NCBI GenBank assembly: GCA_963767925.1
Contig: CAVYGB010000008.1
Coordinates: 1,568,001-1,632,000, forward strand
Direction: 5' to 3'
Origin: an uncultured delta proteobacterium
GTDB lineage: Bacteria; Myxococcota_A; Polyangia; Fen-1088
Length of the DNA: 64,000 nt
The notes beneath the pieces are model-generated. The model saw only the letters and a list, made by a program, of their open reading frames with translations. It did not search any database and had not been told where the DNA came from. The translations under genes and the position numbers were made by a program. Each line of letters starts with the position of its first letter. The stretch's first letter is position 1. Shown one piece after another: positions 1 through 64,000 of the stretch.

Positions 1-648
1 GTCTACCGCTGCGTTAGCCGCGACACTGCCGCAGGCCTCGTGGGCTGGCTCCAGCAGCCGCGCCCGGCGTCGTCCCAGCTGTCGGTGCTGGTCGGCGCGG
101 CCAGCCGGCACGCGCCCGCGAGCCTGCGGCTGACCGAGGCATACGCGCTAGCCCGACAGCATGCACCTGCGCATGTGCTTGGCGGCATCGCCATCGCCGA
201 GCGCCACGCGCGCACCGGCGACGAGCACGAGCGCATCCTCGCCAAGACCGAGGCGGGCTGCCGCTTCTTCGTCACCCAGGCGGTCTACGATGTGACCGCC
301 ACGAAATCACTCCTGTCCGACTACGCGCTCGCCACCCGCCGGTCCGGCGTCGAGCCAGTGCCAATCATTCTCACGTTTTCCCCCTGCGGTTCCGCGAAGA
401 CGCTGGCCTTCATGCAGTGGCTGGGAATTGCCTTTCCGCGGTGGCTCGAGAACGAGTTGCGCCACGCGCCCGATCCGCTGGCGACCTCGGTGGGCCTGTG
501 CGAGAAGATCTATGCCGAGGCGTGGGAGTACGCCCGCGACAAGGGACTCCCGCTGGGAGTGAACGTCGAAAGCGTGTCGATCCGAAAGGCGGAGATCGAG
601 GCGTCGGTCGAGTTGTTCCGTCGGCTGCGCGCCCTGATGAGCCGGTAA
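1..648 (+). CDS. methylenetetrahydrofolate reductase-like protein (5' end outside window)
   Basis: Frame 1 is open from base 1 to TAA 646-648; motifs GGIAIAERH...EHERILAK..AGCRFFVTQAVYD and FMQWLGI resemble the MTHFR-like family. Confidence 0.7.
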   Translation, partial: VYRCVSRDTAAGLVGWLQQPRPASSQLSVLVGAASRHAPASLRLTEAYALARQHAPAHVLGGIAIAERHARTGDEHERILAKTEAGCRFFVTQAVYDVTATKSLLSDYALATRRSGVEPVPIILTFSPCGSAKTLAFMQWLGIAFPRWLENELRHAPDPLATSVGLCEKIYAEAWEYARDKGLPLGVNVESVSIRKAEIEASVELFRRLRALMSR

Positions 649-1670
649 TACCGTGGGCAGGCGCAGTTCTTCAGCGAGCTGCTCCGGCGTCTCGAGGCCC
701 TACCGGGCGTGAAGGGCGCCACCTTCGCGCGAGAGATGCCTTTCGGGCGGGTGTTCAATTCGTGGAGCTTCACGCTGGAAGACCGACCGGCACCCGCGGC
801 CGACAATCCCTGGTGGGCGAACGCCCGGGGCGTCGGCGATGGGTACTTTCGCACGCTGGGGATCCCGGTTCTTCAGGGCCGGGGCTTCGAGCCGGCCGAT
901 ATGCTGGCCCCGGACCCGCCAAGGTGGTCGTGATCAACGAGACCCTGGCCCGCCAGTACTGGCCTCGGGGCAGCGCCCTGGGCCATCGAATCCGGGCCTA
1001 TGAGCGAGATGTCGCCATCGTGGGCGTGGTGGCGGACACCCGCGGAACCTGCGATCAGTCGGGCTGTGCCGGCGCCGGAGCGGGACGGCTGGATCGGGCC
1101 CCGGTGCCCGAGGTCTACATCCCCAGCCAGGCCTTCAGCCAGAGCTACCTGGCGCTCCGGGCGGCCGGCCCATCCTCCACCGCTCTCGTCGGGCCGCTGC
1201 GCGAGACGGTGCGGGCGCTCGATCCCGGCGCGGTCATCAGCGAGATCCGCCCGATGGAGGCGGCGATCGACGACTCCCTGGACCAGCGCCGGCTCGTCAT
1301 GTTCCTCCTTGGCGCCTTCGCGGCGCTCGCGATGGTGCTCGCCGCCCTCGGCATCTACGGCGTCGTCTCGTATTCCGTCACCCAGCGAACCCGGGAGATC
1401 GGCGTCCGGATGGCGCTGGGCGCGAGCCCCTCGGGCATACGCACCATCGTCGTCATGCGGCTCTGTCTGGTCGGGCTCCTGCTCGGCGTGGCGGCCGCGC
1501 TGCTGCTCACCCGCCTGCTCGCGACCCAGCTCTTCGGCGTTTCGCCAGCGGATCCCGTGACCTTCCTGGGTCTCGCCGCCCTCATCCTGACGGTCTCGGT
1601 CGCCGGAAGCCTGGTCCCCGCTCTCAGGGCGACGCGCACCGATCCGATGATCGCCCTTCGCACGGAGTGA
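649..1670 (+). pseudogene. truncated ADOP/MacB-FtsX-type ABC permease (C-terminal half only, frameshift ~918)
   Basis: AQFFSELLRRLEALPGV...GYFRTLGIPVLQGRGF in frame 1, then VVINETLARQYWP...GIYGVVSYSVTQRTREIGVRMALGA...PALRATRTDPMIALRTE in frame 3; no N-terminal half or start codon. Confidence 0.75.
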
Positions 1671-1774
1671 GCCGCGCCCTGCGGGCGGCCGGGTCTGGCC
1701 GCGGCGCTCCTGCATATCCCTGGCGTACATCACGAACACCTGGTTGCTCCCGGCCCCGCGCGGTAAGGACGGGC

Positions 1775-2380
1775 ATGCTCTCGCCGTCGACGCCGCTTCT
1801 CCTGGGGTTGGCAATCAGCTGCCCGGCCTCGACTTTCTGCAACCGGATCGAGCCGCCCGCTGTGCTGGCAGCGCCGCTGGGCGGGACCGGGCGAACGGCG
1901 GTGACCCTGGCCTTTCGCGGCGTGCGCATCTTCGATGGCCAACGGATCCTGCCGCGGGCGAACGTGCTGGTGGGCGGCGATCGTATCTTGGCAGTGGGGC
2001 AGGCGGCCATCCCGCCTGGGGTGGAGGTGGTCGCCGCCGACGGCGGCACCTTGTTGCCCGGGCTGATCGACGCCCACGCCCATGTGTGGACGGCCAGCCA
2101 GCTCGAGCAATCCCTGGTGTTCGGAGTGACGACGGTGCTGGACATGTTCAGCCAGCCCGCCGTGGTCAAGCAACTGCGGGACACGGACGGTCCAGGGCGG
2201 GCGGACCTTCGCTCCGCCGGCATCGTGGCCACGGCACCCGGTGGTCACGGGACCGAGTACGGCTTCCCCATCCCTACCCTGTCACGTCCCGAGGAAGCCC
2301 GGGCCTTCGTCGACGCCCGCCTGGCCGAGGGGTCGAGCTACCTCAAGATCGTCTACGACAGCTACATGCCCACGCTGTGA
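1775..2380 (+). pseudogene. amidohydrolase family protein, C-terminally truncated
   Basis: GGTLLPGLIDAHAH metal-binding motif, FGVTTVLDMF, TAPGGHGTEYG; stops just after YLKIVYD, about half the length of the family. Confidence 0.65.
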
Positions 2381-2503
2381 GAGCGGCAGCTCCTGGTACT
2401 ATCGCGGCTCGAACACCTTCAGGGCGGCCGAGGTGCCGAAGGCCTGGAAGAAGCGCCTGACCTGGGCGCGTCACCGACCAGTCGACGGCCCGTCGATCAC
2501 GTG

Positions 2504-3133
2504 TCAGGGGAGGCGGCGCGCGCGGATAACGGCGTCGACACCGCTGCCCGCCGCTGCTCGCGGACGCTCCTCGGCGACGACGACCTCCCAGGAGCGCGGA
2601 TCGAGCGCGGCGGTGGCGGCCTCGACGGACACTTGCACCTGACCGGCGGCCGCGGTCGCAGCTCCGGTCGCGGGATCGACGGGGCGGTGGCCGACCATGA
2701 GCAACGTCCCTCCACGTGCGACGCCGCTCGCCATCCGCTGCACCATCTCGTCGACGGATCCCGCCACGTGGACATAAAGGCAGACGACGAGATCGTAGTG
2801 CGCGAGCGCCGCCGTCCAGGTGGCGAGGTCGCCCTCGACCCAGACGATGCGCTCCGCGAGGTCGGCCCCGAGGGCCTCGGCCGTCGAGCGCCCGTGCGCC
2901 AGCGCGGACGACGAGAAGTCGACCGCCGTGACCTGCCACCCATGTGCCGCCAGCCACAGCGTCTCGGCGCCGTGGCCGCAACCAGCATCGAGCGCGCGCC
3001 CCGGACGAAGGCCGTCGATCTCGGCGATCAGATGCGCGTTCGGGGGACGGTGCGCGACCTTGTCCCCGTGCTCGCGCAAGGTCTTCGACCAGAGCTTCTC
3101 CCAGAACGACCGATCGTAGGTTGGCGTCGTCAC
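2504..3133 (-). CDS. class I SAM-dependent methyltransferase
   Basis: RALDAGCGHG motif I, WQVTAVDFS, VEGDL. Confidence 0.85.
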   Translation of the reverse strand: MTTPTYDRSFWEKLWSKTLREHGDKVAHRPPNAHLIAEIDGLRPGRALDAGCGHGAETLWLAAHGWQVTAVDFSSSALAHGRSTAEALGADLAERIVWVEGDLATWTAALAHYDLVVCLYVHVAGSVDEMVQRMASGVARGGTLLMVGHRPVDPATGAATAAAGQVQVSVEAATAALDPRSWEVVVAEERPRAAAGSGVDAVIRARRLP

Positions 3134-3365
3134 GATGGCAGTTGCCTCATGCCAGCATCTTCACGGATCCGTCGGTTCCATGCACGCGGATGCGCTGCCC
3201 TGGACGCGACGGCAAGCGGAGAACCCGACGGCCGTCTCGCGAGCGCCTCGCCGATCCGTGCCACGTCCGGAGATGATGAGCATCGTCCTCAGAGCAGCGT
3301 CCCCCGCCCAGGGGAGCGAGGGACCACGGGGAAACCCTGACCACGCAAGCAACCAAGGAAGAAAC

Positions 3366-3857
3366 ATGGCAAACGACAACGCACGAGATCAGGACGCACC
3401 CAAGCCGGACCGCGCCTTGCAGCGCCTGAATCGCCTCGTTGGAACCTGGCGCATGAAAGGTCACGCCGTTGGTTCGAGCGAAGAGAACATCCTTGGCACA
3501 ACCACGTTCAAGTGGGTCCACGGAGAGATCGGCACCAGCTTCTTCCTGCAGCAGGACATGGATCTCGACTACGCCGGTACGTCGATCAAGAGCCGCGAGC
3601 TCATCGGCTACAATCCAAAAACCAAGGCCTTCTCGTCGTTCGTGTACTCGAACATGGCTCCCGATCCATGGCCCTACGACTGGGACATTCAAGGCGACAA
3701 GCTGACGATATCGATCAAGCACGGACCCATGAACGCATCGTTCGAGGGCAAGTTTTCGGAGGACGGCAAGAGCTTCTCGGGCGGCTGGCGCCCAAATCGA
3801 GGCGCCGATGAAACCATCAATTTTCCGTACGACATCCGCGTGTCCCGTACTGGGTAA
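3366..3857 (+). CDS. DUF1579-like beta-barrel hypothetical protein
   Basis: ATG at 3366 after AAGGAAG; LNRLVGTW...FFLQQD...ELIGY...FSEDG..FSGGW pattern. Confidence 0.6.
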   Translation: MANDNARDQDAPKPDRALQRLNRLVGTWRMKGHAVGSSEENILGTTTFKWVHGEIGTSFFLQQDMDLDYAGTSIKSRELIGYNPKTKAFSSFVYSNMAPDPWPYDWDIQGDKLTISIKHGPMNASFEGKFSEDGKSFSGGWRPNRGADETINFPYDIRVSRTG

Positions 3858-4191
3858 AACCCGGAGAGGGATCTTGCTGGGCCTCGCCTTGGCGGTCGGC
3901 GTGGGTGCCTGTGGCGAGGACGACGACCTGGACTTCGGCGCCTGCGAGCAGGCCACAGCCGTCCTCAGGCTTCGCACCGCCGATGGCCAGGCGACGATCG
4001 CCCGGGTGGAGCTCGAACCGATCTTTCCAGGTCGCGCCTGTACCACGTCCTCGCCCTGTGGACCGATGACGCCCGCCGACGCCGGGTCGGCAGCCTGCGC
4101 CGAGCTCGACGTCGTCTCCTGGGGGGCCCTCGGCTGCTCCGTCCGCCTGACCTCCCTCAGCGGCAAGGTCGTGACCGTCGAATCCGGGTGA
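3808..4191 (+). CDS. putative Cys-containing lipoprotein (start uncertain; may continue past a frameshift ~4187)
   Basis: Hydrophobic stretch and lipobox-like GLALAVGVGA-C followed by GEDDD; several Cys. Confidence 0.4.
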   Translation: MKPSIFRTTSACPVLGKTRRGILLGLALAVGVGACGEDDDLDFGACEQATAVLRLRTADGQATIARVELEPIFPGRACTTSSPCGPMTPADAGSAACAELDVVSWGALGCSVRLTSLSGKVVTVESG

Positions 4192-4490
4192 AGGCAATTC
4201 CTGGCAGCGAGCACCGGTGCCGCGATGACCGCGGCTACCTTCGCGACGTTCCGGACGTCGCCTTCGACCCGCCCCTGAGTCACGGTCGACCTCTCGTCGC
4301 CTTGACGGCCGCCACAGTTGCAGCCTGGGCGCCGGTCGGTGGGAGCCAGAAAGGGCACGCGGTAGCCGCGGCCGACGCACGGCGTGGGGTACCCTCGCCC
4401 GCCGGTGCGCGCCGAACATCCGGGGGATCCGCCCCTTCCGCCCGGCCGGCACCCTACACATCTTCGACGAGAGGGCTTCGACGGCTGTCC

Positions 4491-4802
4491 ATGAAGGTGA
4501 CCATCTACGCGACCAGATACTGCGGGTTTTGCGTCGGCGCGAAGGCCATCCTTGATCGACTGGGCATCCCCTATGACACCATCGACGTGACGGGCGACCG
4601 GGCCGCCCGGGCGGCCCTGGTCCAGCTCGCGGGCGGGCGGCGGACGGTGCCGGTCATCCTCATCGGCAGGGAGGTGATCGGCGGCTACGTGGAGCTGGCG
4701 CGGCTCGCGGCCAGCGGGGAGCTCCACCTCCGGCTGGAGGGCGACGACGCGGCCGCCCCCGCCAACGACGCCTTCTACCCACCCGGCTCCAAGACCGGCT
4801 GA
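4491..4802 (+). CDS. grxC: glutaredoxin (Grx3-like)
   Basis: MKVTIY...CGFC...RRTVPVILIG..VIGGY. Confidence 0.8.
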   Translation: MKVTIYATRYCGFCVGAKAILDRLGIPYDTIDVTGDRAARAALVQLAGGRRTVPVILIGREVIGGYVELARLAASGELHLRLEGDDAAAPANDAFYPPGSKTG

Positions 4803-4919
4803 CGGCCCCGCCCCGGGGCCTCGGCGGGCCCGTGTTATGGTCCGCCGCCGTGTCACGGACGACGTGGATCGACCTCGCCGCCGCGGGTGTCGTCGCGTGC
4901 CCGCCCCGGAGGCGGCGGC

Positions 4920-5926
4920 GTGAGCGACCTCGGCGCGAGCGCCCTGGTCGCCGATCGGTTCTCGATCGACAGGCTGGTCGATCGCGGGGGGATGGGCGTC
5001 GTCTACCGGGCCTGGGATCGTCGCAGTGGAGAGCCGGGCGACCAGGTGCTCGTCTCGGTCGTGCTGGCGGCCTCCCGGGCGGCGGTGGACGGATCCTCCG
5101 CCTCTCCGGCGGCACCGCTCGAGGACATCGAGGGCTTCGAGGCCGTGCGGGCGGCCATGGCCCGGTTCAACTGCCCCCTCGATCGGCTGCGCGATGGCTC
5201 GGTTGTCGCCACCATCTTGCCGCCTCACAGCGCGACGGATCAAGCGCGCATCGCCGCCCGCTGTGCCCTGGCCCTGCGCGATCGGATGCCCGGTGCCCGG
5301 CTGGCCGTCACCACCGGGCCCGCGCCCCGCGACGGCAGCACCCGCATCGGCGACGCCGTGGATCGCGCCATCCGCCTGGTCGAGACCGAGCCGGAGAGCG
5401 CGGATGGCATCCGGCTCGACTCCCTCACCGCCGGCCTGCTGGACGCCCGGTTCCTGACCGCCGCCCGGGGCGAGGCGCGCTGGCTGCTGTCGGAGAACCC
5501 CGATCTCGACGAGACCCGCCCGCTGCTCGGCAAGCCTACCCCCTGGGTGGGACGGGAGATGGATCTGGTCCAGCTCGAGAGCCTGATGGCCGCCGTCGTC
5601 GAGGAGTCGTTGGCCCGGGTGGCGCTGGTCACCGGGCCACCCGGCATCGGCAAATCGAGGCTGCGCCACGAGCTCAGCCGGCGGCTGCAGGGGCGTTATC
5701 CCTCGGAGGTCCGATGTGCAGCGAGCTGCTCCTCCGGGTCAGCGCCGCCGAGGCCCTGTACGAGGCCGGCGATCGGGACCGGGCCCGGATCGTCCTCGAC
5801 CAGGCGCTGGCCCGGATCGATCTACGGGCGGAGAAGATGACCGATCCCGGGCTCCGGGAGATCTTCCTGAACCGACGGGCCGAGAATCACCGCGCCCGGG
5901 CGCTGCACCTGGCCTGGCAGCGCTGA
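4920..5926 (+). pseudogene. internally deleted myxobacterial Ser/Thr kinase-AAA ATPase-TPR gene
   Basis: Only kinase subdomain I is present (DRFSIDRLVDRGGMGVVYRAWD); it is joined to the post-kinase region and P-loop GPPGIGKSRL, then in another frame to the typical C-terminus (..DPGLREIFLNRRAENHRARAL). Confidence 0.65.
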
Positions 5927-6047
5927 GGCGCCGGGAAGAGGGCCCAGCGAAGCGACAAACGTTTCCGCCGGCCTGACGACGACGGGGGCATCTTTACCAT
6001 GCTTTGACATGGGGTCTCGCCAGCCGCCGGTGTAAAGCTGTCCCTCC

Positions 6048-7247
6048 ATGCCGAGCACTGCGCATCGTCTCGGGATCGGCCTCGTCGTCCTCGGGCTGCT
6101 GGGTGCCCTGGCCCGCGACGCCGGCGCCCAGCGCTCGAAGGAGCTGGGCATTCCCTGGTGGATCTACGTCGGCACCTACACCGGACCGGAGAGCAAGGGC
6201 ATCTATCTCTTCCAGATGAAGACCTCCGAGAACCCCGACATCCCGGAGTTCGTCACCATGACGCCGCAGGGCCTCGTCGCCGAGACCCTGAACCCCACCT
6301 TCCTCGAGATCGATCCCAGGCGGCGCGTCCTGTTTTCGGTGAGCGAGGTCGACACCTTCCAGGGGAAGAAGTCCGGGTCGGTCAGCGCGTTCGCCATCGA
6401 CGCGGTCTCGGGCAAGCTGACGCTGCTGGGCCAGCGGCCCTCGCTGGGCGGACGCCCTGGCCACCTGGCGCTCGATCGGGAGCGGCGGCACCTGGTCGTC
6501 GCGAACCACAGCGGCAGCGTCGCGGTCTTCCCGGTGGCGCCCGATGGGAAGCTGGGCGAGCCCACCGACGTCCGCCAGCACAGCGGCAAGAGCGTCCATC
6601 CCGAGCGGCAGCAAGGTCCTCACGCGCAAGGCGTGACCTTCAGCCCCGACAACCGCTTCCTCTTCGTGTGCGACCTCGGGCTCGACCGGGTCGTCGCCTA
6701 CCACTTCGACGCCCGGACCGGGAAGCTGGCGCCCCACGAGGCTGGGCTCGCTCGGGTGAAGCCGGGCGCGGGCCCCCGCCGTCTGGCGTTTCGTCCCGAC
6801 GGCAAGTTCGCCTACCTGGTCAACGAGCTCGACTCCACCGTCACAACCTTCGCCTACGAGCCGAAGGCCGGCCTCCTGAAGAACCTGCAGACGCTACCGA
6901 CGGTCCCGCCTTATCACGACGGCCCCAACCGGGCGACCGAGCTGGGGCTCCTGCCCTCGGGCAAGTTTCTCTTCGTCTCGAACGCCGGGCACAACAGCGT
7001 GGTCCTGTTCAGCGTCGACGCCAGCCAGGGCACCCTCACCTACGTCGAGGATCAGAGCACCTACGGCACCATGCCCCTGCACTTCGGCATGGACACGCCG
7101 GGCAAGCACCTCGCCGTCGCCAACCGCGAGTCCGGCAACATCCTCATCCTGCGGGCGCCCGAGAACGCCCGCGTGAAGCCCGGGGGAAACGTGGTGAAGA
7201 TGCCGGGCGCCGCCTGTGCGGTCTTCCTCTCCCCGCCCGCCCGGTAG
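6048..7247 (+). CDS. pgl: secreted lactonase / 6-phosphogluconolactonase family beta-propeller
   Basis: Signal peptide, YVGTYT, RQQGPHAQ, CDLGLD, PGAGPRRLAF, YLVNELDSTV. Confidence 0.8.
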   Translation: MPSTAHRLGIGLVVLGLLGALARDAGAQRSKELGIPWWIYVGTYTGPESKGIYLFQMKTSENPDIPEFVTMTPQGLVAETLNPTFLEIDPRRRVLFSVSEVDTFQGKKSGSVSAFAIDAVSGKLTLLGQRPSLGGRPGHLALDRERRHLVVANHSGSVAVFPVAPDGKLGEPTDVRQHSGKSVHPERQQGPHAQGVTFSPDNRFLFVCDLGLDRVVAYHFDARTGKLAPHEAGLARVKPGAGPRRLAFRPDGKFAYLVNELDSTVTTFAYEPKAGLLKNLQTLPTVPPYHDGPNRATELGLLPSGKFLFVSNAGHNSVVLFSVDASQGTLTYVEDQSTYGTMPLHFGMDTPGKHLAVANRESGNILILRAPENARVKPGGNVVKMPGAACAVFLSPPAR

Positions 7248-7286
7248 TTCGGGCAGCGGCTCACTATTTTCTGCGACAGTCGCTAG

Positions 7287-8030
7287 CTAGGGGCAGTCGC
7301 CGTTGGCCTTGAGGCCGGCGTAGATGAAGCTGCAAGCGGTGTTGTTGTTCGCCGCGGCCTGGTAGGCCGCCTGGCACTGGGTCTTCTTGGCCGGGTCGGC
7401 GATGGCCGCGCAGCAGATCATCAGCTCGGAGCAGGTCCCGCCAAAAAGGCCATCGGGGAGCCCGCCATCGAACGGAAACGGAAACCCGCCGTCCGGGATC
7501 GGCGCAGGGTCGCTCAAGCAGGCCGGCCGGGTGCAGGGCGAGGCACTCTGGCACGCCTGGACGGTCTCCGCGCAGGTCTGACAGGCAGTGGAGGGAAATC
7601 CGCAGCCGGTGAGACAGGTGATGTCCCCGCAACCGCACCGGCTGTAGCACTGGATGAAGGTGCCGCAGGGGCCGCTGAAGTTCCCCATCTGGACGCCCGT
7701 GCCGTAGCAGGCCTTGAACTCGGTCTCGCACCGGGAAAACGTGCAGGTGTTGTAGGTGTCGAGCTCCGCCTGGGTGCAGGAGCTGGATCCTCCTCCGCCC
7801 AGCCCGCAGCCCAGGCTCGGCATCCCGCCGCTGCCGCCGGTGCCCCCGCCGCCACCGCTGCCGCCGCCGCCACCGCTGCCGCCGGCCCCGCCCGTGCCCC
7901 CTGCCCCACCCGAACCGCCCGTCGCCGGCGCGTCCCCGCCGCCGCCGTCCCGTTTGACGGTGCTGCCGCTGCCACAGGCGGCCATTCCGGCGGTCAGAGC
8001 AACCACCACGACGACGAGAGGCGTTCGCAT
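7287..8030 (-). CDS. Cys-rich lipoprotein with Gly-rich linker
   Basis: Lipobox GMAA-C, GGxGG low-complexity linker, ~20 Cys in repeated CxxC-type spacing. Confidence 0.7.
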   Translation of the reverse strand: MRTPLVVVVVALTAGMAACGSGSTVKRDGGGGDAPATGGSGGAGGTGGAGGSGGGGGSGGGGGTGGSGGMPSLGCGLGGGGSSSCTQAELDTYNTCTFSRCETEFKACYGTGVQMGNFSGPCGTFIQCYSRCGCGDITCLTGCGFPSTACQTCAETVQACQSASPCTRPACLSDPAPIPDGGFPFPFDGGLPDGLFGGTCSELMICCAAIADPAKKTQCQAAYQAAANNNTACSFIYAGLKANGDCP

Positions 8031-8199
8031 GAGGAGTCTCCTGCGCCGGGATCAGAAAGCCGGCCGCTCATTGTGAAGGTCCCGCCGCGATCCCGTCAGA
8101 ATCCGCTCGAACCACGGAAGGCGTGCCGACCCGCGCGAGGTAGGTGGTCTCGCACCTCGCACCTCGCGCCGGACAGAGACCGTGCGCTCGTCCCGTCGT

Positions 8200-8829
8200 T
8201 CAGTCGACGACGCCGTCGAAGAAGTCGACCTCGCCGGTCTCGAGGTCGTACTCCGCACCGACGATCGACAGCCGGCGGTCGGAGATGAGCTGCTCGAGCA
8301 GGGGAGAGCCGCGCAGGTGATTGGCCGAGGCGACGACGTTGGCCCGCACCGCCTCCCGGATGAGGGCGTTGCGCTCGCGGGGCCGACCGGTCTTCATGAG
8401 CGGCTCGACCGAGGGAACCACCCGGTCGACGATGGCGCGCAGGTTGCGCGACTCGTTCGCTCCGGGGGACTCGAGGCTCTCGAGGGTGGCCAGGATGACT
8501 CCACACTGCGAGTGGCCCATGACCACCACCAGCCGGGTTCCGTACCGGGCGGCCGCGAACTCGATGCTGCCGACCTGGGAAGGCGCGACGATGTTGCCCG
8601 CCACCCGGATGACGAAGAGGTCTCCCAGCCCTTGATCGAAGACCATCTCGGCCGGGACCCGCGAGTCGGAGCAGCCGAGCACGGTGGCGAAGGGCTGCTG
8701 GGCAGCCGCCAGCTCGGCCCGGCGGGTGTGGCTGAGCAGGGAGTCCAGGCTCCGCACGTTGCCGGCGAACCGACGGTTTCCCTCACGCAGGCGAAGCAAC
8801 GCCTCCTTGGCCGAGATCTGGGGGGTCAC
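8200..8829 (-). CDS. beta-class carbonic anhydrase
   Basis: GCSDSRV, GDLFVIRVAGN, MGHSQCG zinc ligands; GTG start at 8829. Confidence 0.9.
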   Translation of the reverse strand: MTPQISAKEALLRLREGNRRFAGNVRSLDSLLSHTRRAELAAAQQPFATVLGCSDSRVPAEMVFDQGLGDLFVIRVAGNIVAPSQVGSIEFAAARYGTRLVVVMGHSQCGVILATLESLESPGANESRNLRAIVDRVVPSVEPLMKTGRPRERNALIREAVRANVVASANHLRGSPLLEQLISDRRLSIVGAEYDLETGEVDFFDGVVD

Positions 8830-9086
8830 GGCCGCGGAACGTACCACGGTCCCCGCCCAGCAGGACCCCGTCCGCGCCGATGCCGCCCTGCCCTCTTGTT
8901 CGCGCTGCGCAAACTCCGGAGGTGGTCGGGGCCACATGATGCCGGCGTTTCCGTCACGTGTCTCCGTCGCTGCGACGGTGCTGGTGGCGGCCGGCCCGGC
9001 TGCGGCGACCGGCGAGGCCCACCGGCGACGGAGCGCGGCTCGGGGTCCGAATCGGGTGCTGTCCGGAGTAAGGTGCGGGCTCGAAC

Positions 9087-9467
9087 ATGCGCCTCATCTG
9101 GATCGGCCTCGGCGGCGCCGCCGGCACCGTGGCCCGTCACCTGGTCGGCCTGGCCGCGCAGAGGCTGCTGGGCACCGGCTTTCCCTACGGCACCCTCTTC
9201 GTCAACGCCCTGGGCTCGTTCCTCCTCGCCATCGTCATGCACGCCGGTCTCACCAGAGGGCTGATCTCGCCCGAGCTGCGCACGGTCCTCGGAACCGGCG
9301 TGCTCGGCGGGTTCACGACCTACTCGAGCTTCAACCAGGAGACCCTCGGGTTTCTCGTGCGTGGGTCGATCCTCTCGGCGATTGCCAACGTCTCGATGAC
9401 CGTGGTTGTGTGCCTGCTGTCGGGTGGTGTCGGCTTGTGGCTGGCCCGTTCCTGGTTCGGACCCTGA
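9087..9467 (+). CDS. crcB: fluoride efflux channel FluC/CrcB
   Basis: GGAAGTVAR, FPYGTLFVN, GTGVLGGFTTYSSF signature. Confidence 0.93.
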   Translation: MRLIWIGLGGAAGTVARHLVGLAAQRLLGTGFPYGTLFVNALGSFLLAIVMHAGLTRGLISPELRTVLGTGVLGGFTTYSSFNQETLGFLVRGSILSAIANVSMTVVVCLLSGGVGLWLARSWFGP

Positions 9468-9678
9468 ACGGGGCTGCAGCAGCGACATATCCAACACTCG
9501 ACTCTCGGGTGCTTATCGTCTAGAAGCGACCTGGCCAGGGCCTGATCGGGGGGCCTGGCTACGGGGCCGGGTGGCGGTGTGGAGGGCGGGCGGGAGCTCG
9601 GCGTTTTCAGTCATCAACGAGGTGGCCTCCATGTGGTCAGCGATCGGGTTCGAGTGTTCGAGCAAGCGGCGGGGCTGG

Positions 9679-11928
9679 ATGACCTCTCTCGGCGCGTCCC
9701 TTCCTTCTGCCCTGGCCCTTGTCGTCCTCGCCGCAGCCGCGCCCGCGGCGGCCCAGGTGGTGACGACCTCACCCGACGAGGAGCCGCCGCCCGCCGAGGA
9801 AGCCAACGATTCCCGACAGGCCAGCGTGCCGGGCATGGCGCCGCTGTCGCTCGGAGAGCTGCTCGACCCCAGCATCACGACGGCCTCGCGGACCCTCGAG
9901 CGAGCCACCGAGGCCCCGGCGACGGTCTACGTCATCACCAGCGGAGACATCCGCGCCCGCGGTTACTCCAACCTGACCGACGTGCTCAAGGACCTGCCCG
10001 GCATGGAGACGGTCGAGCAGTACTACTCGGAGCAAGGGACCCTGGTCCCGGTCCGGGGCGTCGTCGGGAACAACAAGATCGTTCTCCTCGTCAACGGCAT
10101 GCGGGTCAACCCGCCCGGAGGAGAAGAGCTGGTCATCCGCAGCGACGTCAACGTGCGCTTCGCCGATCAGATCGAGGTCATCTACGGCCCCGGCTCGACC
10201 CTCTACGGGCAGGACGCCATCAGCGCCGTCATCAACATCAAGACCCGCCGCCCCGGCGACGCCACCGTCGAGGTGATGAGCGGTTACGGCCTCTACGACA
10301 CGAAGGAGGCCTACGCCTCGTTCGCCCACACCTTCTTCCGGCAGTCCGACCTGCCGGTCTCGGTGACGGCCTACGCCGCCGGCCGGGACTCCGACCTCAG
10401 CAACTTCCGCCAGGACTTCCCCGAGTGGTGGCAGAAGTACGACAACTACCTGGGCCCGATCAACCGCGCGGGACCACCCGTCCGGGGCGACTTCGGCCTC
10501 AACGCTTTCGCCCGGCTGGAGTCGCGCCATACCTCGTTGCAGGCCTGGTACCGGGAGAGCGACCGCAGCAGCTCCGAAGGCAGCGGCGAGGGGGGGCCCA
10601 GCCCGGTCCTCTTCTTCGTGCCCGAGGCGCGCTGGCGCGACCGCACCCTGGTGGTCGAGGGGCAGAACGCCCTCAGCTTCTCGGACTCGATCACCCTGCA
10701 CTCCATCCTCACCTACAACCGCTACGAGATGGCCCCCGAGTCGCGCTACGTGTTCCCCAACGGCATGGGGAACCTGTTCCTCAACGACTTCAAGTACGCC
10801 ATCGGCACGAGCGCCTCGGCCGAAGGGAAGCTCGACGTCCAGGTCACCCAGTCCTCCCGCTTGATGATCGGGGCCCTGGTCAGTAACTACGACATCGTCC
10901 CCAAGACCACCGTTCCCGGCGGCGCCAACCCGCGCGGCGACGTGGTCACCCAGGCCGGCACCCTGGTCTATTTCACCGAGCCCAACAACCCCGACTCGCG
11001 CGTCGCCCTCAACCGCACGGTCAACCTCCAGTACCAGCAGTTCGGGGCGTACATCGAGGGGGCCCACAACTTCAACCAGCACCTGCGCCTGATCGGCGGC
11101 GTCCGGCTCGACACGAACACCCGCTTCAGCGAGGTGCCCATCAGCCCGCGCGCCGCCCTCATCGTGAACGGCTTCGGCGGACGGCTCACCTTGAAGTACG
11201 TCTTCTCGATGGCCTACGTCGCCCCCGCGCCCTACTACTCGTACAACATCTTCGACAACGGGGTGCAGATCGGAACCGGCAACACCGACCTCAGCCCCGA
11301 GCGGGCCCGGTCGAACGAGGCCAACATCACCTGGCGGACCGAGTACCTGCTCCTGAGCGGCAGCGCCTACTACAACCAGCAGTCCGACCTCCTGATCACC
11401 AGCCAGTCGGAGGCGCCCGAGACGGTCATTGCCCCCCTCGTCTTCGTCAATCCCGACGGCACGGGCAACCGCCGGCTCGCCCACTCGGTCAACCTGGGGT
11501 CGAGCAACGGCATGGGCTTCGACCTCTTCTTCCGCTTCAGCACGGCCGTCCTCTCCGGCTGGGGCTCCTACTCCTACGTCGACTTCAAGCGCACCCTGGG
11601 CGCGGTGGTCTCGGGGCTGCCCCAGATCTCCCGGCACAACGTTCGCGCCGGAGCCACCCTGGTCCTCTTCGACAAGTTCTCGATCACCCCCAGCCTGGTG
11701 CTGCGCTCCACCCCCGAGAACCTGACCGACACCTACCGGAACACCGGGGTGAGCCTGCAACGCCCCTACGAGATCAACCTCAACGCGCTCTTCAGCCCGG
11801 TCGCTCCGCTCGACATCTTCGTGACCGTGCGGAACGCGACCTTCCAGCGCTACGCCTTGCGTGGGATCTCCGGTCCCGCCATCCAGGAGCCACGCTGGGT
11901 GCTGGGCGGCCTCCACTTTCGCTACTGA
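9679..11928 (+). CDS. TonB-dependent receptor
   Basis: Signal peptide; plug motifs APATVYVITSGDI and IEVIYGPGSTLYGQDAISAVINI; C-terminal aromatic beta-signal LGGLHFRY. Confidence 0.88.
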   Translation: MTSLGASLPSALALVVLAAAAPAAAQVVTTSPDEEPPPAEEANDSRQASVPGMAPLSLGELLDPSITTASRTLERATEAPATVYVITSGDIRARGYSNLTDVLKDLPGMETVEQYYSEQGTLVPVRGVVGNNKIVLLVNGMRVNPPGGEELVIRSDVNVRFADQIEVIYGPGSTLYGQDAISAVINIKTRRPGDATVEVMSGYGLYDTKEAYASFAHTFFRQSDLPVSVTAYAAGRDSDLSNFRQDFPEWWQKYDNYLGPINRAGPPVRGDFGLNAFARLESRHTSLQAWYRESDRSSSEGSGEGGPSPVLFFVPEARWRDRTLVVEGQNALSFSDSITLHSILTYNRYEMAPESRYVFPNGMGNLFLNDFKYAIGTSASAEGKLDVQVTQSSRLMIGALVSNYDIVPKTTVPGGANPRGDVVTQAGTLVYFTEPNNPDSRVALNRTVNLQYQQFGAYIEGAHNFNQHLRLIGGVRLDTNTRFSEVPISPRAALIVNGFGGRLTLKYVFSMAYVAPAPYYSYNIFDNGVQIGTGNTDLSPERARSNEANITWRTEYLLLSGSAYYNQQSDLLITSQSEAPETVIAPLVFVNPDGTGNRRLAHSVNLGSSNGMGFDLFFRFSTAVLSGWGSYSYVDFKRTLGAVVSGLPQISRHNVRAGATLVLFDKFSITPSLVLRSTPENLTDTYRNTGVSLQRPYEINLNALFSPVAPLDIFVTVRNATFQRYALRGISGPAIQEPRWVLGGLHFRY

Positions 11929-11930
11929 TT

Positions 11931-11969
11931 GGCGTTCATGTGGGTGTCGAGCCCACCCGCAGGAACGCC
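11931..11969 (+). terminator. hairpin directly after TonB receptor stop
   Basis: GGCGTTC...GAACGCC outer stem with GTGGG/CCCAC inner stem; no U-tract. Confidence 0.3.
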
Positions 11970-12186
11970 TCGAGCCGGCGCGATCGATGCGCGTGTGCGA
12001 AGGCCCTCTCGAAGGCCGCGAGCGAAGTCAAGGAGGGCGCGGGTCGATGAGCGCTGCGCTTCTCGGGCTGCGCGAGCACAGCGCGCAGGTGATGACGGGT
12101 AAGGTAAAGTAACTGATCTGACACCGGATCAGGTCTCCAACGATGACGCCGGTGTACGGCGTGAAGGTGATCGCTAGGGAGCAAGC

Positions 12187-12216
12187 TTGACCAGTGTGTG
12201 GCGCTGTACTTATTAT
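12187..12216 (+). promoter_or_regulatory. putative sigma70 promoter
   Basis: TTGACC-18 bp-TATTAT in an AT-enriched patch, upstream of GGAGG and ATG 12259. Confidence 0.45.
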
Positions 12217-12258
12217 GCGACCACTTTTTACCACCCCCCCAAGCGGAGGCTCTGCGGA

Positions 12259-12834
12259 ATGCTTAAGCACAGCCGGCAGGTTCAGCGTCTGATGTTTCTG
12301 TTCGCAATCGCGGGTCTGTTCGCCGTCACGGCGGACTTTGCGTGTCTCGAGGATGTGTGTGCCGATTCGCAAACAGGTGCCTATCGCACGATGGGCGATA
12401 TCGCCAAGGAGCGGATCCGGACGCTGGACGAAGCGCTGTCTGAAAACGGTGTGACCCTCACGCCGGATCAGCGCCAAGCCCTCGACCGGAACGGCCAGCT
12501 CCTCGGTCTCGTGAAGCTCGACCGGCCGGTCAAGCACCCCAACGGAAAGGTCGAGATGGCGGCGGACTGGCTGCCGGCCATCCCCGAGGGCCACCCCTGG
12601 CGCAAGACCCTCACCCCGTCCGACGACGCCTTCTACTCGTTCGTCGAGGAGCGGATCTTCCGGTCCAAGCTCTACGACCCGGCGAACCCCGAGCACCAGA
12701 AGGCGGCAGAGGCTTACCTCGCCAAGGTCGCCTCGAGCAACTCGGAGTTCATCGGCTGGACGGCCGAGTCGCGCACCGAGTGCGAGAAGATCAAAGCCGA
12801 CGCCGCCGGCTCCGGCCTCGTCGACGCCATGTAA
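12259..12834 (+). CDS. hypothetical exported protein
   Basis: SD-like GCGGAGG, N-terminal hydrophobic segment, GC3-biased codons; no family recognised. Confidence 0.6.
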   Translation: MLKHSRQVQRLMFLFAIAGLFAVTADFACLEDVCADSQTGAYRTMGDIAKERIRTLDEALSENGVTLTPDQRQALDRNGQLLGLVKLDRPVKHPNGKVEMAADWLPAIPEGHPWRKTLTPSDDAFYSFVEERIFRSKLYDPANPEHQKAAEAYLAKVASSNSEFIGWTAESRTECEKIKADAAGSGLVDAM

Positions 12835-12861
12835 CGGAAGCGGCCGGGGGCTCGCTCCCGG

Positions 12862-14670
12862 TCAGCGACCCAGGGAACGCGCGCGCTGCTGAGCAGCGCG
12901 CGCGTTCTCCAGTCTTCCGGCCCGCTCGTACAGGGCCCCGAGTTGTTTCCAGCCGTCGATGGACTCCGGGACCTGGTCCAGAAGCTCTTGCAGCAGATGG
13001 ATGGCCCGTTCCAGCTCCCCGCGAGTTGCCAGTGCCCGCGCGGCGTTGAGCCACGGCCAATCGAAGCGCGGGTCGAGCCTGCGCGACAGGGCGAAGCGCC
13101 CCAGCGCCTCGTCGGTCCGACCGAGCTCGAGCTCGACGAAGCCGAGGTTGTTGAGGATCTGCGCGCGGTGGTGAGGCGGAGGCCCGTCGGCCAGCGCGCG
13201 ACCGAGCTGGACGTGGGCGCCCGCAAGGTCCCCCTGACCCAGCAGCACCAGGCCGTAGGTCTGGCGGGCGTGGAAGTCGTCGCCGAGGGCGAGCGCGCGC
13301 TGGGACGCCAGCAGCGCCGGCAAGGTCTGGCCGGCCCGCAGGTTCGCGGTGGCCAGCCCGAGCCAGGCTCGCTGTGACCCGGGAGCGGCGGCCGTGGCGG
13401 CGGTGAAGAGCGCCAGATCGGTCCGCCAGATGCGTCCCTGGCGCAAGGTACGCAGACCCAGTCCGAGGATGCCCGCGGTGGCGACGAGGGCGAGCGCCGG
13501 GACCTCCAGGAGGGCGATCCGGCGGAGAGAGGGAAAGCGGGTGGTGACGGCCGCCAGCGCGCTGACCGCGGCGAGGGCGAGCCCCAGGGTCGGCAGGTAG
13601 AAGTACCGGTCGGCGCGCGGGTTGGTCAGCGGCACCAGGCCGAGGTTGGGCAGGTAAGCGACGACCGCCCAGAGCAGGCCCAGGGCGCACCAGGGGGCCC
13701 GGCGCCGCAAGAGCCAGCCCCCGGCCACCATCGACCCGATCGCGCCGCCACCAAGGAGCAGGGGAAGCCAGCCGGCGTGCTCCCCCGGGTCCGGATATTC
13801 GGGAGCCAGACGGGCTGGCCAGAGGAACTGCCCCACGCCCTGTAACAAGACGAGCGCCCCCTGCCCGATCCGGTCGACCCCCTCGGCGTGCTGGTGGCCG
13901 ACCTCGGCGGTGCGGCTCACCTCGCCCGGACCCCCGATCGCCCACCACCGCCAGGCAAAGACGACCAGGGCGGCCGCCACGAGGAGCAAGGGGTCGAGCC
14001 AGCGGCGCTTGCTGTCCGCCTGGGGAGGCCGGCAGAGGTCGACAACGACCAGCAGCACGCCGGCCAGGTAGGCGTTCTCCTTGGCCCAGCACCCGAGCAA
14101 CACCGCCAGGAAGGCGGCGGTCCGGAAGGCGGCCGCCCGCGGCCAGCGAGCCCCGGACGGCGGAGTCCGTGCGGCCTCGACCGCCGCCAGCGCGAGCAGC
14201 ACGAAGAAGGCGGCCAGCAGATCCTCGCGGTAGTTGACGGCCGACACCACCTCGACGTTGAGCGGATGCACCGCCACCAGGGCCGCCGCCGCCAGGGGAA
14301 CCGCCAGCGACCCTTGCAGCCGCACGAGCGCCAGGAAAAGCAGGATCACCACCGCCGCGTGCCAGGCGACGTTCTGCAGGTGGTAGCCGCGCGGATCGAG
14401 CCCCCACAGGGCGTGGTCGAGCATCTCGCTCGCCAGGATGGTGGGTCGCCCGGCGTCGGGTGCGCCGGCCGCCGCCAGCTCCGATCCGAGCAGCCGGCCC
14501 AGGTTCGCTGGATCCCGGATCACCGGGTTGCTCACCACCGTCCAGCTGTCGTCGTAGACGAAGCCGTTGGCCAGGCTGGGCCCGTGAAACAGCGCCACCC
14601 CCAGCAGGAGGGCCAGCCCGGCCCAGGCCAGCAGGCCCGCCCCGGGCGAACCGCTGGCCGGGGCGGTCAC
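12862..14670 (-). CDS. TMTC-like (DUF1736) GT-C glycosyltransferase with C-terminal TPRs
   Basis: GFVYDD, GYHLQNVAWH, VHPLNVEVV..VNYREDLL, KEN, ADRYFYLP, WRTDLALF, then TPR repeats; GTG start overlaps the upstream TGA. Confidence 0.75.
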   Translation of the reverse strand: MTAPASGSPGAGLLAWAGLALLLGVALFHGPSLANGFVYDDSWTVVSNPVIRDPANLGRLLGSELAAAGAPDAGRPTILASEMLDHALWGLDPRGYHLQNVAWHAAVVILLFLALVRLQGSLAVPLAAAALVAVHPLNVEVVSAVNYREDLLAAFFVLLALAAVEAARTPPSGARWPRAAAFRTAAFLAVLLGCWAKENAYLAGVLLVVVDLCRPPQADSKRRWLDPLLLVAAALVVFAWRWWAIGGPGEVSRTAEVGHQHAEGVDRIGQGALVLLQGVGQFLWPARLAPEYPDPGEHAGWLPLLLGGGAIGSMVAGGWLLRRRAPWCALGLLWAVVAYLPNLGLVPLTNPRADRYFYLPTLGLALAAVSALAAVTTRFPSLRRIALLEVPALALVATAGILGLGLRTLRQGRIWRTDLALFTAATAAAPGSQRAWLGLATANLRAGQTLPALLASQRALALGDDFHARQTYGLVLLGQGDLAGAHVQLGRALADGPPPHHRAQILNNLGFVELELGRTDEALGRFALSRRLDPRFDWPWLNAARALATRGELERAIHLLQELLDQVPESIDGWKQLGALYERAGRLENARAAQQRARSLGR

Positions 14671-16214
14671 GGCCTGGCTCCCGCTGGAAGGTCCTCGCCG
14701 GGCGTCGAGAAGGAGCGCAGGGCGCCCAGCCCGAGCAGCCACAGGAGCAGCAGCGGCAGCAAGCTCGTGGGCCCGCGCAAGCCGAGCAGCATCCCGCCGT
14801 TGAGCGATCCCGGCAGGATGGCCACCTTGCCCGCGAGCAGGTTCTCGTAGACGTGGTCGACGAGGACATCGTCTCCGAAGGGAACCAGGGGGGTCACCGC
14901 CACCGCCCCGATCTGGTTGATCACGGACACCGCCCCCAGGACGACGAGCAGCCCGCCCAGCGCCCCCCGAAGCCACGCCCGGTCGCCCGGCGACCCGACC
15001 CAGAGCAGGCCGAGGGCGAGAAACCCCAGCGCCGGCACCACGTGCCGGGGACCCAGCGCCGCCCCACCCCACCACATGTAATAGCCGGCCGACATCAGCA
15101 GGAAGCTGACCACCACCGCCACCGCCAGCGCCGCCTCGGCGCGTGTCTTCCGGGCGGCCAGCGCGCGCCCGAGCCCGACGAAGCCGAGCAGCAGCACCGG
15201 TGAAAGATAGAGCAAGCCCCGCGATCGCCCCAGCAACATGCCCACCAGCGCGCCGGGCCGCGGCCAGGAGACGCCCAGCACGCCCTGGCCCATCCCCTCG
15301 GCGAAGCGGGGGTTGCTCAGGTGGCCGTAGCCGGTTGACAGCGGACTCCCGAACGCCGCGAGCTGGTAACCGGCCAGCAGGATCAACGGAGGCGCCAGAC
15401 CGAGCGCGATCCACCCGACCCCCCGGACCCGCTGGCCCTGCGGCAGGCGTCCGATCGCGTAGACCCCGAGCGCCGCCAGGCCCAGTCCGGCCGGCAGCTC
15501 GCACAGGACCGCCAGGCCCAGCAGCGCGCCGGCGCCAGCCAGACGGCGCGCGCCCCAGGTCTCCTGGCCGGCCTCCTGGAACAAAGGACTCAGCAGCAGG
15601 AAGGCGCCGAACAGGGCGGTGCCCGCGAGGACATGGCCGAAGAACATGGTGCTGTAGGCGAAGACCGGCGTGCCCAGGGCCAGCGCGGCGGTCTGGACGA
15701 GGGCCCACCCGAGGGGGACGGCCGCGCGGGCCAGGGCCAGGAAAAACAGCACCCCCAGCGCGGTACCGGCGAGCACGTTCGTCGACAGGTTGCACAGGTA
15801 GACCGCCCGACGAAAGGTGGCGTTCAGGAACATCCGCTCGCCGGCCACCTCCGGGCGGCCGCCCGGCCTCCCCCGCAGCACCGATTCGGGGACCGCCTGC
15901 GGCAGCGGGGCCCCGGTCATCCGCAGCCAGCCGTAATAGGCGGCGTAGGCGGGGACCGCCAGCAGCGCCGCCCCCGGCGCCTTGTCGCTGTAGTAGTGGC
16001 CCAGCCGGAAGGCCTTGTCCTCGGTGTTGCGGTGGTAGGGGTCGATGTCCAGGCGCTGCCGTTCGACCAGCGACCGCACCAGGTCGAAGCGGGAGGATTC
16101 GTTCCAGGCCGGCGCGGGCAGAAAGTAGGCGTAGGTCGAGAACAGGAGCAACGCCAGCAGGGCCGCCTGGGACTTCAGGCCAGGGGGGCGCGCGGCGGGC
16201 TCGCGGTCAGCCAC
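14667..16214 (-). CDS. polytopic membrane protein, probable GT-C glycosyltransferase
   Basis: More than 10 TM segments; WNESSRFDL..SLVE and YYSDKAPG loop; WWGG..LGPRH motif; operon context. Confidence 0.6.
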   Translation of the reverse strand: MADREPAARPPGLKSQAALLALLLFSTYAYFLPAPAWNESSRFDLVRSLVERQRLDIDPYHRNTEDKAFRLGHYYSDKAPGAALLAVPAYAAYYGWLRMTGAPLPQAVPESVLRGRPGGRPEVAGERMFLNATFRRAVYLCNLSTNVLAGTALGVLFFLALARAAVPLGWALVQTAALALGTPVFAYSTMFFGHVLAGTALFGAFLLLSPLFQEAGQETWGARRLAGAGALLGLAVLCELPAGLGLAALGVYAIGRLPQGQRVRGVGWIALGLAPPLILLAGYQLAAFGSPLSTGYGHLSNPRFAEGMGQGVLGVSWPRPGALVGMLLGRSRGLLYLSPVLLLGFVGLGRALAARKTRAEAALAVAVVVSFLLMSAGYYMWWGGAALGPRHVVPALGFLALGLLWVGSPGDRAWLRGALGGLLVVLGAVSVINQIGAVAVTPLVPFGDDVLVDHVYENLLAGKVAILPGSLNGGMLLGLRGPTSLLPLLLLWLLGLGALRSFSTPGEDLPAGARP

Positions 16215-16941
16215 GTCCCTTGGGGATGGCGAGACGAAGTCGCCAGACGAGCGTGAGGGCCTCGAGGAAGATCGACCCCGTCATCTTGGACTGCCCGACC
16301 CGGCGATCGACGAACAGGATCGGCACCTCGACCGCCCGGAAGCCGTTGCGCAGGGTCCGGTAGGTCATCTCGATCTGGAACCCGTAGCCCTTGGCGCCGA
16401 CCGCGCCGAGGTCGATTCCCCGCAGGGTCCCGGCACGCCAGGCCTTGAAGCCGGCCGTCAGGTCCTGCACCCCGATCCCCAGCGCCAGCCGCGCGTAGAG
16501 GCCTCCGCCCCGGCTGACGATCTTGCGCCCCAGGCCCCAGTTCTGGGTGCCGCCACCGGCGGTGTAGCGCGAGCCGATGGCGAGGTCGGCGCCCGCGTCC
16601 AGCGCCGCAAGCAGCCGGGGGACGTCAGCGGGATCGTGGGAGAAGTCGGCGTCCATCTGGACGATGCGCTCCCAGCCTTCCTCCAGGCCCGCCCGGAAGG
16701 CGTGCAAGTAGGCCGCGCCCAAACCTTCCTTGCCATGGCGATGCAACACGCGCACCTGGGGATCTTGCCCCGCGAGCCCATCGGCGAGCTGGCCCGTTCC
16801 GTCGGGCGAGTTGTCATCGACGACGAGGATGGTGGCCGCCGGAACCGCGGCCCGGACCGCCTTGACGATGTCCGGGAGGATCTCCCGCTCGTTGTAGGTG
16901 GGGATCACGATCAGCGTGCGCGGCGTCGAGGGCGGCGTCAT
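16207..16941 (-). CDS. polyprenol monophosphomannose synthase-like GT2
   Basis: IPTYNE, VDDNSPDGTG, KEGLGAAY, QMDADFSHDP, GYGFQIEM, DRRVGQSKM. Confidence 0.88.
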   Translation of the reverse strand: MTPPSTPRTLIVIPTYNEREILPDIVKAVRAAVPAATILVVDDNSPDGTGQLADGLAGQDPQVRVLHRHGKEGLGAAYLHAFRAGLEEGWERIVQMDADFSHDPADVPRLLAALDAGADLAIGSRYTAGGGTQNWGLGRKIVSRGGGLYARLALGIGVQDLTAGFKAWRAGTLRGIDLGAVGAKGYGFQIEMTYRTLRNGFRAVEVPILFVDRRVGQSKMTGSIFLEALTLVWRLRLAIPKGRG

Positions 16942-17831
16942 GGCGTGCCGGTCGGGGCGGTGGTGACCGCTTCGCTAGCCAGGTAGGCCCGAGCCTGCTC
17001 TTGCCAGGGAAACGTCTCGAGCCCCAGGGCGCCCAGCCGGCCGCTGACCAGCACGGCCCGACGGGGACGGGCCGCCCGCAGCTTGAGGGCCGTGCCGGCG
17101 ACCGCCTCGACGGCCGCCCCCGGGATGCCGGCCGCGCCGGCCAGGAAACGGGCGAAGTCGGCCCAGGTCGTCTCGCCCCGGGCGGTGGCGTGGTAGAGGC
17201 CAAAGTCCTCGCGCACGGCCAGCCGCAAAGAGAGGTCGGCCACCGTGCCCACCCAGGTCGGCGAGACCCGCCGCTCGTTGTCGGCCCGGATGGCCTCGCC
17301 GGCGCGCAGGCGCCGCAGGAGGGTGGAGGGGAAGTTTCGCCCGCCCCGACCGTACAGGCAGCCGACCCGCACCACGAAGGCGCGCGGCAAGACGTCCAGC
17401 ACCCGCCTCTCCCCCTCGAGCTTGCTGCGGCCATAGGCCGACAGCGGCGAGGGGGGGACGCTCTCGTCGTAGGGGGTCTCGCGCTCGCCGTCGAACACGA
17501 AGTCGGTCGAATAGTGCACCAGCCGGGCCCCCACCCGGCCGGCGGCGCGGGCCAGCACCTCGGGCCCTTCGGCGTTGGCGGCGAACGCCGCGGCCTGGTT
17601 GTCCTCGGCGCCGTCGACGTCGGTGTAAGCGGCGGCGTTGAACACCAGATCGGGGCGCAGCCGATCGAGCATCTCGGTCACCAGCCCGGCGTTGGTGATG
17701 TCGCCTTCACCACGTCCCCGGGGCGCCGCCACCAGCTCGAGGCCGCCCGCCGGCAGGCGGGCCACCAGCGCCTGCCCCAGCAGGCCTCCGGCGCCGAAGA
17801 GGACGACCCTCGGGCTCCTGGCCGTGCTCAT
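16938..17831 (-). CDS. rfbD: dTDP-4-dehydrorhamnose reductase family
   Basis: [36 protein letters not shown]. Confidence 0.88.
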
Positions 17832-18832
17832 GTCCGCGGTGCCCTCCCCGCGAGCGAGCTGCGCACGTCCTCTTCGTCGGCGCGAACCATCATCGTGATG
17901 AGCTCCTGGAAGGTCACCCGGGGTTTCCAGCCCAGCTTGCGCTGCGCCTTGCTCGCGTCCCCGCGCAGGTGGTCGACCTCGGTCGGGCGGAAGTACCGGG
18001 GATCCACCTTCACGTAGTCCTTCCAGTCCAGATCGAGGGTGCCGAAGGCGAGGTCGAGGACGTCGCGGATGGAGTGCGACTCACCGGTGGCAATGACGTA
18101 GTCGTCGGGCTCGGGCTGCTGCAACATGAGCCACATCGCCTCCACGTAGTCGCCGGCGAACCCCCAGTCGCGGCGGGCGTCGAGGTTGCCCAGGAAGAGC
18201 GTGCTGTCGAGGCCGTGTTTGATGCGCGCCGCCGCCCGGGTGATCTTGCGGGTGACGAAGGGGATGCCCCGCCGGGGGGACTCGTGGTTAAAGAGGATCC
18301 CGCAGCAGATGTGGAGCTGGTAGGCCTCGCGGTAGTTCTGACAGAGCTGGTGGGCGAACAGCTTGGCGCAGGCGTAGGGGCTGCGCGGGCGCAGGGCGGT
18401 CTCCTCGTTCTGGGGCGGCGGGGAGGACCCGAACATCTCGCTCGAGGAGGCCTGGTAAAACCGGCAGCTCGCTCCCATCTCGCGGATGGCCTCCAGCAGC
18501 CGGAGGGTCCCCATGGCCACCGAGGAGACCGTGTATTCGGGCACGTCGAAGCTGACCCGCACATGGCTCTGGGCGCCGAGGTTGTAGATCTCGTCGGGCC
18601 GGATGCTCTTGACCAGGTTGGAGAGCGAGCTGCCGTCTTCCAGATCCCCGTAGACCAGGCGCAGCCGATAATCGGCGCTGTGGGGATCCTGGTAGACATG
18701 GTCGAGCCGCTCGGTGTTGAGCGAGCTGGACCGGCGGACCACGCCGTAGACCTCGTACCCCTTGGCCAGCAGCAGCTCGGCCAGGTAAGAGCCGTCCTGG
18801 CCCGTGATCCCGGTGATGAGCGCCTTCTTCAC
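17828..18832 (-). CDS. gmd: GDP-mannose 4,6-dehydratase
   Basis: [49 protein letters not shown] start. Confidence 0.95.
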
Positions 18833-19791
18833 GCCCCCTCCGCGGTCTCGGGGAAGGTCTCCTCGAACCAGGCGACCGTGCGCCGCAGCCCCTCGGGAAA
18901 GGAGGTCTTCGCCTCGAAGCCGAGCGCCTGTCGGGCGCGGCTCACGTCGAGCCGCCGGCGAGGCTGGCCGTTCGGGAGGCTGCTGTCCCACACGAAGCGC
19001 CCCTGGTAGCCGGCGGCGGCGGCCACCTGGGTGGCCAGGTCGCGGATGGCGATCTCCTCACCGCTGCCGAGGTTGAGCGGCTCGCTCGAGTCGTAGCGTT
19101 CGGCGGCCAGGATCAGGGCGGTGGCGGCGTCCGCCACGTAGAGGAACTCCCGGGTCGGCGAGCCGTCGCCCCACAGGCTGACCTCTCCCTGGCCCCGCCG
19201 GCGGGCGCTCACGAACTTGCGGATCATGGCCGGGATGACGTGGGAGGTGCGCAGGTCGAAGTTGTCGCGCGGTCCATAGAGATTGACCGGGAAGAGGACC
19301 ACGCTGTTGAAGCCATATTGGGCACGGTAGGCCTGGGACTGCACGAGGAGCAACTTCTTGGCGATGCCGTAGGGAGCGTTGGTCTCCTCCGGGTAGCCGT
19401 TCCACAGGTCCTCTTCCTTGAAGGGCACCGGGGCGTGTTTCGGATAGGCGCAGATGGTGCCCGCGACGACGACCTTGGCCACGCCCTGCAGCCGGGACTC
19501 CTCGATGAGCTGCAGGCCCATCATGGCGTTGTCGTACAGGAAGCGCCCGGGTTGGTCCTGGTTGGCGCCGATCCCGCCCACCCGCGCCGCGAGGTGGAAG
19601 ATCAGATCGGGCCGGGTCTGCTCGAGCAGGCGGCGGCAAGCTTGCCGATCGACGAGGTCGTGATCGCGGCTGCGCGGCACCTCGATGTCCCGCACGCCGC
19701 GATCGCGCAGGCCGTCGACCACGAAGCTGCCCAGGAAACCGGCTCCACCGGTCACCAGGATGCGCTTGCCGACGAGGGGCGATTGGCTCAT
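18829..19791 (-). CDS. fcl: GDP-L-fucose synthase
   Basis: [50 protein letters not shown]. Confidence 0.93.
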
Positions 19792-19858
19792 TGGGCGAGC
19801 TTTCCTACAACGGAGCGGGGCCGAGGCGCCAGCGTCTGATTGCCGGCGTCCCGCCCGG

Positions 19859-21112
19859 TCAGCGCCCCCGCTCGCGGGGTGAGGCCGGCAGGGGGGACTC
19901 CTTCAGGGCGTCGCGCAGGGTTCGCTTTCCCGCCGCCACCTCCTCGATAACCGCGTTCAGCTCTACGAGCGCCTGATCGGCCTGCTCCGACTGGCGTGGC
20001 AGGCCCCCCCGCTTGACGGTTCCCAGGTAGGTGGTCACGAGGAACACCCGCAGCACCTCCTTGCGCTCGGCCGGAAAGGCGTCGATGTAGGCCTCCAGCA
20101 GGTCGACGACGTCGCCCGGCGGGCGCCCGTGCAGCACCGCCCGGCCCCAGCCGGTGAACAGCTTGGCCTGAAAGTTCCGGATCGGCCCCAGCACGGCCGC
20201 CCCGCTGACGCCTGCCGGCAGGGGCCCGGACACGAACGGAAGATATGTCTCGGGCGAAGCCACCGCCTGCGCCACCGGACGAAGCTGGGCCATGCGGTAG
20301 ATGACGGTGGCGGCCACCCGCGGGTCTGACAGCAGCTCGGCCGGCGGGCGGAGGCGCTTTCCGTCCTCCGCCAGCGCCGCCCGGTTGTCGCGGATGGCGG
20401 CGAACAGGCTGCGCTGGGTCTCGCTCCCAGCGGTCGTGGGGACCGCGCCGCTCGGCCCGCGCCCCATCCGCCATTCCCGGGCGATGACCTCCATCGCCAT
20501 CCGGTAGGCCCCGGCCAGCGGTGTCTCCTGCGGGGCAGCCGCGCCGGACCCGCCGAGGATCCAGCTCAGGGCGTGGGCGGCCAGCCGCCCGGTGACCGTC
20601 TGCACGGCCGCCTTGTCCTCGACCAGATCTCCGGGTAACCCCAGCCAGGTGGTGCCCGGACGCTCGAGCGGAGCGCGCAGCCAGCGCGTCAGCGCGAGGC
20701 CCTTGCTGCGAGGCTCCGGGCTCTCCTGCCCCAGGACGAGACAGAGCGGCTCGAGGGCCTCCCGGCGCAGCCGATCGTCGTAGCGGCGTCCACCAGGCGC
20801 TCCGTTGCGCACGAGCTGCTTGGCGAGATGAACCGTGCGGATCATCTCTGCGGCAAAACCGTCGGCAAACAGCCGGGCCAGGAGCAGCCCGGGCGCCCCG
20901 TCGGGGTCGAGCGTCTCGACCAGAGGAAAGCCGCCCGGGGACGGCCCCGCCGGAGGGCCCACCGGGGCGTACAGCAGGTACGAATCGGCGGCGCCGAGGG
21001 GCGTCTCGCTGCCGCCACAGCCCGCAGCCGCCAGCAGGCTCAGCCCCAGTAGTCCCCCGATCCGGCCCCTCCCGGAGCGCCACGGCTCGAGCCGCGCCAT
21101 CATGCGCCTCAA
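19859..21112 (-). CDS. hypothetical lipoprotein
   Basis: Lipobox LLAAAG-C; long ORF with host-like codon bias. Confidence 0.6.
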
Positions 21113-21167
21113 TCTACCCTACCGCTGGCGCGGTCTCACGGATCCAGGGTAGAAAGCCAGGTTCAAC

Positions 21168-21241
21168 GGCCCCGTAGCTCAGATGGATAGAGCAACGGTT
21201 TCCTAAACCGTAGGCCGCCCGTTCGAATCGGGCCGGGGTCA
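21168..21241 (+). tRNA. tRNA-Arg(CCT)
   Basis: GGCCCCG/CGGGGTC acceptor, ACGGT-TTCCTAA-ACCGT anticodon arm, GCCCG-TTCGAAT-CGGGC T arm; CCA not encoded. Confidence 0.95.
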
Positions 21242-22969
21242 CATCGAGGCCCAGCGCTCCACCTCGGCGCGCAGCAGGGCCAGGCTGACCGCCCCGTGGG
21301 CGAGGACAGCGTCGTGAAACGCGCGGATGTCGAAGCGGGCGCCCAGGCGCTGCTCGGCCTGCTGGCGCAGGGCGAAGATCTCCCGCTGGCCGAGCTTGTA
21401 AGCCAGGGCTTGCCCCGGCCAGGCGACGTAGCGATCGACCTCGTTCTCGATGTTGTTGCCGGCGAGGGCGGTGTTTTCGGTCAGGTAGGTGATGGCCTGC
21501 TGCCGGCTCCAGCCCTTGACGTGGATGCCGGTGTCGACGACCAGGCGGCTGGCCCGCCAGGCGTCGAAGCTGAGCATGCCCATGCGGTCGAGGTCCCCGG
21601 AATAGAGCCCCATCTCCGCCGCCAGGCGCTCGGTGTAGAGGGCCCAGCCCTCGACGTAGGCCGTGACGCCCAGGTGCTTGCGGAACTCGGGCAAGGCGCC
21701 TTGCTCCTGGGCCAGGGCGATCTGGGTGTGGTGGCCGGGGACCGACTCGTGAAAGGCGAGCACCTCGGCCTCGTAGCGCGGGCGGGTGGTCGGGGCGTAG
21801 GTGTTGACGTGGTAGGTGCCCGGCCGGGAGCCGTCGATGGCCGGCTGGCGGTAATAGGCGATCGTCGTGTCCCGCTCCTCGTAGGGCTCGACCCGCTTGA
21901 CCAGGCAGGGGGTCCGCGGCAGGCGACCGAACCAGGCGGGCGTGGCGGCCTCGGCGCGGGCCAGCGCCTCGCGGGCCTTGTTCTCCACCTCCTCCCGGGT
22001 CGTGAAGTAGAGGGCCGGATCGCTGCGCAGCCGTCCCTGGATGGCGCCCAGATCGGCCGTGCCGAACAGGCGTTTCCCGAGCGCCGTCATCTCCGCCCGG
22101 ATGCGGGCGTTCTCCTCGATGCCGATCGTGTGGATCTCGTCGGCGCCGAGGTCCAGGGAGGTGTGGACGCCGATGTAGCGCTGGTAGCAGATCCCGCCCT
22201 CGGGGATGTGCAGCAGGCCGACCTGCTCGTCGCCCCGGGCTCGGGGGAGGAGCTCGTCGCGCAGGAGCGCGCGGTAGCGCTCGAACGCGGGGCGGATGCC
22301 CGCCTCGACGGCACCTTCCACCGCGTCGGCGAGGGCCCGACGCTCCGGTTCGCTCCAGTCGGGATGGGGCGCCCGGGCGGGCTCGCTCAGGACCCAGGAG
22401 GCGCTGGGCTGGCCCAGCAGCTCGTCGAGCTGCCGCAGCACCCGCCCGACCGCCTCCCGGGTGGCGATCCGTCCCTCCCCCGCCGCCCGCCGCAGGTTCG
22501 CCAGGCGGCCGTCGAGGTAAGGTCCCATCTTCTGCCAGCGGGCCGCCAGCGCTCGACCCTCGCCGGGCGTCTTGATCGCCTGCAGGTGGGCCAGGTTCAG
22601 GAACATCACCTGGGGACCCTCGAGGGGGTCGACCGCCCACTCGGCAAAGGCGCAGCGGCGCACCGCGATCTCGTTGTCGATCTCCCCGCGCAGGGCGCCC
22701 TGGGTGACCCGGTCGACGTCGCCCAGGGCGGTGGCGTCCAGCGCGCCCACCCGCGTGGCCAGGTCGCTCAGGTGTCCCAGCTCGCGCTGGTTGGCCTCGG
22801 GAGCGGGATCGGGGAGCTGGTCGTCGTACCGGCGATCGCCGAGCAGGGTGGCCTCGATCGGGTCGGCGGCCAGGCGCCGCTGCCAATATTCGTCGGCCAG
22901 GCCAGCCAGCGCCGTGGCGGCCGCGCGTCGCCTCTCCTCTTGGTCAGGCATGGTGGTCGCGCGCTCCAT
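21239..22969 (-). CDS. DUF885 family protein
   Basis: AFHESVPGHHTQ, AYVEGWALYTE, RLVVDTGIH, EVDRY..WPGQALAYKLG. Confidence 0.9.
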   Translation of the reverse strand: MERATTMPDQEERRRAAATALAGLADEYWQRRLAADPIEATLLGDRRYDDQLPDPAPEANQRELGHLSDLATRVGALDATALGDVDRVTQGALRGEIDNEIAVRRCAFAEWAVDPLEGPQVMFLNLAHLQAIKTPGEGRALAARWQKMGPYLDGRLANLRRAAGEGRIATREAVGRVLRQLDELLGQPSASWVLSEPARAPHPDWSEPERRALADAVEGAVEAGIRPAFERYRALLRDELLPRARGDEQVGLLHIPEGGICYQRYIGVHTSLDLGADEIHTIGIEENARIRAEMTALGKRLFGTADLGAIQGRLRSDPALYFTTREEVENKAREALARAEAATPAWFGRLPRTPCLVKRVEPYEERDTTIAYYRQPAIDGSRPGTYHVNTYAPTTRPRYEAEVLAFHESVPGHHTQIALAQEQGALPEFRKHLGVTAYVEGWALYTERLAAEMGLYSGDLDRMGMLSFDAWRASRLVVDTGIHVKGWSRQQAITYLTENTALAGNNIENEVDRYVAWPGQALAYKLGQREIFALRQQAEQRLGARFDIRAFHDAVLAHGAVSLALLRAEVERWASM

Positions 22970-22970
22970 C

Positions 22971-23612
22971 TTACACCGCGCCCGGGCGGCCGCTCTTCCG
23001 CCAGTGAACCACCCGGATGGCCAGCAGCAGGGCGAGCACGCCGGCGAAGATCAGCGGCTCGAGCAGGTCGACCTTGACGCGCCAGATGAAGTGAATCACC
23101 CCGGCCGCCGCTGCCAGGTACACGAGCCGGTGCAGCCGCTTCCAGCGGGGGAAGCCCAGCCGCTTGACCATCCGGTTCGTCGACGTGAGGGCCAGCGGCA
23201 GCAGCAGCAAGAAGGCCAGGACCCCCACCGTGATGAACTTGCGCTTGGCGATGTCCTCCCAGATGGCCCCCCAGTCGAAGAACTGGTCGAGGACGAGATA
23301 GACCGAGAGGTGCAGGCCGGCGTAGCCGAAGGAGAACAGCCCCAGCATGCGCCGGAGCGCGAGCGGCCAGCTCCAGCCGGTTAGGATCTTGATCGGCGTG
23401 CAGGCCAGCGAGGTCAGGAGCAAGACCAGCGTCCAGAAGCCCAGCCGGTTCATCACCTCGGCGATGGGGTTGGCCCCCAGGCGATCGGTCAGGAGCCGGA
23501 CCAGCAGGGCGGCGGCGGGCAGGGTCGCCAGGGTGGCCACCGCGACCTTGAGCAGGGTCCGGCGGAGCTTGCTGGCCCGGGATCGACCCTCGACCTTCCG
23601 CGGCTCACTCAC
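22971..23612 (-). CDS. msrQ: methionine sulfoxide reductase heme-binding subunit
   Basis: LGANPI, RRMLGL..FGYAGLH, LALTS, WKRLHRLVY. Confidence 0.9.
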   Translation of the reverse strand: MSEPRKVEGRSRASKLRRTLLKVAVATLATLPAAALLVRLLTDRLGANPIAEVMNRLGFWTLVLLLTSLACTPIKILTGWSWPLALRRMLGLFSFGYAGLHLSVYLVLDQFFDWGAIWEDIAKRKFITVGVLAFLLLLPLALTSTNRMVKRLGFPRWKRLHRLVYLAAAAGVIHFIWRVKVDLLEPLIFAGVLALLLAIRVVHWRKSGRPGAV

Positions 23613-23635
23613 GGGTGGATCCGTCCCCGCTCGCC

Positions 23636-24610
23636 TCAGAAGTGCTTCCGCAGGTCGAGGCCCCGGTACAGCGAGGCCACCTCGGCTCCGTAGCCGTTGA
23701 AGGGCAGCGTCTTGCGCTTGAGGAACTCGCCGATGCGCCGTTCGCGAGCCTGGCTCCAGCGCGGGTGGTCCACCTCGGGGTTCACGTTGGCGTAAAAGCC
23801 ATATTCCTGGGGCGCGCTGAGGTTCCAGGAGGTGGGGGGCTCCCGCTCGCTGAGGCGGATGTTCACGATCGACTTGATCCCCTTGAACCCGTATTTCCAG
23901 GGGACGACCAGGCGAATCGGCGCCCCGTTCTGGCCGGGCAGGACCCGGCCATAGATCCCGACTGCCAGCAACGTCAGCGGGTGCATCGCCTCGTCCAGGC
24001 GCAGCCCCTCGACGTAGGGCCACTCGAGGATCTGACGCCGCTGCCCGGGCATCTGCTCGGGCGCGTGCAAGGTCTTGAGCTCGACGTATTTTGCCCGGGA
24101 GGTCGGCTCGAGGAGCTTGATGAGCGACGCCAGGGGGAAGCCGACCCAGGGGATCACCATCGACCATGCCTCGACGCAGCGGAAGCGGTAGACCCGCTCC
24201 TCGAGGGGGAACATCTTCAGGAGCTTGTCGATCTCGAAGGTCCGCGCCTTGGCCACCTCGCCGTCGCAGGTGATGGTCCAGGGCCGCGTCTTCAGGGTGT
24301 GGGCGTGTTCGGCCGGGTCGGACTTCGAGGTGCCGAACTCGTAGAAGTTGTTGTAGCTCGCGACGTCCTTGAAGGGCGTCTTGCTCTCGTCGACGGCGTG
24401 GGCGCTCTTCTTGACGTCGGGCAGGGCCGCGAACTGGCTCTCCTGCACCGTCGCCGCCCGCGCCTGGCCACCGAAGGCCGGGCCCAGCGCCGCCAGCCCC
24501 GCGCCCAGGCTGGCGCCACCGCGCAGGAAGTCCCTCCGGTTGTGGTACAGGCGCTCGGGGGTGACTTCGTGCCCGAGGATGGCTTTACCCAGTTGCTCGT
24601 CGTGCGCCAT
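23636..24610 (-). CDS. msrP: periplasmic Mo-dependent methionine sulfoxide reductase catalytic subunit
   Basis: Tat motif [45 protein letters not shown]. Confidence 0.95.
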
Positions 24611-24629
24611 GTGTATAGGACTTTCTGCC

Positions 24630-25142
24630 ATGGAGCCGGCCAGCTTGCCGACGATTCTGGAGATCAAACGGACCCTCGGCGGCGCGCGCAAGGAATTTCG
24701 CTGCCGCCTGGTGGAGCGTCAGTCCGACCGCGCCATCGTGCTCTTCGTCGCCGACCGGGCCTACCAGGTGCCGGGGCTCGCCTTGCCCCCGGGCACCGTC
24801 ACCCTCGGCCATTTCTGGCCGGGCCGGCCTTACAACGTCTACCACTGGATGCAGCCCTCGGGGACCACCCTGGCCCACTACTTCAACCTCGCCACCGACA
24901 CGTCGATCGACGCCGAGACCATCCGCTGGACCGACCTGACCCTCGACGTGCTGGTGCAACCGGGGACACCGCCGGTGGTCCTCGACGAGGACGAGCTGCC
25001 GGCCGACCTGGACCCGGACACGCGTTCCCGGATCGACGCCGCCCGCAGCGCCGTCCTGGAGCAGCAAGGGGCGGTGGTGGCGAACCTGGAGGAACAGGCC
25101 GGCGCGATCTGGCCGCGGCTCTTCGGAGTCAGCCGGCTGTGA
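24630..25142 (+). CDS. DUF402 family protein
   Basis: [32 protein letters not shown]. Confidence 0.75.
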
Positions 25143-25618
25143 TCACCCTGGTGCAGCGGGTGACCCGGGCCGAGGTGCAGGTCGGCGGAGAAGTGGTCGG
25201 CCAGATCGGCGCCGGGCTGTTGCTGTTCGTTGGCGTGGAGCGCGGCGACAGCGAGCGGGACGCCGACGCGACCGCCCGCAAGGTGGCGGCCCTGCGCATC
25301 TTCGCCGGCAAACATCCCATGGACCTCTCGGTGCGGGACGTGGGCGGCGCCTGCCTGGTGGTCAGCCAGTTCACGCTGGCTGGCTCCCTCCGCAAGGGCA
25401 ACCGGCCCGGCTTCGAAGGCGCGGAGGCGCCCGAGAGCGCGCGCGCCCTCTACGAGCGGGTCGTCGAGAAGCTGGCCGGCGAGGGGTTGCCGGTGGCGAC
25501 CGGCCGCTTCGCGGCGGACATGCAGGTCTCGCTGACCAACGACGGCCCGGTCACGTTCGTCGTGGTGGTGCGCGACGGCGCGGTCAGGGACTTGACTCCA
25601 GGAACCGCAGGGGGTTGA
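25139..25618 (+). CDS. dtd: D-aminoacyl-tRNA deacylase
   Basis: QRVTRA, VSQFTL, KGNRP, FAADMQVSLTNDGPVT. Confidence 0.93.
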   Translation: MITLVQRVTRAEVQVGGEVVGQIGAGLLLFVGVERGDSERDADATARKVAALRIFAGKHPMDLSVRDVGGACLVVSQFTLAGSLRKGNRPGFEGAEAPESARALYERVVEKLAGEGLPVATGRFAADMQVSLTNDGPVTFVVVVRDGAVRDLTPGTAGG

Positions 25619-26345
25619 GGGGCACGTGGCCCCGCCGCACCTCGAAGTGCAGGTGGGGACCGGTAGCGCGCCCGCTCTGACCGACGCGGGCGATGGTCTG
25701 CCCGGCCCTCACCCGGTCACCCACCTGGACCAGGAGCACGGAGTTGTGGGCGTAGGCCGTCAGCAGGTCGTTCGCGTGCTGCAAGACGACCATGTTGCCG
25801 TAGCCCTGCAAGGTGTTGCCGGCGTAGAGCACCCGCCCCTCGCGGGCGGCCAGCACCGGCGTCCCGCTCGGTGCCGCCAGGTCGATCCCCTCGTGCTTGC
25901 GGCCCCAGCGCCGGCCGAAGGCGGAGGTGATGCGTCCCTCGGGGAGGGGCCAGCGCAGCTCCTCCTTCGCGGGCGTCGCCGCCGGGCTCTCCCTGACGAT
26001 CGCCACCGGGGCCGGCGGGCTCCCGGTCGGATCGCCGGCGGTCGGAAGGGCGGCCAGCGCCCCGAGATCGGAGGCCAGCACGAAGATCACCTGGCCCGAG
26101 CTGAGGGGCGCATCCGGGGCCAGTCCGTTGATCTCGGCGAGATCCTCGAGCGGCACCCGCTGCGAGCGGGCCAGCGCGTCGAGCGTGTCTCCCTCCCGCA
26201 CGACGTAGAAGGACCCCTCCGGGACGGTCGGATGCATGGGGGGCGGGGGGGCATGGCCGCAGGCCCCCTGGGCGACGGCCAGCGCCAGCAAGGTCGGCCC
26301 CAGGAGCCCGAGGGGAGCTCGGCCCGGCCGCGCCCGCGGAGCCAC
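25584..26345 (-). CDS. LysM + M23 peptidase lipoprotein (NlpD-like)
   Basis: Lipobox QGA-C, LysM (YVVREGDTL), HEGIDL, YAHN, ATGPHLHFEVR; follows surE. Confidence 0.88.
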   Translation of the reverse strand: MAPRARPGRAPLGLLGPTLLALAVAQGACGHAPPPPMHPTVPEGSFYVVREGDTLDALARSQRVPLEDLAEINGLAPDAPLSSGQVIFVLASDLGALAALPTAGDPTGSPPAPVAIVRESPAATPAKEELRWPLPEGRITSAFGRRWGRKHEGIDLAAPSGTPVLAAREGRVLYAGNTLQGYGNMVVLQHANDLLTAYAHNSVLLVQVGDRVRAGQTIARVGQSGRATGPHLHFEVRRGHVPLNPLRFLESSP

Positions 26346-26347
26346 CT

Positions 26348-27175
26348 TCAGCCCGCCTCCTCCGGCCCGGGCTCGGCGCCCACCTCCCGGGCGGCCTCGC
26401 CCGCGTGGGGCTCGAAGCCCGGCACCTGCCAGCCGGTGAGCTCGGCGATGAGCTGGCGGCTCGTCAGATCGAGCCCCAGGGGCGTGACCGAGATCCGGGC
26501 GGCGCGCACGGCGTTGGTGTCCGAGCCGGCGAGGTCCTCCACCTCGGCCTCCGGCCCGCCGATCCAGTAGTAGGCCCGTCCGCGCAGGTCTTGCCTCACG
26601 TCCACCAGATCACGGTAGACGCGCCGGCCGAGGAAAGTAATCTCGTAGTCGGTGATCGGGGCCGCAGGGACGTTCACGTTGAGGAGGGCTCCCGGCGGGA
26701 TCGCCCCAGGGCCGCGCGCGAGGACCTCCCCCACCAGCGCCCGCACGAAGGCCGCCGCGGGGGCAAAGTCTGACTGGCGGCGTCGTTCCAGGGAAAACGC
26801 GACGCCGGGCACGCCCCGCAGGGCGCCCTCGACCGCGGCCGCGACGGTGCCCGAATAGAACACGTCGGATCCGAGGTTGTAGCCGTGGTTGATCCCCGAC
26901 ACGACCAGGTCGGGCCGGCGCGGCACCAGGTGAAGCAACGCGAGGTAGACGCAGTCGACCGGCGTGCCATCGATCGAGAAGACGCCCGGGCGAATCTCGT
27001 CGGCCCGCAGCGGACGGTCGAGGCTGATCGAGTGAGAGGTCGCGCTTCGCTCGCGATCGGGCGCCGCCACGATGAGCTCGCCGAGGGGCCGCAAGGCCTC
27101 CTCGGCGGCCGCGATGCCAGGCGCGTGCACCCCGTCGTCGTTCGAGATCAGGATGAGTGGCCGGCGCGTTTCCAT
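26348..27175 (-). CDS. surE: 5'/3'-nucleotidase SurE
   Basis: ILISNDDG, GTPVDCV, VSGINHGYNLG, YSGTVAAA. Confidence 0.95.
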   Translation of the reverse strand: METRRPLILISNDDGVHAPGIAAAEEALRPLGELIVAAPDRERSATSHSISLDRPLRADEIRPGVFSIDGTPVDCVYLALLHLVPRRPDLVVSGINHGYNLGSDVFYSGTVAAAVEGALRGVPGVAFSLERRRQSDFAPAAAFVRALVGEVLARGPGAIPPGALLNVNVPAAPITDYEITFLGRRVYRDLVDVRQDLRGRAYYWIGGPEAEVEDLAGSDTNAVRAARISVTPLGLDLTSRQLIAELTGWQVPGFEPHAGEAAREVGAEPGPEEAG

Positions 27176-27177
27176 GG

Positions 27178-27209
27178 AAAGGGCCCGAGAACCCCCTCGG
27201 GTTCCCTCG
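27178..27209 (-). terminator. hairpin 3' of tRNA-Pro (terminator or processing stem)
   Basis: Minus strand GGGAACCCGAG...CTCGGGCCC followed by TTT. Confidence 0.35.
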
Positions 27210-27214
27210 AAATT

Positions 27215-27291
<77 letters not shown>

Positions 27292-27310
27292 ATTTATGTG
27301 AGAGCAGGCT

Positions 27311-27339
27311 TTGTTATTTCAGTTTGGCGTCGAGTTCAA
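27311..27339 (-). promoter_or_regulatory. putative sigma70 promoter for tRNA-Pro
   Basis: TTGAAC-17 bp-TAACAA on minus strand, ~20 nt before the tRNA. Confidence 0.45.
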
Positions 27340-27363
27340 ACTCTTTCTGTCAGTCGACGCGGA

Positions 27364-27741
27364 TCATTCCTGGACGAGGCGGAGCAGGTCGACGATGCCC
27401 TGCTTGAGCTTGCGCAATGTCTCCCGGTCGACGACGCGCGCGGGCTGCGGCGCCGCCGGCTCGTCCCGCCCTTGCTCACGCAGCCAGGCGCGCGCGCCGG
27501 CGATGGTGTAGCGCTGCTCGTAGAGCAGGTGGCGGATCTGCAGCAGCAGGTCGATGTCCTTGCGCCGGTAGAGCCGCTGCTGGGAGGGCGTCTTCTGGGG
27601 GCGCAGGGAGCGGAACTCGGTCTCCCAGTAGCGGAGCACGTACGGCTGGACGCCACAGATGCGAGCGGCCTCGCCGATCTTGAAATACGGCTTCTCGGGA
27701 ATTCCCTGGTCGTTGACAGGTACGGAGACGCGTCGTGGCAA
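27364..27741 (-). CDS. MerR family transcriptional regulator
   Basis: IPEKPYFKIGEAA..CGVQPYVLRYWETEF; conserved ihfA-adjacent MerR type. Confidence 0.9.
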   Translation of the reverse strand: MPRRVSVPVNDQGIPEKPYFKIGEAARICGVQPYVLRYWETEFRSLRPQKTPSQQRLYRRKDIDLLLQIRHLLYEQRYTIAGARAWLREQGRDEPAAPQPARVVDRETLRKLKQGIVDLLRLVQE

Positions 27742-27759
27742 TGGGCCCCGGCTGGCGGC

Positions 27760-28038
27760 TTAGGTATTCAGAGCGTTCTTGAGAACCTGGCTCGGCTTGA
27801 AGGTGAGGACGCGCCGCGCGCTGATGGTGATCTCCTGGCCGGTCTGCGGGTTGCGGCCGGCGCGCGCGTTCTTGTCCCGCACAACGAAGTTGCCGAAGCC
27901 GGAAATCTTAATCTTTTCGCCCTTTTCCAGGGTCTCTTTGATCGTATCGAACACAGTCTCGACGATCTCGGCCGCTTCCTTCTTCGAGAACCCGCCCACC
28001 TTCTCATACACCGTCTCCACTATGTCGGCCTTCGTCAT
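27760..28038 (-). CDS. ihfA: integration host factor alpha
   Basis: MTKADIVE, KISGFGNF, GRNPQTG, RRVLTFKPSQVLK; downstream of pheT. Confidence 0.95.
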   Translation of the reverse strand: MTKADIVETVYEKVGGFSKKEAAEIVETVFDTIKETLEKGEKIKISGFGNFVVRDKNARAGRNPQTGQEITISARRVLTFKPSQVLKNALNT

Positions 28039-28044
28039 GATCCA

Positions 28045-28080
28045 CCTATACGCAAGAACCCCATAGAAGTCAAAGGGTTA
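28045..28080 (-). promoter_or_regulatory. ihfA promoter with overlapping IHF-like site
   Basis: TTGACT-17 bp-TATAGG on minus strand; plus strand AGTCAAAGGGTTA matches WATCAANNNNTTR with one mismatch. Confidence 0.5.
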
Positions 28081-28133
28081 CCTGATCTCAGGTGTGGGCC
28101 ACGGGGAGGCCGCGTGGCAGGTTCAGCGGGGGT

Positions 28134-30587
28134 TCAGCGGATCTGGATGGCGAGCTTTCCCGAGAGGCTGGCGACCACGCGCGCGTGGGCGGCGTCCGCG
28201 TCCGCGTCCGTCAGTGTCCGGTCCTCCGCCCGATAGGTCATGCTCCACAACATCCCCTTCTTGCCGGAGGGCGCGTAGCGCGGGTCGCGAAAGTCCTCGC
28301 GCACCTGCAGGTCGGCCAGCAACGCCTCGCTGGCCGAGTGGAAGGCCGCGCGTTGCTCGGCCGACGAGACGGCCGTGTCGATCCAGAACGACAGATCGCG
28401 GGTGATGGCCGGAAAGCGCGGTGGGGCAACGCTACGCACGGCGCTGGCCGAACCGGCCAGCCGGTCGAGGTCGAGCTCGGCAAAAAACCCACGGCGCTCG
28501 ATCCCGAGCCGTCGCGCCGTCAGCGGGTGCAGCTCCCCGGCGCAGCCCAGCCGCACGCCTCCGGCCAGCTCGAGCGCAGCAGAGACGCCCGGGTGCAGGA
28601 AAGGAAAGGCGTCGCTGGGGAGGAACGCCGGCTCGCAGCCGAAGCCCGCGCACACGCCGAGCACGACCCGCTTGAGGTCGAAGAAATCCAGGGGCTCGCC
28701 CGGCTTGAGCCAGCCCCCTGCTCGCCCGGTCATCAGGACGCCGAGCCGTTCGATCTGCAGCGGCTCGGCGGCGGGCTCGCCGCCGAGCCCGCGCTGAACG
28801 ACGGGTCCCACCTCGAAGAGTCGGACATCCTCGAGCCCCCGTGACAGGTTGCGGGCCAGCGCATCGGCCAGGCCGGGGAGCAAGGAGGTCCGCATGACCT
28901 CGTAGTCGGCCGAGATCGGGTTCTTCACCCCGATGGCTTCCGCCAGGCCGGGTCGATCGCCAGCGATCGCGGCGAGGCGCGCGCGGGGGACGAAGCCCCA
29001 GCTCACGATCTCCGACAGGCCGCAGCCCGCGAGCAGGTCCCTGGCCCGGTGAGCGGACGCCTCGGGGCTGGGGCCGGGGTGGGCGTTGGCCAGGACCCGC
29101 TCGATCCGCGCCTCGGACTCGTAGTGCCGGCCCAGGCGGAGGATCTCCTCGACCAGATCCTCGGGCACGACGAGGTCCGGCCGGAAGCTGGGCACGTCGA
29201 GGACGACCTTGGCGGCGTCTCCCGTGCCCACCACGGCCACCCTGGGTGGGCCGGAAGGGCCCGGCTCGTCGGCGATCTTGGCGAGCTCCCGGGCGGCCGC
29301 CTGGCCATCGAGCGGCAAGCCGGAGAGGCGGCGGAGCTGGGCCACCGACACCTCGGCCTGGCGCCGCGCCGCGGGACGGGGGTAGCGATCGACAACCCGA
29401 CCCGAGACCGCGCCGCCGCCGAGCGCGGCGATCAGACCGGGCCGCACGTTCGGCGGCCAGCGGGATCCCCTCGGGATCGACCCCTCGCTCGAACCGATAG
29501 GACGCTTCGGAGAGCAGGCCCAGCCGCTTGGAGGTCGCGCCGGATGCTGCGCGGGTCGAAGGTGGCGGCCTCCAGCAACACGTTGCGGGTCGCCGCCGAG
29601 ACCTCGCTGCCCGCGCCGCCCATGACACCGGCCAGCGCCACCGGCCCCCGCTCGTCCGCGATCACGATGTCGTCCGCCTCGAGCGGGCGCTCGATCCCGT
29701 CGAGCGTGGTCATCACCGCGCCCGGGCCGGCCCGGCGCACCGTGATCCCGCCCTGGAGCTTGTCGAGGTCGAAGGCGTGCAGGGGATGCCCCAGCTCGAG
29801 CAGGACGTAGTTGGTCACGTCGACGAGGTTGCTGATCGGCCGGATCCCGCAATACGCCAGCCGCAGGCGGATGGGCAGCGGGCTCGGCCCCAGGGTCACG
29901 CCGCTGACGACGCGCGCCTGGTAGCGGGGACAAGCGCTCTCGTCCGCGATGCGCACGTCCCGGGACGGGCCCTCCCCGTTCGCCGGGTCGCCGCCCGGGC
30001 GCCGGCGCCCGGACCCGGGCGCCGAAGGCCGCCGCCAGCTCGCGGGCTATCCCGAGGTGGCTGAGGGCGTCGGCCCGGTTGGGCGTCACGTTCACCTCGA
30101 GCACGTCGTCGGCCACCCCGAAGTGGTCGGCGAACCCGACCCCGGTGGGATCCGAAGGCGACAGAATCAGGATTCCGTCACCTTGCTCGCTCAGGCCGAG
30201 CTCGACCTCGCTGCACAACATCCCGGGCGACAGGACGCCTCGCACCTCGCGGGCCTCGATGGTCCGGTTGCCGGGCAGACGGGCCCCGGGGGCGGCCCAG
30301 ACCACGCGGTTACCGGCCGGGGGCACGTTGGCGGCGCCACAGACCACCTCCTCCTCCCGACCGCCGGCCCGCACGCGCACGAGGCGGAGCTTGTCTGCGC
30401 CCGGGTGGGGTCTCAGCGCCAGCACCTCGGCGACCAGCACGCCTCCCAGGGAGCGGCCCTTCTCCTCGACGCTCTCCACCTCCAGCCCCAAGCTGGTGAG
30501 GGCCTGGGCTGCCTCCCCTGCATCGAGGGCGGCCACCCGGTCCGAGCCAGGAACGAGCTCCTTGAGCCAGCGCAGCGAAACTTTCAA
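28134..30587 (-). CDS. pheT: phenylalanyl-tRNA synthetase beta (3 compensating frameshifts ~30000, ~29537, ~29437)
   Basis: HPGADKL, VTPNRADALSHLGIARE, NLVDVTNYV (alternative frame), SYRFERGVD (alternative frame), MRTSLLPGL, FDX-ACB domain. Confidence 0.93.
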   Translation of the reverse strand: MKVSLRWLKELVPGSDRVAALDAGEAAQALTSLGLEVESVEEKGRSLGGVLVAEVLALRPHPGADKLRLVRVRAGGREEEVVCGAANVPPAGNRVVWAAPGARLPGNRTIEAREVRGVLSPGMLCSEVELGLSEQGDGILILSPSDPTGVGFADHFGVADDVLEVNVTPNRADALSHLGIARELAAAFGARVRAPAPGRRPGERGGPVPGRAHRGRERLSPLPGARRQRRDPGAEPAAHPPAAGVLRDPADQQPRRRDQLRPARAGASPARLRPRQAPGRDHGAPGRPGRGDDHARRDRAPARGGRHRDRGRAGAGGAGRCHGRRGQRGLGGDPQRVAGGRHLRPAQHPARPPSGWACSPKRPIGSSEGSIPRGSRWPPNVRPGLIAALGGGAVSGRVVDRYPRPAARRQAEVSVAQLRRLSGLPLDGQAAARELAKIADEPGPSGPPRVAVVGTGDAAKVVLDVPSFRPDLVVPEDLVEEILRLGRHYESEARIERVLANAHPGPSPEASAHRARDLLAGCGLSEIVSWGFVPRARLAAIAGDRPGLAEAIGVKNPISADYEVMRTSLLPGLADALARNLSRGLEDVRLFEVGPVVQRGLGGEPAAEPLQIERLGVLMTGRAGGWLKPGEPLDFFDLKRVVLGVCAGFGCEPAFLPSDAFPFLHPGVSAALELAGGVRLGCAGELHPLTARRLGIERRGFFAELDLDRLAGSASAVRSVAPPRFPAITRDLSFWIDTAVSSAEQRAAFHSASEALLADLQVREDFRDPRYAPSGKKGMLWSMTYRAEDRTLTDADADAAHARVVASLSGKLAIQIR

Positions 30588-30596
30588 TTTCGGACC

Positions 30597-31671
<1,075 letters not shown>

Positions 31672-31672
<1 letters not shown>

Positions 31673-32024
31673 CAGGCCGCGGCGCGCGCGGCCTCGACCA
31701 CACTCTTGAAGGCGGTCGGATCGCTGATGGCGAGATCCGCGAGGATCTTGCGGTCCAGGCCGATCCCGGCCTTGTCGAGCGAAGCGACGAGCTTGGAGTA
31801 CGAGATGCCGTGCTCCCGCGCGGCAGCATTGATGCGGACGATCCACAGGCGCGGAAGTCCCCCTTCCGCTTGCGGCGATGGAAGAAGGCATACCGCCACT
31901 TGCGATGAACCGCCTCAACCGCCGCTTTCCAGAGCTTGGAGCGTCCTCCGCGGAATCCCTTGGCGTGTTTACGAATACGGTTGCGGCGGTGACGGGTCTT
32001 GTAGCCACCTTTGGCGCGAGGCAT
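31672..32024 (-). CDS. rplT: 50S ribosomal protein L20 (frameshift ~31851)
   Basis: MPRAKGG...AKGFRG...RRKRKGDFR joined to [11 protein letters not shown]...[10 protein letters not shown]. Confidence 0.93.
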
Positions 32025-32044
32025 GGACGAAAGGCTCCTCTAGC

Positions 32045-32251
32045 TCAGGTTCCGTAAGGGAGCATCGCTTTGATCTGATGCTCCTGGGTTTCGAAGACGT
32101 ACCCGGTCCGGCGCAGCTTGCGGCCGGTGCTGCCCTTGCGAAGCCCCGTGTTGTGGCGGAGGAACGCCCGCTTGCGCTTGATGCGCCCGCTGGCTGTCAG
32201 CTTGAAGCGCTTTTTGGCGCCGCTGTTCGACTTCATCTTCAGCTTGGGCAT
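32045..32251 (-). CDS. rpmI: 50S ribosomal protein L35
   Basis: MPKLKMKSNSGAKKRFKLTASG...MLPY. Confidence 0.93.
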   Translation of the reverse strand: MPKLKMKSNSGAKKRFKLTASGRIKRKRAFLRHNTGLRKGSTGRKLRRTGYVFETQEHQIKAMLPYGT

Positions 32252-32439
32252 GAGAGGCGCGGAGTATATCGATTACGGCACGGCACGCAAGAGGCAAGAC
32301 CGGGGGCCGTGCTCCCGGGTCCTACGATTCACACATTTCGACGGTCGGGGGGGACCGCGCCCGACCCCGGCCGCGGCCCGCGGGGTGCCGGACCCATCCG
32401 ATCCCCCCGCTTCCCTGTGTCCCTCTGGCCCGGGGGTCC

Positions 32440-33117
32440 TCAGGCCTTCGGCTTCTGAGCCACCGGGGCGGCGGGAGCCGGGCGGCTGATCGGCGCGGAC
32501 GGTGCAGGAGGGGCGGCAGGTGGCGGGGCGCCGGGTCCGGCCGTCCCGGTCGGTGGTGGGTTGGGACGCACCACGCCGATGCGGGGACCGAGGGTGAGCA
32601 CCATGCGGCGGCCTTCCATGGTGGCCTTCTGCTCGACCACGGCGGCGTCGCCGAGCGCCTTGATGACGGTGTCGAGCATCGCCTGTCCCGTCTCGGGGTG
32701 CACGATCTCGCGACCCCGGAACACGATGACGAGGCGGCACTTGTTGCCCTCGGTCAGGAAGCGGCGGATGTGTTTGACCTTGAAGTCCAGGTCGTGGACG
32801 TCGGTCTTGGGACGGAACTTGACCTCCTTGACCACCACCGTGGACTGGTGCTTGCGGGAGGCCTTCTCCTTCTTGGAGGTCTCGTACTTGAACTTGCCGA
32901 AGTCCATGATTCGGCACACCGGCGGAGCGGCGCGGGGGTTGACCTCGACGAGCTCGAGCCCCTGCTCCTCCGCCATCTTCAGCGCCTCGTAGGTCGGCAT
33001 GATGCCGACCTGCGCGCCGTCGGGCCCGATGACCCGGACCTCGGGTGCACGGATACGACGACCGACGCGGTAGCTGTCGGCCCCACTGGGCGGCTGATGA
33101 AAACCTGGTCTAGGGAT
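32440..33117 (-). CDS. infC: translation initiation factor IF-3, ATC start
   Basis: Frame is open upstream of the listed ATG through RIRAPEVRVIGPDGAQVG to ATC at 33117, preceded by AGGAGG; PPVCRIMDFGKFKYE, KEVKFRP. Confidence 0.9.
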   Translation of the reverse strand: MPRPGFHQPPSGADSYRVGRRIRAPEVRVIGPDGAQVGIMPTYEALKMAEEQGLELVEVNPRAAPPVCRIMDFGKFKYETSKKEKASRKHQSTVVVKEVKFRPKTDVHDLDFKVKHIRRFLTEGNKCRLVIVFRGREIVHPETGQAMLDTVIKALGDAAVVEQKATMEGRRMVLTLGPRIGVVRPNPPPTGTAGPGAPPPAAPPAPSAPISRPAPAAPVAQKPKA

Positions 33118-33157
33118 GCTCTTCCTCCTGGCCTGAGACTCGCCGCCGACCCCCGCC

Positions 33158-34939
33158 CTATTCGAGCGGAGGCACCTTCGCTTCGGCCGCCAGGCGCGCG
33201 ACGAACTCGTCGAGCGGAGTGGCGGGTTGCTGCTGACCCTCCCGGGTGCGCGGCGACACCACCCGGGCGGCCATGTCCTTCTCCCCGACGACGACCATGT
33301 AGGGGATCTTCTCCATCTGCGCGCGGCGGATCTTGGCCCCGAGCTTGTCGGCGGCGACGTCCGCCTCGGCCCGGATGTCGAGCGCCGCCAGGCGGCTGAC
33401 CACCTCCTGGGCGTAGGCCTCGGCCTTCTCGCTGACCGAGAGCACCCGGGCCTGGACCGGCGCCAGCCAGAGGGGAAAGGCGCCTCCGTAGTGCTCGATG
33501 AGCACGGCCATGAAACGCTCGACCGACCCCAGCAACGCCCGGTGGATCATGACGGGCCGGTGGCGCTGGCCGTCGGCTCCCACGTACTCCAGGGCGAAGC
33601 GCTGGGGCAGCTGGAAGTCGAGCTGGAAGGTCGCACACTGCCACTCCCGGCCGATGGCGTCCTTGATCTTGAGGTCGATCTTGGGCCCGTAAAACGCGCC
33701 CCCGCCCTTGTCCACCTCGAAGGGGCGCCCGGTCGCTTCCATCACCTTGCGCAGCTCGGCCTCGGCGGCGTCCCAGGCGGCGGGCTCACCCATGAAGCTC
33801 TCGGGGCGTGTCGCCAGGTAGAGGTTGTAGTCGGTGAACCCGAACAGCTTCAGCAGGGCCAGCGAGAAGGTCAGACAGGCCCCCATCTCGGCGCCGATCT
33901 GATCCTCGCGCACGAAGAGATGCCCGTCGTCCATGGTCAGACCACGGACCCGGAGCAGGCCGTGCAGCACCCCCGAACGTTCGTACCGGTACACCGTACC
34001 CAGCTCGGAGTACCGGATCGGCAGTTCGCGGTAGGACCGGAGCTGCGACCGGTAGATCGAGACGTGGAACGGACAGTTCATCGGCTTGACGAGGTAGCGC
34101 TGCCCTTCGAGCTCCATCCCTCCGAAGAGGTTCTCCTGGTAGTGCTCGAGGTGACCGGAGGTGGCCAGGAGTTGCTCGCGCGCCAGGTGCGGGCGTGTAG
34201 ACCGAGCTGGTATCCGCGCCGCACGTTCTCCCGCCGCACGATCTCCTCGATCTGGTAGCGGACGAAGGCCCCCTTGGGGTGCCAGAGGACGAAGCCGGGG
34301 CCAACCAGGTCGTCGAAGGAATAGAGATCGAGCTGCTTGCCGAGCAGGCGGTGGTCGCGGTGTTTGGCCTCTTCCAGGCGGGCCAGGTGCTCGTCGAGCT
34401 CCTTGCGGGTGGGGAAGGCGGTGCCGTAGACCCGCTGGAGCATCGGATTGCGCTCGTCCCCGCGCCAGTAGGCGCCGGCAAACGAGAGCACCTTGAAGGC
34501 CTTGATCTCGCCGGTCCGCTCGACGTGGGGGCCGCGACAGAGGTCGACGAAGTCTCCGTGCTGGTAGAGGGAGATCTCCTGGTCGGCCGGGATCGAGCGG
34601 ACGATCTCGACCTTGTAGGTCTCGCCTCGCGCCTCGAACATCTTCAGGGCCTCGTCCCGCGAGACCACCCGGCTGCACGAAGGGGAGATCCTGGGCGACG
34701 ATCTTGGCCATCTCCGCCTCGATGCGGGCGGCGTCGTCGGGGGTGAAGGGTTCGGTGTCGAAGTCGTAATAGAACCCGGACTCGATCGAGGGACCGATCG
34801 CGACCTTGGCCCCCGGGCGCAGCCGCCGGACGGCGTCGGCCATCACGTGGGAGGCCGAGTGCCGCAGCCGCGACAGGGGATCGTCCGGGACGTCCCCCTT
34901 GTCGCGCGGCCGGATTGTCGGGGCGGGCTGATCAGCCAC
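33158..34939 (-). CDS. thrS: threonyl-tRNA synthetase (frameshifts ~34673, ~34203, ~34192)
   Basis: [65 protein letters not shown]. Confidence 0.93.
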
Positions 34940-35026
34940 GGCCAGGTCCCCTGAAGTGTCTGTCCATCGTTGTTATAACCGTCGCGGTAACGGCCGTCGC
35001 GCGCACGGCGACTCGAGGGCAGACGG

Positions 35027-35098
35027 TAGGCATGGGCGGGATTGAACCGCCGACCCCCACCGTGTCAAGGTGGTGCTCTTCCACTGAGCTACATGCCT
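35027..35098 (-). tRNA. tRNA-Val(GAC)
   Basis: AGGCATG/CATGCCT acceptor, CCACC-TTGACAC-GGTGG anticodon arm, GGTTCAATCC; followed by CCG, not CCA. Confidence 0.95.
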
Positions 35099-35121
35099 TC
35101 AGGAACTCGCGCAGACCGCGT

Positions 35122-35149
35122 ACGTTAACGGGCGCGTCGGCCAAGTCAA
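35122..35149 (-). promoter_or_regulatory. putative sigma70 promoter for tRNA-Val/thrS
   Basis: TTGACT-16 bp-TAACGT on minus strand. Confidence 0.4.
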
Positions 35150-35199
35150 GCGGGAAGCGGTGCGAGGCGGCGGGTGAGGCGGGAGATCGCGAGCGTTAT

Positions 35200-35949
35200 T
35201 CATGGCAACGCGCGGGCCAGGGCGGCCACCCGCACCTCGCAGGCGCCGGCGTCCAGCAAGGTCCGCGCACACTCGGCGAACGTGGCACCGGTGGTCATCA
35301 CGTCGTCGACGAGCAGCAGGCGGCGGCCGCGAACCCGGGCCCGGGCCCGGGCCGAGACCACGAAGGCGCCGGCCACCCGACAGCGCCGCACCGGAGCCGA
35401 CTCTCGCCCGAGGGCGGGTGTGTCCCGCTGACGCCGGAGGGCATCCACCCACACCGGCAGCGGGACCTCGGGCAAGCCAAAGACCCGGGCGCGCGAGGCG
35501 CGGATGGCCAGCCCCTCGCGGGCCAGCTCCAGGGCCTGGTTGAAGCCGCGCTGGCGCAGGCGCCGGGGGTGCAGGGGAACCGGCACGACGGCGTCGGCCC
35601 CCTCCTGCGCCGCCCAGTCCAGCAGGGGAACCAGGAAACGGCCGAGGAGCCGGGCGGCGGCCAGCCGCCGGCCGTGTTTGAGACGAACCAGGGCTTCGGC
35701 GACCGCCCCGCCGTAGACCAGGCTGGCCCGGGCCCGGGAAAACGGAAAGGGACGGACCCGACAGGCGTGGCAGAGGTTGGCCTCTCCCCCGTCGTCGACC
35801 GCGCACCCCGGACAGGCCCCGTCGAGGGCCAGGACGGTACCGTCGCAGTCCGGGCAAAACGTCCGCTCGGCCTCCAGGATCCGCCGGCAGCCCGGGCAGC
35901 GCTGCGGCCAGAGCAAGCGCGCGAGGAACGAGCCGGCGACTTGCAGCAT
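35200..35949 (-). CDS. comF: ComF family double zinc ribbon phosphoribosyltransferase
   Basis: Four CxxC pairs, VPVPLH..RLRQRGFNQA, LLVDDVMTTGAT. Confidence 0.88.
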   Translation of the reverse strand: MLQVAGSFLARLLWPQRCPGCRRILEAERTFCPDCDGTVLALDGACPGCAVDDGGEANLCHACRVRPFPFSRARASLVYGGAVAEALVRLKHGRRLAAARLLGRFLVPLLDWAAQEGADAVVPVPLHPRRLRQRGFNQALELAREGLAIRASRARVFGLPEVPLPVWVDALRRQRDTPALGRESAPVRRCRVAGAFVVSARARARVRGRRLLLVDDVMTTGATFAECARTLLDAGACEVRVAALARALP

Positions 35950-36079
35950 GCCGATTCATCGGCGCACCCGGGCGTCGGGTTGCGAAAAAGGTGGTCCGGC
36001 GAAGGGCAAAGCCCCGGCCAGTCGATCTTTTACCGCCAGCCAGTTGACCGCCGTCCGGGCATGAGAGAACGTCCGCGCC

Positions 36080-37144
36080 ATGATGTCGACGAGAGCACTG
36101 GCTTCCACTTTGGTCGCAGCCGGCCTGGCTTCCGCTCCGGTGGCGTTCGCCCTGGTGGCGAGCTCGCCGGCCGACCGTTCGGCGGGCGCGATGGCCGAGG
36201 CCGCCTCGAAGTTCCTGGCGTCGCTCGATGCCGAGCAGAAGAAGCTCGCCCACCACCCCTGGGAGGGGGCGGATCGCGTCTCCATCGTCTATGTCCCGCG
36301 GGCCCGATCGGGCGCGCCGCTCAAGCGCCTCAACCCGGAACAGCGCAAGCTGGCCCACACCCTCCTGAAGACCGGCCTGAGCCAGGGCGGTTACCAGAAG
36401 GCCACCCAGATCATGGAGCTCGAGAAGGTCCTCGCCGAGATCGAGAAGAACCCCACCCGGCGCGATCCCGACCTCTACTACTTCTGGGTGTTCGGCACGC
36501 CGGAGGCCGGCGGCACCTGGGGCTGGAAGGCCGAGGGGCACCACATGTCGTTGAACTTCACGGTGGTCAAGGGGACCGCCATCGCCACCACCCCCACCTT
36601 CGCCGGCGCCAACCCGGCCGAGGTGCGGGACGGACCGCTCAAGGGACGTCGGGTCCTGGGGGTCGAGGAGGACCTGGCGCGCGAGCTGGTGGCCTCCTTC
36701 GACGAAAAGACGCGGGCCCAGGTGGTGTTCGACGAGAAGGCGCTCAACGAGATCCTCACCACCGACAAGTCCCAGGTCGAGCCCCTGCCTCCGGTGGGGA
36801 TCGAGGTGGCGAAGATGACCGGCAAGCAGAAGGCGCTGGTGAAGAAGCTGCTCGCCGAATACGCCGCCCTGATGCCGCCCGCCCTGGCCGCCGAGCGGCT
36901 GGCCAAGATCGACAAGGCCGGCTTCGACAAGCTGCGCTTCGGCTGGGCCGGGGGCCTCAAGAAGGGCGAGAAGCACTACTACCGGCTCGCCGGCCCCACC
37001 GTGCTGGTCGAATACGACAACAGCCAGAACGACGGGAACCACGTCCACTCCGCCTGGCGGGACTTCAACGGCGACTTCGGACGCGATCTCCTGCGCGAGC
37101 ACCTCAAGTCCGCGCACGCCGCCCCCTCCGGCGCCGCTCCCTGA
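36080..37144 (+). CDS. DUF3500 family exported protein
   Basis: Signal peptide, WGWKAEGHHMSLNF, YYRLAGP..LVEYDN.Q...NHVHSAWRD..GDFG. Confidence 0.85.
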   Translation: MMSTRALASTLVAAGLASAPVAFALVASSPADRSAGAMAEAASKFLASLDAEQKKLAHHPWEGADRVSIVYVPRARSGAPLKRLNPEQRKLAHTLLKTGLSQGGYQKATQIMELEKVLAEIEKNPTRRDPDLYYFWVFGTPEAGGTWGWKAEGHHMSLNFTVVKGTAIATTPTFAGANPAEVRDGPLKGRRVLGVEEDLARELVASFDEKTRAQVVFDEKALNEILTTDKSQVEPLPPVGIEVAKMTGKQKALVKKLLAEYAALMPPALAAERLAKIDKAGFDKLRFGWAGGLKKGEKHYYRLAGPTVLVEYDNSQNDGNHVHSAWRDFNGDFGRDLLREHLKSAHAAPSGAAP

Positions 37145-39040
37145 TCAGCTCGCCCCGGTCTGATCGTACAGGCCCTCGATGGCGGCGCGGTGGCGCGCGA
37201 CCGCCTCCTTGCGCTTCATCTTGAGGCTCGGGGTGAGCTGGCCGTTGGCCTCGGTGAAGTCCTCGCCCAGCACCCCGAACTGCTTGATGGTCTCGAAGCT
37301 GGCGAGGGTGGCGTTGAGGGCGTCGATCTCCTTCTTCACCAGGCCGCGCAGGCGGGCGTCGCCGGCCGCCTTGCGGGCGTCGCCGGCCCCGAAGCGCTGG
37401 ACCGCCTCCTCACCCAGCGTGACCAGGGCGACGCAGTAGGGCTTCCGGTCGCCGAAGACCAGGACCTGGCTCAGCAGCGGGCAACGCGCCTTGAGCGCGC
37501 TCTCGAGGAGCTGGGGGGCCACCTTCTTTCCCCCGGCCAGGACGATGAGGTCCTTCTTGCGGTCGGTGATGCGGAGAAAGCCGTCCTCGAGCTGGCCGAT
37601 GTCCCCGGTGTGAAACCACCCCTCGGCGTCGATGGCCTCGGCGGTGGCGGCGGCGTTGTCGTGGTAGCGGTGGAAGACGGAGGGCCCCCGCACGAGGATC
37701 TCGCCGTCGGCGGCGATCTGGCACTCGACGATGTCGATGGCCAGGCCCACCGTGCCGAAGCGGAAGCGGTCGTGCCGGTTCAGGAAGGCGGCCGCCATCG
37801 TCTCGGTCAGGCCGTACCCCTCCAGGATGAGCAGCCCCACCGAGTGAAAGAACTCGGCGATCTCGGCCGCGAGGGGCGCCCCGCCCGAGATGAGGAGGCG
37901 ACAGCGGTCGAGCCCCAGCTTGGCCCGCAGCTTCGACAGCACGAGCCGGTCGGCGAAGCGGTGCATGCGGGCGAGCCCCGCGGTCGGCCGCCGTCCCTCC
38001 CGGACCTCGTGGGCGTGCCGGGCGCCAACCCGGAACGCCCAGCGCACGAGCGCCCGGCGAAGGGCGGAGCCCTGCTGCGCGCCGGCCTGGATGGCCGCGT
38101 AGAACTTCTCGTACGCTCGGGGGACCCCGGCCATGAACGAGGGGCGGATCTCGACGAGCTCGTCCTTGATCTTGCTCATCCCCTCGGAGAACACGACCGC
38201 CAGCCCCGCGAAGATCGACGCCCAGGCGATCTCCCGCCCCACCACGTGGGCCAGCGGGACCCAGAGGTAGTGGACCCCCTCGGGCCGCAGATCCAGGGCC
38301 CGACAGGCGCTGGCCACCGCCGTGATGAGGTTACCGTGGGTCAGGACGACGCCCTTGGGGTTCCCGGTGGTGCCCGAGGTGTAGATGATGGTGAACAGGT
38401 CGTCCGGGCCGGCGGCCGAGCGCCGGCGCTCGATCTGGGCCCGCCGGCCGGCATCCTCCAGAAAGGTGCGGCCCATCTTCCGGAGATCGGCGAGCGACAG
38501 CACGCGGCGGGCGGCCTCCCGCGGGATGCGCGCCATGATCTCGGCGAGCGGGATCTCCGTCCGCCCCTGGGCATCGGGACGTTCGAGCCTGGCGTCGCCC
38601 GCGATGTGCACGAGGTAGAGGTCGGCCCCCGTCAGCAGGAGCGGCACCAGCTTGGCAAGCTGGGCGGCGTCCTCGACGACAACCGCCCGGGCGCCAGCGT
38701 TCTTGACGATGTACGCACACTGGTCGGCGGTGCTCGACGGGTAGACCGGCACGGTGGCGGCCCCGGCGATCAAGATGCCGATGTCGCACAGCATCCATTC
38801 AAAGCGGGTCTGCGAGAGCAGCCCGACCCGGTCACCGGGGAGCAGCCCCAGGGCCGCGAACCCCCCCGCAACCTCCAGGGCCAGCTCGTCGGCCTGCCGC
38901 CAGGTGACGTCCTGCCAGGCACCCCCGACCCGGTGGCGGTAGGCCAAGGTGTCCCCGCTGCGGGTGATGCGATCGACCCAGGCCTCGTTCGCGCTGCGAA
39001 AAGGCGCCACCTCCATGCTCACGCGTGCACGATCGTTCAT
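37145..39040 (-). CDS. long-chain fatty acid-CoA ligase (AMP-binding)
   Basis: IIYTSGTTGNPKGVVLTH, EGYGLTET, GWFHTGDIG, ITDRKKDLIV. Confidence 0.92.
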   Translation of the reverse strand: MNDRARVSMEVAPFRSANEAWVDRITRSGDTLAYRHRVGGAWQDVTWRQADELALEVAGGFAALGLLPGDRVGLLSQTRFEWMLCDIGILIAGAATVPVYPSSTADQCAYIVKNAGARAVVVEDAAQLAKLVPLLLTGADLYLVHIAGDARLERPDAQGRTEIPLAEIMARIPREAARRVLSLADLRKMGRTFLEDAGRRAQIERRRSAAGPDDLFTIIYTSGTTGNPKGVVLTHGNLITAVASACRALDLRPEGVHYLWVPLAHVVGREIAWASIFAGLAVVFSEGMSKIKDELVEIRPSFMAGVPRAYEKFYAAIQAGAQQGSALRRALVRWAFRVGARHAHEVREGRRPTAGLARMHRFADRLVLSKLRAKLGLDRCRLLISGGAPLAAEIAEFFHSVGLLILEGYGLTETMAAAFLNRHDRFRFGTVGLAIDIVECQIAADGEILVRGPSVFHRYHDNAAATAEAIDAEGWFHTGDIGQLEDGFLRITDRKKDLIVLAGGKKVAPQLLESALKARCPLLSQVLVFGDRKPYCVALVTLGEEAVQRFGAGDARKAAGDARLRGLVKKEIDALNATLASFETIKQFGVLGEDFTEANGQLTPSLKMKRKEAVARHRAAIEGLYDQTGAS

Positions 39041-39145
39041 GCGTCCGTCGCGCGTCAATGCCGCAACTGCCGAAATTCATACCGCCCTGAGCCGGTGTGC
39101 GCCACAGGGGGAGATCTCTCCGCCCAGGCCTCCCCCGCTCTGCCG

Positions 39146-39310
39146 CTAGTCCCCTGGAACGGTGATTTCTTGCATATCTCGGCGGTCCTCTTCGTCCCTG
39201 GCTGCGTTGCTCGTCGGTTAAATACGCCCGGTATTCGCCCTCCTCGCGCCTTGCCAGGAACGAAGATGCCTCGCCGACATATGCAAGACTTCACCTTTCC
39301 AGGGGACTAG
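39146..39310 (-). mobile_element. CTAG-bounded 161-bp hairpin element, copy A (MITE-like)
   Basis: Perfect 14-bp terminal IR CTAGTCCCCTGGAA/TTCCAGGGGACTAG, ~55-nt imperfect arms, 54-nt core (39201-39254) homologous to copies B and C. Confidence 0.7.
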
Positions 39311-39346
39311 CAACAATCGCCCGGTCGCGGCCGATGAGGCTCCGTG

Positions 39347-39362
39347 CGGCACGGCTATTGTT
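39347..39362 (+). promoter_or_regulatory. possible sigma54 -24/-12 promoter
   Basis: CGGCACG-GCTA-TTGTT versus consensus TGGCACG-N4-TTGCW; upstream of an operon encoding a sigma54 activator; -12 C mismatched. Confidence 0.3.
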
Positions 39363-39630
39363 CCCGGGCGTTTTCACACGTAAGATTCCGGTTGGATAAG
39401 ATCTCGCCGGGCGGCGGCGGCAACACGTCTGGGCCTAAGGGGGTATGCGGCCTGGACGTCTAGCCTCGAGCACCTTCGCCCGCGGCTTCTTTCCTCCACG
39501 AACTAGGAGCCTGGCTTGGCAACGTGGTGACTCGGCGAAAGAACGCCGCCGAGACAAGAGCGAAAACTCGTCTGAAACGTTGAGATGATGGGGTCCGTCG
39601 GGGCTCCGTCCGCGTTCCAAACAGGTCCAG

Positions 39631-41487
39631 GTGTTCATGTTGCAAGGACGACTCCCCTCCCGGTATCGCGTCATCGAAGAGGTCGGCCAGGGCGGCATGG
39701 CGGTCGTGTACAAAGCGCATGACGAGACGCTCAAGCGCGAGGTGGCAGTAAAGGTCCTCCACCCCCATCTGCTGGCCGAGACCGAATCGAAGACCCGCCT
39801 CGAGCGCGAAGCTCAAGCAGTGGCGAAGCTTCACCACGACAACATCGTGCAGATCTTCGACTATTCCGGCGACGGATCGTCGGCCTCGTACATCGTCACC
39901 GAGTTCATCGAGGGGCAAACCCTCAAGCAGTTCATGAATAATCGCCGCCCCCCTCCCCCGGAGGTGGCTGCGCTCATCGCCATCGAGGTGGGGGGGGCTT
40001 TGCTGCACGCCCACTCGTTCGGGATCATCCACCGGGACGTGAAGCCCGAGAACGTGATGGTCCGCAAGGACGGGATGCTCAAGCTGATGGACTTCGGGGT
40101 CGCCCAGATCATGGACCTGGAGCGGATGACCGTGACCGGTCAGCTCCTCGGCTCGCCGGCCTACATGGCCCCCGAGATCCTGGAGGGCAAGTCGCTCGAC
40201 GTGCGGACCGACGTGTTCTCGGTGGGGATCATGCTCTACCAGCTGTCGACGGGCGCCCTGCCTTTCACCGGGCGCAACCCCCACGAGGTGCTCAAGCGGA
40301 TCGCCGAGGGGAAGTTCGCCGATCCCCGCACCATCAACCGGATGGTGGCCGACCGCCTGGCCAAGATCATCGCCCGGGCCCTCGCCCGGCGACCCGATGA
40401 TCGCTACCCCTCGGCGGCCGAGCTGGTGGCCGACCTGGGCGCCTTTGTGGGCGACGCCGGGCTGACCTCGACCCGGGACGAGTTGCAGGGCTTCTTCCGG
40501 GAACCCGACCGGTACGAAGGCGCGATCGGGCCCCGCATGCTGGGGGCCCTGGTCAACCGGGGCAAGCAGGAGCGAGCCGCCCGCCGAACCGCGCGGGCGC
40601 TCGAGCTGTGGAACCGCGCTCTCAGCATGGATCCCAGCAACAAGGAGGTGCTCGTCGAGCTCAAGCGCCTCGAGAGCCGCCAGCACCTCAAACGTGGCAG
40701 CCTGGTGGCGGCCTCGGTCGCCGCCCTCGCCGCGGGCGCCTTCTTCATCCTGAACCGCGCAGGGAGCGACGACCCGCTACGTTCGGCCGCCGCGGGCAAG
40801 CCGCCGGCCGGGCGGGTGCTCGTCAACACCGCGCCTGCGCCTCCGCCCGCACGGGCCGCATCCCCCTTGCCGGGTCCCCCACCCCAGGGCACCAGCGGTC
40901 GCGGGCCGGAGCGCAGCGCGTCGTCCCAGCCCCGTGCGCGGGGCAAGAGCGATCGTGGGCGGCTGGCCGCGCTGCCCCCTCCGGCCGTTCCGGTGATGAG
41001 AACCTTCAAGCTGGCGCCCTACCCGCCCAAGGCAGATATCATCGTCGACGGCGTGTTCGCGATGGCCTTTGGCCCCGGGTCGACGACCCTCAATCTCGAC
41101 TGGAACAAGGACCACCTTGTCGAGTTCAAGAACGATTGCTGTACGACGATCAGCCTCGAAGTCGGCCCCAACAAGGCTCCCGTGCGGGACAACCGGCTGT
41201 CGCCCATGTTCTCTGGCCTGCCCGCCCGGCTGACCGTGAAGACCAACCCGCCCCTCGAGGGTCGGGTGGGCGTGCTGGAGCTGGACAAGGACGACGGCCG
41301 CCACCGGCCGGTCGACACCCTGGACCAGCTCAACACGCCCATCACGATCAGCTTCGAGGGCGATACCGACATGAAGAAGCGCCTGAGGCTCACGGTGGAC
41401 ACCAAGGGGAAGCGGCGGCCCAGGAACTACGACGTCGAGATCCACGCCGGCGAAAAACGGGTCGAGACGGTTCCGCTGGACGACTAG
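39631..41487 (+). CDS. membrane-anchored Hanks-type Ser/Thr protein kinase
   Basis: GQGGMAVV, VAVK, HRDVKPEN, DFG, YMAPE; TPR-like helix, TM segment, Pro-rich linker, periplasmic beta domain. Confidence 0.93.
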   Translation: MFMLQGRLPSRYRVIEEVGQGGMAVVYKAHDETLKREVAVKVLHPHLLAETESKTRLEREAQAVAKLHHDNIVQIFDYSGDGSSASYIVTEFIEGQTLKQFMNNRRPPPPEVAALIAIEVGGALLHAHSFGIIHRDVKPENVMVRKDGMLKLMDFGVAQIMDLERMTVTGQLLGSPAYMAPEILEGKSLDVRTDVFSVGIMLYQLSTGALPFTGRNPHEVLKRIAEGKFADPRTINRMVADRLAKIIARALARRPDDRYPSAAELVADLGAFVGDAGLTSTRDELQGFFREPDRYEGAIGPRMLGALVNRGKQERAARRTARALELWNRALSMDPSNKEVLVELKRLESRQHLKRGSLVAASVAALAAGAFFILNRAGSDDPLRSAAAGKPPAGRVLVNTAPAPPPARAASPLPGPPPQGTSGRGPERSASSQPRARGKSDRGRLAALPPPAVPVMRTFKLAPYPPKADIIVDGVFAMAFGPGSTTLNLDWNKDHLVEFKNDCCTTISLEVGPNKAPVRDNRLSPMFSGLPARLTVKTNPPLEGRVGVLELDKDDGRHRPVDTLDQLNTPITISFEGDTDMKKRLRLTVDTKGKRRPRNYDVEIHAGEKRVETVPLDD

Positions 41488-42401
41488 TTGCTCGCGCCCC
41501 CCCTTCTCCTCGTTCTCCTGGCCCTGCAAACGAGCTCGCCGTCGGTCGAGTACGCGCGGGGCAAGGTCGCCTTCGACCGGGGCGAATACGCCCGCGCCAT
41601 CGAGATCTTGCGCCCGCTGCTCTATCCCGAGCCCCGCTTGCCCGCCGAGGGCGAGATCGCGGCGGCCCACCGGATGCTCGGCGTGGCCCACCTGTTCGAG
41701 CGCCAGAACGACCAGGCCGCCCAGGAGTTTCGCAAGCTCCTGCAGCTCCGGCCCGACTACCGCATGGAGCCCCTGCTGGATCCCCCCTGGTCGTCGACTT
41801 CTTCAACGGCGTCCTCGAGCAGCAGGAGGCCGAGCTGGCCGAGCTGGGACGGATGCGGGAAGAGGCGGAGGCTGACGAGCGCCGGCGGCGCGAAGCGGTC
41901 CGTGGCGTCCCCGGCCTCGTCGAGCGGCGCTTCGTCCGCAACTCGCTGGCCCTGGCCTTCCTGCCCTTCGGGGTGGGGCAGTTCCAGAACGGCCAGCGCG
42001 CCAAGGGCTGGCTCTTCCTCGGCAGCGAGGCCGTGCTGGCTGGCGTGTCGATGGCCGCCTTCACCACCAACTTCGCGCTCTATGGCTTTCGCCCCGTGAT
42101 CCGCTGCGAAGAGGCCGACCCGACCACCCGGGGGCCGGGCTGCTCGCCGGGATATCGCCCCAGCCCCGACCAGGGCCGCTCCCAGCTCCTGCTCAAGGTG
42201 CAGCTCGTGAGCGGCGCGCTGTTCTTCGCCGCGGCCATCTGGGGGGTCACCGATGCGGTTTTGCACTTCCAGCCCGAGGTGGAGCTGATCGCCCCCGAGC
42301 GGGCCGGGGGGGCTACTGCCTCGCAAGCCGGGCGGGGCCCGCGTTTCCTGTTCACGTCGCTCGACGGTGGCTGGGGGGGCGCTCTCGCCTTCCGTTTCTA
42401 G
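41488..42401 (+). CDS. exported TPR protein with C-terminal membrane segments (frameshift in C-run ~41785)
   Basis: Signal peptide and TPR (FDRGEYARAIEIL), continuing in another frame VVDFFN...FLPFGVGQFQNG...GGALAFRF. Confidence 0.7.
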
Positions 42402-42424
42402 ACGGAAACGGGGAGACTCGGCCC

Positions 42425-44240
<1,816 letters not shown>

Positions 44241-44243
44241 GGG

Positions 44244-44747
44244 GTGGGACGCCGGTCCGCTTCCGGCGCCTGGCCCGCCGTCCTGGCTGCGCTGGCCGGG
44301 GCGGGGGGTGGGTGTATCGTGCCGCTGGCGCCGGAGTTCGAGGAGGAGCTCCGGGCCCCTCCCTTCGTGGTGACCTCACGGCCGGCGGTGGGCAGCAGGG
44401 TGCGGGACTCGGAGGCGGTGTTCGAGGTCGAGGTCCAGGATCCTAACAGCACGGACGACCTCTACGTGCGCTGGGTCATCGATTATCCGCCCTATACCGA
44501 GAACCTCAGCCGCCAGATCGACTACAACAAGCAGAAGAATCGGGGCCCCGGTCAGGTCAACCGGCACCGGATCGCCTTCTCGCCCAACTGCCTGCTGCAC
44601 CTGATCTCTCCAGCCGTCTCCGAGCATCGGCTGATGTTGCTGATCTCCGACCGGCCCTTCGAGGCAGCCCCCACCGCTCCCGACAAGGTGCCCCCCGACG
44701 CACACCTGGTGCGCGTCGTCTGGATGTTCGACAAGGAGTGCCGTTGA
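44244..44747 (+). CDS. hypothetical lipoprotein
   Basis: Hydrophobic leader ending GAGGG-C; in operon with the EBP. Confidence 0.6.
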   Translation: MGRRSASGAWPAVLAALAGAGGGCIVPLAPEFEEELRAPPFVVTSRPAVGSRVRDSEAVFEVEVQDPNSTDDLYVRWVIDYPPYTENLSRQIDYNKQKNRGPGQVNRHRIAFSPNCLLHLISPAVSEHRLMLLISDRPFEAAPTAPDKVPPDAHLVRVVWMFDKECR

Positions 44748-46372
44748 GACACCTGGCCCTGAAACGCCTGCTGCCCGCGCTCCTGGCCGCCGCTTGCGGC
44801 AGCGAGGATGGGGGCGAGTGCAGCCGCGACGGGCAGTGTTCATCCGGGTCGGCCTGCGTGAGCCAGATCTGCGTGGCCCGGATCGGGCCCGAGCCGCAGC
44901 GCTGGAGCCTGGAGGTGGCGCCAAAGCTCGAGACGCCCTTCGCCAACCGGGAGCTGTCCGAGGTGCCGCTCGGGCCCCAGCCGGTGGTGATCGACCTCGA
45001 CCGGGCGGTGGCCATGAACGTCCGCATCAGCCGCCAGGCCTACGAACCGTCCGACATGCCCTCCTCCGTCCATGTGGTGCTGTCGGTCGCCTCCATGATC
45101 CCCGGGCGCCGCGACCTGCAGTTCGAAGGGGACGGCGTCAGCACGGGGGCGGGCCAGCCCTACGAGGCCAAGGTCCCCCTGCCCTCGGCCCTGATCGGCC
45201 GGCCGGGCCGGCTGACGGTGGTGCCGCTGGCGCCCCTGGACCGCTGGATGCCGCCCTGGATCCTCGACGCGACCGTGGCCGAGTCGACCGCCATCGCCCT
45301 CCCCGGGGCCGAGGACACCCTCACGCTGGAAGGCAGCGTCGATGCCGCCCCTCCCGCCGGGACCGATCCCGTGCCCTACGACGGCCGGCTCTTCGTGAAG
45401 GATCGCCTGGTCAGCAACGTGGCCCGCACCGACCCGGCCGGGAAGCTGCTCTTGCGGGTGCAAAGAAGCGTGGCCCAGGGAGCCGCCGAGATGCGGCTCG
45501 AGCTCGGACCCGCCGACCGGGCCCAGGAGCTGGCCACGGTGGCCGCTCGCATCGCACCCGGACAGACCAGCCTGCCCAGCCTGCGCATCCCACCTTTTCC
45601 GGCGCCGGTGGCCTTCGTCATCCCGGTGGCGGCCCGCGACGACGGCACCCGGGTGACCGGAGCGACCGTGCGTTTTGCCACCGTCATCGAGGCCGGGAGC
45701 AGCGGGGAGACGCGGTACGTGCGGGTAGCCCAGACCGACGCGGACGGCAACGCCACCATCCCCCTCATCCCGGGCTCGACCGGACAGACGCGCGACTACG
45801 TGGTCACCGTCGTCCCTCCCGCCACCTCGGAGCTCGGGGCCCTGTGCCTGGCCAGTTACGCGGTCGGCTCGGCGGTGGCCGATTCGCTGCGCGTTGGCGC
45901 CTTGATCGCCCTGCCTCGACGGGTGGCTACCCCGGGGCGCCTCCTCCGCTCCAACGGCCGCCCCGCCTCGATGGTCCGGGTGCGGGCGACCCGCCAGGGG
46001 GACCTGTTCAAGCCGGAGTGTGGCGGCGACCTGGCTTCCCCGCCCGCCGAGGCCGTCAGCGACGATGACGGCCGCTACCGCCTGGCGCTCGATCCCGGCG
46101 ACTACCGGCTGGAATACCTCCCCGCTCGGGGCACCGCGCTGCCGATGATGACCGAGGACCAGGTGGCGGTCGCCGACCTGGTCGACCGGGAGGTAGCGTT
46201 GCCCGAGGCGGTCCTCGTCGAGGGGCGGGTGGTGGGACCCGGGGGCGAGGCCATCGCCGACAGCGAGGTGCGAGCCTTCGGCAAGGACAGCGCCGGCGCC
46301 GTACAGCTCCAGGGCGTGGCGTCCTCCGGTCCGGATGGCGTCTTCCGCCTGGTGCTACCCCGACGATTTTAA
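44738..46372 (+). CDS. lipoprotein with Cys-rich module and carboxypeptidase-regulatory-like (prealbumin-fold) repeats
   Basis: LLAAA-C lipobox, CSRDGQCSSGSACVSQIC, repeated TD.DG.Y.L.L.PG.Y-type motifs. Confidence 0.65.
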   Translation: MPLRHLALKRLLPALLAAACGSEDGGECSRDGQCSSGSACVSQICVARIGPEPQRWSLEVAPKLETPFANRELSEVPLGPQPVVIDLDRAVAMNVRISRQAYEPSDMPSSVHVVLSVASMIPGRRDLQFEGDGVSTGAGQPYEAKVPLPSALIGRPGRLTVVPLAPLDRWMPPWILDATVAESTAIALPGAEDTLTLEGSVDAAPPAGTDPVPYDGRLFVKDRLVSNVARTDPAGKLLLRVQRSVAQGAAEMRLELGPADRAQELATVAARIAPGQTSLPSLRIPPFPAPVAFVIPVAARDDGTRVTGATVRFATVIEAGSSGETRYVRVAQTDADGNATIPLIPGSTGQTRDYVVTVVPPATSELGALCLASYAVGSAVADSLRVGALIALPRRVATPGRLLRSNGRPASMVRVRATRQGDLFKPECGGDLASPPAEAVSDDDGRYRLALDPGDYRLEYLPARGTALPMMTEDQVAVADLVDREVALPEAVLVEGRVVGPGGEAIADSEVRAFGKDSAGAVQLQGVASSGPDGVFRLVLPRRF

Positions 46373-46393
46373 GGGGTTTCGCTACCTGCTCGA

Positions 46394-46422
46394 TTGACAA
46401 GTGTCGGGGCGCCTCGTAGGGT
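46394..46422 (+). promoter_or_regulatory. putative sigma70 promoter
   Basis: TTGACA-17 bp-TAGGGT. Confidence 0.55.
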
Positions 46423-46517
46423 CTCGGCGTCCGACTGACCGGCGCTCCGGCAGTCGAAGGAGGCGCTCGTTAGCCCCTCGAGACGACACGGTGTCGCTCA
46501 CAACCAAGTCTTCCGAT

Positions 46518-47117
46518 ATGGAGACCCCTCCCGGGTCTCGTTCCGCGACGTCTACGGCCGCTGCGACTGCCCTCGAGTTCCGGCCTTACCGGCGTTTCGT
46601 TTCGCTGGTCGCGCTCGGCGTCATCTTCGTCGGTGGCGGCTACCTGCTGGTCTCGGTCGGCGTGAGCATCTACCGCCAGCGAAACGCGGTCCCGACCGGC
46701 ACCCAGGTGAGCGCCCAGCTCAGCCTGCGCGAGATGCTGGGCTGCTGGCAGGAGCTGTCCGACGTGACCGAGGGGCTGCAGAAGCACCTCGAAAAGTCGC
46801 ACTATCTCCTCGGTGGCTACGACCAGGCGGAGGCCCAGCGCTGGGCCAGCGAGGGGGCCTTCTGGCGCAACCAGTGGAAGGCGCTCGGTGAACGCTGTCG
46901 CCTCAACCGACCGGTGCTCGCCCGCAGCGGCAAGGAGCTCGACGAGATGGTCGGGGCCTATCGCGAGCTGGAAGACACCGCCTCGGTCTATACCAAAGAG
47001 CTTTTGCGCTTCGGACGCGAGCAGGCGCCACGCCTGGACCGCATTCGTGTCCGGATCAACCGTATCGGCAAGCGCCTCGAGAACAAGCAGGGGCGCATGG
47101 GAGATTCAGAACCATGA
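46518..47117 (+). CDS. single-TM hypothetical protein
   Basis: One TM segment (FVSLVALGVIFVGGGYLLVSVGV), helical C-terminus; stop overlaps helicase ATG (ATGA). Confidence 0.65.
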   Translation: METPPGSRSATSTAAATALEFRPYRRFVSLVALGVIFVGGGYLLVSVGVSIYRQRNAVPTGTQVSAQLSLREMLGCWQELSDVTEGLQKHLEKSHYLLGGYDQAEAQRWASEGAFWRNQWKALGERCRLNRPVLARSGKELDEMVGAYRELEDTASVYTKELLRFGREQAPRLDRIRVRINRIGKRLENKQGRMGDSEP

Positions 47118-49450
47118 ACGAGAACGAACCAGCCCCTCCGGCCGAGTCCGAGGCGGCTGAACCCCGCTCGGAGCAGTCCGGGCAGCCCGGGTCCACCCAA
47201 CTGTCTTTTGCCGCGCTCGACCTCGGGCCGGACGTGATCCGGGCGCTGACCGACATGGGCTTTGCCGAGCCCATGCAGGTCCAGGCCGAGGTGATCCCGC
47301 GGGTCCTCACCGCCCGAGATCTGATGGTGCAGTCGCGCACCGGATCGGGCAAGACCGCCGCCTTCGGCATCCCCCTGGTGGATCGCATCGTCAATCCGGA
47401 CAACAAGTTCGTGCAGGCCATCGTGCTGCTGCCCACCCGGGAGCTGGCCCTGCAGGTGGCCGGGGAGATCGCCCGCATCGCGGCCCATCGACCCATCGAG
47501 GTGGTTCCGGTCTACGGCGGCGCGCCCATGGGGCGGCAGATCGAGCAGCTCCGGGCGGGCGGGCAGATCGTCTGTGGCACCCCCGGGCGCGTCCTCGACC
47601 ACCTCCGGCGGGGGACCCTGGTGCTGGACCGGGTGCGCTGCGTGGTCCTCGACGAGTGTGACGAGATGTTGTCGATGGGCTTTCAGGAGGACATCGAGGC
47701 CATCGTCGAGCGGACGCCGAGCGACCGCCAGACGCTGCTGTTCTCTGCCACCGTGCCCGAAGGGATCCAGCGGCTGGCCCGGCGGTTTCTCCGCGACCCC
47801 GAGATGGTCAAGCTGTCGGCCGACTTCGTGGGGGTCCACGAGATCCGACACGTCTATTACGCCATCCCGGGCGGGCAGCGCGAGGCTGAGCTTCTGCGGG
47901 TGCTCGAGTTCGAGAACCCGGTGCGGGCCATCGTCTTTTGCAACACGCGGGAAGAGACCGGCCGGGTGGCCGAGTTCCTGCGCCGGCAGGGGTTCGAGGC
48001 GGAGGCGATCTCCTCGGACCTCTCGCAGGTGGATCGAGAGAAGGTCATGGGGCGCATGCGGGCCGGCTCGATCCGGTTCCTGGTGGCCACCGACGTCGCC
48101 GCCCGGGGGATCGACCTCGAGGCGCTGTCCCACGTCATCAACTACACCTTCCCCGAGTCGCCCGAGGTGTACATCCACCGCACCGGTCGGACCGGGCGCG
48201 CGGGACGGCACGGCACCGCCATCTCGCTCATCGGACCCACCGAGGTCGGACCGTTTTATTACGTCAAGCTGCTGTACAAGATCCGGCCGGAGGAGCGCTC
48301 CTTGCCCTCCGAGGCCGAGATCCGGGCCAAGCGGGAGGGCGAGCGCATCCAGACCCTGCGCGCACGCCTCAACCGCGACCCGGGACCCCTCTGGCGCTCG
48401 CTGGCCCGGCGGTTGATGAGCGCCCTCGATGGCGAGCAACTCTGCGCGGGTCTGCTCGCCGAGACGTTCGAGCGGGTGACGTTCGAGCGAGAGGGGGCCA
48501 GCCCCCCGGCACCCCGGGTCGAGGACCGGGCCATTCCCTCCCGGCCGCGCGAGCCCGGGCCCCGTGAGTCCGTGTTCCGCGACTCGGGTCCCCGCGACTC
48601 GGGTCCCCGCGACTCGGGTCCTCGCGAGTCCGGGCCCCGCGAGCCCCGAGAGTCCGGCCTCCGGGATTCCGGCCCACGTGACGCCGGGCCCCGCGAGTCC
48701 GGCCCGCGGGATTCGGGTCCCCCCCGGGATTCGGGTCCCCGGGATTCCGGATCGCGCGACGCCGGGCCCCGCGAGTCCGGCCCGCGGGATTCGGGTCCCC
48801 CCCGGGATTCGGGCCTCCGGGACTACGGGTCGAAGCCCCGCACGGACCGACCGGGGCGCGAGCGCTTCCGGGAGGACCGCGACCGGGGCCGCCGCCCGCG
48901 GGCAGAAGGCCCGGGCGATCGTCCGCCGTCCGATCGGCTGTCGACCCGCGAGGACCGACCCCGCCGGGAGCGCCGGCCCCCGCGGGAAGCGGGTCCCCCG
49001 CCCGTTCCCCCGCTGACGACGACGGTGACCGAGCCCGAGAGCACCACCCCGCGTCCCGCGGTGACCGGCGACCGCGACTTCTGGTCGGTATGGCGCGAGG
49101 ACGGCAGCAGCAGCGCCGCCCCGGTTGCCCCGACGGCGCCCGCGCCGTCGGCCGCGCCTTCGTTCGCTCCGCCGGCCCCTGCCCTGCCCGGGCCCGGGCT
49201 CTCCGAGTCCGATCAGGCCCGCCTGTTCCTGAACCTGGGACGGAAGGACGACGCCACCGCCGAGGAGGTGGCGGGGCTGTTCGGAGAGCTGGGGGTCGCG
49301 ATCCCGCCCGAGGACATCGAGCTCATGAACACGCACTGCTACGTCAACGTCCCCCCCGGGGACGCCGAGCGGCTGTGCACGTCCTTGAGCGGGCGCGAGC
49401 GGCAAGGCCGGCGCCTCTCCTGCGAGCCGGCCCGCCCCCGACGCCGCTAG
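47114..49450 (+). CDS. DEAD-box RNA helicase with C-terminal DbpA RNA-binding domain (DeaD-like)
   Basis: Q motif, SRTGSGKT, PTRELA, TPGR, DECD, SAT, ARGID, HRTGRTGRAG; C-terminal RLFLNLGRKD. Confidence 0.92.
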   Translation: MNENEPAPPAESEAAEPRSEQSGQPGSTQLSFAALDLGPDVIRALTDMGFAEPMQVQAEVIPRVLTARDLMVQSRTGSGKTAAFGIPLVDRIVNPDNKFVQAIVLLPTRELALQVAGEIARIAAHRPIEVVPVYGGAPMGRQIEQLRAGGQIVCGTPGRVLDHLRRGTLVLDRVRCVVLDECDEMLSMGFQEDIEAIVERTPSDRQTLLFSATVPEGIQRLARRFLRDPEMVKLSADFVGVHEIRHVYYAIPGGQREAELLRVLEFENPVRAIVFCNTREETGRVAEFLRRQGFEAEAISSDLSQVDREKVMGRMRAGSIRFLVATDVAARGIDLEALSHVINYTFPESPEVYIHRTGRTGRAGRHGTAISLIGPTEVGPFYYVKLLYKIRPEERSLPSEAEIRAKREGERIQTLRARLNRDPGPLWRSLARRLMSALDGEQLCAGLLAETFERVTFEREGASPPAPRVEDRAIPSRPREPGPRESVFRDSGPRDSGPRDSGPRESGPREPRESGLRDSGPRDAGPRESGPRDSGPPRDSGPRDSGSRDAGPRESGPRDSGPPRDSGLRDYGSKPRTDRPGRERFREDRDRGRRPRAEGPGDRPPSDRLSTREDRPRRERRPPREAGPPPVPPLTTTVTEPESTTPRPAVTGDRDFWSVWREDGSSSAAPVAPTAPAPSAAPSFAPPAPALPGPGLSESDQARLFLNLGRKDDATAEEVAGLFGELGVAIPPEDIELMNTHCYVNVPPGDAERLCTSLSGRERQGRRLSCEPARPRRR
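48546..48830 (+). repeat. 15-bp coding tandem repeat (R-D/E-S-G-P)n with a 78-bp higher-order duplication
   Basis: CGCGACTCGGGTCCC-type units; 48680-48735 repeated at 48758-48813. Confidence 0.9.
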
Positions 49451-49463
49451 CTGCTCTCATGCA

Positions 49464-52400
49464 CTAGCTGACCGAGTCCAGCGCCTGGACCAGGTCTTCG
49501 TGGTCCTCGGACAGCGCGAAGTCCACCAGGCGCAGAGCGACCGGAATCTCCAGCACGTCGGCCAGCCCCGAAGACGGGCGGCCGGCGGCGGCGGCGATGA
49601 GATCGAGCGCGCTGGCCAGGTCGGCGCAAGCGAGGAGGCCCGCGCGGGCCGCCGTCTCCTGGGCATCGAGAAAGAGGCCGTTGGGGGTGAAGCTCCCCGC
49701 AATCTCGTTGGCAAAGGGGGCCAGCTCGGCGCGCCGGCCCTTGCCCAGGGCCCGCCCCACCCGGGCGTCGGCCGCCGCGAGGGCCCCGTCCTCGAGGTCC
49801 GGGTAGGCGTAGTCGGGGAGGAACCGCCGCACGACCCCGGCCATGAGGGCGGCGGCCTCCATCGGGCTCCGCTCGAGCAGCAGATCGAAGTGGGTCTCGA
49901 TGAGGCGCAGGCACCAGCCGGCGGCGAAGCGCAGCGCGGGCCGTCCCTGCTTGGCGAGGCTGGCGCCGATCACAATGGCCGGCGGATCGGCCGGCTCCAC
50001 CGCCAGCGCCCGGGGGTCGCTGTCCGAGACATAGAGGTCGAACTCCCGCACGCCGAGGTCGCCGGCCACCGCCTCGAACTCCAGGCGGATCTCGCTGCCC
50101 GGACGCTGGCGGGCGGAGCGGCCGACCTGCCAGCGGCGCAGATCCGGCCGGTTGGCGTGGGCCAGGGCCGGGCCGAGCTGGCGAAGGACGTGGCGGATGC
50201 CCCCCTGGACACGCCGGGGCAGCGCCCGCTCGTCGAGATCGGGGTTGGCCAGCGGGGCGAGGCGGCGCCCCGACGAGAGAGTCTCGACCCAGCTCGCAGC
50301 CTCCCGGCTCTCGTCGAGGTGGGGGCTGTAGCGGCGCAGGAGCTGGGCGGCGCTGGTGGCGCTGGTCCGTCGCTGGCGCCAGCGCAGGATGGGAATCATC
50401 GTGCGCACGGTGGCGTTCAGGTTCTCGGGGTTGTTGCGCAAGTCGGCGCTCAGCAAGGACAGGGAACCCTCCAGGAGGACCTTGCGGGCCTGCGGCTCCT
50501 TGTTCCGATCGTGAAAGCGGGCCAGCTCACCGATGGCCTGCAGGCTGCGCGGCGATTCATCGACCGCGTGCCGGAAGATCACCCCCGCCCGCCGGCTGTC
50601 CCCCGCTGATTCCCACAGGGCGGCCAGGCGGATCAGGAAAGGCAGCCGCCGCTCGGGATCGGTCTCCTGCTCGACGAGGCGCTCGGTGACGGCGAGCGCC
50701 TTGCGGCTGTCGTTCTGGCGGGCGTAAAGCTCGGACAGGGCCTCCAGAGCCTCGCGGTTCCCGGGCGTGAGGCGCAGCACCCGCTCGAAGGCGCCCTGGG
50801 CGACCCGCGGGTCGTTGAGCCGCTGCAGGTAAAGGCGCCCTATCCGCAGGAAACAGGCCTCCAGGGCGGCGGGGTCGCGCTCGAAGCGCGCCTGCCGGAT
50901 GGACAGCTCCGCGGCCGCGCCGAAGTCGCCGTCGTCCAGCTCCAGCGCCGCCAATCGACCCAGGATGGCCGAGTTGTCCGGCTCGCTCTCGAGCAAGATG
51001 CGCAGCTCGGCCTTGGCCGCCGGCCGATCGCCGAGGGGACCGAGCAGCAGGTCGACCCGCTCGAGCCGCAAGGCGGTGACGTCTTCGGGGGAGGCGCCGG
51101 CCAGCCGGCGGGCCAGGAGGGTGGTGACCGCCTCCAGCTCGTTCGCCTCCTCGAGCAGCTTGCGCAGCCTGGTGAAGGCGGCGTCGTTGCGGGAATCGGC
51201 CGCCATCGCCCGCTCGAGCAGGCCCCGGGCCCGGCGCCCGTCGCGCAGCCGATCGGCCGCCAGGGTGGCGGCCAGGAAGAGCGCCTGCGATCGGCGGGTT
51301 GGTCGCCGCAATGCCTGCGCCTCGATCTCCAGGACGTCGACCGCCTCGGCAAAGGCGCCGCGCGCGACGAGCAGCTTGCGCAGGCGAACCAGGGCCGGCA
51401 GATGCTCGGGCTCGCTCTCCAGGGCGCGCCGGTACAGCCGCTCGGCCCGGTCGCGCCGCCCGGCGGCCTCCTCCGCCTCGGCAGCGCGGCTGAACAGCGA
51501 GGTCGAGAGGCGGGGGTCGGCGCCCGGGGTGAGGGCGATGCTCTGGGCCCGGGCCTCCAGCAGGGTCGGCAGGTCGGACGCCGGGGGGCTCCGGTTCTCC
51601 TCCGAGGCGACGTGCCGGCGAACCAGGGCCAGCGAGGGCCGCTCGCCCGCCCGGCGCAGGGCCTCGCGCAGCAGCCGCTGCGCGGTCTCGGGGTGGCCCT
51701 GCCCGTCGGCGATGAGCGCGGCGAGGAACTGGATCGACACGGCTTCGGCCGGCATCTCCCGCGCCAGCTCCTCGAGCAGCGTCACCACTTCGGCGCCGGT
51801 CGGGCGAGCGCCCGGCAGGGCCAGCAACATGACGCGCGCCTCGTGGCGGTCCGGGTCGAGCAGCCGGGCGGCGCTCAGCTCCCCCTGTGCCGACTCGGTA
51901 TTTCCCCGAAGATCGCGCTCGATCCGGCCCCGCTCGACGAGGGCGGCGGCGGCGGCCCGGGTGCGGCCGGCGCCGTTCAGGGCATCGTATTCGTCCCGCC
52001 AGAGGCCCTCCAGGCCGTCGCCGTCGCGCAGGGTCCACAGCACCCGCCGCAGCGCCAGGTCGGCGTCCCGGGCCAGGGGGCTGGCCAGCAGCTCCCGGTA
52101 GGCGGAGGCGGCTTCGCGCGTTTGCCCCGCCACCTCGAGCGCCTCGGCCCGCCGGAACTCCAGCTCGGTGGGCTCGTCGCCCGCGGGATTGCTGCGGCGG
52201 AGCTCGGCGAGCACCCCGATCCGGACCGTCGGGTCGTCGATCAGGCCGATGAGCCGGCGGCGCAGCAGGCCGCTGATGGCGTGGCTGGCCACCGGGGCGG
52301 CAGACCCCTGCAGCCAGCTCAGCGCCTCGGCGAAGGCGCCGGCCTGGATGAGCCAGCCGGCCGCCTCGTGCACCCGGTAGCGCGAGCCTTCACGGGCCGC

Positions 52401-54734
52401 GTCCTGGAAGGCCTCGGCGATCTCGCGGGGCTCGCGCTCCATGGCCAGCAGCTCCCGCACCAGCCGGGCCGGGTCGTCCGGCGTCGGTGGCAAGAGGGGG
52501 CCCTTGGGCAGATACGCCACCAGGTTCTCCGGACGGCCGGCCAGGTCGAGCTCCTGGGCCCGCTCGCGCAGGGCGAATACCAGTCGATCGAGCGAGGGTC
52601 GAGACCAGATGGTGGCCCCGAGGTGCAACGCCTCGGCGGCTCGGGCCGATCGCCCGTCGCGCCGGAGGTACCAGGAGAGCCACCAGAAGCCCGCCTCCTG
52701 ACCGTCGCTGCGGACCGCCTGCTCGAGCACGCCGATCCCCTCGCCCCGGGTATCATCGCCGCGCACCATGAGGTGGGCCCGCAAGGTGGTGGCCGGCAGG
52801 GACCGGGCCTCGTCGAGCTCGCCCCAGAGCTTGAGGGCCTGCAGCCGGAGATCCCGGCTCGCCCCCGGCAGGGCGCTCCCCTCGGCCAGCAGGCCCAGCA
52901 CGGCCGGTTCGGCAGTGGGGCCCCGGGACCGCGTCCGCCGCACCACCTCGAGCGCGTCGGCCGGGCGGCCATCGCGGTTGAGGCGCAGGGCCAGCCGCCG
53001 CCCGGAGAGCGCAGCCTCCTCCGGGCTGGCCTGGTCGAGGCGAGCCAGCAGCACCTCGAGCGGGGCGCCGTCGGGCCAGGATCCGGTCAGCTCCACGACA
53101 TCGAGCAGCGGCAGCAGGCCCGGGCCGAGGCCCTGGGCCCGCTCGAGCAGGGTGCGCGCGCGTTCGGGCTGCTCCTGAGTGCGGGCCAGCCGGGCGCCCC
53201 AGCGCAGCAGCGCCGCCCCCAGGGGCGACTGGGGCAGCAGCTGAACCGCCTGGATCAGACGCTCGAGCGCCTCGGCACCGGACAGCTTCAGGGCCGCCCG
53301 CAAGGCGGCGAACCCGCTGCGAGCACCGTCCGAGTCGGTGAGCTGTCGGCGCAGGCCATCGGCGGCCGCGGGGTCGCCCGCGCACTCGAACAGCACCGCC
53401 GCAAAGGCCCGGAAGGCCGGCTGCAGATCGCCGGGCAGGCGCTCGGCGAGGGCTTGCAGACCGGCCGCGGCCCGGGCGCGATCGTCCCGGGCGAGCGCCC
53501 GCTCGCAGTCCAGCAGCAACCGGCCCACCGAATCGGGCTCGCCGCCGCTCGCCTCGAGGGTCCCAGCCACGCTCGGGCTCTCCCCGGCCGGGCGGGTATG
53601 CTCGAGGACGAGCTCGTAGGCCATCCGCTCGCCGGGCATGACCCGGGCGAGGGTCGCGGTCACCGCCCGCGCTTGCTCAAGGGCGCCGGCCTGGACCAGC
53701 AGGCGCAGCTGTCCGCGCAGAGCGGGACCATGGTGGGGGTCGCGGGCCAGCGCCCGCTCGTACCAGGTCATGGCCTCGGGCTCCCCGAGCCGCTCGGCGG
53801 CCCGACCGGCCGCCACCGCCGTCCAGCAGATCGCCCGGTTTGTCGCCTCGTCGTCGGCCCCTCCGGTCTTGGCCTCCAGGGCCGCGAGCTGCTCGAGGTA
53901 GAGGGCCCGCTGCGTCTGCAGCGCGCTCACCTCGTCGAGCTCGGCGGCGTCGCCGGAGAAGGCGGCGGCGGCGTCGGCGATCTCCTGCAGCGGGCGCGAG
54001 GGGCGCACCGGAAAGCTCATGTCGAGCGCCGTGATCGGCTCCTCGTCCGGGAGGGCTTCCTCGAAAGCCTGCCCGGTGGTGGGCGGGGGCCGGTTCCAGC
54101 GAGAGGCCTCCGGACGGGCCGGCTCGGAGCCGCCCATGAACAGGGCCGAAACGTCGGGCAGGCCGTCTTCGTTGAGCTCGCGCCCCGGCTCGCGCGGCGC
54201 CATGGGCACGAGGGGCAGGGAGGCCACCGGAGGCGGGAGATCGGCGGGCCCGGGCTCGCCGAGAGGAGCGCCGGCCGCCGCTGCTTCCAGCTCGGCGATC
54301 TCGGGAATGACCAGCACGCCGCTGGATTCCTCGCCCGTCGGATAGGTGTTTTCGGGCGCGGCCCCCGGGGGCGGCGCCACGACGGTGACCTCAGCCTCGT
54401 CCCCGTAGAGGTCGCGCAACATCGGCGCCGGCCCGAGGATCGGCTGCGGCGTCTCCGCCAGCGGCAGCTCGGGAGGGGGCGTGTCCCCCGGCGCCAGCAC
54501 GATCTCTCCGGAGTTGAGGTCGTCGAGCACCAGCTCCGCGCTTTCGGGTGGGGGCGGCTCCGGGCCCAGGGTCACCGGCGGCGGGGTGCCTGGGCTGAAC
54601 GAAGGATCCCAGGCCGCCACCTCGCGCTCCCAGTCACTCTCCTCTTCGTACGCCGGAGCGGCCGGAGCCGAGCCGAGCTGACCCCGGGCAGGGGGCCGTG
54701 GCTCCGGGGGCCTGGTCTTGTCGTCGTTGGCCAT
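49464..54734 (-). CDS. giant TPR-repeat protein (1756 aa)
   Basis: Acidic Pro-rich N-terminus, many TPR-like repeats (ALE.EP.H.PAL..L), C-terminal AARAGLLACADL...LVDFALSEDH domain. Confidence 0.8.
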   Translation of the reverse strand: MANDDKTRPPEPRPPARGQLGSAPAAPAYEEESDWEREVAAWDPSFSPGTPPPVTLGPEPPPPESAELVLDDLNSGEIVLAPGDTPPPELPLAETPQPILGPAPMLRDLYGDEAEVTVVAPPPGAAPENTYPTGEESSGVLVIPEIAELEAAAAGAPLGEPGPADLPPPVASLPLVPMAPREPGRELNEDGLPDVSALFMGGSEPARPEASRWNRPPPTTGQAFEEALPDEEPITALDMSFPVRPSRPLQEIADAAAAFSGDAAELDEVSALQTQRALYLEQLAALEAKTGGADDEATNRAICWTAVAAGRAAERLGEPEAMTWYERALARDPHHGPALRGQLRLLVQAGALEQARAVTATLARVMPGERMAYELVLEHTRPAGESPSVAGTLEASGGEPDSVGRLLLDCERALARDDRARAAAGLQALAERLPGDLQPAFRAFAAVLFECAGDPAAADGLRRQLTDSDGARSGFAALRAALKLSGAEALERLIQAVQLLPQSPLGAALLRWGARLARTQEQPERARTLLERAQGLGPGLLPLLDVVELTGSWPDGAPLEVLLARLDQASPEEAALSGRRLALRLNRDGRPADALEVVRRTRSRGPTAEPAVLGLLAEGSALPGASRDLRLQALKLWGELDEARSLPATTLRAHLMVRGDDTRGEGIGVLEQAVRSDGQEAGFWWLSWYLRRDGRSARAAEALHLGATIWSRPSLDRLVFALRERAQELDLAGRPENLVAYLPKGPLLPPTPDDPARLVRELLAMEREPREIAEAFQDAAREGSRYRVHEAAGWLIQAGAFAEALSWLQGSAAPVASHAISGLLRRRLIGLIDDPTVRIGVLAELRRSNPAGDEPTELEFRRAEALEVAGQTREAASAYRELLASPLARDADLALRRVLWTLRDGDGLEGLWRDEYDALNGAGRTRAAAAALVERGRIERDLRGNTESAQGELSAARLLDPDRHEARVMLLALPGARPTGAEVVTLLEELAREMPAEAVSIQFLAALIADGQGHPETAQRLLREALRRAGERPSLALVRRHVASEENRSPPASDLPTLLEARAQSIALTPGADPRLSTSLFSRAAEAEEAAGRRDRAERLYRRALESEPEHLPALVRLRKLLVARGAFAEAVDVLEIEAQALRRPTRRSQALFLAATLAADRLRDGRRARGLLERAMAADSRNDAAFTRLRKLLEEANELEAVTTLLARRLAGASPEDVTALRLERVDLLLGPLGDRPAAKAELRILLESEPDNSAILGRLAALELDDGDFGAAAELSIRQARFERDPAALEACFLRIGRLYLQRLNDPRVAQGAFERVLRLTPGNREALEALSELYARQNDSRKALAVTERLVEQETDPERRLPFLIRLAALWESAGDSRRAGVIFRHAVDESPRSLQAIGELARFHDRNKEPQARKVLLEGSLSLLSADLRNNPENLNATVRTMIPILRWRQRRTSATSAAQLLRRYSPHLDESREAASWVETLSSGRRLAPLANPDLDERALPRRVQGGIRHVLRQLGPALAHANRPDLRRWQVGRSARQRPGSEIRLEFEAVAGDLGVREFDLYVSDSDPRALAVEPADPPAIVIGASLAKQGRPALRFAAGWCLRLIETHFDLLLERSPMEAAALMAGVVRRFLPDYAYPDLEDGALAAADARVGRALGKGRRAELAPFANEIAGSFTPNGLFLDAQETAARAGLLACADLASALDLIAAAAGRPSSGLADVLEIPVALRLVDFALSEDHEDLVQALDSVS

Positions 54735-54737
54735 CGC

Positions 54738-57700
54738 TCAGTCCTTGCTGAGTCCGGCGTCGCGGCGAACCGCCGCATAACGGTCGCTGAAGGCAAAATG
54801 GATGACGTCCAGGCAGGCGGGGCTGAGCAGGTCCTGCCGGGTGGGGGTGTTTCGCTGGGTCAAGGTCCGCAGCGCCACCGCGAGGTCCCCGCTCATCAAC
54901 AGGGCGAAGCGGTTGGCGGTGCGCAGGACGCCTTCCCGCCAGGCGGCCACCTCGAGGGGCGCCTGCTCGAAGGCGGTCGCGTAGGACTCGAGGTTCTTGA
55001 TCTCCCGGCGCGAGAGCCCCTTGCCGATCCTCCGGGCGAGGTTGCGCAGGTTCTCCAGGTCGAGGCGGGCGCGGGCGTGCTCGATGTAGCGGGGGTTGGC
55101 CAGGTAGGCGGCCGCCTCCCAGACCAGCTCGAGATCGGAGATGGAGATGCTTTCGAGCAAGGTCGCGCATTCTCGCAGCAAAGCCAGGGTCCGGCCGACC
55201 CGGAAACGCGCGACCGGATCCCCCCCACCACCCCCCGGCCGAGAGCGAGCGAGCTCTCCGGGACGTCGAGGCCGGCGATCCAGAGATCGTCCAGGGGGGG
55301 CAGGTAGATCGAGAGGGAGGGGATGCCCAGGGCCAGGCTGGCGTTCTCTGCCCAGGCCAGGCGGGGGTCCGAGCCAGGGGCCAGCCGCGTCTGCCGGGTG
55401 ATACCCAGCTCGGTCGAGGGGGGGGCATACAGGCGGGCCACGCCCCGGCAGAACTGCGGCCAGGTCTCCTTCATCAGGGCCAGGGCAGGCGAGATGCTGC
55501 CCGGTCCCTGCACCCCCATCGCCAGCAGCGACACCGGGCGCTGCAGGTCGCGCACGTGTCCCCGCGCGGAGCCGAAGCCGAGGGCGCTGAGGAGCTGGGT
55601 GGCCGCCGCCTGCAGGTCGGGGAGCGTCCGCAGGGCCGCCAGGTCGCGCAGGCACTCCAGCGTCCGGACCTGCAAGGGCTGGGTCTCGAGGGTCCGCCGC
55701 AGGTCCCCGATCACCGTGTTGATGGCCCCCGCATCCTCCTGACTGAGGGGCCCCTCCCCGACCGTGGCGACCAGCTCGGGGATGACCTCCCCCAGGGGAT
55801 CGAGCTGCAGCGCGGTTCGCAGGGCGGCCAGCGCCGCCGGCAGGTCCTTGCGCTCCTCCCGCTCGAGCTTGGCCAGCCGCACCGCCACCGCGGCCTTGGC
55901 CGGACGCGCATCGGTCAGCGCCTGCAGCACCCGGAGCTGCTCGGCGGCGAGATCGAAGCGCCGGGTCCGCGAGGCCAGGGCAACCAGCCGCTCGCGGGGG
56001 ACCGTGTCGTCGAGCTTGGCCTCGATGGCCGCCCGCAAGACGCGCTCGGCCTCCTCGGGATGCTTGTCAGCCTCGTAGGCGCTCGCCAGATCGAGCTGCA
56101 TGGAGACCATCTCCTCCAGCGGCGTGCCGGACCGCTCGAGGGCCCGGGTCAGGTAGTCGACCGCCAGGTCGAAGCGCTCATCGCCCATCGCCAGCCGGGC
56201 CAGCAGGCGCAAGCTGGTGACCCGTTCGGGATCGAGGGCGAGGATGCGCCGGTGATCGTGGATGGCCTCGTTGCGCTTGCCGAGCTGGCCCAGGCGCAGG
56301 GCGGCCCGCTCGGTGTAGAGCAGGATCCGGACGCTGTCGTCGCGGGTGTGGGCGATCTTGAAGGAGAGCAGCTGCTCGAGGGCGCCCGGCTGCTCGCGGC
56401 GCAGGAGGATCCGCCGCAGGCGGCGGTAGGCTTCCTCGTGCTCGGGGACCCGGCGCAGGACCTCGAGGTAGGCGCTCGCCGCCTCGTCGGGCTGGCCCTC
56501 GTCCTCGTAGAGCCGCCCCGCCTGGGTGCCGAGCTCGGCGGCGGGGCCGTCGCTGCACAGCTCGGCGGCGATCCGGAGGAGCGCCACCGCTTGCCCGCGC
56601 CGGTTCCGGACGGCGAAGGAGACCCGGCGCAGGCCGTCGAGCGCCTCGAGCGACCCGGGCTCGTGATCGAGCGCCTGGGCGTAGGCGCCGGCCGCCTCGT
56701 GCCAGCGATGCAACCGCTCCTCTTGCAGCCCTTCCTCGAGCAAGAGCTGCTCGGCGACCGCCCGACCGGCGCCCTCGTGCTCGCCGAGCCGTTCGGCCCG
56801 CGTGCGGCGGGCGTGGGCGACCCTCCCGGGCAGCGGCAGGTCGCCGCCGAGATCGGTGGCGGCGAGATCGACGAGCGTGGCGGTCGGGCCCTCGGCCGCC
56901 CGGGCCAGCGCGCTCCAGGCCGTCACCCGATCGCCCCCCAGCAACCGCCGGACCCCGATCGCCGCCCACAGCTCGAGCGCCGCCGCCGGGGCCGCCTTGG
57001 CCCGGGCCATGCGTTCCAGGCCATCGAGCCGCGCCTTCGCGTCGTCGTTGCGCACGCCCCGGACCCACATCCGGATCGCGTCGAGGGGGCCCTCGCCCCC
57101 GCCGCCGATCTCCACCCCCTTGCCCCCGCAGGCGAGCGAGAGCAGGTCCGACTCCCGGGTCAGCTCCAATGCGATCGGGCTGGAGGCAGCGGCGCCGGCC
57201 AGGCGCTCGAAGCCCTGCAAGAGCTCGCCCTCTCCGCCCTCGTGCCGGCTCGTCACGCGCAGCAGCCCGAGCGCCGCCTCGATCGCGAGAGGGCCGGGCG
57301 GGGCAGCCTCCAGGGCCTCCCGGTAGGCGTCTGCAGCGGTGGTTGTCTGTCCACCCTCCTCGCGGGCCTCGGCCAGGGCGAGCAGCCGCAGGAGCGCGCT
57401 CTCGGCGCCGGTCTCCTCGAAGCTCGCGACAACCGCGTCTTCCTCGAGCAGCGCCCCCTCGAGGGCCACCGTGCGGGAGGTGCGCGCGATCTCCCACGAC
57501 CAGAGCACGGCGCTGCGGTCCTTCTGATCGCGCAGGGGACGCAAGGCGGCCAGGGCCTCGACGTATCGGGATGCCTCGGCCGCCGAGAAGGCGAGGCGGA
57601 ACCGCAGCGCGCGCACGACCTCGGCGCTGCGTCCGCCCTGCTCGGAGGCCAGCAACTCGGCCGCGAGGACCCCGAGGCGGTCATCGGTCCGATCCGCCGA

Positions 57701-59743
57701 GCGGTACAGCCGCTCGAGCTCGGCCGCCTGAGCCGAGCCCGGCGCGCAGCGGAACGCCTCCTCGGCCAGGGCCAGGGCCGAGCGTTCGGCGCCCGCGTCC
57801 CAGGCCAGGCGGGAGGCGAGCAGGCGCAGGGCGGCCGCCGCGGGACCGTCGTCGCGCTCGATGCGCTCGCTCAGCGAGCGGAGCTGGCGGATCGCCTCCT
57901 CGGCGCCCTCCCCGGTCGAGATGTACCTGTCGCCGGCCTGATCGACGGCCCGGGTGGCGGCCACGATCTCGTCGCTCGGGGTGGCGCCAGGCGTCTCGAA
58001 CCGGCGGGCGGACCGGGCGTCCCGCAGCACGTCGCGGTGAAGGACGAGGAGCACCCGCTGCAGCTCCTGCTTGCGGGCCTCACTGGTGGCCGCGGCCGCG
58101 TCGGCTTCTAGCAGGTGGGCGAGCGCCGCCCACTCGCGCAGCTCGGCGAACACCCCCCGGAGGACCTCCCGGGCCGGCGGGTAGTCGGGGACCAGGCTGA
58201 GGGCCCGCAGGGCTGGCTCGCGGGCCGCCCGCGCGTTCTTGAGGATGTGGTGGTGGATGAAGGCCGCCCGGACCAGCAGGTGGGCCGCCTCGCGGGCAGA
58301 CTCCGGGTCGAGCGCCCGGGCCCCGGGCCCGGAGGTCCCATTTGTCGGGGCAACCATGCGTTCGGCGTTGGCGGCGTGCAGGCGCGCCAGCCCCTCGGCG
58401 TCGCCCGACCGGGCCACGATCCGCACCCGGGCCAGGGAGGCCAGCGCCGCCAGCCGGCTGCCGCGGGTCAGGCGATCGAGGGTCTCGATTGCCTCGCCGA
58501 GCGCCCCGGCCCGGGCGGCGGCTTCAGCGCGACGCAGCAGAGCCTCGTCGCGCCGCCCGCTGCCCGAGACCGTGTGGGCGTCCTCGACGAGCGGCGCGAT
58601 GGCATCGGCCTGGCCGGCCTTCTCGGCCACGTCGAACAGGTCGGCGATCAGCAGCGGGTGCTCCGGTGCGGCCTTCAGGCCCCGCTCGAGCACGGCGAGG
58701 GCGGCCTCGGCGGCGCCCTGACGCATCAACAGGCGCGCCTTCTCCCGGCAGAGCGCCACCAGGAACGCTGGCTCGAGCCGGAGCGGGGACTCGGCCCGGT
58801 GCAGGCGCGCGTCCAGGAAGTCGAGCACCCGCGTCCTCAGATCGGGATCGCCCGCTACCAGGGACAGGCGGTACAGCTCCGCCGCGACCGGCTCCTCGGC
58901 GGAAGGCGGCAGAGCGAGCCCCAGCAGATCCTCGATGCTCTGCCGGATCTTCTCCTCGCTCTCCTCGCTCTCCTCGCTCTCCCCGCTTTCCCCGTTCTCT
59001 CCGTTCTGTTGCGCCTCCGGACGCCTTGAGAGGCGTCCGCGCTCGCTCGTGGTCAGCTCGAGGGCGAACAGGGCACGCACGTGGGGCTCGGCCACATGGG
59101 CGGTCAGGCCGGTCAGGGCCCGATCGACGTCGGCCCGATCGGGCGCCCGCAACCCGCCGAGCAGCAGCGCCAGCAGTGCAGCCGGGTGGGCGGCGTCGAG
59201 ATCGAGCGCCATGCGGTAGGCGGCCCGCGCCTCGGCCTCGCGTCCCAGCCGATCTTCGAGCACCCGCCCCTTCTCAACCAGGATGTCGGCCCGGTCGGCG
59301 GGGGTGGGCAGAGGCGCGAACCGGATCTCGGCATCCAGCAGCCGGATCAGGTTCTCCCAGGCGCCCCGCCCGGCGAACAGGCCGAACAGGGCCCAGGTGG
59401 TGGCCTGCAGGGTCGGATCGGTAGTCAGCGACTGGGTATAGGTCTTGCGCGCCTCGCGGGCGTTCCCGAGCTGGCGCTCGCGCAGGTGACCCGCTTCGTA
59501 GAGCAGCCGCGCCGTCCGCTTGCTGTCCACCGGCGTCTCGACGCTGGCCTCTTCTTCGTAGAGGGCGATCTCCTCGGCGGCGTCACCGACCGGGGAGCCA
59601 GGCGGGGCCCCGCCGTGTGGGCCCGAGCCGTCGCCCGCGGCGAGGACATCCTCTGGCCGCACGCCTTCGCTGGCCGCGGATCGCGCATCGGTGCCCGTCG
59701 ACCCGCGCTCGTCCTGTGGGCCTTGCGGCGGAGCGCTCGCCAT
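54738..59743 (-). CDS. giant TPR-repeat protein (~1670 aa; frameshift in G-run ~55222)
   Basis: TPR-like repeats; continues in ORF 54738..55655 (DPVARFRVGR...TANRFALLMSGDL...IHFAFSDRY..VRR). Confidence 0.78.
58950..59007 (-). repeat. 9-bp coding repeat (ENG-ESG-ESE-ESE-ESE)
   Basis: CTCTCCTCG-type units on the plus strand. Confidence 0.7.
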
Positions 59744-59980
59744 GGGGAAGCTGTTTTGACGAAAACGACCCGGGAGCTCGGCTCGCAGGCTCTCGTCGCG
59801 AAATGTGGGCAAAGAAGAGAAGGTGGTGGGGTGCCCGCACGCCGGTGGAGCGGTAGGACCCCCACCTCAAAATCCCGATGAGTATGGCGGGATTGGGATC
59901 CGAGGTCAATCGCGCGGAGGGGCTCCGCCGCAGCTCCCCAACCCCTGATAAAATGGGTCTGCCCCACCGCCTGGACATGC

Positions 59981-61537
59981 ATGAAAAAACCGCCTCTTCC
60001 CGCCTACGCGCTCGGTGACCAGCCCCTCGACCTCGCCATCCTCGAGCAGGTCGCCCGGGAGGGGCGCGCCGTGGCGGTAGCGCCAGCGGCGGTCGAGCGG
60101 ATGCGGCGGTCCCGGGCCGTGATCGAGTCCATTGCCCAGGGGGGCGACGACGCACCCAGCGTTTACGGCGTCAACACGGGGTTCGGGGCCCTCGCCGAGG
60201 TGCGCATCGACGCCGATTCCATCCGCGAGCTACAGCAGAACCTGGTCCGCAGCCATGCCGCCGGCGTGGGGGAGCCGTTGCCCCGGGCCGTCGTGCGCGG
60301 GATGCTGCTGCTGCGGGCCGCCGTCCTCGCCACCGGGCGGACGGGTGTGCGTCCGGCCCTCTGCCAGCGCCTCTGTGACCTGCTCGATCGGGGGGTGCAC
60401 CCGATCATCCCCTGGCAAGGATCGGTGGGGGCCTCCGGCGATCTGGCGCCGCTGGCCCACCTGGCTCTCGTCGTGATCGGCGAGGGGGAGGCCGAGCTGG
60501 ACGGGGCGGTCCTTCCGGGAGACGAGGCGCTCGCCCGCGTCGGCTTGAGCCCCATCGTCCTCGAGGCCAAGGAGGGCCTGGCCCTGGTCAATGGCACCCA
60601 GCTCATGACGGCCGCCGGCGCGCTCTCGGTGGCGGAGGCGTTGCGTCTGACCGAGGTGGCGGACATCACCGGCGTCATGTCGCTCGAGACCATCAAGGGC
60701 TCTTCGCGGCCCTTCGACGCCCGCATCATGAGCGTCCGCCCCCACCCGGGCGCTGTGGCTGCCGCGGCCCACTTGCGGCGGCTCACCCAGGATTCGGCGA
60801 TCGTCGAGTCCCACCGCGACTGCCACAAGGTTCAGGACGCCTACTCGTTCCGCTGCATGCCCCAGGTGCACGGCGCCGCGCGAGACGGGCTCGCCTTCGC
60901 GGCGGCGACCCTCGAGCGCGAGATGAACGCCGCCACCGACAACCCCCTCGTGTTCGTCGAGGAGGGCGCGCCCGCCGACATCCTGTCGGGGGGCAACTTC
61001 CACGGCCAGCCCCTGGCCCTGGCCCTCGACGTGGCCGCCATCGCCCTGGCCGAGCTGGGAGCCATCTCCGAGCGGCGCATCGAGCAGTGCGTGAACCCCG
61101 CGCTGTCGGGCCTGCCGCCGTTCCTGGCGGTGTCGAGCGGGCTGCACTCGGGTTTCATGCTCGCCCAGGTGACGGCCGCCGCCCTGGTCAGCGAGAACAA
61201 GATCCTCTGCCACCCGGCCTGCGTCGACTCCATCCCCTCGTCGGCGGGCCGGGAGGACCACGTGTCGATGGGCGCCCACTCGGCCTGGAAGCTCTCCCGG
61301 GTCGTCGACAACACCCGGCGCGTGCTCGCCATCGAAGCGCTCTGCGCCGCCCGGGGGCTCGACCTGCGGGCCCCCTTGCGGCCGGGCCGGGCCATCGCGG
61401 CGGTTCACGATCTGATCCGCGGGTCGGTCTCCGCACCCGTGGGAGATCGTCCCCTCTACCGGGACATCGCCGCCCTGGATGGCCTGATCGTGAGCAACCG
61501 GCTGCTCGACGCGGCCCGCTCCGCCCTGCCGGCCTGA
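59981..61537 (+). CDS. hutH: histidine ammonia-lyase
   Basis: [14 protein letters not shown] (HAL-type SH), [14 protein letters not shown] (MIO), [31 protein letters not shown]. Confidence 0.93.
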
Positions 61538-61538
61538 G

Positions 61539-62930
61539 CTACGAAGCTCGCGGCTCCGGCTTCTGGTCGGAGAGGTCCACCTGTCGGGCCAGCTCGAGCA
61601 GTTGCTCGGGCGTGTTCAGGCTCGGATCGTCGAGCACCCGCTCGAGCAGCCCTTCGAGGATCTTCCCCACCTGGCGGCCCGGGGCGATGGCCAGGGCCTG
61701 CATGACGTCGCGGCCGCCGACCGCGAGATCCTTCACCGTGAGGACCGCGTCGGCCGAGACCACGTCGGCCACCCGCTGGCGCAGGTCGCGGGTCTCCAGA
61801 TCGGGCTGCTCGCCGAAGCCCCGTCCGACCACGTCGGCCTCGCGCAGGGCCAGCAGAGCCGGCAGCTCGGCCACCCCCACCCGGCGCAGGAACCGGCGCA
61901 CGGTGCCGTCGCTCCATTCGGGCGTGTAATAGAACATGTGGTTGGCCACCAGGCGCTCGACGGTCTCCCGCTCGGCCCCGGGGAGCTTGAGGCGATGGCA
62001 GATTGTCACCGCCATCTCGGCGCCCAGGTGCTCGTGCCGGTAGAAGCTGTATTCGCCCGGCATCCCCGGCTTTGGCTCGCGGGTGCGGGGCTTGCCGACG
62101 TCGTGAAGGAGGGCGCCCAGCCGGAGCACCACCTCGCCCGAGGCGCCGGTCAAGGTGGCGAGACCGTGTCCGTATACGTCGTACTTGTGAAAGCGGTTCT
62201 GGGTGCAGCCGCGGCCCTCGAGCAGCTCGGGGAGCACCTCGGCCAGCAGGTCGGTCTCGCGCAGGAGATCGACGCCGCGGGCGGGGGCCTCGCTGGCCAG
62301 GATCTTGAAGAGCTCGTCGCGGACCCGCTCGGCCGAAACCTTCCGGAAGGAGTCGAGGGTGGCGGGGATGGCCCGCAAGGTGGGCCCGTCGATGGTGAAG
62401 TCGAGCTGGGTTGCTTGCCGGACCGCCCGCATGGGCCGCAGGCCGTCCTCGCGGAAGCGCTGCAGAGGATCGCCCACCGCCCGCACGAGCCGGCGCCCGA
62501 TGTCTCCCTGCCCGTCGAACGGATCGAGGAGGGCCCCCGACAGGGGATCGTAGGCGATGGCGTTCATGGTCAGATCGCGGCGGGCCAGGTCCTCCTCGAG
62601 CGTCTTGCCGAACTCCACCGAAGAGGGGCGCCGCCCGTCCAGGTAGACCCCCTCGCCCCGGAAGGTCGTGACCTCCACCGGACGGCCGGCGGGGGGCGCC
62701 CCGGTGAGGACCGTGACGGTGCCGTGCTGCAACCCCGTGGGGATGGCGAACCGCTGACCGAACAGCTTCAGCACGGCGTCGGGCGCGGCGCTGGTTGCGA
62801 CGTCGAAGTCCTTCGGCGAGCGCCCCAGCACCAGATCGCGCACGCCGCCGCCCACCAGATGAGCCTGGTGTCCTGCCTCCTGCAGGCGCCGGCACACCGC
62901 CACCACGTCGTCGGGTATCCGGGCGCGCAC
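61539..62930 (-). CDS. cca: class II tRNA nucleotidyltransferase with HD domain
   Basis: LVGGGVRD..LG..PKDFD, EVTTFR, EDLARRDLTMNA, RFREDGLRPMRA.R, SAERVRDE, LLHDVGK. Confidence 0.88.
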   Translation of the reverse strand: MRARIPDDVVAVCRRLQEAGHQAHLVGGGVRDLVLGRSPKDFDVATSAAPDAVLKLFGQRFAIPTGLQHGTVTVLTGAPPAGRPVEVTTFRGEGVYLDGRRPSSVEFGKTLEEDLARRDLTMNAIAYDPLSGALLDPFDGQGDIGRRLVRAVGDPLQRFREDGLRPMRAVRQATQLDFTIDGPTLRAIPATLDSFRKVSAERVRDELFKILASEAPARGVDLLRETDLLAEVLPELLEGRGCTQNRFHKYDVYGHGLATLTGASGEVVLRLGALLHDVGKPRTREPKPGMPGEYSFYRHEHLGAEMAVTICHRLKLPGAERETVERLVANHMFYYTPEWSDGTVRRFLRRVGVAELPALLALREADVVGRGFGEQPDLETRDLRQRVADVVSADAVLTVKDLAVGGRDVMQALAIAPGRQVGKILEGLLERVLDDPSLNTPEQLLELARQVDLSDQKPEPRAS

Positions 62931-63094
62931 TAGTGCCTCACGGCAGAAGATCGGTCATGGTTTCGGCGTCGAGGCGCCCCGCCAGCAAGGCGCGACGACG
63001 AGCAATACTGAACGCATTTCGAGGAGGAGCAACGCCGCTGGCGCGGATGCATCGGCGGCGAAACCATGGTCGAGATTCTGCCATGGGGCACCAG
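62930..63094 (+). mobile_element. CTAG-bounded 161-bp hairpin element, copy B
   Basis: CTAGTGCC...GGCACCAG ends; arms pair (e.g. TCGGTCATGGTTTCG/CGAAACCATGGTCGA); core 62985-63038. Confidence 0.7.
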
Positions 63095-63254
63095 TGCACC
63101 GCTCTCGAAATAGCGTCAAGGATCCGCCGACAAGCCTGCGGCCCCGCGAGGCGCGACGACGACGAATATCCGGCATATTCCGAGGAGGAGCAACGAAGCG
63201 GGGGCGCAGGATCGTCGGCGCAGCCTTGACGACATTTTGCGAGCGATGCACTAG
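63091..63254 (+). mobile_element. CTAG-bounded 160-bp hairpin element, copy C (tandem with B)
   Basis: CCAGTGCA...TGCACTAG ends; arms pair (CGTCAAGG/CCTTGACG, CGCCGAC/GTCGGCG); core 63146-63199. Confidence 0.7.
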
Positions 63255-63979
63255 CGGGTCTCGAGGGCCTGGCCGGCCGCCTGCAACGCGGCCAGGGCGC
63301 GGGCGGCGGCGTTCTGCTGGGCCTCTTTCTTGGACTTGCCCAGCGCGCGGCCGTACTCCTTGCTGCCGAGGTAGATGGCCACCTCGAAGGTCTTGTCGTG
63401 GTCCGGCCCTTCCTGCGCGATCACCGTGTAGGTGGGCGCCAGGTGCAGGCGGGCCTGGGAGATCTCCTGCAGGCGGGACTTGAAGTCCCGATCGGCCGCG
63501 GTGGAGGCCTGGGCCAGCTCGCTCTCGAACAGCCGTTCGGCCACCCGGTAGGCGGCGTCGAACCCCCCATCCCGGTAGACCGCTCCCACGAGGGCCTCGA
63601 GGGCGTCGGCCAGGATCGAGCGCTTCTGGCGGCCGCCGGCCTGCTCCTCGCCGCGGCCGAGGAAGATCCACTGGCCCAGGGCGAGCACCTCCGCCACCCG
63701 GGCCAGACCGGCCTCGTTGACCAGGGCCGCGCGCTTCTTCGACAGCTCACCTTCGGGATGCTCCGGGTGGTGGCGCATCAGGAGGTCGCTCATCACCAGG
63801 GCGATCACGGCGTCACCGAGGAACTCGAGCCGTTCGTTGTCCGCCCTGCCCTCCTCGGCCCGCTCGTTGAGCCAGGACTTGTGCGTCAGCGCAGTCTCAC
63901 ACAGGCGCTCATCGAGAAAGTGGTACCCGAGCCGTTGCTCGAGCGCGCTGTACCGGGCGTCACCTCTGGCGGCGATCAT
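63251..63979 (-). CDS. rnc: ribonuclease III
   Basis: ALTHKS, NERLEFLGDAV, EGELSK.RA.LVN, LADALEALVGA, dsRBD (DFKSRLQE...GKSKKEAQQNAA). Confidence 0.96.
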   Translation of the reverse strand: MIAARGDARYSALEQRLGYHFLDERLCETALTHKSWLNERAEEGRADNERLEFLGDAVIALVMSDLLMRHHPEHPEGELSKKRAALVNEAGLARVAEVLALGQWIFLGRGEEQAGGRQKRSILADALEALVGAVYRDGGFDAAYRVAERLFESELAQASTAADRDFKSRLQEISQARLHLAPTYTVIAQEGPDHDKTFEVAIYLGSKEYGRALGKSKKEAQQNAAARALAALQAAGQALETR

Positions 63980-64000
63980 GGTCGCGGGACGAGTATAACG

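Follow-up and report, generated by a model that had tools for sequence, protein, structure and literature searches.

Three 54-nt segments in the 64,000-nt stretch of DNA analysed here (the window) align with one another without gaps, and a preliminary description of the window proposed that each of them folds, on one strand only, into a hairpin in which GA letters face GA letters in tandem. The locus raises the question of what kind of sequence these segments belong to, how they are mobilised, and what reads the fold. The ungapped alignment of the three cores and every letter quoted in that description were checked against the sequence and are correct.

Elements in the window

A degenerate core pattern run over the window gave three matches, at 62985-63038 (+), 63146-63199 (+) and 39201-39254 (-), against none in 100 dinucleotide shuffles. 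The features to which the text refers are the following, with positions in the window.

39146..39310, minus strand: MITE copy A, 165 nt, from CTAG to CTAG; its ends match those of an IS630-family element of a related genome
39201..39254, minus strand: core A, 54 nt; covariance-model hit at 39191-39265, 88.3 bits
62930..63094, plus strand: MITE copy B, 165 nt; starts with CTAG (62930-62933) and ends with a decayed CCAG (63091-63094) that is common to copy C
62985..63038, plus strand: core B, 54 nt, the G.A-zipper hairpin, with positions numbered 1-54; covariance-model hit at 62974-63048, 70.5 bits
63091..63254, plus strand: MITE copy C, 164 nt, abutting copy B; terminal CTAG at 63251-63254
63146..63199, plus strand: core C, 54 nt; covariance-model hit at 63135-63209, 73.2 bits
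63251..63253, minus strand: TAG stop codon of an RNase III-like open reading frame (63251-63979), inside the terminal CTAG of copy C

Each 54-nt core is the centre of a hairpin element of about 165 nt that is bounded by CTAG. All three copies end in CTAG or a decayed form of it, and the two tandem copies have one CTAG in common. The inverted arms of copy A (39145-39184 and 39272-39311) are 90% complementary and those of copy B (62927-62975 and 63049-63097) 80% complementary; in contigs from other samples the match to copy B starts at 62928-62930. A conserved module of ~75-100 nt, of which the core forms the apical ~54 nt, lies between terminal inverted repeats derived from IS630.

Two further observations concern the surroundings of these copies. 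In a genome of the same genus (G001), the RNase III-like gene ends in a TAA stop codon within CTTAG, and there is no MITE at that place. Elsewhere in the window, positions 48515-48831 form a tandem-repeat block with a 15-nt unit; longer periods of 30, 45 and 78 nt are superimposed, and CCCCGCGAGTCCGGG-like units are frequent.

Copy number and distribution

In the genome to which the window belongs (G000; 9.34 Mb, 71% G+C, 13 contigs, assembly 83.8% complete), the pattern finds 62 copies of the element and the covariance model 67. There are three subfamilies, with 37 A-type, 4 B-type and 21 C-type copies; their arms are mutually unlike yet self-complementary, while the core is conserved. In eight cases two copies adjoin, with a spacing of 160-161 nt and a single CTAG in common. 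The tetranucleotide itself is scarce in this genome, with 2,140 occurrences counted against ~24,700 expected from base composition in a hand calculation. The same genome also contains, outside the window, 29 copies (at most 8 mismatches) of another repeat bounded by CTAG, which is ~55 nt long and often abuts an A-type MITE with a common CTAG, for example upstream of C2:213567 and C8:319309.

Among 41 relatives, the element was found in 16 by BLAST and in 22 by the covariance model. The genome of the same genus has a single model hit, against 67 in the window's genome. Downstream of rnc the spacer measures 339 nt here, with two copies, and 72 nt in G001, without copies; both copies are absent from this orthologous empty site, where divergence is too great for a clean TA target duplication to be read.

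Far beyond these relatives, the exact core pattern, with one genome taken per species, matches in at least 125 stretches. The taxa among the matches listed include Polyangiaceae, Vicinamibacterales, Verrucomicrobia, Nitrospirales, Elusimicrobia, Omnitrophota, Planctomycetes, Gemmatimonadota, Binatia, Saccharibacteria, Actinomycetota, Bacteroidota and several proteobacterial groups, and the constant core is also carried by Acidobacteria. Five complete genomes hold 2, 25, 150, 52 and 45 copies, against 0 for a reversed control pattern. Across phyla whose G+C content ranges from 50 to 75%, about 20 letters of the core are unchanged, and the arms and apical stem vary with compensation. Cultivable carriers include Ottowia, Iodobacter and Caballeronia strains. 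A Caballeronia plasmid has one unannotated intergenic copy, and one contig classed as viral (loci L152 and L153) has two copies of the two-module form described below. B-type-like copies with other flanks also occur in two soil metatranscriptome runs and one doubtful run, on contigs of small share for which carry-over of DNA is possible.

Fold and covariation

Forty-seven sequences of one length class were aligned without gaps, and the fold of the preliminary description was written onto this alignment as its structure. With this fold 87.3% of cells pair, against 63.2 +/- 1.0 after shuffling, and the covariation score is 0.566, against 0.170 after shuffling and at most 0.164 when the partners are slid. 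None of 500 shuffles attained the observed pairing or covariation value; the copies share descent, so these shuffle counts are not probabilities. From the 47-sequence alignment alone RNAalifold returned the same structure, including the isolated pairs 12:42 and 15:39 between 2x2 GA/GA loops. A covariance model was built from this structure, and in its alignment of 105 sequences 89.4% of cells paired, against 60.4 after shuffling, with a score of 0.626 against 0.164. Cores of 45, 46, 47, 48, 49, 50 and 51 nt number 11, 11, 52, 46, 10, 7 and 5, respectively.

On the GA strand the module forms one continuous irregular helix. It starts with an outer stem, followed by G5-C49, G6.A48, C7.A47, G8-C46 and C9-G45. 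The middle consists of two, often three, units in which one Watson-Crick pair is followed by a tandem G.A/A.G, the third tandem lying above 15:39 in many sequences. Above these come a G.T wobble, which is frequent, then an A/T-rich stem of 6 bp and a loop of 4-7 nt.

The pairs 12:42 and 15:39 had been described as C-G in copies B and C and as G-C in copy A, and this covariation is borne out on a much wider scale. In 138 distinct cores from many phyla, 12:42 is CG in 77, GC in 42, AT in 9, TA in 4 and something else in 6, so that 132 are Watson-Crick pairs; 15:39 is G-C in 69, C-G in 41, A-T in 12, G-T in 6 and something else in 10, with 122 Watson-Crick pairs. The common combined states of the two (12:42/15:39) are CG/CG in 34 cores, GC/GC in 31 and CG/GC in 25, and the two pairs swap independently of each other. 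The pair 24:30 of the apical stem, C-G in copies A and B and T-A in copy C, had likewise been read correctly.

Most of the collected sequences were obtained with a pattern that fixes the GA letters, and the invariance of GA among them is therefore by construction. The unbiased set consists of 40 covariance-model hits from divergent relatives and other loci. In this set 10:44 is G.A in 31 and G-C in 7, 11:43 is A.G in 30 and C-G in 7, 13:41 is G.A in 31 and G-C in 8, and 14:40 is A.G in 32 and A-T in 5. Below them, 7:47 is C.A in 26 and A.G in 11, 8:46 is G-C in 33 and A-T in 7, and 9:45 is C-G in 38 and G-C in 2. In one subfamily the first tandem (10:44 and 11:43) is replaced by G-C and C-G, in 7 of the 40, and in another the second is replaced by G-C and A-T (13:41 in 8 of 40, 14:40 in 5 of 40). 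Because the G.A pairs swap to Watson-Crick pairs at the predicted partner positions, the GA letters are true structural partners. GA(10-11) thus faces GA(43-44), and GA(13-14) faces GA(40-41), as the preliminary description had it; the invariance that it ascribed to these letters does not hold. Each variant subfamily retains one tandem G.A, and since subfamilies with one tandem replaced still multiply (~50 low-scoring hits in G034 and 14 in G037), no single tandem is essential.

Strand specificity

The fold had been proposed to be possible on one strand only, and the mismatches that are tolerated within it agree. At the variable pairs, G.T or T.G occurs 133 times against 27 for A.C or C.A, and G.A or A.G 109 times against 39 for T.C or C.T; one pair position is G.T in 47 of 105 sequences. 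From the excess of G.T over A.C it follows that only one strand is under selection. With RNA parameters, 92 of 98 sequences have a GA strand that is predicted to be more stable than the complement, the mean difference being 5.45 kcal/mol; with DNA parameters this holds for 88 of 98, and the mean difference is 2.0 kcal/mol. For copies A and C, the RNA minimum-free-energy fold is the fold that was originally proposed.

Terminal repeats and mobilisation

The MITE probably lands in the TA of CTAG. A report of a preference of IS630 for TA within CTAG is cited by PMC2170065, and PMC2170065 itself describes the IS630-family element ISY100 as moving by double-stranded cut-and-paste into TA, with the transposase as the sole protein required.

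In four genomes, terminal inverted repeats are common to the MITE and to autonomous IS630-family elements. The first 30 bases of IS630-family (DDE_3) elements agree with the local MITE ends at 28 of 30 positions in G034, 25-26 of 30 in G043 and 21-23 of 30 in G042. A 1,187-bp IS630-family element (L189, G024; same family) adjoins a model hit. Compared with window copy A, its first 15 bases all match (17 of the first 24), as do 22 of its last 24; over the first 30 bases, 22 match between the G024 element and copy A. Nine IS630-family elements had defined ends, and the core model scored no hit inside any of them; the nine model hits in the 20 IS630 loci all lie outside the insertion sequences. 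The interior of the MITE is therefore not a remnant left by deletion of an insertion sequence. Taken together, the shared ends and the absence of the core from IS630 elements identify the repeat, very probably, as an IS630-type MITE that carries a foreign, strand-specific folded core.

In the 83.8% complete assembly of the window's genome we found no DDE_3 gene and no DDE_Tnp_4 gene; no transposase gene lies within 5 kb of any core, and no long element lies between ends of the A, B or C type. Among eight other carriers, DDE_3 is present in 8 of 8, DDE_Tnp_1 in 8 of 8 and Y1_Tnp in 5 of 8.

Other candidates for the autonomous partner were rejected. IS5-type elements of the window's genome, which produce TNA duplications in C-TNA-G, have ends unlike the MITE arms. 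In G043, 'long' elements defined by an odd spacing of termini enclose open reading frames that look like host genes by eye. In G034, a 1,662-bp DDE_Tnp_1 element differs from the MITE in its ends; it shares the target and not the mobilisation.

Several of these mobile sequences are worth recording in their own right. The 1,662-bp element, which encodes a 539-aa DDE_Tnp_1 protein, sits exactly in the terminal CTAG of MITEs, with CTAG on both sides, at three loci (L190 2139-3800, L191 1966-3627 and L192 3806-5468). IS5-family elements occur in the window's genome at C4:145393, C6:244379 and C8:890336, together with eight copies such as that at C2:583488; they have 3-bp TNA duplications inside C-TNA-G, and their ends start with GAGCCT or GAGTGAGCC. 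The same genome has eleven paralogous Y1_Tnp (HUH) genes of ~230 aa, for example at C10:706280-706999 and C2:814905-815597. Several of them are flanked by inverted copies of a ~150-nt repeat, which has a 24-nt palindrome inside, and by GCAGAG-type microsatellites. These genes and their ~150-nt repeat look like a RAYT/REP-like system that is separate from the MITE.

Architecture and genomic context

Besides the common 155-185-nt class, two longer architectures occur. A form of ~270 nt, in Nitrospirales and others, has inverted termini of 35 nt that enclose two oppositely oriented modules, the second of which has diverged and retains the GA letters. Each strand of this form carries one GA module. 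A form of ~230 nt was found in Ottowia. In the 155-185-nt class the module lies 56-65 nt from the left terminus at 51 of 59 loci, and in the two longer architectures the distance is 60 and 54 nt. This constant spacing may simply reflect the added lengths of an IS630 repeat and the lower stems. In two-module elements most of the small central hairpins are C(GNA)G, a loop that is typical of very stable DNA mini-hairpins.

Flanking genes were called crudely, by GC3, which left 49 of the 62 copies scorable. By these calls, 20 copies lie between convergent, 22 between co-directional and 7 between divergent genes, and the GA strand stands in 49 sense and 49 antisense relations to the flanking genes. 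Relative to local GC skew the orientations divide 35 against 27, or 15 against 7 at sites of strong skew, with no clear bias for a replication strand; copy positions along a complete chromosome showed no strand switch. Inspection by eye revealed no promoter-like motif. Among 28 A-type copies, private mutations number 5 in the 54 sites of the core and 11 in 114 sites of the arms, a comparison of low power; the C-type figures, distorted by indels and flanks, were left out. Since private mutations are spread evenly over core and arms in these resident copies, constraint acts on the spreading lineages and not visibly on the resident copies.

Proposed function and alternatives

About 20 letters and the fold stay constant while the ends are exchanged, which argues that something besides the binding of ends by a transposase reads the hairpin, and reads it on one strand. 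Our explanation as a whole, function included, is that of an IS630-type MITE with a protein-docking RNA hairpin as its core, and we offer it tentatively, at somewhat short of an even chance. Transcripts reading through the element would carry the GA strand, this strand would fold into a purine-stacked helix, and the helix would dock a conserved protein. MITE lineages that retain the module would spread or persist better, and with each change of host the ends would come to match the IS630 transposase present there, the module being retained.

That the fold acts as RNA is itself a finely balanced proposition, leaning slightly to the doubtful side. To our knowledge, no single-stranded DNA stage of transposition is known in the IS630 family. 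RNA is favoured because the chemistry that mobilises IS630 has no known stage of this kind, and because a conserved G.U together with tandem sheared G.A is typical of RNA recognition sites. It is also favoured because the strand asymmetry is greater with RNA parameters, because two-module forms place one GA module on each strand, and because convergent genes, between which transcription covers both strands, flank 20 of the 49 scorable copies. The equal numbers of sense and antisense relations count against any role that needs host read-through in one direction. Should the fold act as RNA, it would probably serve for docking a protein rather than for catalysis. The preliminary description had called the core a selected, oriented module for protein binding or catalysis. 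Covariation upholds the first part, a selected fold of one strand; for the second, our searches found no transcript of the core, no RNA or transcript end, no protein partner and no cleavage site.

The main rival, which we consider unlikely, assigns the role to single-stranded DNA. The GA strand, unwound at a replication fork or by supercoiling, would fold, and the transposase or a host factor would read the hairpin, which would aid the pairing of ends or copying. Tandem sheared G.A pairs and C(GNA)G loops are stable in DNA, and the DNA parameters also favour the fold (88 of 98). Orientation that is random with respect to transcription (49 and 49) fits such a role, as do the near-fixed distance of the module from the left terminus (56-65 nt at 51 of 59 loci, 60 and 54 nt in the longer forms) and the presence of one module per end in two-module elements. 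That distance, however, may be just the IS630 repeat plus the lower stems, and there is no clear replication-strand bias (35 against 27, and 15 against 7 at strong skew). In a cruciform, the G.A mismatches would destabilise the complementary hairpin. Moreover, IS630-type transposition is double-stranded cut-and-paste, and in vitro the transposase and the ends suffice (PMC2170065).

A different reading, also an unlikely one, takes the core itself as the unit of selection, a structured cargo that spreads horizontally, repeatedly acquires the ends of whichever IS630 transposase is present, and would either be catalytic itself or offer a decoy or docking site to a protein conserved among phyla of bacteria.

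It is improbable that the centre is a mere spacer, which only prevents a perfect and unstable palindrome and in which the G.A pairs are tolerated mismatches. The even decay of resident copies, the loss of one tandem G.A in some subfamilies and the fact that our searches turned up no partner or function would all agree with it. Against it, ~20 letters are kept across phyla while the arms and the apical stem change with compensation, and in the unbiased 40 the G.A pairs are replaced only by Watson-Crick pairs and not by random mismatches. The change of 7:47 from C.A to A.G in 11 of 40 also speaks against a spacer, which would in addition leave the strong strand asymmetry unexplained.

Ribozymes often ride on repeats, and the invariant purine-rich internal loops recall small-ribozyme cores. 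It is nevertheless very improbable that the core is a DNA enzyme or a small RNA that cleaves itself. No Rfam ribozyme matched at E values up to 10 for the window copies and up to 1 for the longer forms, and the fold is a plain two-strand helix with neither junction nor pseudoknot.

We give next to no credence to a protein site in double-stranded DNA, whether a palindrome or direct repeats of GASGAS, or to a short acidic coding frame, even though both halves of the core read (GAS)n and one frame consists of D/E codons. As a duplex palindrome the core is symmetric only at its S positions, and GA would read TC on the other half-site; direct repeats should have identical letters at 12 and 42, yet these are complementary in 132 of 138 cores; and the excess of G.T over A.C would be meaningless for a duplex. 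A coding role conflicts with core lengths of 45-51 nt, which cover every residue class, and with in-frame stops in B-type copies. Equally remote, and already largely refuted, is a REPIN-like repeat mobilised through its DNA hairpin by a RAYT (HUH Y1) transposase: eleven Y1_Tnp genes are present in the window's genome, one of them 447 nt from an A-type copy, and the single and double module architectures resemble REP and REPIN, but a core lies within 5 kb of only 3 of the 11 genes, another repeat flanks several of the eleven, three of eight genomes with the element gave no Y1_Tnp match (one of the three being a complete chromosome with 25 copies), and the MITE ends match IS630 elements instead and read CTAG, with no GTAG tag.

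Significance

MITEs are normally the genus-bound debris of insertion sequences, and a core that crosses phyla stands apart from that norm. Here the ends that bind the transposase are exchanged, while Nitrospirales, Verrucomicrobia, Acidobacteria, Elusimicrobia and Proteobacteria have a non-canonical fold and ~20 letters in common. The motif is abundant, with tens to 150 copies per genome, and structured, with strong covariation and natural swaps of G.A to Watson-Crick pairs, and it has no Rfam entry. New in this work are the independent covariation of 12:42 and 15:39, the G.A to Watson-Crick swaps, the wobble asymmetry, and the matches to IS630 ends in four genomes. The core is small enough for NMR or crystallography, and also for simple assays of mobilisation. 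A partner, if found, would explain how non-autonomous elements compete for propagation, and the core could then serve as a portable RNA or single-stranded DNA tag. Should selection act on the core as a unit of its own, the core would represent a previously undescribed kind of mobile, aptamer-like module.

Comparison with known systems

At the gathering thresholds of Rfam 15 only tRNAs pass in the window, and at loose E-values the best non-tRNA scores for the window copies and the longer forms are 17.7 bits against a threshold of 75 and 40.8 against 100. Among the papers listed by literature searches with 11-mers of the core and on the topics of MITEs, IS630 and sheared G.A pairs, none describes this family; the listed matches to the 11-mers were unrelated primers.

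Tandem sheared G.A pairs are known in RNA from the kink-turn, bacterial loop E and the SECIS quartet, where they are features recognised by proteins, and in DNA from the (GGA)n zipper and the d(GCGAAGC) mini-hairpin. The core resembles these motifs in that 5'-GA-3' faces 5'-GA-3' between Watson-Crick flanks, and differs in its symmetric helix, built of two to three tandems in alternation with single Watson-Crick pairs. The consensus has symmetric 2x2 loops and no 3-nt bulge at the G.A pairs, which rules out a kink-turn.

Among hairpin repeats, the Correia elements of Neisseria and the ERIC/YPAL repeats of enterobacteria do not extend beyond a genus or family; they give long hairpin transcripts and contain internal functional sites. 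Like the element described here, they are intergenic imperfect palindromes of 100-170 nt; there is no likeness in sequence, and those families lack the G.A-zipper core. REP and REPIN sequences with their RAYT are also extragenic hairpin repeats with single or inverted double modules, whereas our element has neither a GTAG nor a CGTC tag, no linkage to a RAYT, and IS630 ends. PATEs of the IS200/IS605 type have neither inverted termini nor a target duplication and show a strand bias with replication; an assignment to them was rejected, given inverted termini and a skew bias of 35 against 27. With regard to integron attC sites, tandem copies of the element adjoin directly, with no cassettes between them.

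The closest known systems are the MITEs mobilised by IS630 or Tc1-mariner transposases, which include the bacterial RUP and MITEEc1 and the plant Stowaway. In a census of MITEs in 183,232 genomes, 97.4% are reported as conserved only within genera, and a MITEEc1_IS630 is named (bioRxiv 10.1101/2024.01.18.576219). The element of the window shares with this class its short length, its non-coding and multicopy nature, its IS630 terminal inverted repeats and, probably, insertion into TA, here within CTAG. What sets it apart is its interior, a strand-specific folded module that is kept across phyla while the ends change.
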